A stretch of 64,000 nt of DNA from the NCBI GenBank assembly GCA_951406725.2, contig OX597818.1, positions 71,920,001 through 71,984,000 of the forward strand. Reading direction: 5' to 3'. Below the pieces are notes generated by a model, which did no database searches, was not told where the DNA came from, and worked only from the letters and a program-made list of their open reading frames with translations. Shown piece after piece: positions 1-64,000 of this stretch. How positions within the stretch are numbered: the first letter of the stretch is position 1; every line of letters begins with the position of its first letter. Source of the stretch: Octopus vulgaris. Its lineage: Eukaryota. A program made the position numbers and the translations under genes.

Positions 1-2795
1 TTTTAATGCCAGAGTAGGAACAGACTGGCAAACATGGAACTCTCTAGGACGTTTTGGAGTAGGGAAAATGAATAGCAATAGTCTCATGCTACTGGAGCTT
101 TGCGAAGAACATGGACTTTACATTGCAAGTACTCATTTTGTGCACAAAGGTGATCACACAACAACATGGATGCATCCAAGGTCCAAAGTTTGGCACTTGC
201 TAGATTACGTCATCATCCGCAAGCGCGACATTTATGACATTTGTAATGTCAAATACTTGCATGGATCAGAATGCTGGACAGACCACAGTCTGGTGCGAGC
301 AAAGTTCCGAATGGTGATTAGGGCGAAAGAGAGAAGAGAACCAGTCAGCATTCCTCGCTGTCTAAATGTCCACAAGGTATATGACGTTGTGGTTAGGAAA
401 GAGCTTCAGACTCGCTTGTCCAGCATTGAAACTGCTGCAGGATGGGAAGATTTTCGAGACCAGGTTGTTCAATGTGCAGCCGAAACACTGGGGTATGTTA
501 CTGCCAGACACAGAGACTGGTTTGATGAGAATGATGCTGAAATTCAACGACTATTAGTGGTGAAGCGCCATGCCCACAGTGTGTTGCTGCACAGAGAACT
601 GTCTACTGTGCAACGAAGTCTAGCACTTGCCCACTATAACAGTGTAAAATCACTACTGCAGCGATCTCTCAGGAAGATGCAGAACACTTGGTGGGAGGAT
701 CTTGCTCGTGATGTTCAGGCTGCTGCTGATTCAAATGACAGCAAGAAGCTTTACCATCTTATGAAGCGAGCTTATGGACCTAAGAGCTCCACATCAGCTC
801 CTTTGCTTTTCAAGGAGTCTTCCACTATGTTTACTAAATCAACAGAAATCACAGGTCGCTGGATCGAACACTTCTCTGAACTCCTAAATCATGAGTCAGT
901 TTGTGGATGAAACAGTGATTGACACTATGAAACAAAGACCTATCATTGACTCCTTAGACTCCTCGCCATCAATACATGAAGTAATTACATCAATAAGTAA
1001 ATTGAATCTTGGTAGGGCACCTGGAAAGGATGGAATTTGTGCTGAGGTCTTGTGATTTGGTGGTAACTGCATCACACAGTCCCTTCATGAACTTATTAGT
1101 GCAGTCTGGAGGGATGGTGCAATCCCTAAGGACTGGAAGGATGCAATTATTCTTCCTCTGTATAAAGGAAAAGGAGCCAGAACAATGTGTGGTAACTACA
1201 GAGGTATTGCTCTACTATCAGCTGCTGGCAAGGTTCTTACCTTCGTCTGAATGGGTGTCTCGTAAATGATGTCCTATCTGAATCTCAATGTGGCTTCCGA
1301 TCTGGTAGAGGGAAAATGGATATGATTTTCACAGCAAGACAGATGCAGGAGAAGTGCTATGAGCAGAATATGGATCTTGTCCAGGTATTCATTGATTTAA
1401 CTAAGGCCTGTAAATACTGTAAATAGGGCATTTGATACTGTAAATAGGGCATTTCTATGGAAAATACTTGGCAAACTTGGATGTCCGGATCACTTTGTAT
1501 CAATAATTAAATCATTTCATGATGGGATGGAGGCTTGGGTCAATGTTGGTGGTGCCATGGCGGGACCCATCACTGTAGAGAATGGTGTTAAGCAGGGTGA
1601 CATCCCCAACTCTCTTTTCTTTGTACTTTGCTGCTACTTTTACTCATGCTTTTGCTAAGGTTAGCTCTCTGGAAATATATGTCAGATATCGATCTTCTGG
1701 CCGCCTCTTTAATCTTCGCCGATTTGCTGCCAATTCAAAGGTTTCCCAGTCTATTATTCGTGACCTACTTTATGCAGATGACTGTGACTTAGTCACTCAT
1801 ACAGTGGATGACATGCAAATACTCATGAATTGCATTTCTGCTTCTTGCAGGGCATTTGGACTCAGCATTAGCCTGGACAAGACTGTTGTAATGTTCCAGC
1901 CTGCACCAGGAAATCCATATATAGAACCAGCTATCTTGGTTGAAGGAACGATTCTGAAGGTAGTAGACAAGTTTGTCTACCTGGGCAGCACACTCAGCCG
2001 TTCTTGCTCCCTGGATGAGGAAATATCTTTCAGGTTGCAGAGAGCAACTAATTCCTTCCGGTCTCTTCAGTCTCGTGTCTGGTCCCAACATGGCATCGCA
2101 AGGAGAACAAAAGTTGCTGTGTACCGTGCTTGTGTACTGACATCGCTTCTCTACTCATGTGAGACATGGACTCTGTACAAACGTCAGGTCAGGGTCCTTG
2201 AACGTTTTCATCAGAGATGTCTCAGACACATTCTCAATGTTGGCTGGACCTCAAAAATTCCAGACACACAGATCCTGAGGACAGCTGATATCTTGAGTAT
2301 TGAGGCGATGGTACACAAGCACCAGTTGCGTTGGACTGGACACCTTATTAGAATGGAGGATAGAAGGATTCCTAAACTGATGCTCTATGGAGAACTTGTG
2401 AATGGAAGGAGACTCCGGCAGAAACCAAGGCTGCGATTTAAGGACTGTGTCAAGTCCTCGTTAAAGGCCTTTGATATGCAGGACACTGACTGGGAGAACA
2501 ATGTCTGTCATCGCCACAGATGGAGGAAGCAGGTTAAGGAGGGGATCGACACTTTTGAGAGAGCACGTATCCAGCATGAAGAACTTAAGCAAGCTGCGCG
2601 AAAGCGCACGGCTCGTATAGTGAATGAGGAAAGCTTGGTCTGCAATGTTTGCAGTCGTGTATGCTTGTCAAGAGCATGGCTCATTAGGCACCAACGGAGC
2701 CGCAAATGCAAAATATAAGTTAGTCCTAGAGCACACAATGTTCCTGAAGGTCGGCAATGGTCTTCCTCGGTCACGAGTGGACGGCCATCATCATG
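1..2795 (+). mobile_element. RTE-clade LINE (APE endonuclease + RT), frameshifted, runs off the left edge of the window
   Basis: ORF 68-910 has the APE C-terminus (TWMHPRSKVWHLLDY...TDH). Broken RT frames follow (APGKDG, YRGIALL, LLYADD in ORF 1582-2718, FVYLGS, LLYSCETW, LRWTGHLIRM), then a terminal CxxC...H motif and a short CAT-repeat tail near 2787-2795. Confidence 0.93.
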
Positions 2796-2813
2796 TATGT
2801 ATGTATATGTATA

Positions 2814-3246
2814 TCTTTTATCTTTTACTTGTTTCAGTTATTTGACAGTGGCCATGCTGGGGCATCGCCTTGAGGAGTTTCAGTCGAATGAATCAACCCC
2901 ACAACATTTTAAAAGCCTGATATGTATTCTCTCAGTCTTTTATGCCGGACCGCTAAGTTGCAGGGACCAAAACACACCAGCACCGGTTGTCAAGACGGTG
3001 GTGGGGAACAATCACGGACACAAAGACACGCACACATAGATATATGCATATATACTTACACACACACATACACACACACATACGAGGTGCTACATTCAAT
3101 TTCCACCTACCAGATCCACTCACAAAGCTTTGGCCAGCTCGAGGTTATAGTAGAAGGCACTTGCCCAAAGTGCCACGCAGTGGGATTGAACACGGAACAG
3201 TATGTTTGGGAAGCAAGTTTCTTACCACACAGCCACGACTGCGCCC
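2814..3246 (-). mobile_element. tRNA-derived SINE family A (diverged copy)
   Basis: Reverse complement aligns by eye to the family A copy at 55739-56158 (head, TTGGGCAAGTG core, GTAAAAGA tail). Confidence 0.85.
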
Positions 3247-3284
3247 ATATATATATATATATAATATACACGCACACACGCGCG

Positions 3285-3383
<99 letters not shown>

Positions 3384-3629
3384 GAAAACATGTGAAATAC
3401 CAGAACTGATGTCATGAAAGATTAATTTCGTTTATTTCAACATTCTTCTTTTTCTTTCAGGATGACAATCGGTAGCATAGTTTGATAAGTAGTATATTTT
3501 GATAATTACAGTTAAACACTCGTCTAAAGGGAAAGGGCGCATTAGGTGATGCAGCCCTGGATATTTCTTCAAAGGCGGAACGGTTAAGAGTGAGTAGCCT
3601 AGCCTTTGGTTATAAATTAGTTCAATCAG

Positions 3630-3830
3630 AGCTGACACAAAGTCAGTATTTTTGAAGGGAAGGCGTTTGTCAATATTATCGACCCATAATCCTTGCCTAA
3701 CGCTCTAACCTCGATGGATTGAAGGTAATGTTACCTTCAGCGGGATCTGAACTCAGAATGTAAAGAGCTTGAGAAAATGCCGCAAGGTATTTCGTCCTGT
3801 GCTCTAAAGAGTCTGCATATCCACGGCCCC
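3630..3830 (-). mobile_element. SINE family B (old copy)
   Basis: Contains GAACTCAGAATGTAAAGA...AAATGCCGCAAG, the reverse complement of the family B head at 14800 and 56663. Confidence 0.65.
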
Positions 3831-5254
3831 TGTAATAAATATGGAAACAGAAAAAATGTTAATTCAATTTGCTGATATAAAAAAGGGAGTTAATAGCGTC
3901 AATGTCGCATCTACCCAAAATGGTTTACCTAGAGCTAACTTAAATTACATAAAGATCTTTGAGTATTCATATATCTATTATCACGGAGAATTCCATAGCA
4001 TGTCTGTAAAAGAATGGACCTGTCAGATCGGTAGTCTATTTTTATTCTGTCAAATATCATTAAGAGACACCAGAGAAGGCTGTTCACAATGCTAATATGT
4101 CAATTAGTAGACACAAGAGAGAAAAAAATGTCAAAGAGCTGTAAAAATGATACAGTGTATTCATACAACAGTCTTTTGACGTTGATTTCTGTTTTATATT
4201 TCAGATGACATGGTATTTACGTTAATTTATTTCTTAGCCATTCTTACATAACTTTGTATTGACGCTAGAAGGAAGCAGTGGTCGTGGTCGGTGTCATTCT
4301 TAAGGAAGGTTGAACGAAAAGTTGAGGACACTAGACTGAGAGATATGATTAGATTAAAGAAGGCAGAATGAAATGAAAATGAAAGAAAGAGAAATAAAAA
4401 GAAGGAAAGGGTGGGGTGCTGTCGAAGAGGGGAAATAAGGAAAACACGAAAAGAAAGAAGAAAGAAGTCGAAAGATGAGAAGGAGAGAAGGCAGGAAAAC
4501 AATATAAAAGAAAAAAGTGTGAAATAGAAATGCATACATACATACATGCATGCATACATACATACATACGTGCATACATGCATATGTATATATAAATATA
4601 TATATATGTATATATATATATACATATACATACATACATACATACATATATATATACATATATATATATACATACATACATATACATATACATATGCATA
4701 CATACATACATACATACATATACATATATATATATATGTTTTTTGCATTATAACTCACCACGTGGGGATAATCGAAATTCTCCTCCTCTCCTTTCTTACT
4801 ATATATAATTTATAAAAACACCTGTTTGTAACTTTATACCGTAAAGGAAAATTATAGTCCTCAAGTAAACTCGATTAAGGGTGAGAATGATACCTACATT
4901 GCTAGAAGTAGGAGCTAAAATACTTCAATGGTGTTACAAAACACATAGCGTATACTCTGATAGGGCCTGTAATCGCCGACACACAAAACCGAGCACTCCT
5001 TAGACTAACTGGCTAATTTGGGCTATTTCCGTAGCCATCTTCAGCAAGACCAGCTCCTTCGGTTGATTCTGGGTTACCTCGCCTATCAGAGTATATATAT
5101 ATTCACCATAAAAATCTATGGACGATTTAGTAGATCGCTAATGTGTATACAAAAAAAAAAATAAATAAAAACACCTGCCTGCAACGTTATACCGGTTTGC
5201 TGCCGTTTACTCAACATGCAGGAATTGAACACTTATATTGTATGTTTTAAACTA

Positions 5255-5338
5255 CCTCTGAAGAGATTTGACTTTCAAATAATTTAAAATTTAATCAATT
5301 AATTTTCTGAAGGTTTGGAATTGAAACAGCTGTAAGGG
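5255..5338 (+). ncRNA. Minimal type-I hammerhead ribozyme motif with long stem II
   Basis: cct-CTGAAGA(5258-5264)-stem II gatt..gactttca/tgaaggtt..aatt-GAAA(5323)-C-agct-G-TA-agg, followed by AATAAA and a (TA)n tract. Confidence 0.7.
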
Positions 5339-5397
5339 ATGTTTGTCAATTTTTTAATAAATAAAAAATTACTGATTACCTCTCTTTTTCTCATCTT

Positions 5398-5462
<65 letters not shown>

Positions 5463-5634
5463 ATGGTTTATATAGTTGCCTTGCAGTTGAGTATTAACTG
5501 CAATGTTCAATATTCTTTGTATAAGTAACTAACCAGTATTTTCATAAGATTTTGCTATCCCTGAATGAGGTTTGTAACTTTCATTTGTGTTTCTGTTTTA
5601 AATATATATATATAGTCTAGTCCTGCTAGAATGG

Positions 5635-6260
5635 ACAGGATACAAACAGGGGGCAGAGATTAGTCAGAATATTGATGACGTACCTTTCTGCTTGACTAGT
5701 CACCTAACAAAATACAGACAGGGGGCAGATCTAATGCAGCTATAAGTCGTGATTGGGCAGAATCTTGATGACGTCCCGTTCTGCTTGACTAAGCCACCTA
5801 ACGAAACGACTGGTCAAAACAGGATACAGACAAGAGGCAGTTATAATATAGCGAGAGGTCACGATTGGTCAGAATGCTGATGACGTCCCGTTCTGCTTGA
5901 CTAAGCCACCTAACGAAAAGGGGCAGATCTAATACAGCTATAAGTCGTGATTGGTCAGAATCATGATGACGTACCGTCCTGCTTGACTAAGCCACCTAAT
6001 GAAACGACTGGTCAAAACAGGATACAGACAAGAGGCAGTTATAATACAGCGATAGGTCACGATTGGTCAGAATGTTGATGACGTACCGTTCTGCTTGACT
6101 AAAGCCACCTAACGAAACGATTGGTCAAAACGTTGATGACGTCACACTACACTGGACTGACCACCTAACAGGTATTATAAAACCCGAACAATTCACAAGT
6201 CTCACTAGAATCACCCAGCGAACATCCACCATGGGTCATCACAATTGCTCAAGGTAAAAA
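5635..6260 (+). promoter_or_regulatory. Tandem CCAAT/CRE repeat array ending in a TATA box (promoter-like cassette)
   Basis: About 6 imperfect units of GATTGGTCAGAATNNTGATGACGTNCCGTTCTGCTTGACTAAGCCACCTAAC. Perfect TGACGTCA at 6137-6144, TATAAAA at 6176-6182, CCACCATGG around ATG 6231. Confidence 0.5.
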
Positions 6261-6602
6261 TGAATTCCTCGCTCTTTCGGGAACATCAATCTTCTGTATT
6301 GACTGCTTTCCACCACTTTGATCTGTTTTTTGTATTGAATACGTATCGCCACCGTGGGCCACTGCATCGAACACTTTGAACATATAGCATGAATGAACTT
6401 ACTTCAAACTATATTTGAACTTTAAGATGTCTGACTCCGTTGTGTATTGTAAATGAATTTCTTGTGTTTGACGGCATGAGCTGTCTTTTTTTATATATAA
6501 CTTTTTTTGATAAGGTTCATTTCAGGAACTGAAACATGTTATACTGTATATATAAAAATTAAAAATTGTATAATATAGCAGCATTTTCGAACTTCATTTT
6601 TT

Positions 6603-6674
<72 letters not shown>

Positions 6675-6694
6675 CAATCATAAAGGGAAAGGTA

Positions 6695-6742
6695 GTCTTA
6701 CAGCTGTTTCTGCGATATTAAGCATTTCCCTTCGTCAGAGAC
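6695..6742 (-). ncRNA. Minimal type-I hammerhead ribozyme motif
   Basis: Minus strand reads gtct-CTGACGA-agggaaatgcttaatatcgca-GAAA-C-agct-G-TA-agac. Stem I gtct/agac is intact; stem II is eroded. Confidence 0.7.
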
Positions 6743-7092
6743 GAAATGAGAGAGTTATCTAGAGGGAAATAGTATAGTTCAATATAAGGAGTTACTTTGG
6801 AAAAAGATGGATATAGGGAGTATAAATGGAAATAAGAGAATAAAATAAAAGTAAAAATGTATGTTGGATGTTACAGCGCAGTTCCATTATACATGTAGGA
6901 TGTTATGGTTGCAATTCCATTATCCACAGAAAGTGCACTTTCCTTGAATAATGGAACTGCAACTGTAGCATCCTACACATATTTTTACTTTTATTTTTAT
7001 TCTCTTATTTCCTTTTAAACTTCCTATATCAATCATTTTCGAAAATAACTCATGATATTGAACTATACTATTTCCCTTAACTCTTTCATATT

Positions 7093-7134
7093 GTCTCTGA
7101 TGAAAGGATATCCCTAATATCCCAGAAACAGCTG
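7093..7134 (+). ncRNA. Hammerhead motif with lost cleavage site
   Basis: gtct-CTGATGA-aaggatat(cccta)atatccca-GAAA-C-agct-G, then AA instead of TA-agac. Confidence 0.55.
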
Positions 7135-7442
7135 AATTATTAGATTTCTCTTTATAAATGTCCTATAAATTCCACACAGCCTTGGCTTTGTTGTCTCATT
7201 TTATTTAACATATACATGCTCACACAAGACCCGCATTAGAATGCTCACGCAAATTATTATCGAACCGGAAGTGTAACTACAGTCCTCCCGTAGCACTTAC
7301 ATAGCATTACCTGCCATCTTGGGCTTTCTGGATAGCAACACCTCTCATATATATATATGTGTGTGTGTGTGTATCTATATCTATATTTATATCTATCTAT
7401 CTATCTATATATTTATATTTATATATATATATATATATATGT

Positions 7443-7491
<49 letters not shown>

Positions 7492-7505
7492 CTATATATG
7501 TATAC

Positions 7506-7538
<33 letters not shown>

Positions 7539-7850
7539 TGTATGTATGTATGTATGTATATATGCATGCATGTATGTATGTGTGTGTGTTTGTATGTGTG
7601 TGTATGTCTATAGTAATAGGTAAGCACGATCCAAGGGTGTTAGTAAGCTTCGAGAATGTATGTAGATAGCACAGATGATAAAAACTAGACAATATGCTAA
7701 AAAAAGAAGCTTATTAACATCGTAAGTTACCCACAATTCGTCCCATATTGAAATTAAAGGGAACTTCGATAACCATTCATGGTTTAGCAACAAAATCGCT
7801 AAAGATACGATTAAACTTGGAGAATGTGAGAAATGGAAGAAGTGAAACAT

Positions 7851-7931
7851 GGACTACAATCGTTTCATAGCTAAAACAATGTTACATAACTTCTAAAATG
7901 TGTAGAACCAACTTAGCTGATCTTCAGGTCT
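7851..7931 (-). ncRNA. Type-I hammerhead motif, long stem II
   Basis: Minus strand reads gac-CTGAAGA-tcagctaa...ttagctat-GAAA-C-gatt-G-TA-gtc. Confidence 0.7.
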
Positions 7932-8047
7932 TATTATCTGTAATTTGTTTACATTGTCGCGTAAAACCAAAACAAAAATCAAACAAAAAGCAAGTAAAAA
8001 TAAGCAAGAAATAATAAAAACAACGCGACTATGAAAACATATAGATA

Positions 8048-8132
8048 GGATCTGGAGATTAGCTAAGCTGGTTCTACGCATGTTACAAGTTATGTAACAT
8101 ACATAGTTTCAGCTGCGAAACGATCGTAGTCC
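8048..8132 (+). ncRNA. Type-I hammerhead motif, one core substitution
   Basis: ggat-CTGGAGA-ttagct...agctgc-GAAA-C-gatc-G-TA-gtcc, with a palindromic stem III loop. Confidence 0.6.
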
Positions 8133-8617
8133 GTGTTTTACCTGTTCCATTGTTTACATTCTCAGGATGTTTTTTCTTCATTTGTATTGCTTTTACGTCC
8201 TGTTCTTGTTACTTGTTTTACCCCTCTGCAAAATAATTTTATTTAATTCCTTTTGCAGGAAGGATTGCTTCGGCCGGCTCGTGTTCTGACCTTACCTTCG
8301 AAACATGAATTGAATCGAACCAGGGGCAGCTGATGAAGGGGAATTTTCCTTGTATTGTTTGTCCTGTACTCTGTTTTTTCGTTGTTAAAAAAAGTCCGTT
8401 TCCTTGTTTGATTTTATGTTTTCGTTTCTCGATGTGTTCTACGTTTATTTGTGGTGTCCTATACATATACATATAGATGTAAGTATGTACATATATGTAT
8501 GTATATATGCATATGTTTTATTTATTTACTATATTGTTATTATATGACCGAACGCACGCGTTGTTTTCTTTTCTCCAAGTAAGTTTTTATTTATATATAT
8601 ATATATCGTTTTCCAAA

Positions 8618-8710
8618 GACCGATAGAATAAATACTAGGCTTACAAAGAATAAGTCCTTGAGTCGATTTTTTCGACTAAAGGTGGTGCTGCAGCATGGCT
8701 GCAGTCAAAT
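8618..8710 (+). mobile_element. SINE family A 3' fragment
   Basis: GACCGATAGAATAAATACTAGGCTTACAAAGAATAAGTCC...GCAGTCAAAT matches 56030-56121. Confidence 0.8.
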
Positions 8711-9496
8711 ATATATGAATATATATCCGGTCATAAGGGTCTGAAGAAACACCGCAAAACTAAGCGCTTATGGGCATGAGAGCCAGAGTAACCTCAAAGA
8801 CTGGCCAGAGCCATCTTTACACACACACACACACATACACTCACTCACACACACACACACACACACACATACACACACACACACACACACACATATATAT
8901 GTATGTGCTTTTCTTTTAGTTCAATATAGTTGTATACGAAGATTTCACTCAACACTTTTCGTTAGAGTTTCATATATATTTTACTTCCTCAAAGAAGTGA
9001 CTGACAGTTATTAGAAGTTTTGCCTTAGTTGACTCTTCTAGACTGTATGAAATTAATAAACCGAAATAATTTTAAATCATTAAATAATACTTAATAAATT
9101 TTACAAAAATAACAATAAATCGAATTCAATAAACAACAGGGTGAAATTAATTTTGAACACTTTTAAGAAGAATAGCAAATCGTAAAATTAGTAAAATGCG
9201 AAAGTTCTTTTATTTTAGTTGGTTGCTATGTGTGTGAATATTTCCTTTACGTCTTAAAATGATAATTGCCATAATAATTTCACGACGGAGTGTCGGGCGG
9301 AAGTGACAAAAATGAAATGACAGGAAAAAGGTGGTGCCGCCAATGTGAATGAAAGGTAGAAAGAGGAGAGAGAGGGAGAGAGTGAAGAGTGATGAGAGAA
9401 AGAGAGAAAGGGGAAGGGTTGTGCGTTTTGAGCATTGTTCAAAATGAATAATCGCAAAAACGAGTTTATTGAAATTTATTAAAATAGCAAAATGTT

Positions 9497-9912
9497 GGTT
9501 TCACATTTTGGCACAAGGCCAGCAACTGCAAGCGAAGGGGTAAGCCGATAACATCGGCCTCAGTGTTCAACAGATAATTATTTTATCGACCTTCAACAGA
9601 TAATTATTTTTCGAACTGAGCGAAATTTGAACTCAGAACGTAAATACGGACGGAATGTAGCTAAGCATTTGGCGCGGTTTGATAACAGTTCTGCCAGCTT
9701 GCCGCCTTTAAAGCAGTTTTATTGCTTTTAAATTTTGGAACAAGGTCAGTAATTTTGGGGGAAGTGCTCAGCTGGTACTTATTTTATCGACCCCAAAACG
9801 GATGAAAGGTGAGGTCGAATTCAGCTAAATTTGAACTCAGAACGTAAAGAGCGACGAAATACAGTTGAGAATTTGGTGCGGCTTCCTAACGACTCTGCCA
9901 GCTTGCCCCCTT
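9497..9912 (-). mobile_element. Two tandem SINE family B copies (~9497-9708, ~9722-9912)
   Basis: Each has TTTTGGCACAAGG, ATTTTATCGAC, TTTGAACTCAGAACGTAAA and TCTGCCAGCTTGCC. Confidence 0.8.
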
Positions 9913-9949
9913 TAATTTAGTAAAATATTAGCAATTGTAAAACGTATTT

Positions 9950-11570
9950 TGCATTTGTCAGCTTCCTTAAAGACTGAAAACAGTTTTTTTTGTTTTGTTT
10001 GTGTTTTGTCACTATTTGTATTAGTTTTCCTTGCTTCTGAAGTAGGTATTTATACAGTCCTATGGTGGTTATTTTGTAATAGTTTTCTCGCTGTATAAAG
10101 CCTCTACCACCTTCGATACGTTGTATATATATAACCTTTCTATGTCGGATTTTGGGTGAAGCATCCTAAATCCTGCCATTTTTCTTGTTTTCCTGCCTAT
10201 TTTGATGAGTTCATTTAGAGCCCAGTTAAGAATATTGTAGCTGTAACTTATAACTGGGACGGCTAGACTGTTGATACCTATTATCTTGTTTTTCGCCTTG
10301 AGCTCTGTTTTCAGTATTAATCTAACTCGTCTATAGTATTCTTTTCTTATATTCTCTTCGATTTGTGTGTGTTGTATCGTATCTAGCTCATTGATTCCTA
10401 AGTATTTGTATGTTTGGCTTTGGTCTAATTCTTTTATTTCATTTGCTTTATCTAGTGTGATGTTGCTACTCTTAACTAGTTTTCCTCTTTTCAAGGTTGC
10501 TTTGAAGCCAAATTTGATGTTTATGCGGTAAATCCATGTACTGTCTGTAGTAACGTTTCCAGCTGTTTATCATTTGTAGCGTAGTTTTACATCATCTATA
10601 TATAAGAGGTGGCTGATTGTTTTGCCGTAACAGTTTTATCCAGTTCTGTTTAGCATGTCAGATAAAGGTGTCAGTGCCAAGCAGAAAAGGTGGAGTAGAG
10701 AGAGCGTGTCTCCCTGGAATATTCCTCTTCTAATGGGGACAGCTTTGGTTCATATGAGTCCCTCTTTTGTCTGGAGCTGTAGCACTGTCTGTCATTTATT
10801 CATGGAATGTTTTATATAGTTTATGATTATTGTTGTTACCTTGTTCGTGGCTAGTGTTTCTAGGATCCATGTGTGGGGAATACTATCAAAAGCCTTTCGG
10901 TAACTGATTCAAGCCATACATAAAACCTTCTATTTGTGGCTGTCTTCAGGCATGGCTGTATTGATCAGTTGCTAATCTTCATAGGCATATGAGCCCTTGC
11001 ATCATCCCTTCTGCTCTTCCGGAAACAGGTTGTTATCTTCCAAATGTTTGCTCATTCTCTGCGATATTATTGCAGTAAAGGCTTTATAAATTGCAGGGAG
11101 ACAAGCTACCGGTCTGTAACTTTGTGGGTTTGCCGTTTCAGTGGATTTGGGAATTAGGATAGTTTTCCCTTCCGTGAACCATTTAGGCATTGTCTCTGGC
11201 TCTGCTAGTATTTCATTAAATTTCTCAGACAATTTTTTATGTGTTCCTGTTAGGTATTTTAACCAGAAGTTGGGGATCTAGTCGTGCCCAGGTGTCTTCC
11301 TGTTGCTTAGATTTTGCAGTGCCTGGGTAACCTCTTCAGCTGTTATAGGGGTTCAGAGCTGTCCAGGCGTTGTGTCCTTTGTTATGATAGATCTTTGCTG
11401 AAGTTGTTCCTTCGCCGACCATATTTCTTTCCAGAATTCTTCCATTTCTTCTGCTATTGGTCTTACATTAAGCTCTATTTTATTCTTGCCATGTTCTTGA
11501 TAGAATCTTTTGGGGTTGGAGTTGGACTGTTTCTGCGGCTATTAGTTCTGTGACGGCCTGGTTCATGCTA
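9950..11570 (-). mobile_element. R4/Dong-clade non-LTR retrotransposon, RT region (decayed)
   Basis: Minus-strand frames: PKS...YRPVACLPAIYKAFT...EEQKG, GIFQGDTLS, YKYLGI, KNKIIGINSLAVPVISYS. The truncated 5' end abuts (TAA)n. Confidence 0.85.
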
Positions 11571-11594
11571 TTTATTATTGATATTGTTTTATTA

Positions 11595-11685
<91 letters not shown>

Positions 11686-12225
11686 GAGTGAGAGGGCAGT
11701 GCAGGCCATCAATGTGACACTGGGGTAAAATATATTCGGAGCCCAGTGTACCAATCATGATTACCCGTCTGATAAGGGTACATGCATCACAACCATATGT
11801 GCGTGACATGGTGATCTCATATCAAGATAAAAAGTGCATGATCTTGCAGATGGGTCCCAGTTAGAATTTTCTTCAGGTCGAGTAGCCCATCTCGCTCAAA
11901 AGATCCCCGAATAAGGGTTATTTAAGGATGTTGAATGAAACACCCATTTCCAGAGGTAAATAATTCAAACCCGAAAGATTTCCTCTCAACACATGGCTAT
12001 GATGTTCCCTTACTACTTCTGCTCGTGATCAGAGATGCACATATCGTCAGCCATTAAGGGACATGCTCAACTGGTTAAGGTAAAACAACTGACAAGCAAA
12101 TGTGTAGTATTGAGCAAAATATTCGCTGTAGCCCATCTTTTATACCAAGACAAAACAATGTACATGATAACACTTCCAATCATTTAAGCCATGAGAGCCA
12201 CTGCCTGGTACTGCATCAGGGCATT
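11686..12225. mobile_element. Non-coding ~540-bp insertion bounded by (TAA)n on both sides
   Basis: Sharp transitions from and to TTA repeats at 11685 and 12226; no credible ORF; lies between two R4/Dong pieces. Confidence 0.55.
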
Positions 12226-12266
12226 TATTATTATTATTATTATTATTGTTGTTGTTGTTGTTGTTG

Positions 12267-12340
<74 letters not shown>

Positions 12341-12343
<3 letters not shown>

Positions 12344-12892
12344 TAGTTTTATTTTTATAGCGTGCTTTCACTTCACTACCAAGCGCAGCTCTGTGTGCCT
12401 TGGGTATGTGCTGTGATTTGTTGTGATGCTCTGATGGTTATTGTATGGAAAGTGTTCTGCGTAGGATGTGTGCAGTGCCTAGTAGTGTAATTTTCTGTAT
12501 GTTATATGTGTTTGTAAGTCCTGGTGTTTTTGTTATGTATTTGTCTGAATATTTTTTTATCATGCCTAATGCACCTACTATGATAGGAATTGTTTCTGTT
12601 TTTAGGTTCCACATTCTGGTTACCTCTATTTCCAGGTCTTTGTGTTTTGAGAGTTTCTCCATTTCTTTTAGAGACACGTTGTCATCTGCCGGTATTGATA
12701 CATCAATTAGAAAGCATTTTTCTTCTTCATGATCTCTGACAACTATATCTGGTCTGTTGGCCTTAATTTCTCTATCTGTGTGTATCGACATATCCCAGAG
12801 TATGGTTGCTTTCTCGTTTTCTGTGACCTTTTCTGGTGTGTGCCTATACTATCTTTTTTCTGTTGTTATTGCATAATGTTGGCATAGCTTCC
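12341..12892 (-). mobile_element. 5'-truncated R4/Dong-clade copy: restriction-like endonuclease domain + 3' UTR
   Basis: ORF 12438-12791 has NRPDIVV...LIDVSIP...EKLSKHKDL...IPIIVGALG (RLE PD..D..K motif). Flanked on both sides by (TAA)n. Confidence 0.9.
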
Positions 12893-12909
12893 AATATTAT
12901 TATTATTAA

Positions 12910-13053
<144 letters not shown>

Positions 13054-13484
13054 TGTTATCAATATTATTTGTGTTCCATAATGTTTCTTTTTTTAGTTTA
13101 TATATTGACATCTTTACGTATTTTATACTCTTAACCTTATTTGCAATAATGTCTTCGTAGCGACACATCGATATATAGGTTACTTCGTTTCTCTATGTAT
13201 TTGTAGGCAACTTGGCAAGTATTGACTTAAATTTTATCGTCACGTGACAAATATTGACTTAAATTTTATTGTCAAGTCATTGTACTTTTCCAAAGCTTTC
13301 TTTATTCCTTTGAACAGATATAACGCGCATTATAGCGCTCTACAGTCTTTTCAAATGTTTATATTCTTTTGAGTATATAGATTGGAAAATATCTTGTTAG
13401 TAGTATACGTTCTTCATTGTTTGGCCATCGTAATCGGGAAACTAGTTGTTAGTTATTATAATGCTATTGCAGCTCTTAACACAC

Positions 13485-13562
<78 letters not shown>

Positions 13563-14159
13563 ACACACATACGCACACACACACATACACACACACTCAA
13601 TCCCTTAAGCACACACACATACACACGCACACACCTGTACATACATACATATATGTATATATATTTATATGCGTATGCGTATATGTGCAGTTATATGTAT
13701 CATATACGTACATATGTGTGTACATGTGTTTAAGCATATAGTATAATTAAGAATTCTGTGACTGATATCAGTAGTAACTTCTTTTATTAATACGCAAAGA
13801 TGTTTTTGAAAGAAACTTACGCGATTATAATGAGGTATTAGCAAGAAGTAACTTAAAAGAGATGTTAGTATTTATAGAATATTTCCATCTCCGAAGAGAA
13901 TTAGTAAGAGAAAATTAACCTCGTTCAATACTTTCCAAACTGGATATCTTCATGAATATATCCAGAAACTATCCCTCATTTAGTAATACTTAACAGACAC
14001 ATAAAAACTATAAGCTTTTTAACACTCATAAAGTTTAGGAGAGTTACTCATGCCTTTCATGCTATAATCTTATTAGAAAAAATGCAAATTTACGTTTATT
14101 CCAAGCACCCACTTGAAACTACTGAAATGAAACCATTAGTTCCCTCACATGAGTCTGCG

Positions 14160-14400
14160 TTTGGAAAGCGGGGTTTACAGAATGTTTCTCTGCCAATTAT
14201 TACGCCAGTTAATTACGCCAGGCTTCATGGTCAGCGGCAAGAACAAACCACTGGTGACGATCAATGTGACAGCCGCTAAGAGATTTCTTACAAATCGTCT
14301 TTTATATTCTTTTATTATGGGAACCATAGGAATGTTCGCTGTCCAGTATGATCTTGAGAATTTGATGATCCTCCATCCTCACGACGTGTCCGGTGTCGTC
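14160..14400 (-). pseudogene. Old LINE (RTE-like) C-terminal remnant
   Basis: Minus strand encodes GHVVRMEDHQILKIIL and AADHEAWR, similar to the post-RT region of the LINE at 2330-2530. Confidence 0.55.
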
Positions 14401-14799
14401 AGCAGAGTTACTTCGATATATATTATTTTTCTAAACACAGTACATCCATAAGAGGTATTTATCTTCAGATGACTAGGGTGGTAAGTTTGCTTTTCGCCAA
14501 ATGTTTACATTAAGTGTGATACATAGATGGGTATTTTAATCTAATACTGCTTCTGTTGCATGCAATGAATTTTTATTCATAAGGGTGGCTATTCGCAACA
14601 CCATTGATTAGTCATCTACTGAATTCTTACACTGGTGTCAACAGATTCCATTTCGGCATGCAGTTGGCTGTGAATAGATACAACTGACAACGCGCCATGA
14701 AGCAGAAATGCGCATTTAGTATTCTGACCTTGGCCGCTGAGAAAATTTTACTCTGCCTTTGATATATATTTTCTTATTAATCTCAGCATGTCCGAACTA

Positions 14800-15005
14800 G
14801 ACGGTGGGCTGGCAGAATTGCTAGCACACCTGTCAAAATGCTTAGCGGCATTTCGTCTGTCTTTATATTCTGAGTTAAAATGTCGCCAAGGTCGACTTTG
14901 CCTTTCAAACTTTCGAGGTCGATAAAATAAGTATCAGTTGAGCACTGGGGTTCATGTTATCGACACACATCTTCCCCTAATCTTGATGGCCTTTGAAACC
15001 ATTAT
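14800..15005 (+). mobile_element. SINE family B
   Basis: GCTGGCAGAATTGCTAGCAC head, TTCTGAGTT B-box-like motif, GTCGACTTTGCCTTTC...GTCGATAAAATAAGTA. Confidence 0.8.
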
Positions 15006-15087
15006 TATCTAAGGGCGGATACCGCAATAAATTAATTATGATATACAGATGAATGTTTTAATTTTATACTGCTTCTATTGCATATAA

Positions 15088-15143
<56 letters not shown>

Positions 15144-15144
<1 letters not shown>

Positions 15145-15648
15145 TAAATCTCTGAACGAGGTATTAACAGTAGCTGTTCGACAACGTGAAGTATATTTGC
15201 CACTTAAATGTGGCTAACCACTAAGGGTGGATGCTACTGTAGCTTGTAGCTCCAGGACAACATCTTCTCCACCTGGCTATTGACACACTTTCTGTACCCT
15301 ATCAGTATTTGCAAAGGGAAGCCATCCTTCCTATCGTCGACCTGACGTGATACGCACGTAAAATATATATAGGGTATATGGAAAAAGGATATGTGTTTGC
15401 ATTGGGACACCATCGCATCGAAGACCGGTGATTGTCGTGCGCTGACGACGGGTAAATACCCAGAAACTCGGGTCCGTGCATATCACGTTAGGTCGACGAT
15501 GGGAAGGATGGCTTTCATTTGCAAATACTGATAGGGCACTGAAAGTGTATCAATAGCCAGGTGGAGAAGATGTTCTCCTGGGGCTACAAGCTACAGTAGC
15601 ATCCACCCTTAGTGGTTAGCCACATTTAAGATGCAAATATACTTCACG
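15144..15648. mobile_element. Fold-back hammerhead element (retrozyme/mini-PLE-like) in (TA)n
   Basis: Inverted arms 15186-15358 and 15475-15648 with an HHR in the spacer; homologous to 46447-47109. Confidence 0.8.
15437..15479 (+). ncRNA. Minimal type-I hammerhead ribozyme motif
   Basis: gtgcg-CTGACGA-c gggta aa taccc a-GAAA-C-tcgg-G-TC-cgtgc. Confidence 0.75.
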
Positions 15649-15704
15649 TATATATATATGTGTATGTGTGTGTGTGCGTGTGTGTGTGTGTGTCTGTGCG
15701 TGTG

Positions 15705-15860
15705 AGTATGTGGTTTACTGGTTAGGGTATTCGGCTCATGATCGCAAGGTCGTAAGTTTAATAAACGACAGTGCGTTGTGATCTTGAGCAAGATACTTTA
15801 TTTCAGTTCCTCCTGTCAACTGAGCTGGCAAAATGAGTGGCATCTGTATTTCAAAGGTCT
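15705..15860 (+). mobile_element. SINE family C 5' fragment
   Basis: TGGTTAGGG...TCTTGAGCAAGATACTTTATTTCA...AGCTG..AAATGAGT resembles 43745-44089. Confidence 0.65.
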
Positions 15861-16882
15861 AACATTTATTTCACATGGGTAGAAATATAGAGAAAGAAGT
15901 TGAAAATGCACTGGGATTTGTTTAGATATTTCTATTTTTAATTTTTTAAAAACTTAACCAGTTTCACAGATTGAAGAAAAAAATCTAAACGAATCCACAT
16001 CCCCGCGAACTTCTGGCGAGAACTTTTGCAATTACATTTGGCTGTGTATTTGTATTCGTTGGCGCCAGCATTGTGTCTTGTGACATCTATTAATCGTTTC
16101 CTTTGTATGTCTGTTGATCGGTTGTAAATTTTCTGCCTCTTTATTAGTAATTTTTTTTTTTGTGGTCTGGTGTTTACTTTCCTTTTATTTGTTAATGGGA
16201 AGGTGGGGAGGACCTTATTTTATATTGATATTTTATATTCGTTGTTTTATTTTCGTTGGCTGCTTTAATTACTGAATGTCTCTGTTGATATAATTAACAT
16301 TGTGTGTATAACTTTTTGGTCAAGTTCGTTTCTGTATTGTTTACAAATATTGATGTCATGGTTGGATTTGTTTTTGGTGTGAACTTTGTGTTGACCAAAG
16401 GTGAAGAATTTAAAAAACTTGTTGGTTTATGCGGTTTTTCCTGAATTCAATTGCAAAACGTATTAAAGATGTGTTTATGTATGGAGGAGTTAGGAGTATC
16501 TGCTATAAGTTGAATTATATGGTTGAGTGGCTTTTACTCACATGTTTCGAATTTTGTCTTGATGTTTTAAAGGGTGGAGATTTTTAGAAGCTTATTGAAT
16601 TGCCTACTAAATTAGTTAAAGAACTGGGTTTATTTTACTTGAAAGAATATATTTTGAATTATAAATATTTAGGCGTGTTCGTTTGTATGTATATGTGTTG
16701 TGGTCAAGACTTTCTTTTATCATGATGATCAATACATTTTTCAGTATGTTTGTATGTATATGTGTGATTTTGTATATGTGTGTCTATGTGAATATATGCT
16801 TCAGCAAGACATAATTTTTTCATGTGTGTGGTATGATGTAGGTTTGTTAGTTGTGGTTCGATTCTTGTGGGTATATATATAT

Positions 16883-16937
<55 letters not shown>

Positions 16938-18214
16938 TATATATGTATATGTATATATGTACATATATATATGTATGTATATCTATTTGTGTATGTACTG
17001 GGATTATTTATCAAATTTACGTAAGAAAAATCCGATAAGTATTTATTTATTTTACACGATCCTTTTATGACGTCACTATGTATACACTCGTGAAAGATTC
17101 TTCGTTGCTAAGTTCCACAAAAGAACATCAAAGAAATATTAATTCTAAATCTTGAAATATGTCTGTGCCATTCTAGTAGTTTCTTATCACTGATAATACT
17201 ATTGTGGTTTACTCAGTCTGTTAACATTTTTCCAGCTTTCTCACAAAATCTATGCAACCAAGGTAACTGTATATCTAAATTATATTATTGTAAGTAAATC
17301 AGTGGAACTCACGTAGTACACACTTTAACACTTTTATATCTCCGAAAACTAATTTTTTTCAATTTGAGCCAAATTGCATATAATATTGTTTTATATATTT
17401 CTCAGAAGCCTTCATTTTTTTTTACTTTGTAGTTCATTTAACTTTCCTTGTTAGAGTTGTTGTTGAGCTTCTCGTTATTTCCGATCGAATCTTAATCTAC
17501 TAAACAAATGGGCTCCAGCCAATACTGTTATAAGACAAAAAATGTGATTTGAGCGATATTTGGCTGCTATTTCAAGCTCTTAGTCTATCTCTAAGTCAAG
17601 AGAAACAACAGACTGTACTGTTGTTTCTCTTGACTAAGAGATATAAATTATTTTATAAACGGCTTATTGTCCAGAGGTTTCTGCTGACGCTGCAGTTTCA
17701 GTGACGGTAGATTGAGCCTTTATCTTAGAGATCATTAACAGCTGATTGACATTTTGACTAGTAGAAGGCATTTCACCCACAAAAAGTCAAAGAGCAGATT
17801 CACAAGCCTAAAGAAAACAGGTGGTAGTAAATAGCGGAGGCGATGTATACGTTTGCCACCATCACTCGACTTTTCCAAGATAGCTTCCTCTCAGATTACT
17901 CCTTGATAAAACTGGCCACTCAACTCATAACCTCATTTCATTTTCTATTCACTTGGCGGCGTTATTCGAATCACAGCCAAGAAACTTAACTGAATAATCG
18001 GTCCAGTAACCCACGTTGCTAACCGGCATGACTTATCTTTCCATATACTGAGTTCCAAACTTACCGATTATCTCAGCTAATGAATGATCCTATCACACTA
18101 TCATATTCCTTCAGAATGGTATTAGTCACATTGATTTATAAGAATTCCTTCTCGTATACTGAATCAACTTTCCAGCGGTCCGGTTCTATTGATACTCACC
18201 TCTCAATTAAGATG

Positions 18215-18249
18215 GTTCCAAATTTTGGCTCAAAACCAGCAATTGTCTC

Positions 18250-18292
<43 letters not shown>

Positions 18293-18447
18293 AAATTAGT
18301 CATCTACATCAACTCTGGTGGTCAACTGGTATTTATTTTATCGACCCCGAAATGATGAAAGGCGAAGTCAAGCTCAGTGGATGAAAGATGGATGAAATGC
18401 TACTAAGCATTTTGTCCGGCGTGCTAACGATTCTGCCAGCTCGCTGT
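18215..18447 (-). mobile_element. SINE family B interrupted by (TG)n
   Basis: ATTTTATCGACCCCGAAA...TAAGCATTTTGTCCGGCGTGCTAACGATTCTGCCAGCTCGC. Confidence 0.75.
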
Positions 18448-18990
18448 ATTCATCTTAATAGTAGAACTAGTCGTCGTCTTGGTCATCGTTTTGGTCATCA
18501 TCGTCATCGTTGTCGTCGTAGAAGTAGTAGTAATAGATGTTGAGTACTGCCAAAATGTCTAATAGTTAAAAATCAGATCGATAGAAACAAAATTCAAATA
18601 TATTATAATGTATATTGTGGAATAGTATTTAACGGCTTTTAAGTACAAGCTACCATTCTACTTTATCACTGCCGTAATGGCTGACATATACCTATGATAA
18701 GAAGAGGTCATCTTATAAAAGAAGTGACTTTAGAAATCATGTGAAGAATTAAGTCGCATCATAGTCCCTTGATTTAAGAAATGGCGATACGATCTCTACT
18801 TCGGTAAATTCTAGCACCAAGGCATGTGACATTGTGCCATTTCTGTATTCTATTTCGATTCTCATGCGATCAGGAATTTTCTATTCTAAGAAAGAATCGT
18901 TGTTGGTTACGAATCAATAGAAATATCACAAGACAATCCAATTGATTTCTGTGAAGACTTACAAGTGAATCCATCAACTATGTTCCTTAA

Positions 18991-19059
<69 letters not shown>

Positions 19060-19364
19060 GTGTGTGTATTTAGGCGTGCAGCGGCTTACAGTCTTCCCGT
19101 GGTGATGTCTCCCCCATTTTCAATCAAGAGGTAGACCTAATTGTGTGGCCATCCTCCTCGAGGAGGATGGCCAAATATTTCAAACTACATACATACTTTA
19201 ACTTGTCGTAATTCCATCTTTCTGTCTCTGTGTCGTGATCTTTGTCTCTCCACCCACACACTCACACACACACATATATTTAATATATGTATATACATAT
19301 ATCATAGATATACATACATACACATATACGCATACACACATATATATCCCTACCTACATTTTTC

Positions 19365-19517
<153 letters not shown>

Positions 19518-19699
19518 GATCTATACGTTTGTCTGTCTACATGTCTGTCTGACGCTCCTCCCTCTGTCTCTCCTTCTCCCTCCATTTTATGTTTAGAACT
19601 TGGTTTTTCTTCCACCACCATTCTTGAATAAATTTGTTAAATTTTTCACTTTCACATAAAATTCTTTCGTTCCAATCGACGAAGGACAATTAGTATGGT

Positions 19700-19880
19700 T
19701 TATGGCTTCCTAAAAACAACAGCTGAAGTTCACCAAACCACACTTTGCATGATTAAAACAGGATGAACACATTAAACAATGTAGTCAGAGATAAAATGAA
19801 GGGGTTAGAGCCATGGCTAGATCATCTTTGATCATGGGTCTTCTAAACCTGGCCTAACCTGGAGTTAAATAACATCAGCA
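19700..19880 (+). repeat. Old dispersed repeat (related pieces near 46030-46215 and 48575-48625; reverse near 17545-17575)
   Basis: Shared AACAGCT(A/G)AA.TT..CAC and TCTTTGATCA.GG motifs seen by eye. Confidence 0.4.
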
Positions 19881-19976
19881 TCTACATTTTTCAACTCACT
19901 ATTACTTGACCAACTCTAGGTTCACACATACGCGCACACACACACACACACGCGCGCATTCACACACACACACGCA

Positions 19977-20044
<68 letters not shown>

Positions 20045-21440
20045 CAAGCGCATACAACTCGCATGTTTAAAACAGCGTGCCAACCAACTGGTGCAGCGTC
20101 TTCGTAACTACAGTACTGTGCATAGGTGACTTGACCGTCATGTCTAATGACAGACACACCATGATATATCATTTAGTCATCGGTCTGTGTGTTCTCCTGA
20201 GGACTATATTTGGTACACTAGGCGATTTGTTCAACAATAAACAATTTGGAAGGGGATTATTTCTGTGAGTAGATGTGTGTGTGTGTGTGCATGTATGTAC
20301 GTATATGTATGTGTGTATGTAAATATGTATATTCGCTATTTATAGTGTTGATTCAAAACAGCATTCTGTATATGTTACTTAACGCAGATATACTGTGGGA
20401 AGCTAGAAAACTGCTATATACGTCTCGAGAAAGAATCTCGTATATGAGTAAAAGATGAAAATCATCTACCAGCGGCAGCGGAATTGCTAAATCCAGATTT
20501 TTGCTTCTCTGAGCGCGTCATCAATAACAAGTATCCACTAGCAACCGCACGCTTACACAAATGTAGCCTCAACTGATACACATACACACACGCACGCACG
20601 CACGCACACACACACACATACACACATACACACACACACACGCACACACACACACATACATACACACAGACACGCCCCCCCCCCCCCAGTGTTATTAACA
20701 GATCCCTGGAGCCGGAAATAGCCGGTAGGCTGGGTTAAAAGCTCATTATTAGCAACGGAAGAAATATTAGTTCAAGATAGCATTCTCTGCATCTTACTTA
20801 ATATGGATATAGTATGAAAAGTCAGACAGCTGCAGTATTTCTAACGAGAAAGCATCTTTATAGGTACAGAAATAGGTGTAGCATAGAAAAATATCAGTAG
20901 TTGCAACTTTGGATTTAGTAATTCCACCTCTGCTGATGCAGAATTACTAAATCCAAATTTCTGCTTGTTTGAGCGCCAGCAGTAACGGTATATGAATACC
21001 GTTACTGATGAAGCTTCCAAAAAGTCCACTTCTGTTAGATGACTGGTCATATGAAACTCAGAGTAACAGTTTTGTGAAGCTTTCTGCTTCAATAAATCGT
21101 CATATTGTGCTCTGTTTTTCGTATTCGAGATATACTTTCTTCATCTATCTACTAAAATCATTCTCATTTGCTCTCTGGGGATGAGTGGTGATATAATTTA
21201 TATTTGTATTATTTTGTGTACAATATCTAAAACCAATTAACTGCAAAAACAATGTACTTACTGATGACAGAATCTAATAAACAGCTGTAAGGATTACCCA
21301 TATTTTCCTCTCTCGTATCTGTGAGGCTAGAGTATGAACTCTCCGGATATCTACCTATCTAAGAAGAAATACCACAAAAGGCTACTTGGATTTCCCTCTC
21401 TTTATATACTGTTTGCTGTTTTTCTGCTTAATTATATTTA

Positions 21441-22909
21441 CACTCAGAACCACGCTAATAGCTTATAATAGGAGTGAAATTTAGGATTTCTCGGTTTGTA
21501 CACTATGGCAACACCATTGTTATGTTTTCATTATTGTGTAACATCCTTTCTTTTTTATTTCAGATTCCTCAGTTTTTGGGTGAACCACGCTAATAGCGTC
21601 TCTCCTCTCTAAGAACAATGGGACGCAGAAAAGGTCTTAATAATGAAGAAAAGACTGTCATCACCAAGGGAAAGTATTAAAGGCACCTCTCTTCAAGTCA
21701 TTGTGGAAAAGTTAGGTCGTCATGTAGCTACGGTTAGATGGATCCTGAAGGACCCTTCACCAAGGGAGAAAGGATCTGATTCTGAGTCCTCCAAGATCGT
21801 GACAGCTAGGGATTTAAGGAATATTGACTACAAGTTATGTGGGAGACCTGGACAAACAAGTAAAGCCATTTTCACCCCCTCTGAAATTCCTCATGTACCG
21901 AAAACCACCAGAAATCGTATCCTTGGGACAATGGCTCCCGAGCGAGAACCCCTGAAACTGCCTCTTCAATGGGCCCAAAAGTACATGGTGTTAGACATGA
22001 GCTGTGTTCTGTTTACTGAAGAAACCAGGGCGACCCTTGACGGACTTGATGGTTGGGCAAATGTTTTGGTCTGTTTTGGAGATGAGCGTCACCAACGTTT
22101 ATGACATCAAGAATAGGGTAGAGGAGTCATGTTGTGGGCTGGTATCATTGGGGATAGACTTGTTGGTCCATTTAAGGTGCCTGAAGAGATTAAAGTGACC
22201 GCAGCCCCCAACTACAATCTCGTGAATGTCTTGGATCCCTGGCTAGATGACATACCGCTGTCATTTCTAACGAATCTTGTATTCATGCATGACAACGCTC
22301 CCTCCCACTCTGTTAGGACCACTCAAATGTTTGTAGGGTCTTACGGCATACAAAGTGAAAGGTTGATGGTGTGGCTGCCAGCATTATCTCCCATCGAAAA
22401 TCTTTGGTCCATCATTAAACATGATGTTTATGCAGATGGACGCCAATTTACGTCGAAAGATGTCTTATGGGCGATCATCAAAGCTGCTGAAGAGGCAGTC
22501 CAACTTGCTACTATTGGGAAAATAACAGATTTCATGACTAATAGGCTTTTTGAAGTTATTCGTCGAAATAACGCTCATGGAACTAAATAATTCCTTATGT
22601 CAGTAAATGTTATAATATTATTATGGTTTCCTGCTAAATATATACTCAATGTCTGCTTAATATTACCCTCCATTTTCTGAAAAAAAACGTCTAGATGGGC
22701 TATTTTCATTCAAAAGCTATTAGCGTGGTTCACTCCAAAACTGAAGAATCTGAAATAAAAAAGAAAGAACGTTACACAGCATAATGAAAACATAACAATG
22801 GTGTTGCCATAGTGTGCAAACTAGCTGGGAAAAGTTTTATCAAAATCGATTCACAGAAAACCGAGAGATTCTAAATTTCACTCGTAAGCTATTAGCGTGG
22901 TTCTGGGTG
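21441..22909 (+). mobile_element. Tc1-family DNA transposon with long IR/DR terminal repeats, defective transposase
   Basis: TA target dinucleotide on both sides. Inverted repeats ~21441-21598 and ~22716-22909 each carry two copies of GAACCACGCTAATAGC. Transposase fragments: VLFTEETR, HDNAPSH, SPIENLW. Confidence 0.93.
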
Positions 22910-23234
22910 TATAACTATTCTACAAATGCTTAGATGCCATTAACAAACTCATGTTATTCTTTTATTTCCTTGCATTTTCATTAGCTCGTCGCGTACATTG
23001 CCTCTAACCAACAATTGTTTGCTCAGATTCTTTCTCCGCTTATTCGGCATTGGAGTTTAGGTACGCGATCCAGACCGAGTGTTAATTGTCTGTATCTATG
23101 ATAGGCCTTCTTGATGTATTCTTACCTATTATACACGCGCGCACACACACACACACACAAGCGCATACAAGTAAGAATTTGATAAGTGGCTTGCATGTAA
23201 TCCCAAATCCTTGATTTTCTTAAGGAGCATTACA

Positions 23235-23297
<63 letters not shown>

Positions 23298-23330
23298 TGC
23301 ATACATAATACATACTTATACTTACGTATA

Positions 23331-23597
23331 TCTATATATATATAATTCTTTGTATGTCTGTCTGTCTGTTTCCTATGCATTTTCAGACGGCTCCACTAAA
23401 TCAAATCAAATTTTACAAGGTTAATAGTATTGTACCCCGCGAGTGTCAACATGTAATTTTTATTTTCAATTGGATTGAAACAATACATTTTCTCGAAAAT
23501 AATCTTTCTATAGTCAACTATAGTAATGGACATTTTAGACGACATCACATTTTGTACTTGAGTGCGTATTTATCTGTGAGTGAGTGTGTGTGTGTAT

Positions 23598-23662
<65 letters not shown>

Positions 23663-24402
23663 TTTGCGCGTTCGTTGCGTACGTGATAGTAAAGGACATT
23701 TTATACGACGACGACACATCTCTATCATTCTCTCTTCAATCTGTCAACCATTCCGTCCAGAGTGTACCGTTGTAACGATGTCTGGTGCCAAAAAATTATT
23801 ACACCTACTTTCATTGTTTACAATCTTCTGTACCTATGTATTTGTGTACAACAACACATAAACAAAATGTTAGAAAGGTTGATGGGTCAAGCAAAAACGC
23901 TGTACCGGCGTATTTGTGTATCAGTAAATAACCATGTTGTAATGATTTGTGGTACCAAAAAAATTATTACTAAAATTATTATTATATTAGAAAGAGGAGA
24001 GGGCTCAATAAATTATTTCACAGTGAAATATAGGCGGGTCCTTTCTCGTAAATAGCTGTTATGTGGTAGCAGGGCGTGCTAGAAATAGTAGTCAAATCTT
24101 TTTTTCTGTGAAAAGGAGCAATTTACGCGTGTTTTCGATGTCACATTTGTTGAAAGTATGCGAAATAACCTGGCAAAGAAAAACAAAAATCCCCGAAACA
24201 AAATTTCGTTGGTGGGAAATTCCGAGGTCCTCCTCCTACATTTCCTTTTTCGGGTAAAAAAAATGGCAAGTGGCTGGTTTGGAGGTTAGATATGGCGAAT
24301 GCATTTGAAAAAAAACTCATGGAAAAAGTTATTTCAGACTGAGGTACGAACAGGACCTTTACGAAATATTTACCCCCTAGTGAAACTGGGTGCTTCTATT
24401 TG
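23331..24402 (+). mobile_element. Putative non-autonomous Helitron-type element
   Basis: 5' A|TCTATATATATA..(GTCT)n start like 63024. 3' hairpin CCCTAGTGAAACTGGG shortly before a degenerate terminus running into (TA)n. Confidence 0.45.
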
Positions 24403-24422
24403 TATATATATATATATATATA

Positions 24423-25839
24423 CAGGTGTTGGACAAAATAATGGAAACACCTAGTATCATAGCATCATAATTCTGAAATAACTATAAAACCGTCAGAAGC
24501 TTGTTTATTTTTTGATTTATTATTAGTGTTGCTTAATATGGTTTCCTAAAATTGCTGTTTCGTTTCAAATAGCATCACAAAAAGGTAATTAAAATTCATT
24601 AAAATGACAGATCTATCGGACTTTCAAAGTGGTCAAATTGTTGATGCTCGTATGGCAGGCTCTAGCGTAACGAAAACAGCCGAAATGTTTGGTATATCAA
24701 GGAGTACTATCTCGAAAGTAATGACAGCCTTTGAGAAAGGGGGAAGAACCTAGTCGAAATAAAACTCTGGAAGAGAACCAAAACTTTCAGATAGGAACTG
24801 TCGGACTCTTACGCGAATTGTTAGAAAAGATCTGAAAAGTACAGCTCCCTAAATTACTGCAGAGTTTAATGACCACATCGAGAACGCAGTTTCCACAAAA
24901 ACTGTTCGCCGGGAGCTGCATAAAGCTGTATCTCATTGGAGGGCTGTAATAAGAAAACCACCACTTTCAAAAACAAACGTTGCAAAGCGTTTACAGTGGA
25001 GTAAAAACGTACAGATTTAGAGAAGTGGAAGAATGTCATTTTCTCGGATGAGTCATCTATTACCTTATTTTCGACCACTGGCCGAGTACAGCCAAAAGGA
25101 GCTGGTCCAACTTATGCAAATCTGGTGATGACCTACCTAGAATTACAAATCTGTGAACAATCCAAATCAAAATACGGCCTGTCTTTCCACAAATACCTGA
25201 TGGATGATTGGAAATGCTACTTGGATGCCTGCCTCATCCTATGGTCTAACACATTCGACCAGCTGAATGAATTCAAAAATTTAATCAACAGACTGCCTTC
25301 TTCAAACTGTTAATCATGGAGGAGGATCTGTGATGATTTTTTTTTGGGGGGGGGGCAAAATTTGGGAATCCACCGGCTCAATGGTTTCCCTTCATGGCAG
25401 AATTAATAGTCAAGACTATTTAAGCATTTTATTTGATCAAATTCATCCTATGTTTGCGGAACTGTTTCTGGAGGGAAACGAAATCTTTCAGGATGATAAT
25501 GCACCAATTCACATAGCTAAAGTTGTTATTGACCGGCACGCGGAACACTCTAGTGATGTTAAATATCTTATCTGACCACCACAGTCCCTAGATCTGAATA
25601 TTATTGAATATTTATGGTGCATTTTAGAAAAACAAGTAAGTAGTCGGTGTAATTTACCATCATCACTACAAGAACTGGAGACTGTTTTAGCTGAAGTGTG
25701 GACAAAAATTCCTTTGGAAACATTTCAAACTTTGTACGAGTCCATACCTCGTAGAATTCAAGCTGTAGCTACTGTCAAAGGCGGTCCTACCCCATTATTA
25801 AAATAAATTTTTTTCCATTATTTTGTACAACAACCCTTG
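24423..25839 (+). mobile_element. Tc1-family DNA transposon with short TIRs, defective transposase
   Basis: TA|CAGGTGTTGGACAAAATAATGGAAA ... TTTCCATTATTTTGTACAACAACCCTTG. Frames encode MTDLSDFQSGQIV, VIFSDESS, FQDDNAPIH, SLDLNIIEYLW. Confidence 0.92.
25100..25291 (+). repeat. 192-bp copy of Penelope RT sequence (26216-26407) inserted in the Tc1 transposase
   Basis: Near-identical sequence; ORFs 25125 and 26241 share MMTYLELQICEQSKSKYGL... Confidence 0.92.
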
Positions 25840-25877
25840 AATATATATATATACATATATATAAAATGAGATAGGGG

Positions 25878-25910
<33 letters not shown>

Positions 25911-26049
25911 ATTAGATTTGATAAATATCCACATTTATGTAGTATAATGCCTTTACTGATATGTAATGGTGTAATAAAGTATTGATTGGGTATCATCTGA
26001 TAGTTGATGTTTTATTGATTTAAGTATGTTTCTCCATTTTCTAATTTTG

Positions 26050-26093
<44 letters not shown>

Positions 26094-26129
26094 ATTAGAG
26101 ATAAAACCACTATTAGGCAAATCATCGAG

Positions 26130-28650
26130 GGCCTTAAGTTTATCTTCGAAAACAACTTTTTAAATTTTAATAAGAAAACCTACAGACAGGTATCAGGGAC
26201 TGCAATAGATACTAAAGCTGGTCCAACTTATGCAAATCTGGTGATGACCTACCTAGAATTACAAATCTGTGAACAATCCAAATCAAAATACGGCCTGTCT
26301 TTCCACAAATACCTGATGGATGATTGGAAACGCTACTTGGATGCCTACCTCATCTTATGGTCTCACACATTCGACCAGCTGAATGAATTCAAAAATTTAA
26401 TCAACAGTGTCAACAACCATAAACAATTTACAATGGAATATAGTCAAGACCAACTTTCCTTTCAAGACATTCATATTATAAAAAGGCACCAACATTGAAA
26501 CTGATATCCACTACAAACCAACTGATTCCAAACAATACCTCTTGTACACTTCCAATCACCCAAAACATCTAAAGACAAACATCCCCTTCAATCTAGCAAG
26601 AAGAATCTGTACAATCGTCTCAAATTATAGAACACGAAATAAAAGACTCCAAGAACTAAAGGCAATTCTTCTCGAAGGACAGTACCCAGCTTCATTAGTT
26701 GACAATGTAATAGAACGAGCCAAGATAATCGATATCCAAGACTTACGAAAACCGAAACATACACAAGGAACATTAAATAGTCTTCCATATATCTCAGCAC
26801 ACAATCCAAGAAATACAGAAGCTTACGCGATTACATACAAGAACATCCCACTACTGAGTCAAGACCCACGTCTAAAAAAGCACCCGAAATCCATAAAATA
26901 ATAAAAAAGCAAGAGGCAACCCAAATCCCTAAAAAACTTACCAATGCAAAATTACCAAACACCCACCGTCAAAAAATATGTAGCCGGTCTAACTGCAGGA
27001 CTTGCATCCGCCTCATTGAAGGAACAATATACAAATTCCAGTCAGGACACACTTTTGTTGTAAAAAATAACTTTACATGCTCATCAAAAAATTTATTTTA
27101 TGCCATTAGGTATAAAGGGTACCGCAAAGACTACATAGGGCAGACTAGTCTTCCCTCAGAGATAGGATGACAGTCCACTGCCAACAATTGAGGGACCCCC
27201 ACCACAAGACAGATACCACTTAGATCTCTGTGCACAAAACAAGTCCTCCAAATTCCTAGTTTTCCCACTGTACCAATGCCCAGACAGCACCACTGAGCAA
27301 ACACGAATAAATAAGTAAAATATACTTATTCAAAAATACAGACCACAACTCAGCATACTCTAGCATAACCCCCAGGTACACATCCACAACAAACACTCAC
27401 AGAAATACAGATGTACAAACACACGCACAAATACAATGCAAACCTTCCACACAAACACTCACATGCATACACACACACACAAAACGCAATATTGTCACGA
27501 TCGAGCACAAACTTACACCCATTCCAAGAAAACACACTTACATATATACACCTGCAATACTATTCTAGCAATCACAACCAACACCCACATACACACACAC
27601 ATACAAACATACGTAAACACGTATATGGGTACACCTACACACACCGCCCTGACAATTACAAGGCACACTCATACAAACACACCCACACATACACAGATAC
27701 AAACACAAACACGCAAATACAATACAACCCACCCACACACACACGCATATATACACACATAGTACACACACACAAACACAACATGCCCGTTCCCCAGTAT
27801 AAAATCACACTCACGCTCAAAGAAAAAACACACACACACACATATATATATATATACACTATACAATCCCAAACAATTACAACAAACACTCACAGACACA
27901 CACACACATACATACAAATACAAGCACGCACACATATAATAAAACACACCACCCTGACAAATACAAGACACACAGACAGACATTTACAAACGAATCCACA
28001 CATGCAAACGAACCCACACTATACACACACTGTACAAACAATACAAATAAAACACAATAATATACCCAAATATATGCACCACATAGAAAAATAAAATGCA
28101 CTTACACGCGCATTCGCACGTATACACGCACTTCGCCACAACAAATATAGCACACACGCACACCCGAAAACCACATAAACCACACACACAAATGCATACT
28201 CAGTACAAAGACACACAGTACATACACGCACACACATACACACCACCCGGATAAACGTAACACACACGGACACACACAGAAACCCTGACAAATACAACAC
28301 ACTTACACACACATACACACCCACACACATATGCACCCTCACACACACACACACATACGGATGCACACACACACACACCACCGGACAATTATAATACTAC
28401 AAACATACACAGACAGAAACACACCAACAAACCTCACACACGATTTCTAAAAGTAGGAAACATCCATTAACGCACATTACAAGACTGGAGATGAAGGAAG
28501 AAAAGGTTGGTCATTCCCCTAAAATTCTGTATAAATACTTAAATATGATTCTTTCTGTATATATGCTTCTATACAATCATGATTTTTGATGAACTTAAAA
28601 CAATTATAAATTCAATTTACTACCTATTTTGAACATTTTCATCTTATTTA
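26130..28650 (+). mobile_element. Penelope-like element (RT + GIY-YIG endonuclease), 5'-truncated and decayed, with CA-rich 3' region
   Basis: YRQVSGTAIDTKAGPTYANLVM, KRYLDAYLILW, YKPTDSKQYL..SNHP..NIPFNLARRI, and GIY-YIG-like NLFYAI...DYIGQTS near 27090-27150. The 3' boundary is approximate. Confidence 0.9.
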
Positions 28651-28653
28651 AAA

Positions 28654-28797
28654 GTTTGATTCGGTTCCGTGCTCCCTCAAGTTTCACAGGTTCTTAACGA
28701 GAACTAGACTGCTTTAGGCTTCTGGAATGCCGAATGAAGGAGTCGAGCTCCCGTTAGAAGCCTCAGAAACTTGAAGTAACACGGAACCGAACCAAAC
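28654..28797. repeat. Diverged ~145-bp hairpin next to the Penelope 3' end
   Basis: GTTTGATTCGGTTCCGTG..TCAAGTTTC pairs with GAAACTTGA..CACGGAACCGAACCAAAC. Confidence 0.7.
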
Positions 28798-28865
28798 TGT
28801 TTTAAGTAATATATGTAACTCTTACGAAATGTGTTGAGTACTCTTGTCTTTCGTTTGTCCACTCA

Positions 28866-28901
<36 letters not shown>

Positions 28902-28903
<2 letters not shown>

Positions 28904-29013
28904 ACCGTGACCGACCAGACTATCAGATGTTGCTAAACATCGCTGGTCACAATGCGCTTCGCATTGTTTTAGCCTTTAAATGATGCCACCCCGCTGGCTA
29001 AGCGAGCAGGCCA
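28902..29013 (-). mobile_element. SINE family D 3' fragment
   Basis: Reverse complement of about 63737-63850. Confidence 0.85.
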
Positions 29014-29699
29014 ATATATATGTATGTATGTATGTATATATATATACACACATACATACACACATACATACATACATACATACATACATGCATGTATGTA
29101 TAAGTGTGTGCGCGTGCGCGTTCGCGTGTGGTGGAAGTCAGCTGATGACCGGTTTAAAGTCAGGACATATGTGTATATCTCTTCTCCACTGACGACTTGT
29201 GTGACTTATGACCATCTACACTTACGACCACAATGAATAAATAAATAATCGATGTTCGGACGTTAGGCAGCTACGCGCACGATAACTATGGTAGCTTCTG
29301 GCAACGCCTCGGACCCATGTATCCACTGCCTACCACTGTCTCTCACTCAGTCGCTTTCAAGCATCAGATGCATGAATGAAAATAGTGCTGAAAAATACAA
29401 ATCCGACATACGACCTGTCAGTCGGAACGAAACTCGGTCGTAAATCGAGAAGGTGTATATGTATGTATGTAGTTTTGTATACCACGTAGATATACTCATC
29501 AAACCTATTTATGCTTATCTACACCGGAGGCATCGAGCATAGATGGAGGTCGAGGTGGAATTTAAGTTCTCATTTATCCGAGTCCTATTCCAGCATGATT
29601 CACTGTTCTTCACCACGCACGTGAGCACGCGCACACACAGACTGTGTATGTATGTATATCAGAGAATATGGAACCGGAAAAATTACCACAAGTCATTTG

Positions 29700-29845
29700 G
29701 TTTTGTGGGCGATAGTAGTTGTGGTGCTGGTGGTAGAAACTGAATTCCAAAGCATTTCGGATACATGATGGTTGTGGTGGTCGCGGCGGCGATTGTGATG
29801 ATGGCAACAAACAAAGGTACCAGTACCACCACTATCACACCTACA
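29700..29845 (+). repeat. ~140-bp segment duplicated at ~32697-32828
   Basis: TGTGGGCGATAGTAGTTGTGGTG...GGCAAC.AACAAAGGTACCAGTACCACCACTATCACACCTAC at both sites. Confidence 0.85.
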
Positions 29846-29953
29846 ATATATATATATATATACATAATGTAATGCAATGTATGTATGTATGTATGTATGT
29901 ATGTATGTATGTATGTATGTATGTAGGTATATACACATACACACACGCACATA

Positions 29954-30112
29954 AGCGCAGGAGTGGCTGTGTGGTAAGAAGCCTGCTTCTCAACCACATG
30001 GTTCCGGCTTCAGTCCCACTGCATGGCATCTTGGGCAAGTGTCTTCTACTATAGTCTCGGGCTGACCAAAGCCTTGTGAATGGATTTGGTAGACAGAAAC
30101 TCAAAGCCCATC

Positions 30113-30163
<51 letters not shown>

Positions 30164-30385
30164 CATGTGTGTGAGTTTGAGTGTCTGTGTTTGTCCGCCA
30201 CCCCAACATCACTTGACAACCGATGCTGGTGTGTTTACGTCCCTATAACTTAGCGGTTCGGCAAAAAGACTGATAGAATAAGTACTAGGCTTACAAAGAA
30301 TAGGTTCTGGAGGCGATTTGCTCGGCTAAAGGCGTTGCTCCAGCATGGCCACAGTCAAATGGCTGAAACAAATAAAAATAAAAGA
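29954..30385 (+). mobile_element. SINE family A, full length
   Basis: GCGCAGGAGTGGCTGTGTGG head, internal (TG)n, tail ending GAAACAAATAAAA. Confidence 0.9.
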
Positions 30386-30487
30386 ATATATATGTGTGTG
30401 TGTGTGTGTATGTATATATGTGTATATATATATATATGTATATATATGTGTATATATGTATATATATATATATGTGTGTGTGTGAGC

Positions 30488-30526
<39 letters not shown>

Positions 30527-30775
30527 CATACACACACATACACATACACACACGCATATATGCAATCTTGAATCGAATCCAGATCGTAGAATTCCTTAAC
30601 TTTGGACAGTAACACCTGGCAGTCATATTATTAACATAAATCTGTTAGTGACAATATACTTTATTAATAGAGCAAGCGTCATTGTTATTTATTATTATAC
30701 ACTTCACAAGCTGGCCACTGCACGGCGCCACCTACCAAGCACTTCTCTAAATATCTACCTCTACCTTTCATCATT

Positions 30776-33130
30776 TTCTTCTTCTTCTTCTTCTTCTTCT
30801 TCTTCTTCTTCTTCTTCTTCTTCTTCTTCTTCTTCTTCTTCTCCTCCTCCTCCTCCTCCTCCTCCTCCTCACTCTCCACATCCCCCCTCCACCTCCTACA
30901 CATACCTTTATATCTTTATATCCTCCCTTTATCTTTCCCTTCTTCATCTTCTTCTTCTTCTTCTTCTTCTTCTTCTTCTTCTTTTTCTTCTTCTTCTTCT
31001 TCTCCCCTCCTCCACATACCCTCCCCTCCACCTCCTTCGCCACATATCTTTCCTATAGCTTCTTCTTCTTCTTCTTCTTCTTCTTCTTCTTCTTCTTCTT
31101 CTTCTTCTTCTTCTTCACCATCGCCAGCATCATAAATCTCTCCTACTTCACCTTCACCCGCTCCTTATCCATTATTCCTCCCACTCCCTCTACATTTCTA
31201 TTTTTGCCAATAAAAGACAATTAAAAACAAAAAGAAAAAAGAAAAAAGAGAAGAAAATAGAAATCAGCAAGTCGATAAAGACTGGATAGAAGTGCGCGGT
31301 ACGGTAGAGCTGCGTAGGAAGATGACGTCATTATGACGTGACGATGATGTCATCCTGCCTTCGGTGAATTTCCGAACATAAACGGTCCGAGTTGGGAAAA
31401 TAGGGTGTTGTATCCGAACAGTTTGGAGGTCACTGACAAGAAATCGTGATGGTGGTGGTGGTGGTGCCGGTAGTATTGGTGAGAGGGAGTGATTATAGCG
31501 GCGAGAGTGGTAGTGGTGTTGGTGGAGTTAATAGTAGTGGAGCGTCCAATAATGGTGTGTTGGTGCTAGTGGTAGTTGTAGTGGTGGTAGTGTTAACGCT
31601 GCTAGACGTGGTGGTGATGTTTGCACTGACAGTAGTAGTAGTGGTGTTGGTAGTGGTGATGGTGGTAAAGTGTGAGAAGGTGGTACTGTTAGTGGTAATG
31701 GTGGTGGCGTTGGTACATTTGGTGATAGTGGTAGTGACTCGTGGATGTGTTGGTGATAGTGGTAGTGACTCGTGGATGTGTTGGTGATAGTGGTATTGGG
31801 GTGGTGGTTGTCGTGGTGATAGTGTTATTAGCGATAATTGTGGTAGGAACAGTGGTAGCGGAGATGGTGGTATCGATGGTTGTGATGGTGGTTGTAGTGG
31901 TAGTGGTGGTGTTGGCAGTAGTGATGCTGATTATTGTGGGTGCAATTGTTGTAGTAGTGATGATTCTGATGGTGGTGCGGTGATCGTGGTGGCTGAAGTG
32001 GTGGTGTTGGTTGTAGGGAATGTGATAGTTTTAATGGTAGTGGTTGTGGCTGTGTTAGTGGTGGCAGTGGTGTTTGTAGCGGTATAGCAGTTGTGGTGAC
32101 GGTTATGGAGGCAGTGTTAGTAGCGGAGGTTGTATGATGGTCGTGCAAGTGATTGTAGTGACGGAGATAGTGTGATCTCGGTGGTAGTAGTGTTTGTGAA
32201 CTTTTATCTACTACTTTTTGGATTGTGGCTATGCTGGGGAACCGCCTTGAAGAATTTTTGGTCGAATGAATCGACCCCGGTGCTTTCTTTCTGAAGCATG
32301 GTACTTATTCTATCGATCTCTTTGCCGAACGGCCATGTTACGGGGATGTAAACGCGTCAACACCGGTTGTCATGTGGTGGTAGTGGAACAAACACAGACG
32401 CAAAGACACATACGCACGCACGCATGCATTCACACACGCACGCATACAGACACACACACAGACACACACGACAGATTTCTTTCAGTTTCCATCTCCCAAA
32501 TTCATTCACAAGGATTTGGTCGGCCCGAGGCTATAGTAGAAGACACTTGCTCAACGTGCCACATAATGGGAATGAACCTGGAACCATGTAGTTGGGAAGC
32601 AAGCATACCGCACAGCTCCGCCTACGTCTATGGTGATCATTTCTTATAATAATATTGGCAATGGCAGCGGAGGTGGTAGTAAAGACGATTAAGTTGTGTG
32701 GGCGATAGTAGTTGTGGTGGTGCTAGTGGTAGAAACATTTCGGACACATGGTGGTTGTGGTGGTCGCGACGGCGATTGTGATGATGGCAACGAACAAAGG
32801 TACCAGTACCACCACTATCACACCTACCAACACTATCTCACCTACCACCACCACCACCACCACCACCACCACCACTACCATCGCTACCACAACCTTAATC
32901 TCCACAACCACAAGCACCACTATTACCACAGCCTCCACAACCGCAATCACCATAACTAGTATCACTACCATCGTGACCATCGTGACCATACCTATGAGAA
33001 CCTCAACCACTAACACACAACCATCATCATCACGACCACCACGACCATCATGACGACCACCAGCACCACCACCAGCATCATCACCGGTACTAGTACCATC
33101 ACCAACACCACCACCATCAGCACCACCATA
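30776..33130. repeat. Low-complexity block: (CTT)n/(CCT)n, then degenerate (GGT)n, switching to (ACC)n near 32800
   Basis: Directly visible; the poly-S/P/V/T/H ORFs here are artefacts of it. Confidence 0.9.
32200..32624 (-). mobile_element. SINE family A (diverged)
   Basis: Reverse complement of family A head, body and tail. Confidence 0.8.
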
Positions 33131-34729
33131 GGCAACGCAAGAATCAGATATCAATTTTAAGAATAGATATAGATGAGTAGAGGAAGAAAGATAGAAATAT
33201 GACACGATTAGGGTGGAGAGTGGGGAGAGTAAAGCAAATAGATGGAAGAGACAAAAGAATCATATTTAGTTATATTTAAAACAAAGAATGTAAGGCAGGT
33301 ATACTCACACACACACGCACACACACACGCACACACACACGCACACACACACATACACAAACAAACACATACACAGGTTTGGAGTCCTAATTAGGAACCA
33401 AAAGCCACTCTCAAATTTCATTTGCAAAGCTTGTACAGAGAGAAAAATACGGCTAAGTGTAAGGAATTCTCACAAAGGAAAGAGTAAGCCTTCTCAAGAT
33501 TGCCAGTCAACACCATAAAACGTTTCTTACGTACTAACCAATTCCAAGTTCAAGCTCAAAGTAAAGATAGCAAGTTGTGGAACTCTCATTCATTGTTTGC
33601 TACGGGAGAGTCCACTATAAGTATGCTTCAGAACGAAGTATTGTACATACATACATGCATACATACATACATACATACATACATACATACATACATACAT
33701 ACATACATACATACATACATACATACATACATACGAGATACTAGGCTTCTCAAAACTAGAAAGGAGAAAGCTGATTCGAAGACTACAGAGCCAATCCATC
33801 TCTGGGACTGTAGAAATCTATAAAACTTTCCAGAACTCTATCGTTTAAGTATATATGAGCATGTCTAGATATGCAAATATATGCATGAGAATACATACAT
33901 CAAACAAAACATACAAGTCTGCACATATACATACATGCATATTTACATACGTACATGCATACATACAGACATATACACATACATACATACATACATACAT
34001 ACATACATACATACATACATACATACATACATACATACATACATACATACATACATACATACATACATACCCCGTTGAAGCTAAAATTCCTACACGCGCG
34101 TGTTGGTGTGTGTAAAAGTCATAAGTAACACAAATGCGGGTTAAATTATCCAGGAAAGCTTGAATAAGGAAGATTGACCAAAACACGTGCGAGAAACGAT
34201 TATTCTCCGGGTAAAGAATACAATATCGCTCTCGTTTAAGAATCGTAGAGGAATAATTTCATTTCGTTCATGATGAACAAAATTGTTTGTCCGGTCAATG
34301 GGAGATGTTTGAATCTATCTTTGTGAGTGAGTAGATTTCTATTTTTGAGATATGTTTTTTATAAGGTGTATGATAGCTTATTTGTATCTACAAATATAAG
34401 TATTCTCACTCGATAATACAGTTGAATATTTGATATGCTTGTGCTGATAGACCGCTATTCTGTTTACCACTTCACGCGATTTGTACTGTAATTCCCGATG
34501 ATATACATACATGACTACATCCCACAGTATTCCTGTCATAACATACCGGGCGCAGAGATTTATGTCAGAAGAACAGGCTGATAGATATGAAAATGGTCTC
34601 CATCCAACGTAACTCTAGCATAAATTCAGCTCTCAACATCTCCGCTGTCTTAGATAAAAATATAAGAGAAAGACACCTACATAACATATGAGTATAAGCA
34701 ACACTCACACACACATACACACACCCACA

Positions 34730-35760
34730 AGCATACACAAACATGGAAATTGTGACTGTCACCATGGTAACCAAGTATCCGAAGTCAAATTCATACTTAG
34801 ACAAAATTCTAAATTTTCATCTGCTAAAGAAACTTCAAATAAGTAAATCTTATGAAAGAAACAGACAATAGTTAGTGGATATAAAAAAAAAAATTAGCAA
34901 ACTCAGTTAAAGAACAATACAAAATAGAACAAATTCTTATACACACAGACACACATATACATACACCCACAGATGCAAGAAACGCTTAAACATTTTAACA
35001 TATGAACCAAATGCACCTTGGTTTCAGAATATGTAAATACGTCATTAAAATTTTATGCAACAAAACGCAGCATGTACTTGACCTAAACACAAAACCATCG
35101 TAGAATATAGTGCAAAAACACCAGAATGGAAATTTTCCTCATTAAGTTGGAACCAGAATTTAAACCACAAAACATACTTTAAGTACTAACGTGATTTAGA
35201 AATTTCAGTGTGAACATCAAAGTCGTAAACTTTACGACGCACGCTATTACATAGAACATATGGGTACGCCACTTTCTTGTCGGTTGACCATACGTTTACA
35301 AGGAACCATTGCAACTCATAATCACAGCGCACGAATACGAAATAGAATTAATAGAAAAACATTAGTTGACAGCACTACTATACGATATAGAATTTTCACC
35401 CTACAACTTATCCCCACCAAATACGAGATTAAATACGGAAATTGTTTCTATGAGGAAGCTATACTTATAGCAAAATACAAAACAAACAGGATGCAGTGTA
35501 ATTTTAGTAAATAGACCATAAAATCTACTGGGAATTAACTGTTGCGTAGTTTTTAAATTACCGCTGACGACTTACTGCAAAACACCCAAACAACGCCAAA
35601 TATTACAAATATTTTATTCGCGTGATGAAACCCATAAGTTTCTGAACGGTTAATGGACATAAAACGTTATGGTTTCAAAAGAAAAGTGGACGAATATTAA
35701 GGGAATATCAAAATATTATTAATGAAAAGGTGAGGCATGAACATATCCGTCTCTTGAATA
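34730..35760 (+). pseudogene. Decayed PLE 3' remnant (GIY-YIG-like)
   Basis: YYIEHMGTPLSCRL...INRKTLVDSTTI...EEAILIAKYK fits the GIY-YIG C-terminal pattern. A degenerate HHR-like TGATGA-hairpin follows at ~35624-35680. Confidence 0.45.
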
Positions 35761-35821
35761 TAGCATGACAGGAACAAAAAACTATCTGTCTGTCTCTTCG
35801 CCTGCCAGTCTGTCTGTCTGC

Positions 35822-35913
<92 letters not shown>

Positions 35914-35960
35914 TTATTTATCTATCTGTCTATCTGTCTATCTGTCTATCTGTCTATCTG

Positions 35961-35996
<36 letters not shown>

Positions 35997-35998
35997 AG

Positions 35999-37350
35999 TG
36001 GAGAAGAACTGGAACGAGATAACGAGTAGGGTGGTCACTCTCGCCCGGCAATGGGCCGAGAGGAATCTGTCCCTAAAAGGTAAAGCGGAGGTGGCGAACA
36101 CGTACATCGCGTCCGTCATCTACTACCGCCTGACCGTCGTGCCTTGTCCCGACCCTACCATCACCAAACTAGAACGCATTCTCTTTCGCTTCTTGTGGAA
36201 AGGATGCGTACCGATGGTCAGGCGATCCATTTGCTGTCAACACCCGTTAAAAGGAGGACTGGGCATGCCGTGGTTGATGATGCGCAGACACGCGCTTAAA
36301 CTGCGACATTTCAGGCTCTTCGTAGACGACGGTGAACAGGTGTGGTCGCCGTTTGTGAGGCACGCTTTCCCGCAGCTCGTCTCCATGACCGAACTGCAGT
36401 CGTGGATCAAAAAGAGGCCTGGGAGTGCTACCGAGAAGCGCTACCCGTTCGGGATAAGCTCTACAGACACAGCTCGAGAAACACGGGGCCGACCTGCCCG
36501 AGATGCAGTCAGAGCGACGAAACCGTTCTGCATGCACTCGTGCAGTGTCCAACAATTTCCGACCTGTCACGTGTGGGACGAGTCGGTTCATCATCTGAGT
36601 CTATCGTCAATATTGTCACGCCTCCTTCCTTCAAACGGGAAGGATGAGCTATTTTCATCATCCTTGTGGCTATGGCGAAAGAAGGTATCTGGTGGACGTG
36701 TCTGAAAGGATTGGAGACAAACACTTTCCTCTCTGGTCAATCTCTCATCAACTTCTTCAAGTACCACTTGAAAAGGAAAGTGAGAGTAGAGAGGCAAGTT
36801 TTGTCTAGCGAATATTTTAAAAAAAGATGGGTGAATGTAGCAAGGATGGCACGTATGAATGACGAAGCCACCTTGGGTATAATCCTATGAACCCAGAAAT
36901 TGAAAACAGAGGGTTACCCACTTGCAAACAAATGTGGTAACATATAACAATATTGACCAAGGTTACCGTGGTCTTTTTCGTAGGCTTTTCTTCCTACGGA
37001 TAAACCTTACTTGCTTTCCCCTTTACACCATATATCATAACACTGTGATACACGATCCCTATTGATCGTTTTTTTCCCTCTTCCCTTTTTTCCCCCTTTT
37101 TTCTTCTTTTTTCATTTCTCTTTTCTTTTGTTCCTTTTCCTTTTCTTTTTTTATTTTCTATTTTTATTTTTTTATTTTTTATTTTTTTTTGTTCTTTTCT
37201 TCCCTTTTACGATCCCTCTTGATCGAAAACCTACGCCACCCCCTTTTTTTTGTTTCTTTTGTTTTTTTGTTTTTTCATCCCCCAAAAGAAAAGCTCTACC
37301 TTGTAACTTGTCCCATCTGTGTGCAGCCCTGTGTGGCCAATAAAGAAACT
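35999..37350 (+). mobile_element. L1/Tx1-clade LINE 3' part (post-RT region, zinc knuckle, pyrimidine-rich 3' UTR, AATAAA)
   Basis: NLSLKGKAEVAN, HPLKGGLG, CPRCSQSDETVLHALVQCP (CCHC). AATAAA near 37339; (TATC)n on both sides. Confidence 0.9.
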
Positions 37351-37370
37351 TATCTATCTATCTATCTATC

Positions 37371-39886
37371 AATCACCCATACACAACACCATCGGGTCAC
37401 ATCAAAATACTATATATCTCCAGAAATCAGCACCACATACTAAAAGGCATTTTCCCAGTGCGGTTGGTAAATGCCAAAAATACCTCACGAAGAAACTTTA
37501 TTGGGATCTCCTCGAGGACAAAGCAAAGGAGAAGAAAGCAAAAACTTTAGAGCAGTAAGTAACCCTCTGTTCCTTTCGCTTGTATTCTAATTCACTAGGA
37601 TTATGATCAAGATTGGTTATGTAAATGCGCGTGGCTTGGGGTCCTCTTGGAAACAAGGGTACCTTTTAAATGGCATAAAGTCACACAAGTTAGAAATCAT
37701 AGCCATAAGTGAGACCAGACCCCACAATCCGCGGGCCGTAAAGAGCATGTTTGGCGGACAGTTCAACATTTATTTTCCCCCCTGTCTGCCAAGAATGGGC
37801 GGTAGTGGCTTCGCGGTACTTTTTCGCAAGAGTCTGGATCTCAAAGTAAAGACAATATTCGTAGACCCGGAGAGTAGACTGGTCGTCCTGGATGTCGACC
37901 GCAGCAATGGGTGCGCTTTTCGACTCGTATCAGTCTACGCACCGCCTTTAACAGGTCGGGTGGATTTCTTTCAACGTCTAGAAGTACTCTTGGGAACGTC
38001 TCGTCTTTTACTCTTAGTGGAATGCAACCTTGGAAACGCATGTAGACTACGTGGGCAGAGATAGGAATAGACGGGGATGCAAATGCCTCAGAGACCTGCT
38101 CAGACGCTTTCAACTGTCTGACAGGTACCGCCTAGACCACCCGAATGCGCCAACGTGGACATGGAACAACCGCATCGGGTCGTCAAGATCGTGTCTAGAT
38201 AGGATACTGTGTAGGACAGTAGATAGAGATAGCGTAGGATGTCCACAATTCCACATAGCTACATGGATTACAAACTTGTGACATGTACGCTAGACTTAGG
38301 TAAGACACATAGGCAGGGTCCCGGATACTGGAAACTAAACGCTTCTTTCCCATCGAGACAGGTTTTCAGAGACCGGATTAGCACATTAGTAAAGAGGGCT
38401 TTGACGGGAGCCATCATCGACAACAAATGGTGGTTTGCCCTCAAGAGAGCAGTAAAAGCAGAAGCGATTAGGTACAGCAAAGCACTAGCCATAAATAGAA
38501 ACAGAGTAGAGAGTGAGCTAGTTAAGAAGCTAGAAGAGGCAATTAGAAGCGGCATCGCATCCCACGTTTTGGCGGCGAGGTTGGCCCTCGACCAACACTT
38601 CAACGCCAAACACGAAGGGTGTGTTGTCAGAGCTAGGATGCGTGCTCTAAGGAACGGAGGTGTTGGAGCCGCGAGAGAGTGGCAGAGGCGCAACAGGGTA
38701 ACAAAGCCACCATTCGGTCTCTGGTAGATGAACAGGGGCGCGAATTGCTCGAGCCAATTAAAATGTGAGGCCTTTCAACAGCATTTTGCCCGACTGTTCG
38801 GGACGAGTGGCGGGCAAAAACGTAGGGTGGACTTCAGTGCCTACCTACACAGTCTACCACGACTCTCGACAAGAGAGGCAGGGCACTGCGAAGGTGCCAT
38901 CACGACGGCGGAAGTGCAGGACGCGATGCTCGAGGGACAAATCGCCGGGTTTGGATGGTCTACCCTACGAGCTTTACAGTTGTATGGCAGAGTTGTTTGG
39001 AGACGTCTTGGCAGTGGTGTACTGCAACTGGCAGCAAAACGGGAGCATTCCTGGTTTTGTGAGCCGAGGAGCCGTAACACTGCTGAAGAAAGATCTAAAC
39101 AAGGGGAATGTAATAGATAACTTTAGGCCCATCACTCTGCTTAATGCAGACTTGAAAAGTTTGGCCAAGGTGTTAGCCAAGAGGTTGGCGCTTGTCATCG
39201 AGAAACTGGTCGACAAGGCCCTAACGTGCGCCGTGCCGGGCCGGAGCATCCATGACAACCTCCACCTGATGCGCTACATCATAGACAGGGTAGTTAAGGA
39301 ACCTGGCATAGGTGGGGCGCTGATCAATTTAGATCAATCGAAAGCTTTCGATGGGGTAGACCATCGATACTTGGAGCGACTGGTTTCGGTCTCGTCTTTG
39401 TACACAGGCATCGGTTCGGTAATTCGCGTAAATGGACATCTATCAAGACCTTTCGACATCGCACGTTCGGTCTGTCAGAGATGCCCCCTCTCGTCGCTTC
39501 TCTGCGTATTGACTCTCGAGCCATTATTGCGGAAGCTGGCAACTCTGAGGGGCATCCCGCGAGAATTGGGATGCGAGACGAGCGTGTCTGCAAACGCGGA
39601 CGACGTCACCGTCATAGTGTCTAGCCACGATCACGTCGAGCAGGTCGGCGAGACACTGAAAGACTATGAAGCAGTGACAGGAGCGAAAATCAACCGGGAA
39701 GAATCAGTGGGCTTGCGACTCAGCACCTGGAGAAGCAAGCCCATGCCGTCCACCAGCGCCGCCGTCGTGAGACGCTGGACCGACGGTCTGATCGAGTTGC
39801 TTGGAGTCTGGTTTGGTCCAGACCTCCAAATGGAGAAGAACTGGAACGAGATAACGAGTAGGGTGGTCACTCTCGCCCGGCAATGG
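37371..39886 (+). mobile_element. L1/Tx1-clade LINE 5' part (probable ORF1 tail, APE endonuclease, RT), frameshifted
   Basis: IGYVNARGL..ISET, VYAP, LDRI, GPGYWKLN, KSPGLDGLPYE, NFRPITLLNAD, LDQSKAFD, ANADDVT. Confidence 0.92.
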
Positions 39887-39888
39887 CA

Positions 39889-40067
39889 TACGTAGAGTTA
39901 TGTATGTGTGTATGTATATGTACACATATGTGTAAGTATGTATATGTATACATATATATATATATATATATGTGTGTAAGTTTATATGTATGTATCCGTC
40001 TGTATAATAGGTAACTGCACGTATATGTACTTAATATTTATTATTTATAGACCTACCCGGCAACCAG

Positions 40068-40115
<48 letters not shown>

Positions 40116-40192
40116 GTGTGTATGTATATGTATGTGTGTGTGTGTATATATATATATGTGTGTGTGTGTATGTGTGTATATGTATATGTATG

Positions 40193-40237
<45 letters not shown>

Positions 40238-40266
40238 ATGTGTATGTGTGTGTATGTATATGTATG

Positions 40267-40315
<49 letters not shown>

Positions 40316-40600
40316 ATGTATATGTATGTATGTATGTGTGTGTATGTGTATGTGTATATGTACATATACGTGTACGCTCGTGTGTTTATGTATATGTAGG
40401 TACGTAGAGTTATGTATGTGTGTATGTATATGTATACATATATATATATATATATATGTGTGTGTAAGTTTATATGTATGTATCCGTCTGTATAATAGGT
40501 AACTGCACGTATATATACTTAATATTTATTATTTATTTTTTGAGTATGCATGTATGTATATGAATAACTGCACGTATATATATTTTATTATTTATTTTTT
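39889..40600 (+). repeat. Local duplication of a microsatellite-laced unit (~39889-40047 and ~40401-40535, partial copy near 40566)
   Basis: TACGTAGAGTTATGTATG and TATCCGTCTGTATAATAGGTAACTGCACGTATAT are repeated. Confidence 0.8.
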
Positions 40601-40743
40601 GAGTATGCATGTAAGTATATGAACATAAGGAGGCGCGTGTGTGTGTGTGTATGGGTACGCATGTATATGTGTATGTGTGTGTATGTGTATATGTGTATGT
40701 ATGTGGGTGTATATATATATATATGTATGTATGTACATGTATG

Positions 40744-40790
<47 letters not shown>

Positions 40791-40913
40791 GTATGTGTAT
40801 ATGTATGTATATGTATGTGTATGTATGCGCGTATATGTATGTATATGTATATGTGTGGGTGTGTGTATGTGTATATATGTATGTATGGGTGTATGTATGT
40901 ATGTATATATACG

Positions 40914-40946
<33 letters not shown>

Positions 40947-41546
40947 TTGTATGTAGGTGTATATGTATGTGTGTATATATATTTATTGGTGTATATGTAT
41001 GGACTAGTCTTCTAAGCGTGTAGACATGAATCTGTAGGTACGCGTACGTATGTGTATATATGTGAATGTATGTAGATGTATGTATGTATGAATATAACGC
41101 GTGCGTGCGTGTATGTGTATGAGTGTACGAATGAGTGAGTGTGCGTGCTAATGAGTGTGCGTGCGTGAGTGAGTGCTTGTGTTCAAGTAGAAAAATAAAT
41201 GGACTTGCTGTCGTAGCCAAGATGCTTGTGACCCGCGGTCAAAGATAACAAAAGTAATAAATGAAGATAATAATAAAATTAAAATTAGGGAATGGGTTTG
41301 TATTTGTATATGTGTGTATGTGTAGGTATGTATAGGTACACATATGTATATATATATATATATATATGTGTGTATATATGTGTATATAGGGACTCGTGTG
41401 TGCATGTGTGTATGTGGATATATGTGTGTGTATGTGTGTATGTGCATGTGTGTGTATGTATATATTTTTTTTGTGTGTATATGTATGTGTGGTCGTGTGT
41501 GTATATATACATGTGTGTGTGTATATATATGTGCATATATATGTAT

Positions 41547-41582
<36 letters not shown>

Positions 41583-41891
41583 GTGTGTATATATATATGT
41601 ATATATATATGTGTGTGTGTATGTATGTGTGTATGTATATGTGTGTGTGTGTGTATATATATACATATGTGTATATGTATAAGTGAGAATCTCCTTATTT
41701 ACCTAAAACTCTATTCTTCTATATATTTTTTTATTCTTTTATTTATTCTTTTATCTAATTTACCACTGACTCCTTGACCACTCCCCCAAGTATGATATTT
41801 TTGCGCTATGCCTACCCCCAAAAAGTCCCCCACCACCACCCCTTTAAACCTGCCTAAATGTATAAATGCCAATACAATTCTTGTTAACTAG

Positions 41892-41938
41892 CTTCCTGAT
41901 GATTTCTCTTGAATGAAACAGTTCTAGTCCTGTAGAAG
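41892..41938 (+). ncRNA. Type-I hammerhead motif with 3-bp stem III
   Basis: cttc-CTGATGA-t ttc tctt gaa t-GAAA-cag ttctagtc ctg-TA-gaag, directly before (TA)n. Confidence 0.75.
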
Positions 41939-41945
41939 CTCCTTC

Positions 41946-41976
<31 letters not shown>

Positions 41977-42003
41977 CATACACATACAGATATATATATA
42001 TAT

Positions 42004-42900
42004 ACAAGGAAGTCAATTTGTAGACAGAAGTTACAAACCCCGTTTGAGCGAATAAAGCTCTAGAAGAAAAAAAGCTTGAGTGAAAAAACTTGAACCGCTT
42101 TAGGATAGCTTTTTGTAACGCATGACCGCTCAGTGGCGTGGTTGAAATCTCATTGGTTAGTAATAAAGGCTTATCGGCTGTATCTGGCCCACAGCGGCCA
42201 TACGTACGCATGCGCGACCGCACGCACAACGTTTTTCGATAGAGGGAGAAATGTAAATAGTGTAAATAGACGGAGTTCAAAAAATTTTAAATAGGTAAAG
42301 TTATGTTGTAGGGAAAACGTACAAATACCGTATAGACAAAGATAGTTATGCATGACGAAACTGAAATACTCTGAAGTCAATTTTTAGGCAGATGTAGCAA
42401 AACTGAATTTAAACACACTGGGTGAAAAAAAAAAAAAAAATGAGAACATACAAAACCGTAACAACAGAGATTTTTACGCATGACTAATTGAAATACACAG
42501 AAGCCAATTTGTAGACAGAAGTTAGTAAGTGTATGAGTGAGTTAGAGAGATAGAGATAGAGAAAGAGAGAGAGAGAGTGAGAGAAACAAGCATAGACTAA
42601 AAAATAGGAACTATTACAGAGGGTGAGAGAGAATGTGTTAGCAAGAGAAACAGAGAATGAAAAGAGAGAGAGAGAGAGAGAAGGGAAAAGGGAGAGAATC
42701 GATTGAACACTGTAGTTTTTAGAGAAAAACCTGTGTAAAACATCGTTTTCCCGGTTTCTCGCTTTATGTGGGAACTCTGGGCAAAATGTTATAGTGCATG
42801 ATCATCTTTCACAATAAGTAATGTGTGTGTGTAAAGTTTGGTGAAAATCATCAGTTGAAAACTATAGAAATGCATAATACTACACACACACATCCTTTAT
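42004..42900 (-). mobile_element. Possible non-autonomous Helitron-like element with internal repeats
   Basis: Bounded by (TA)n. GAAGTCAATTTGTAGACAGAAGTTA-like motif three times (~42009, 42373, 42500). Right end AAGTTTGGTGAAAATC...CACACACATCCTTTATATA. Confidence 0.3.
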
Positions 42901-43687
42901 ATATATATATATATATATATATAAACAGTTGCGGCCAAAATGTTCAGAACGGCATTGTTTTCGTCAGAAAAGTAGGCATAATTTTTTATCAAAGTTGTTT
43001 TATATTCTATAATTTTCACAGACAATAAATACGATATTATTTGTTATTGTCTGAGATTTTGGTGTAATTTGAGAGGATAATACAAAAGCTATGGATGATT
43101 TAGTGATTTACTGCAAAACCCATGGCATTATTGACATGAATTTATTGAGTTTCATATCTATGTCTTACATAGAGAGGCTTTTAGGCCAATCCTGCTGGAG
43201 TATGTGCTTTCCAAATGACTTCCAGTCAGCCTTTTAGAAATTTAGGCTGGATAGGGTTTGAGCGCCATCTGTGCGGAGTTTATCTTTAGTTAATTCCGGA
43301 CCATACATTGTTAGTTCTTTTATGTATGGTCTGAAAATATTGCCGGTCATCCATCCAACCGTGCACACAGTTGCATGCATATTGATTGACTTGTCTTCAG
43401 CTGGCTCGAACAAGTGTATACGTGATTTCGAAACGAATTCATTAAGCACACGTTCATGGTGACATCTATTGAGATAAGTATGGATGGGTCAGTATATATA
43501 CAAGTATACATGCATATATAAATACAAACACCTTACTTTGTGTGTGTGAGTGTATGTGTATATACACGTATATGTATGCCTGTATTTATCTATGTAGGTG
43601 TCAATCTGTGTGCACAAAATACTCAAAGATGCTGGTATTTATATATATAGTAATTGCTCTCTCTCTCTCTCCCTCTCTCTCTCTCTC

Positions 43688-43742
<55 letters not shown>

Positions 43743-43744
43743 GT

Positions 43745-44089
43745 AAAGGGTAAAGACCCCCTTCGGTCATGAGTGACCATGGGATTGCACCTAGAAAGTT
43801 ACCCTCCTAGACACAAGTCCGGGCAAGGTTGTTTATGGAAGACCAGCAGTCGCCCATGCATACCAGCCTCCCCTCTCCACGCCACCAGTGTTATCCAAGG
43901 GAAAGACAAAGGTCGATACAGCTTGGCACCAGTGACGTCGCAACTCATTTCTACAGCTGAGTGAACTGGAGCAACGTGAAATAAAGTGCCTTGCTCAAGA
44001 ACACAACACGCAGCCCGGTCCGGGATTCGAGCACACAACCTCAAGATCGTAAGCTCGACGCCCTAACCACTGAGCCATGCGCCTTCACT
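43745..44089 (-). mobile_element. tRNA-derived SINE family C, full length
   Basis: Minus strand: GGCGCATGGCTCAGTGGTTAG (A box)...CTCGAATCCC (B box)...GTTCTTGAGCAAGGCACTT core; tail TTTACCCTTTTAC. Confidence 0.85.
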
Positions 44090-44117
44090 TATATATATGT
44101 ATGTATGTATGTAAGTG

Positions 44118-44943
44118 CTTTGGTTTTACTGGGATCTCCCTTTTAAGTAGAAAGAATAGCCAAAACTTTTTGACTGCTATTTCTAAATTTGGTGTGTGGT
44201 GAGGCAAATCGTTGCTGAACCCTTAATTAATTAGTATTACTTAAACCTTCCTTGAATGGGTCTTTTACATGCCGAACTCTACTTGGTGAAATTAATGATT
44301 ATTTCTAAATTAATTAATTGATTTCACCCTTTATTATTGATAATTGTATTTCTTCCCAGTAAAAAACTGTAGCATCTTATTTTGGCAACACGCTGGCGGA
44401 AGGGGAAGGTGACTTACTTCCATTCACCCTTTGAATTTGGCTGTACTGGCAAGAATTACGCTCGCTCTGATACCATGAGTTGAGGTGATGTCTTCTAGTG
44501 CCTTCAAATTTAATACACAATTATTAATAATTGAGACGCAATAATTTATAATTGAAGAGTCCTACTCTGAGGAGGAAAATAGTAAGGTAAGACATAATTA
44601 TTTAATTTTTATGCTCTGCTATGACTTAATTCCGAAACGTGCGTCCGTAGGTAACTTAATATAGAATGATTTTCGTCATTTCTTTCTCTTTTGCCTGCGT
44701 TGTTTGTTTTTTAAGTTCTTTGGTTTTACTGGGATCTCCCTTTTAAGTAGAAAGAATAGCTAAAACCTTTTGACTGCTATTTCTAAATTCGGTGTGTGGT
44801 GAGGCAAATCGTTGCTGAACCCTTAATTAATTAGTATTACTTAAACCTTCCTTGAATGGGTCTTTTACATGCCGAACTCTACTTGGTGAAATTAATGATT
44901 ATTTCTAAATTAATTAATTGATTTCACTCTTTATTATTGATAA
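44118..44943 (+). mobile_element. Non-coding partial-tandem element (600-bp monomer + 226-bp terminal repeat) carrying a hammerhead
   Basis: 44118-44343 is repeated almost exactly at 44718-44943. HHR at 44561-44651; TA-rich flanks. Confidence 0.8.
44561..44651 (+). ncRNA. Type-I hammerhead motif, long stem II
   Basis: cctact-CTGAGGA-ggaa...ttcc-GAAA-C-gtgc-G-TC-cgtagg, with one mismatch at the base of stem I. Confidence 0.72.
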
Positions 44944-46446
44944 ATATATATATATATATATATGTCAACCAATCTAATTACGTATTAAATGTTGATAAAA
45001 GATTACATATTTTGTAGCAGAAGCAGGAAGAGTAAGTAATATGCATACGAGAGGCGAGGATAAGTTAGAAATCATAGAAAAATATGGGAAATCATAGAAA
45101 AAGGTGGAATGGGTGAAAATGAGGGGAAGAAATGTCAGCGATACTGTTGGTAAATTTAAATGTTGCACACCTAGCGACAGACAAGACATCAAAATTTGTT
45201 GCATATAAAAGTCAACTACTAGAAGAGGTTGATGATGATGATAATGATGGTCGTGGTGGTGGTGGTATTGATGTAGAGGACGATTAATTACGATTGAATG
45301 AAATTCGAAGATCATACTTAAATCTAATAGAGGGAACAACATTTCTGTGGTACATTCAAGGAATGTATTGATAACTGAGCGGCATTTGGAGGTTGAAATA
45401 CAGGAGACACCCAAACGACAGAATGTTGGTGAAAATAATAGAAAGCATCAATGAATTCAAGCATATGTAACCTGAAAATGTGGGATGTTACCTACTGAAA
45501 CCCATCAACGAAATGTTAACAGGTATCTTCGATTCAAAGAGGCTGTAACACGATCAATAGGGAATAGGTAGTCACGTGGCTTTAACCCTCAATCGTAACC
45601 GGTAGTTTTTTAGTCGTGAGTAGGTGAAAATCAAAAATGTTTACCATGTTTATTTTCCTCGTAATTTCAAGTATTTGGCTTATGTTTAAGATATTGGTCC
45701 AAAAGCCAGTCAACAGTCTGCTGGTTCATTTATTGTGATCAGGTCTACATTACATCCGCGCTTGAAAGTATTCTCAATAACCCAGTCTATTTAGCTGTAA
45801 GTCGGTAACATAGTGTCATATAATTTATCTTGGCAAGCAGTGGCAATATAGTAAAACTGACTGTTGATTGACAGGCTTCAAAGTTTTGTTAAAACTTTCT
45901 ACAGAGGTAAAGTTACCTTCGAAAGCCTCGTATTCTAGAACCGTAAGATAGTTGTCTCTCATCCTGACAACACAATGAAAAACTGAAATCTCGAAACATT
46001 AAAAAAAAATTTCCCGTGATTAATCAATCTACTAAAAACAGCAGCTAAATTTCTGTCATCACACCATGCTTAATAAAATCCAACCTAGTGGGGAACGTGA
46101 ATATCGGTTAATATGGTCTGTGATAGATTATATCTTAAACAATTGTGTGATACGAACTGAACGTCTTTGATCACAGGCCTACTCTATTTCGATAGACCAG
46201 GTGCTAAACAGCAGCTTAAAAATTTGAGATCATCCTCGGTTTAATATACAAAAGAGGACCACCAGAAAGTTATGAAACTCTTATACTTTAGTTAAGCTAT
46301 ACGTAAAATAACAAAAGACAGTGATTTGAACTTGTTTATTCCTTGTCAAACATTTACAAACGTGAGAAAGAACTATCCACTCCTAAAACCCAGGTCTTGT
46401 TATCCACCTCACCGGAAGTGCCTTTTCTGCCAAATAGTTCAGTAAC

Positions 46447-47109
46447 AACGTAAGGTGTATTAGCCATCTGAATGTGGCTAGCCACTGTGTTACTACATAC
46501 GGACTATGATGAAGGAGTCCCCTTGCAAATAAATATATAACGTTTTTCACAGCAACCACTGTCACTGATTTAGAAAAACTGTCTGAAAACAATAATAAAT
46601 CTCTCAACGAGATATAAACAGTAACCGCTCGACAACGTAAGGTGTATTAGCCATCTGAATGTGGATAGCCACTGGGGGGGGGGGTGTTACTGATGCTTTT
46701 AGCCCCAGGCGATCAACGGTTACTGTTTATATCTCGTTCAGAGATTTATTATTGTTTTCAGACAGTTTTTCTAAATCAGTGACAGTGGTTGCTGTGAAAA
46801 ACGTTATATATTTATTTGCAAGGGGACTCCTTCATCGAAGACCGGTGCTTACCATGCGTTGACGAGAGGCAATTACCTTGAAACTATAGTCCGTATGTAG
46901 TACTCGGGTCTTCGATGGAGGATGACCTCCCTTTGCAAATAACACAAGGGCACTGAGATAGTGTCTAAAGTCCTTCTGGTGACGTTGATCACCTGGGGCT
47001 AAAAGCATCAGTACCCCCCCCCCCCAGTGGCTAGCCACATTCAGATGGCTAATACACCTTACGTTGTCGAGCGGTTACTGTTTATATCTCGTTCAGAGAT
47101 TTATTATTG
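46447..47109. mobile_element. Retrozyme-like element: 355-nt hammerhead monomer in partial tandem plus inverted permuted copies
   Basis: CGGTTACTGTTTATATCTCGTTCAGAGATTTATTATTG at 46717 and 47072. 46509-46718 is an inverted, circularly permuted copy, with a further inverted piece at 46447-46508. Confidence 0.85.
46854..46896 (+). ncRNA. Minimal type-I hammerhead motif (C-to-T at the first core base)
   Basis: atgcg-TTGACGA-gagg caatta cctt-GAAA-C-tata-G-TC-cgtat. Stem I is extended by CATCGAAGACC/GGTCTTCGATG. Confidence 0.75.
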
Positions 47110-48741
47110 AGTTCAGTAATAGTCTACGCTGTAAGTCCTCGTTTTCAGTTCGTCTTCTACGAGCTCACGGGCGATGCCTTACGCTATCATATATAAGACA
47201 TTTTGCTCGGTTTGAGGTAATCGATATTTATTCTTGCAATGCATATAATCACCCATTCTTTAATTCATTCATTCTTTTATTCTCATATTCATTCTTTCAT
47301 TCCCTCACTTTAATTCAGTTATTCCTTTCATTTGTATTTGTAACAATGGCGCATAGAAAAGTGTATTGTTTAAAACCAGACGACAGTGAATTATTAAACA
47401 GGACGATATGAAAGGCAGAAGAAAAGCATGACGTAATAGATATGTGTAATGTATGGCGAATCAAAACACATACATATGTATCTGTTTGTATACATACATA
47501 AATGTGTATTCGTATGTAAGTATACATATGTGCGTATAAGTGTATATATATATATATATATATGTACACACACGCACACAACTTTATTTATGTATACAAA
47601 TATCAATCTATCTATATACACATCTTTAAATATATGTATGCATACACAAGCATTATATCTATACATATAAATTTGACATGGGTGATTCTTTCTTGTCTCG
47701 GGATTCACGGTCCAACGCGAACATTTACACAGATGTGTAGAATGATCCGGTTGTGATGCTGGGCTTCGTATTTTTTCACAGCTCCCATGGTTACCGAGAT
47801 AATCTACTATAATAATACTCTTGCGTTTATGAATGAGAAAGGAAGGGGTAATAGATGAATAAAGACGGAAGGGTTGATGTTGGTAGTGGGATGAGGAAAA
47901 TTGCACACTGAAAAAATATATCAAACAGCGTTTCAACTCTGTGTGAATATAAAAAGGTGTATGTAAAAGGGGATATGTGAATGTGTGTGTGCGCGTGTCC
48001 CCCCCCCAATGGAAGTGGGATGCTTCATCTTTGTTCGCTTAGTATTTGGGTTTATTTTTTGATTCGGTTGAATCTTGGTTGGTTTTTTTTTTTTTGTTGG
48101 TCAGTTATTTTTAGCGTCTTAACAGAAAAAAGTCATTCTAAAATTGTTTTTTAACATAAACATGCCCAAACAAGACAAATGCTTACAAAGAGCAGGTTGA
48201 GAGCCACATCAACCAAACCGACCGGCTGAAACCAGGCTTAGCTCCTAGTAAACATATAAACATGTCTTCACTCATCTCAGCTTCCGTTTGTCCAGTGCAT
48301 GTGCAGAAGTTGAAATGGATCCAACCTGGTATCGAAACCATGTCAGACAATTCTGTCACCTGATATATATATTTAAATATAATATAACAGGAGGTGGGGG
48401 AACTGAAAAAAGAATTTCTTTGAACTTTTATTTTTTTACTTAAATCGCACTTTTTTTTTAAAATGTAAGCAATGTAATCTGATAACGATTTTTCAACCAA
48501 TCAAATCACATGCTATCATTTAGTGTATATGAGAATTCTCTGTATTTGCTATTGCAATAGATCCTATGGAACTGATAGAAATAACAGCTAAATTTCACAC
48601 AAATCGCACCATCCCGTCTTGCATATATAAGTATATGCATGAACCATCATGGAAGTCTTTTCTTGGTAGCTAGGCAACCCAGTATTTACATGTGTTTATT
48701 CATAACTTTATGTACCTCGAGACCCAGCTCCAAAAAAGGGA

Positions 48742-51700
48742 ATCATCATCATCATCATCATCATCGTTTAGTGTCTGCTTTCCATGCTAGCATAGGTTGG
48801 ACGGTTTGACTGAGGACTGGTGAACCAGAGGCTGCAATAAGAGCAATCTGATCTAGCAAAATTACTACAGCTGGATGCCCTTCCTAACGCCTACCACTCC
48901 GAGAGTGTAATGGGTGCTTTTACGTACCACCGGCATGAGGATCAGTCAGGCGGTTCTGGCAACGATCACGCTCAAAAGGTGTTTTTACGTGCTACCTGCA
49001 CAGGAGCCAATCCGGCGGCACTGGCAACGACCACGCTCAAATGTTGTTTTTCACGTGCCACCGGCACATGTGCTGGTAAGGCGACGCTGTTAACGATCAC
49101 GCTCGAATGGTGTTTTTCACGTGTCACCGGCACGGGAGCTAATCCGTGGCCCTGGCAACGATCACGCTCAGATGTGCTTTTAACGTTCCACTGGCATGAC
49201 TACCAATCAGGCGGTACTGTCATCGGCCACGTCAGCAAATTTGATTTGGTTACACTTGCCTCAATAGGTCTTCGCAAGCAATGTTCATTGTCCAATGGAT
49301 GAGGGGTACTCATAAGTGGGCCGGTTACACTCCATGTTCCGCTATGCTTTAAACGTTCCACAGGCACGAGTGTCAATCAGGCGGTACTGTCATCAGCCAC
49401 GACATTGATTTTGATTTTGCTTTGAGTTCACTTGCCTCAATAGGTCTTACCAAGCAAAGTTTATTGTCCAATGAATGAGAGGTATCCATGAGTGGGCTGG
49501 TTACACCCACTGACATAGGCCATGGTCCCACTTAGCTTGCCGGGTCTTCTCGAGCACAGCATATCTCCAAAGGTTTCGGTCACTAATCATTGCCTCGGTA
49601 AGGCCCAATGTTCGAAGGTCGTGCTTCACTACCTCATCCCAGGTTATCCTGGGTTTACCTCTTCCACAGGTTCCCTCTACTGCTAGGGTGTGACACTTTT
49701 TCACACAGCTGTCCTCATTCATTTGCAACACATGACCATACCAGTGCAGTCGTCTCTCTTGCACACCACATCTGATGCTAATTTAAATCCAACTTTTCTC
49801 TCAGGGCGCTTACACTCTGTCGTGTATGCACACAGACATTACACATCTAGCGGGCCATACTGACTTCATTCCTTGCAAGCTTACGCATGTCTTCAGCAGT
49901 CACGGCCCATGGTCCACTACCGTGAAGCATGGCTGTTCGTACACATGCGTCGTACAGTCTACCTGAGCGAGAGGTGCTTTGTCACCAGCTGATGTAGCTC
50001 TCTGAACTTCGCCCAGGCTATTTTTATTCTAGCAGCTACACTTTTAGAGCATCCACCCCTGACTTGGTCCCCTAGGTAACGAAGCTATCAACTACTTCTA
50101 GTTTTTCTCCCTGGAATGTGACAGAAGCTGTTCTCTGCACATTGTCAGTGTTTATAGCACCTGAGCATTTGCCACATACAAAAACTATCTTCCCAGTTAG
50201 CCTCCCTTTGATATTGCTGCACCTCTTATGTATCCATAGCTGACACTGGGTACATCTTATATAGTTTCTACCTACACCTCTACTACAGATCAAGCAGGGC
50301 CATCTACCTGAAGGGATTTGTGGTTTTTCTGCCTTCCTACTTATTAAGACTTTGGCTTTAGCTAGGTTGACTCTAAGGCCCTTCGATTCTAATCCTTGCT
50401 TCCACACCTAAAACTTTTCCTCTAGTTCTGATAGGGACTCAGCAATAAGAGCAAGGTCATCAGCATAGAGGAGCTCCCAGGGGCAGCCTGTCTTGAATTC
50501 CTCTGTTATTGCCTGGAGGACTATGATGAATAAGAGGGAGCTGAGGACTGATCCTTGGTGGACCCCTACCTCTACCCGGAATTTTTCACAGTACGCGTTG
50601 CCAATCCTCACCTTACTGACAGCATTCCTATACATGGCTTGCACAGCTCTCACTAACCATCATCTATCCTTAGTTGCCAGATAAGGGATTGAGGGACCTT
50701 GTTAAAGGCTTTCTCCATGTCAAGGAAAGCCAGGTATAGAGGTTTATCTTTGGCTAGATATTTCTTTTGCAGCTGTCTTACCAGAAATATAGCATCAGTG
50801 GTGCTTTTCTCTGGCACGAACCCAAACTACATCTCATCTAGACTGACTCTCTCCCTAATTACTTGGGCTATGACCTTCTCCGTGACCTTCATTACCTGAT
50901 CCAACAACTTGATACCTCTGTAATAATTTGTATCTAAAGCGTCATCTTTACCTTTGTAGCAGTTGACTATGATGCTGCTACACCAGTCATTGGATATGAC
51001 TCATTCATGTATCACCTGGTTAACTATACGGATGACTAGGTTATAGCCGACACCGCCAGATATTTTGAGCATCTCTGCGGTGATACCTGATGGGTCGGGG
51101 TTTTTCCCTGTCTTCATACTCATAACTGCTTTATCTACCAAGGTACTGTCAATTCAGATAGCTGGTCCCTCTGTTGGGTCGACATTCGGCAGACTCTCTT
51201 TATTGAGTAACCATTCATAGTGGCGTCTCCACACCTCTCTCTTTGCAGCCTTGTTTAGTGCAAATGAACCATCATCCATTCGAACACATTTCTCTCCTAC
51301 GCCATCACGATTCTCTCTCACACACTGTCTTGCAACACGAAATACCTCAAGTCTTTGGTCCTCACGGCGCAGAACATTGGTAAATTTTTTCTTATCTGCT
51401 TCCCCTCATGCTAAATAAACCTATCTCCTAGCTTCCCTCCTGGCAATCCGATACAATTCCCTGCTGCCATCGTTCTTCCAGTCCTTCCAAGCCTGTTTCT
51501 TTTCCCTAATGGCTCTGTCAAAAACATTGTTCCACCACCACGTTACCTTGGGTCGAGAGGGGACTTTGCACCATCTACAGATCAGGTCAGTGGCCCTCAG
51601 CAGGTTGTCCAGTAGAAACCTCCAGTTGTCTTTCATATCATGCTGGGCATCGATTTAGACCTGATCCTGAGGTCGCTAACTACTAGTCTATGTTGTAGGG

Positions 51701-52340
51701 TACATTCTTCGCCTGGGAAGGTTTCCGCATTTATAAGCAGCCATCTTTCCGTTTTTCTGGCGAGGATATAGTCAATTTGGCTAGTATGTCTGCCAGAACG
51801 TTAGGTGACTAGGTGACTGGCAGGTCTCCTGAATTTAGTATTGCAAACCATAAGATCATTTGCATCGCAGAACTCCAGCAGCCTGGTTCCCTCCTCATTG
51901 TGGGTACCAAAACCATAGCCTCCATGTACACCACGGAATTCCCCTGCATGTTGTCCAACATGTCTATTGAAGTCACCAGCCACAAAGAGAAGGTCCCTGT
52001 CATTCGTCAACGAGGTAGTCTGCAAGAGGGTGTCATAAAATCGGTCTTTCCGTCTATCAGGTAACCCCTCTGAGGGGCATAGGCCGAGATAATGTAGCAC
52101 TAATCTAATCTTAAGTATTCTATCGCATACTATCGCATACCCCCGACTCCGTCAGTGTTCACTACCCAGAAAATCTTGTATCTGTGTTCTTTCCTGTGAG
52201 GAACCTAGCGGAATCCTCCTCTCCACCTTACTTCTTGGAGACAGCACAAATCTACACGTCTCCGTTCGAGCGAGCCAACTCTGAGGGTGTGGGAGGCGTG
52301 GGCCCGTGAGACCCCGGGATGGGAGACAGCAGCGTCATGT
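48742..52340 (-). mobile_element. RTE-clade LINE, near full length, decayed, with PHD-like finger after the RT core
   Basis: Minus-strand frames: VDLCCLQEVRWRG, AGDFN.HVG..G..NEEG (APE), GVHQGSVLS, LLYADD, CxxC..CxxC..H..C..CxxC, RLHWYGHV. 3' UTR with subrepeats; (GAT)n tail at 48742-48765. Confidence 0.93.
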
Positions 52341-52714
52341 AACTGAAAAGAAAGATCGCATTTGGCAGAATTCATAAACAAACAATAGCCTTCAATAGCA
52401 TACAATATACCATCATTTTTATGCACTATATCATCACAATCTTACATAGGAGATAAACGCTAAATAGGGATGGGGATGGCGTTAAGCCTTTAGAAGCGTT
52501 CATGGGAGACAACCAAAGGATGACATAGGATAGGGACTTCTGGTACAGGTGGCGGGCGTACAGCGAGATGGTAAAAATAGACAAGAGCATCTTCTGGATT
52601 CATATTCTTTCGGGGGAGTTATTAAAATGGAGTAAGAGAATCCGAGTGCGTGCGCTAGTTTATATAGGGTGGGGGTAGAGGAGGGGGAAGTGTTGGAGAA
52701 ACAAGTGGTAATCG

Positions 52715-52807
<93 letters not shown>

Positions 52808-53164
52808 GAGTGAGGCAGAGAGAGAGAGAGGGAGTCAGAGTTAGGGTGGTCAGGGATAGAACACGAGGGAGAAAATATTCTTTTTGGATTGTGTGTAACA
52901 TAATTTAATGAAACAGCAAATGCTGATAATAGTGAAATAGAATTGAAAAAATCTTACGATTTTCGGTCAGTCAACCTGTGACAAAATTAGAGAAATAAGT
53001 GACGATGTGACAAACTTGAGTAAATGAATAGGTGATGAATACGAATACGCATGAAGGAACTTAAGTTTGTCTTAGGACAACAGCGAGAAAGAGGAAACTG
53101 TGTTTAAACTATGTTTACATGGCAATGAAATAGCTAGAATAGGTGTAGACGTGGTCGTGTGGGT

Positions 53165-54060
53165 CTTCTAGATTTTACTTAGATAGGATAATAGTTAGAC
53201 GTAAAGATAAGAATGTAGCTAGTTGTCCACATCATTATGTCAGCTACAGCGATCACAATCTTGTGTCCTGTACGCTTGACTTAGATAGGATATGTAGACA
53301 GAGATTCGGCTACTAGAAACTCAGCAGGTCTCTTTTGACCTGTGAGGTGTACAGGAACCGGATTAGTTAGTTAATTAAGAAGTCTGAGTCGATTAGGTTT
53401 AGTAAAGAATTAGCAACTAAGATGAATAAAGTAGAAAGGGGCTTAGTTAAGGCTCTATAAAAGGCATTGAGGACTGGCAGTGCATCCTGAGTTTTAGTCG
53501 CGAAATTAGCGCTCAACCAACACCTTGAGGCTAAACACGAATGGGGCACTATCAGGGCCAAGCTTCGTGCAATGGGACGAGAAGAGATCAACGCTGCGAA
53601 ATGGGCCCGTGTGGTAGAGGCTCAGCACGGCAATGATTCCACAATAAACTCTATGAAGAACCAACACAGGCAGTTGGTAAACAGACCCGAAGCGATGTGC
53701 ATTTCACCCAGATTTTCGGAATGAGTGATGAACCGGAGCGCAGTATAGACCTTACGGACTTCCTCATCGGTTTGTCGCGACTCTCGAGGCGGGAAGTGGA
53801 ATGCTGTAAAAAGCTGATCACAGCAGCGGAAGTAGAGGATGCCTTCTCGGACTGTCGTGGGGACAGGTCACCGGGACTGCATGGTCTTTCCTATGAATTA
53901 TATTATAGCAGGACAGTATTGTTTGGGCATTTGCTGGCTTGCGTCTTCACCAACTGGCACCCGTGCTCCTCTGCCGCACGGGTAATGCTGGTACCGTGGG
54001 TTCGACCTCGTCATTCTATAGAGGGTTGGTAGAGGCCAAGTGTGATGACGCCTTGAGAGA
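53165..54060 (+). mobile_element. Decayed L1/Tx1-clade fragment, diverged relative of the 37371-39886 element
   Basis: YLDRI..SDHNLVSCTLDL, LALNQHLEAKHE, ITAAEVEDA..SPGLHGLSYELY parallel 38190-39030. Confidence 0.8.
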
Positions 54061-54271
54061 TTTTTTTCTTTTTTTCTTTTTTCTTTTCTTTTTTACTCTC
54101 TTCCTGTTTTTGATTTGACCTTACAAACACATTCCCAACTTTTAAGTCACTTCAAAAAATCCCCCGATTCAGTAACACCGTTTACAAACTCTAAGCTAGG
54201 AATGACCAATTTAAAATACTATTGAAACTCAGTCACAAAGTACAGGAATCTTATATGTATACCATTCTGCT

Positions 54272-54490
54272 TAAATAATGGAACTACAGATACAATATCC
54301 CTGCATATCTCACGTCTATTTTCACTCTCTATTTCATATCTTATCTAGAATAACTATTGCTTAACCATTTTCTCACACCGTCTCCAATGAAGGGATATAT
54401 AAAATATCCCAGAAATAGCTGTAAGACCTATTTATAAATGTTCTGAAATCTTTCACAGCTTTGGATTTTTATCTCATTCTGTTAATTTAT
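54272..54490 (+). mobile_element. Solo PLE pLTR-like segment homologous to 6945-7210, with degenerate hammerhead
   Basis: AATAATGGAACT.CA start; gtct-CCAATGA-agggatat..atatccca-GAAA-tagctg-TA-agac at ~54380-54428. Confidence 0.65.
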
Positions 54491-55738
54491 ATGTATATAT
54501 ATATGTATATATATGTATGTGTGTGTATATATATATATATATATATGCACGCTATATTACGTCACAAATGAGCTGCATGATTCAAGGTATTCTAACGGCA
54601 TTATCTTATACATTTATACCCTCGGAAATCCAGAGAAGCAAGGGTAATTATTTGTTTGATATTGTCTACCGAGGGCTCCTATTTTTATTACTTAATAGAG
54701 TCTAAAGATAAAACACGCTCTTATTTTATTTGAGTACTTTTATGTGTGATTATTGTTTATTTCCTGCTTGAAATGTCTCAAACATACTTCTCAAACAGTT
54801 TTACTTATATTTGAGTTTTTCCGTGGTATGAAATGATGGGATATACCAGCAGATGGTCTTTACATCATTTTGCATATAGTCGTAAATAGAAATTTAGCTT
54901 CTATCGGCCTTGTTTCAGTGACAAGTCGCAAAAGTGACGAAACATCGATGTCTATCGCCCTTCAATGGGATCCGATGCGAGTTATCTTACTTGTCTTTGA
55001 CATCCAGGGGTTTTAATGCTAGATGCCCTGATGGGAATATATTCTTACGCCTACAAGCACCGCCTGCCAACGAACCAGCAAAACACATGCCTTTTGTGTG
55101 TGTGTTCGATATTATATATATATATAGAGAGAGAGACACACAAAATCGAATTAGTAAATGGACTAACTTTAACAATGTTTATATCGACATCATAAGAATT
55201 CAGAACCTTCAAGGGAACATGAAATAATTCTTCCTTTTTGTTGGAACGGGGGAAATTGAAGCACATAAAGTTATAAATAACTGCGTGTAAAATATTCTGT
55301 TACTACAGACATAGGATAAAAATGAAAGCAATTATCATATGAAATTTAAAGATATTGAATTTTCCAAATAGCTTGTACGTAAGAGTGACCGTGTATGAGA
55401 GAGAGAGGAGAGAGAGAAGGAAGGAGATAGATAGACAGATAGATAGAGATAGAAAGTGGGGGAGGGAGAGTGAGTTTATGTGTATATCTGTGTGTGTATG
55501 TGTGTATGTGTGTGTGCTGTGTCTAAAATAATTATATGCATGTATGTAGGTAGACACCGTGATCTATAATAAGTCTATATTTTAAAAATTCTTCTCGTTT
55601 AGGTTTTGAAATAGATTATAAATGCAATCAGAAATATTTGGTATGTAAATGAGATTTATAACCATTCATGTAATAATTCAAATAGTCTAAACCAATTACG
55701 CTAAAATAAATTCATTTCATTTCATTAAAATTTATATT

Positions 55739-56158
55739 AGGCGCAGGAGTGGCTGTGTGGTAAGTAGCTTGCTAATCAACCACATGGTTCCGGGTTCAGT
55801 CCCACTGCGTGGCATCTTGGGCAAGTGTCTTCTGCTATAGCCCCGGGCCGACCAATGCCTTGTGAGTGGATTTGGTAGACGGAAACTGAAAGAAGCCTGT
55901 CGTATATATGTATATATATATATGTATGTGTGTGTGTGTGTTTGTGTGTCTGTGTTTGTCCCCCTAGCATTGCTTGACAACCGATGCTGGTGTGTTTACG
56001 TCCCCGTTACTTAGCGGTTCGGCAAAAGAGACCGATAGAATAAGTACTGGGCTTACAAAGAATAAGTCCCGGGGTCAATTTGCTCGACTAAAGGCGGTGC
56101 TCCAGCATGGCCGCAGTCAAATGACTGAAACAAGTAAAAGAGTAAAAGAGTAAAAGAG
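55739..56158 (+). mobile_element. tRNA-derived SINE family A, young full-length copy
   Basis: A box TGGCTGTGTGG, B box GGTTCAGTCCC, CORE-like CTTGGGCAAGTG, internal TA/TG spacer, (GTAAAAGA)3 tail. Confidence 0.93.
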
Positions 56159-56207
56159 AGTATTACTTATTTTACTGGGAATTAACGACTTTGTGTGACA
56201 TATCTTT

Positions 56208-56398
56208 TTGTTTTTACATGTTTCAGTCATTTGTCTGTGGTCATGCTGGGGCATTGTTTTGAAAAGGTTAGCTGAACAAAACGATCCTAGTAGCGATCCG
56301 AGACGCTAAGTTGCAGAGACATAAACAAAGTAACTTCGATTGTCAAGCGGTGGTGAGGAACAATCACAGACACAATGACACACACGCACGTACACACG

Positions 56399-56483
<85 letters not shown>

Positions 56484-56585
56484 GACGATCGACTCTCAGT
56501 TTATGTCTACTAAGGTATCACGCAGCAAGTCTGCACCCGGAACCATGTGGCTGGAAAGCAAACATTTCATCACACCGCCACACTC
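56208..56585 (-). mobile_element. SINE family A (old), tail-to-tail with the previous copy
   Basis: TGTTTCAGTCATTTG..GGTCATGCTGG ... CCCGGAACCATGTGG. Confidence 0.7.
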
Positions 56586-56662
56586 GAGGTAAAATTTGAC
56601 AGCGATATTTAGCGACCACATAGATGCCTACAAAACCAGTATCCATGCTGCTGTGAAGTCTC

Positions 56663-56862
56663 GGGCGGCGAGTTGGTAGAATCGTTCGCACGCCGGGTCA
56701 AATGCTGTCCAACATTTATTCCGACGTACCATTCCGAGTTTAAATGCTGCCGCCGTCGACTTTGCCTTTCGTCTTTTCGGGTCGTTAAAATAAGTACTGG
56801 GGTCGATGTAATCGACTTATTCCTCACTAGAAATTGTTGGCCTTGTGCCAAAATTTGAAATC
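56663..56862 (+). mobile_element. SINE family B
   Basis: GGCGGCGAGTTGGTAGAATCGTT...GTCGACTTTGCCTTTC...GGCCTTGTGCCAAAATTTGAAA. Confidence 0.8.
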
Positions 56863-57422
56863 AATATTACTGTAAAGTCTCCTAGTTATTTTATAAGCAG
56901 TGGAAAGAAGTAAATATACATACACACACACACACACACAACCGCACAAACGCACGCTCAAACACGACAACACGCACAGAGGCATGCAGACACACACGCA
57001 GCCGTACAGACACACACAGATAAGCGCGTACACATACACACATACTCACAAATACACACGTGGGCACGTACATACACACATATTCATGCATATAGATGCT
57101 TACAATCTTGGTCAATAAATACAAATGTTTAATAACTGAACATTACATCATTTTCGACTCGTATGTTGGAGCTAATTTCACACACGGCAGGCACTATTCA
57201 AAACTAAACACGCAATATTTGTAAGGTGTTAATTAGAGAGTATAAGCATTGAATTAATGAGGAACATTGAAGTCTAAATGTGTGAGATCACGTGTGTTAT
57301 ATGAACATAGTGGCCAGCTGAAAAGGAACACTTACATACATGCAGACGTACAAGCGCACAGACATATGTGTACATATAAACATTCATTCATATATGAAGG
57401 TACATATGTACACATAAATGTA

Positions 57423-57532
<110 letters not shown>

Positions 57533-57559
57533 GTGTGTATTATATATATATATATATAT

Positions 57560-58360
57560 AGCTAAATCAAAAGTAAAATATAAAAAGAACAGGAAAACAA
57601 CTAAAGTCAAAAGGACATACACAGGGAATGTATTAGACTGACGCTCAGAGAAAGTTTAAAATAGAGAAAAAAAACGGGATATGACGTTTCCAGCCCGGTG
57701 CTTCGTCAGGAAGAGGAAAGAGAAAAACGTTAAGAGAGATGGAAAAAGGATAGTCCAAGAAAAGCGCGTGTGTCATTACATTGTTAACTAACCGGAAGTG
57801 GAGAGAGATAATAAGTGGTTTTTGCAGGTAGGAAAGTACAAAAATGGTCACTCTGTGTGTGTGTGTATGTGTGTGTGTGCATGTGTGTTTATATGGGTGA
57901 TTTGTGTATGAATGAGTGAAGCGAACGGGCTAATAGCAATAGTGAGATTTAGTGACGGATGGCCGTGTGTCTGAGAGGTGAAGTAATGTGTGTGAGGCGT
58001 AGGTATTGCTGTGTTTGTATGAGTGCATTTGTAGCGGTGTGTGTGCATATGTATGTGTATATATATGTTTGTGTGTGTATTCGTAGATGCGTGAGTGTGT
58101 CTCGGCGTGGGTGGACAGTTTTGCGTATATGTTTGGATATGGAAACGTGCGTATTTGTGTGTGCCATAAATATGTTTGTAGTGTGTAACGGTGTAAGTTA
58201 TGTATATGAATGTGTGGAAGTGTGTAGAAGATAAATTAACAATGAAAAATAAAAAAACAAAACATTTTAAAAACTTAAACAATTTAAAAAATTAATCAAA
58301 AAATTAATTTTAAAAATTAAAAATTAAATTAAATTGAAAAATAATAAAAAGGAAAATGAA
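57560..58360 (-). mobile_element. Probable PLE 3' UTR/pLTR remnant
   Basis: Minus strand is CA-rich like 27350-28450 and is followed by CTGACGA-agc accgg gct-gGAAACGTC (partial HHR, ~57682-57712). Confidence 0.45.
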
Positions 58361-59704
58361 GAACTAGAATATTTTCGGTTCTGAAAGGATCCCTCAGCTT
58401 GTCCTGGAGCTACTTTGTCTTCATCAAACGATTCTCCTTGACCATGGCTACCAGCATTTGTCCCTTTGCCTCGTGTACGAGTAGTTGCAAAGGTCCTCAT
58501 ACAGGGTCAGTTTAATGACGGTGACTTCAACATCTATCTCTCCTACTAAAGCCCGTATTCTCTTGTTCGGATCTTACACCACCTCCTGCCTTTTGGTGGA
58601 GGAATTTCGGTGTGCAGACGCAGATAGAACGCTTGCTGTGTCACTTTCTGCTGACCACGGCTTCATAGTCTCCAGTGTAGCTATCCATGTCACATCTTAC
58701 AGAATTTACTGGGTTCACAGAGCATTGAGAAGCAATCACGTGGGCATTTTGATATCCGGTGCGAATCATTAGGATAGAGCTAACTCTTTTACAATATTCA
58801 GATGACTTCCAATCTTAAAAAAGATAACATCAAATATAAGTTCGAGTCAGGCAAGGTGTCAGACAAGCAGATATTATCTCTCCAGAGTTATTCACCGCAT
58901 GTGTACAAATGGTCATTAGAAACATTGACTGAACGGAATGTCAACGACGAGTTACTAACACACCCATGTTTCGCAGGTCGGCTGCAGGCCATGCTGATAA
59001 GAGGTAGACACGCGAAGCTGAGCAATAGATTTTAAAATGAATCTCATGAAAAAATACATTCGTACCGAAAACAGCATAAGGCCGAATAGAAGCGAAAAGT
59101 TATGAAACAGAGAAATTAGAGGAATATCTACTTAGTTCACACAGTGAATATGTGCCGAGATGGGAAATGTTTACCTAAATAAAGTTTGTGCTTCTGCACA
59201 ACCTATATTTAAGTAAACATCTGGACAAGACCACACGTTCCAGACCCTTAAATGCTACCGTCCTTACTGCACCCTTCTACAAATGAGGTGTGGGCTACTA
59301 TGAAGAACGAATAGCATCGATTGGCGACGACGCAAAAGGCTATGGAAATATCTATGCTTGGAATAACATTGCGAGAGCATATTCGAAAGTAGATACTCCA
59401 AGAATGGAGCTAAGTGAATGACATGATTGGAGAATACAGCAAGCATAAGTTCTTCCTTGCCGGACATATATCAAAGTAAACAGACAACAGGTCGATCCGG
59501 GAAGTTGCCGAGTGATGTATCAGAGATCGGAAAAGGCCACTCGGAAGTCCGCTACGTCAACGGAAGATGATTTAGTTAAACAATTTGAGCAAAGATGGAA
59601 AAGAATGGTGCAATAAAGAATCGGAAGTGCATTGCGACTATCCGATAGTCCGTCGATATGTGTGTGTGTGCGTGCGCGTACACGCACACACATATACACA
59701 CACA

Positions 59705-59866
59705 ATGGGCTTCTTTCAGTTTCCGTCTACCAAATCCACTCGCAAGGCTTTGGTCGGTCGAAGGCTATAGTAGAAGACACTTGTCCAAAATGCCACATAG
59801 TGAGACTGAACCCGGAACCATGTGATTCGGAAGTAAGCTTCATACTGCACAGCCATGCCTACGCCT
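59705..59866 (-). mobile_element. SINE family A 5' half
   Basis: CTTCTTTCAGTTTCCGTCTACCAAATCCACTC...CCCGGAACCATGTG. Confidence 0.85.
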
Positions 59867-60254
59867 GACTTTCAGGTGTTTTCTTTTTACACCGGGCGCA
59901 CAGAGAATATATTTATCTTACGTCTAAAAACCGAAGCTGACCCACGAACAGCACATACTTTGTGTATGTGTATTTGATTTTGTTCGTATATATAGATATA
60001 TGTGTGTGTATACACACATACATATATGTAATAATTTATATTATTTATGTAGTACACTCACATATATAAATCAATGTGGTTGAACAAACTGCAAAAATAG
60101 AACCGAGTAAATGAGTTTATGTATTCATTTACTTTTAATCGAATGAAAGTTACAAAGTTACTCGAGAGCTGAGAGTTTCGCAGATGTCACGTATCAAACT
60201 TGAGTAAATTTTGTAACTTTCTGCAGGTTCATTTACTTTCATTTATTTATTGTA

Positions 60255-60488
60255 CTTTTTCTAGTCATCTGACTACGGCTATGCTGGAGTACCGCCTTTG
60301 GTCGAACAAATCAACCCCAGGACTTATTCTATCGGTTTCTTTTGCTGAGCTGCTAAGTTACGGGGACGGAAACACACGAACATCAGTTTTCAAGTGAAGG
60401 TGGGGGTACAAGCACAGACACGTGCAAATATACACATACATACACACATACATACATACATACATACATACATACATACATACATACA

Positions 60489-60520
<32 letters not shown>

Positions 60521-60523
60521 CAT

Positions 60524-60566
<43 letters not shown>

Positions 60567-60583
60567 CATATATACACATATAC

Positions 60584-60644
<61 letters not shown>

Positions 60645-60765
60645 TGTATGTATGTATGTATGTATATATATATATATGTATACGACGGGGTTCTTTCAGT
60701 TTCCGTCTACCAAATCCACTCACAACCATGTGGTTTGGAAGCAAGCTTCTTACCACACAACCACA
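60255..60765 (-). mobile_element. SINE family A, internally deleted, expanded microsatellite spacer
   Basis: Family A tail and head motifs on either side of (CATA)n/(TATG)n. Confidence 0.75.
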
Positions 60766-61850
60766 CTGATAATAAATAAAATATATCAACAGACACACAC
60801 AAACAGTTCACTGATGAGAATCATATCCTAGGTATAGAATTCGCTTAGTTGTGGTCAAGAGGTTTAAACTTGGGCGGGTATAGAAGTAAATATAAAGTAT
60901 ATTAAATACATGAAATACAAAAAATGCATATATAGATTTTATATACATATATTCATTTTTTGTATTTCATGTATTTAATATAATCTGTATATTGATCTTC
61001 CTAACCTACATTTATACATACATACATACATACATACATACATACATACATACATACATACATACATACTACATACAGACATACATACATACACACACAC
61101 ACACATATATGTATATATGTACATATAATAATAATTATATATAGAAGTATATACATACATGAGTGTGTGTATGCGTAAGCATATATATATGGAAATCACG
61201 GATGTGAAGTAGAGGAATGTTACGGAAAATCCTCCTTGCTCCTGTGATTAAAGACAACGGCGGTTATCAGAAGCATACTTTCGCATACAATTTCCGCCTA
61301 TTCTCAGTTCAACTGTTAAGTAATATCCTTGACCTTATGACTAAACTTACGCTGCGCAATCACTAGCCTACAACGACGCCTACAGCAATGTACTTTTCTG
61401 ACTAACTATCAAGTGACATAAATACTCACACACACAAACACGCAAAGACACATAACACGCCCGCAAGACACACACTACACATTCACACAAACATGTTTAA
61501 TACATATACATGCAGATACATATACGAACGTGTATACTCGTCCATTTAATCCGACCTTCTTTTTAACATCGCCACCTTGTGCTGATTGCCTAGAGCGGCG
61601 TCCTCTCTGTTGCAATCATTAAAGCTTTGTCTCTGGTTCGAAAACAACCTGCATCTTGACCCCCCATCCCACCTTCAGGGCCTTGAAAAGGGTCAAGGGC
61701 AATGCTCTTTCACAGTTGACTAAAAACACAGGAGCACCGAAGAAGGTAGGGCCAGACGCCCTCAAACATACGCACGTACACGCACACACGCACATAGGGA
61801 CATATTCACACAGACTCACACACACACATATGAATACGCTAATCCTCGTT

Positions 61851-61885
<35 letters not shown>

Positions 61886-61905
61886 CCATATGTGTACATA
61901 TATCT

Positions 61906-62355
61906 CATCTTTTACCTGTCTCAGTCATTAGACTGCAGCCATGCTGGAGCACCGCTACTGAGGAATTCTAGTCGAACTAATCGACTCCACTACTTATATA
62001 TTTTGTAAAGCTAGGTACGTATTTTGTCAGTCTCTTTTATTGAATCGCTAGGTTACGGGGACGTAAATACACCAACACCGACCGTCAAGGGGAAAACTGA
62101 GACACAACGACATACACGTAAATACATGCAAAATTATATATACATACGTATACATAAACATATACATACGTATACACACACACACACACATGTATATAGG
62201 CGCTAGGGTGGTTGTGTGGTAAGGAGCTTCCTTCCCAACCACATAGTTTAGGTTTCAGTCCCACTGCTTGGCACATTGTCTTCTACTGTAGCTTCGGGCC
62301 TACTAAAGCCTTGTGAGAGGATTTGGTAGATGGGAACTGAAAGAAGCCCGTCGTC
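61906..62355. mobile_element. SINE family A 3' half (minus, ~61906-62100) and 5' half (plus, ~62198-62355)
   Basis: Motifs match 55739-56158. Confidence 0.8.
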
Positions 62356-62411
62356 GTATATATATATATATATATATGTATGTATATATTCATATATACA
62401 CACATACATAC

Positions 62412-62825
62412 TCTTTTACTCTTTACTCTTTTACTTGTTTCAGTCATTTGACTGCGGCCATGCTGGAGCACCGCCTTTAATCGAGCAAATCGCCCCCGGG
62501 ACTTATTCTTTGTAAGCCCAGTACTTATTCTACAGGTCTCTTTTGCCGACCGCTAAGTGACGGGGAGGTAAACACACCAGCATCGGTTGTCAAGCAATGC
62601 TAGGGGGACAAACACAGACACACAAACATATACACACACACTTATATATATATACATATATACGACAGGCTTCTTTCAGTTTCCGTCTACCAAATCCACT
62701 CACAAGGCATTGGTCAGCCCGGGGCTATAGCAGAAGACATTTGCCCAAGATGTCACGCAGTGGGACTGAACCCGGAACCATGTGGTTGGTTAGCAAGCTA
62801 CTTACCACACAGCCACTCCTGCGCC
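62412..62825 (-). mobile_element. SINE family A, young full-length copy
   Basis: Nearly the exact reverse complement of 55739-56158. Confidence 0.93.
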
Positions 62826-62832
62826 TATGTAC

Positions 62833-63601
<769 letters not shown>

Positions 63602-63602
<1 letters not shown>

Positions 63603-63847
63603 GGAGGTGCAATGGCCCAGTGGTTAGGGCAGCGGACTCGCGGTTGTAGGATCGCGGTTTCGATTCCCAGACCGGGCGTTGTGAGTGTTTATTGAGCGAA
63701 AAAACCTAAAGCCCCACGAGGCTCACTCTTTCTTCTGTTGGCCTGCTAGCTTAGCCAGCGGGGTGGCGTCATTTGAAGGCTAAAACAATGCGAAACGCAT
63801 TGTGACCAGCGATGTGTAGCAACATCTGATAGCCTGGTCGGTCACGG

Positions 63848-63850
<3 letters not shown>
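63602..63850 (+). mobile_element. tRNA-derived SINE family D
   Basis: TGGCCCAGTGGTTAGG (A box), GGTTTCGATTCCC (B box); 3' part shared with 28902-29013. Confidence 0.85.
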
Positions 63851-63891
<41 letters not shown>

Positions 63892-64000
63892 CTCAACTTG
63901 TGTGTCTATGTGTGTATCTGTGTGTGTGTCTGTGCGTTTAACTTCCCGGCACATCTCCTCCTAGCCAACAAATTGTAGAACCACCAAAAATGGGACGCTT

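What the first reader, a model, noticed from the sequence alone, without database searches (positions are those of the whole stretch)
46447..47109. 355-nt hammerhead monomer present as tandem and inverted, circularly permuted copies
Seen: the plus-strand unit 46717-47071 restarts at 47072. Its left neighbour 46509-46718 is an inverted copy that reads through the same monomer junction. The outermost inverted piece jumps from the HHR stem III loop (ACTAT) to GATGAAGGAG, deleting the catalytic core. There is no ORF. Known: metazoan retrozymes are tandem monomers of a few hundred nt that yield circular RNAs. Inference: reverse transcription around a circular or multimeric RNA with template switching would give this layout.
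Basis: partly seen in the sequence, partly recalled or inferred. Interest (0 to 1): 0.72.

Follow-up and report, generated by a model that had tools for sequence, protein, structure and literature searches.

The report
Penelope-inserted hammerhead retrozyme, ribozyme-cut hybrids
This is one recent, two-armed insertion of a 355-base protein-less repeat with a predicted self-cutting RNA, likely pasted by a Penelope-type retrotransposon; rare sister copies joined to other RNA copies exactly at the predicted cut site likely record that ribozyme cutting inside cells.

Summary
The layout is real, but 'circular permutation' is the wrong reading. Window 46446-47109 is one insertion with a 10-bp target-site duplication; the empty site exists in two public runs. 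The 355-nt unit carries a minimal type I hammerhead whose stems covary across subfamilies. The family has hundreds of copies (252 exact core matches). Outer ends are not permuted: 210 of 238 arms end at one of two fixed points about 45 nt apart, the 'tail' signature of Penelope-like elements (PLEs). 56 of 78 inverted pairs use one end of each kind. It is a non-LTR retrozyme, likely moved by PLE machinery through two primings from one cut. The ribozyme-deleted arm is a one-off rearrangement. Best side find: three independent hybrids join this ribozyme's predicted 3' cut end to the predicted cut start of a coding PLE. A single monomeric circle as template is possible but not shown: 20 rare variants are shared by only some units of an insertion. 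No parent PLE was found. The scan reported the same kind of element and hybrids before on other DNA of this genome.

The parts
46436..46445 (+). Left target-site duplication, 10 bp (AGTTCAGTAA)
   Evidence: Identical to 47110-47119; empty-site contigs join 46435 to 47110 with 10 letters fitting either side
46446..46718 (-). Inverted arm, outer end at unit position 350 (short, tail-less start). RNA sense: 267-355, 1-120, deletion 121-169, 170-186, deletion 187 to about 296, short remnant, 309-350
46491..46507 (-). Hammerhead remnant (positions 170-186); keeps the cut-site junction but lacks the catalytic core
   Evidence: 17/17 identical
46717..46718 (.). 2-nt overlap (CG) where the two arms meet
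   Evidence: inner junctions of sister insertions often overlap by a few bases
46717..47109 (+). Direct arm, 393 nt: one 355-nt unit plus positions 1-38, outer end at the long (tail) start
46853..46897 (+). Minimal type I hammerhead: stem I 46853-46858 / 46892-46897, core TTGACGA 46859-46865, stem II 46867-46869 / 46876-46878, GAAA 46880-46883, palindromic stem III 46883-46890, predicted cut 46891|46892
   Evidence: Sequence; 94.7% of cells paired, 13 two-sided changes in 16 distinct sequences; hybrids end exactly at this site
46812..46942 (+). Long predicted RNA stem (positions 96-133 with 183-226) that extends stem I
   Evidence: Fold z = -5.7 for the circular unit; pair 124-194 GC in 69 arms, AT in 32
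47067..47109 (+). About 43-nt 'tail' between the two fixed outer ends, present only on the direct arm's outer end
   Evidence: matches the PLE tail described in PMC11167929 and PMC8557442
47110..47119 (+). Right target-site duplication, 10 bp

Best explanation
This is a single recent insertion of a non-coding hammerhead repeat (non-LTR retrozyme) that was likely written into the genome by the reverse transcriptase and GIY-YIG nuclease of a Penelope-like element. Shown: one event with a 10-bp TSD and an empty allele, two back-to-back arms, two fixed outer ends, and a conserved hammerhead. Inferred: the nuclease makes a staggered cut of about 12-13 nt in AT-rich DNA; each DNA end primes reverse transcription, one at position about 349 and the other at about 38-41; both cDNAs run on through the ribozyme site because the RNA is uncut or re-joined (circle or multimer); they stop at variable points and join head to head. 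The two deletions in the left arm are likely template jumps across the structured region. The ribozyme is predicted to cut as a dimer, and its cut ends are likely real in cells, because rare hybrids start or stop exactly there.
For: Fixed outer ends in 210 of 238 arms, and 56 of 78 inverted pairs have one short and one tail end. Of 55 such insertions, 33 sit in low-complexity TA-type targets; 20 of the other 22 have 10-16-bp TSDs (15 of 12-13 bp), against 9 of 110 shifted controls with 10 bp or more. Empty site in runs X15 and X16, one study. Units of one insertion share subfamily alleles (3.8-4.6% mismatch against 40% between loci) and rare variants (33/272 same arm, 32/367 opposite arm, 397/96401 between loci). 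134 of 211 arms cross the cut site; only 5 of 207 inner ends lie at 170-181, against 7 expected. Stem III is a different palindrome in each of three subfamilies: CTATAG, CTCGAG, CTGCAG. Intact 781-codon RT + GIY-YIG frames exist in the genome. A PLE protein cuts and extends both strands and starts at two internal sites flanking the tail (PMC11167929, main text).
Against: No coding PLE that shares this unit's ends was found among 50 GIY-YIG loci; the one 71% match lies 640 bp beyond that PLE's repeat and is a separate insertion. The mobiliser is therefore inferred from the footprint only. Cleavage, circles and expression were not observed. The core has U3 opposite G8, where the classic ribozyme has C3; Li et al. 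saw cleavage in only 1 of 9 tested retrozyme dimers. Of rare variants at sites covered by three or more units, 117 are single, 20 are shared by a subset and only 5 by all, so identical units from one circle do not explain every insertion. Loci were chosen by similarity or by exact motifs, so the sample is not random.
Confidence: 0.85

Rival explanations
1. Sub-model: the template is one monomeric 355-nt circle and the RT rolls round it from both DNA ends.
For: No pile-up of inner ends at the cut site (5 of 207). Adjacent units in one arm differ no more (1.9%) than matching units of opposite arms (2.0%). Some rare variants are in every unit of both arms (L124, L126). Hybrids show that cut ends can be joined and copied. 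Circles are shown for coral, mussel and axolotl retrozymes (PMC7229834).
Against: 20 subset-shared against 5 all-shared rare variants. The L020 pattern fits unequal crossover after insertion, so three-unit arms need not be rolling products. Divergence rises with unit distance (1.9, 2.8, 7.4%; the last on 190 sites, confounded by locus).
Confidence: 0.45
2. Sub-model: the template is an uncleaved linear multimer transcribed from a tandem donor; the ribozyme acts elsewhere in the cycle.
For: Unprocessed RNA was the dominant substrate of a PLE in vitro and ribozyme mutants inserted normally (PMC11167929). Cross-arm subset sharing (L068, L135, L154) fits a template with unlike units. Minimal dimer-type hammerheads cut weakly in vitro (PMC4209133, abstract).
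Against: Only 9 of 161 unit-specific variants recur in two or more insertions, several at likely hot spots, so no common donor array is visible. Gene conversion after insertion also gives subset sharing.
Confidence: 0.4
3. The copies are 5'-truncated terminal repeats of a coding PLE, not a separate non-coding element.
For: Inverted truncated repeats with a tail are typical of coding PLEs (PMC8557442); family B in this genome is such a case.
Against: Arms read on into further units (up to 1239 nt). No recurring flank abuts the 5' ends of single-arm copies, apart from one unrelated pair. PLE protein hits in 11 retrozyme loci are scattered fragments, none shown to be continuous with a unit.
Confidence: 0.07
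4. Assembly artefact, or a DNA-level inverted duplication after insertion.
For: No public contig clearly bridged the inner junctions of the filled allele.
Against: Exact TSD, empty allele, and the same architecture at 55 other loci.
Confidence: 0.02

Closest known systems
Metazoan non-LTR retrozymes (PMC7229834: passages and Discussion read; bioRxiv 10.64898/2026.07.22.740005: main text parts 1-3 of 5 read)
   Same: Non-coding unit of a few hundred bases (mussel 350-390 bp), type I hammerhead, tandem copies, GC under 50%, TSDs longer than 4 bp, co-occurrence with PLEs.
   Different: Here the hammerhead is the minimal PLE-type motif and most copies are dispersed one- or two-armed insertions. 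The parts I read propose PLE mobilisation from shared motifs, co-occurrence and pLTR phylogeny; they do not describe two fixed ends, inverted arms or cut-site hybrids. Supplements were not seen.
EN+ Penelope-like elements (PMC8557442: passages; PMC11167929: main text parts 1-2 of 4; PMC4209133: part 1 of 4)
   Same: 5' truncation, partial tandems, inverted truncated copy, tail at one end only, two start sites, AT-rich and microsatellite targets, minimal hammerhead with palindromic helix III.
   Different: No ORF; tail about 43-47 nt against 30-40 bp; no sequence link to a coding family found.
U6/LINE-1 chimeras made by RtcB ligation (PMC6789731: abstract and outline)
   Same: An RNA predicted to end in 2',3'-cyclic phosphate is joined to a retrotransposon RNA with a 5'-OH and then retrotransposed.
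   Different: Here both ends would be made by hammerheads of two different families; ligation is inferred from DNA only.

Membership tests
Non-LTR retrozyme | Non-coding unit of about 150-450 bp in tandem copies | tested here: met
   355 nt, longest ATG ORF 67 codons; arms of up to 3.5 units
Non-LTR retrozyme | Type I hammerhead in the unit | tested here: met
   Motif and covariation; none of 25 subfamily-diagnostic sites falls in 136-181. Rfam models do not score it
Non-LTR retrozyme | Dispersed by retrotransposition, TSD longer than 4 bp | tested here: met
Non-LTR retrozyme | At least two consecutive complete hammerheads at the locus ('active' by Li et al.) | tested here: not met
   This locus has one complete motif, so it would be a dead-end copy; sister loci have two or three
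Non-LTR retrozyme | Self-cleavage and circular RNA in vivo | not testable with these tools
   Only indirect: hybrids and arm ends at the predicted site
PLE-mobilised element | Two fixed 3' ends with a tail between them | tested here: met
   210 of 238 arms
PLE-mobilised element | Inverted 5'-truncated copy, tail at one end only | tested here: met
   56 of 78 inverted pairs
PLE-mobilised element | Sequence shared with the pLTR of a coding partner | tested here: inconclusive
   None among 50 GIY-YIG loci out of 6136 candidates
Autonomous EN+ PLE | RT + GIY-YIG ORF | tested here: not met

The most novel reading that the evidence does not exclude
Hammerheads of a retrozyme and of a coding Penelope element both cut in the germ line, and a host ligase joins the cut ends across families. 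The hybrid RNAs are then retrotransposed, leaving genomic fossils that map both cut sites to the base and show the same chemistry that would close retrozyme circles. Three hybrids (L051, L179, L231) carry three different common alleles of the partner, so they arose separately. The alternative is an end-to-end jump of the RT between cut RNAs, which still requires cleavage in vivo.
Probability: 0.5. Interest if true: 0.7.

Novelty: new member of a known kind. Interest (0 to 1): 0.5.

Why it matters
How animal retrozymes get back into the genome is open in the papers read: PLEs are named as candidates without an insertion footprint. This family shows the PLE footprint in dozens of young copies and names the two start points to test in vitro. 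Whether PLE-type minimal hammerheads cut in cells is also open: PMC11167929 found no RNA-seq reads ending at the site. The hybrids give base-exact, testable evidence that they do. I found no paper on such hybrids in five searches.

Tried and rejected
Rfam: no match at gathering threshold; the MIR821 hit only reflects the inverted repeat. Expression: no RNA holder listed; the four guessed-RNA contig sets laid cannot show a circle, strand or level, and gave no joints. Filled allele in public contigs: no clear bridge of the inner junctions. Parent PLE: the 71% match in L285 was rejected as a separate insertion; a search with it returned another ORF-less subfamily with the same ends. The 502-codon frame beside L041 is a neighbouring endonuclease-RT-like frame in the flank, judged by eye. 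Reciprocal hybrids (partner 5' part + this unit's 3' part): none in 1 match and 13 matches; about 8 of those 13 are arms whose inner end lies within 3 nt of the cut site, but I ran no control position, so I do not count this. Other partners upstream of family B's cut start: 48 of 100 matches inspected, only the known hybrids plus point variants, fold-backs and three unexplained junctions. Excess of inner ends at 295-320 and 347-355 was not used because the uniform null is wrong for short arms. Look-up of earlier findings by sequence was empty.

Full report
Observation. Positions are counted on the unit, window 46717 = 1. The direct arm is 46717-47109 (1-355, then 1-38). The inverted arm is 46446-46718 and reads, in RNA sense, 267-355, 1-120, 170-186, a short remnant and 309-350. 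The arms overlap by CG at 46717-46718. The insertion is flanked by a 10-bp duplication. Contigs from runs X15 and X16 (one study) join 46435 to 47110 with 10 letters fitting either side, so the whole structure is one event and an empty allele exists. There is no ORF of note. The window lies in a 2.8-Gb genome, G000:C5.

The ribozyme. Rfam does not score it. The sequence at 46853-46897 has the layout of the minimal type I hammerheads of PLEs described in PMC4209133 (part 1 read): 6-bp stem I, core, an extra base before stem II, GAAA, a palindromic helix III and a predicted cut after position 175. In 17 aligned copies from three subfamilies (16 distinct), 94.7% of cells pair and 13 cells change on both sides, above all 500 shuffles and all slid controls; these counts reflect few independent events. 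Helix III is CTATAG, CTCGAG or CTGCAG, always a palindrome in the commonest form, which fits dimer action. None of 25 subfamily-diagnostic sites lies in 136-181. The window's subfamily has U3 where the older subfamilies have C3. Activity was not measured.

The family. Exact 24-nt core and 22-nt tail motifs match 252 and 426 places. I parsed 190 fetched loci, 141 after removing overlaps; two later proved segmental duplicates and were dropped from then on. Of 238 arms, 109 end at 343-352, 101 at 34-45 and 28 elsewhere. Of 78 inverted pairs, 56 have one end of each kind. Inner ends are spread over the unit. In 55 two-armed insertions, 33 targets were low-complexity TA-type; 20 of the other 22 had TSDs of 10-16 bp, mode 13, against 9 of 110 shifted controls (the tally of 20 was made by hand). 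This matches the PLE description: inverted truncated copy, tail at one end, microsatellite bias (PMC8557442, passages), and two internal RT starts with both strands cut and extended (PMC11167929, main text). It is not L1-type twin priming (recalled model), because the inverted arm starts at a fixed point unrelated to where the direct arm stops. The genome holds many RT + GIY-YIG elements, some with intact 781-codon frames. Their linker has a Cys motif, which PMC8557442 ties to Neptune and Nematis; I did not test the clade. None of 50 such loci shares this unit's ends.

Template. 134 of 211 arms cross the predicted cut site, 19 of them twice or more, and inner ends do not pile up there (5 of 207). 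The RNA was therefore uncut or re-joined. Units within an insertion come from one source: they share subfamily alleles and rare variants far more than unrelated loci do, and equally across the two arms. But a single monomeric circle is not sufficient: among rare variants at sites covered by three or more units, 117 are single, 20 are in a subset and 5 are in all. L020 fits unequal crossover after insertion. Circle, uncleaved multimer and later conversion cannot be separated here.

Cut-site hybrids. All 5 genome matches of 'core through position 175, then a purine' are hybrids at three loci; one is locally duplicated and one has two arms. Each joins position 175 to a second family, B, directly after B's own predicted cut site, within the ambiguity of an A run and without microhomology. 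B has a U3-A8 core, a variant noted in PMC4209133, and a palindromic helix III, though its stem I is short and its core has GCAA, so its activity is less sure. B lies about 900 nt behind the stop of a broken RT-GIY-YIG frame in L378, so it is the terminal repeat of a coding PLE. The three hybrids carry three B alleles, each common in ordinary B copies (33, 16 and 21 matches), and two alleles of this unit, so they are separate events. A further search gave 2 matches: L376 joins 175 to position 277 of the same unit with 1 nt of microhomology, and in L377 an arm ends at 175/176 against the flank. In the parsed sample three loci end at 175 against 6 ends over the next 165 positions (Poisson p about 1e-5; the site was noticed before the test). 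Inference: both ribozymes cut in vivo. Joining is by a ligase, as for U6/L1 (PMC6789731, abstract) and for retrozyme circles in vitro (PMC7229834), or by an RT jump onto a cut 3' end; L376 leans to the jump or to a nuclease-made 5' end.

Comparison and verdict. It meets the sequence criteria of a non-LTR retrozyme and works like a non-autonomous PLE, the link argued in bioRxiv 10.64898/2026.07.22.740005. This particular copy has one complete ribozyme and is likely a dead end. The class is known; the insertion footprint and the hybrids were not found in five paper searches, and supplements of those papers were not seen. Earlier notes of this scan describe the same footprint and cut-site hybrids for other units of this genome; I found mine before that look-up and do not count the notes as support. 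Novelty: new member of a known kind. Interest 0.5.

Noticed in passing
L051 1490-1632, L179 1418-1690, L231 1400-1630 (G000:C1:1716100, C5:142466247, C15:13484386): Hybrids of this hammerhead's 5' part with PLE family B at both predicted cut sites. All three begin at unit positions about 122-130, near an ACCGGT palindrome; unexplained.
   Followed up: yes
L376 1487-1570 and L377 near 1500: Two more junctions at position 175: one to position 277 of the same unit, one straight to the flank.
   Followed up: partly
window 15141-15649: Older subfamily copy (71% identical) with the same two-armed layout in a TA repeat and a C3-type hammerhead core.
   Followed up: partly
L276-L283: Young PLE family with many intact 781-codon RT + GIY-YIG frames; a candidate mobiliser. 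A minimal hammerhead-like motif was seen near related copies (L251, L295).
   Followed up: partly
window 25077-27360: Degraded PLE coding fragments, 36-48% identical to the 781-codon protein.
   Followed up: no
L300/L301, L307, L329: Family B copies whose cut-site start is preceded by unrelated sequence; possible further hybrids.
   Followed up: no
L020, L010, L011: Multi-unit arms with nested shared variants that fit tandem expansion after insertion.
   Followed up: partly
L027, L129, L168: One insertion carried by larger duplications on two chromosomes (shared private variants).
   Followed up: partly
window 48913-49506: 65-bp and 176-bp tandem repeats, and a 238-bp direct repeat at 44112/44712; not examined.
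   Followed up: no
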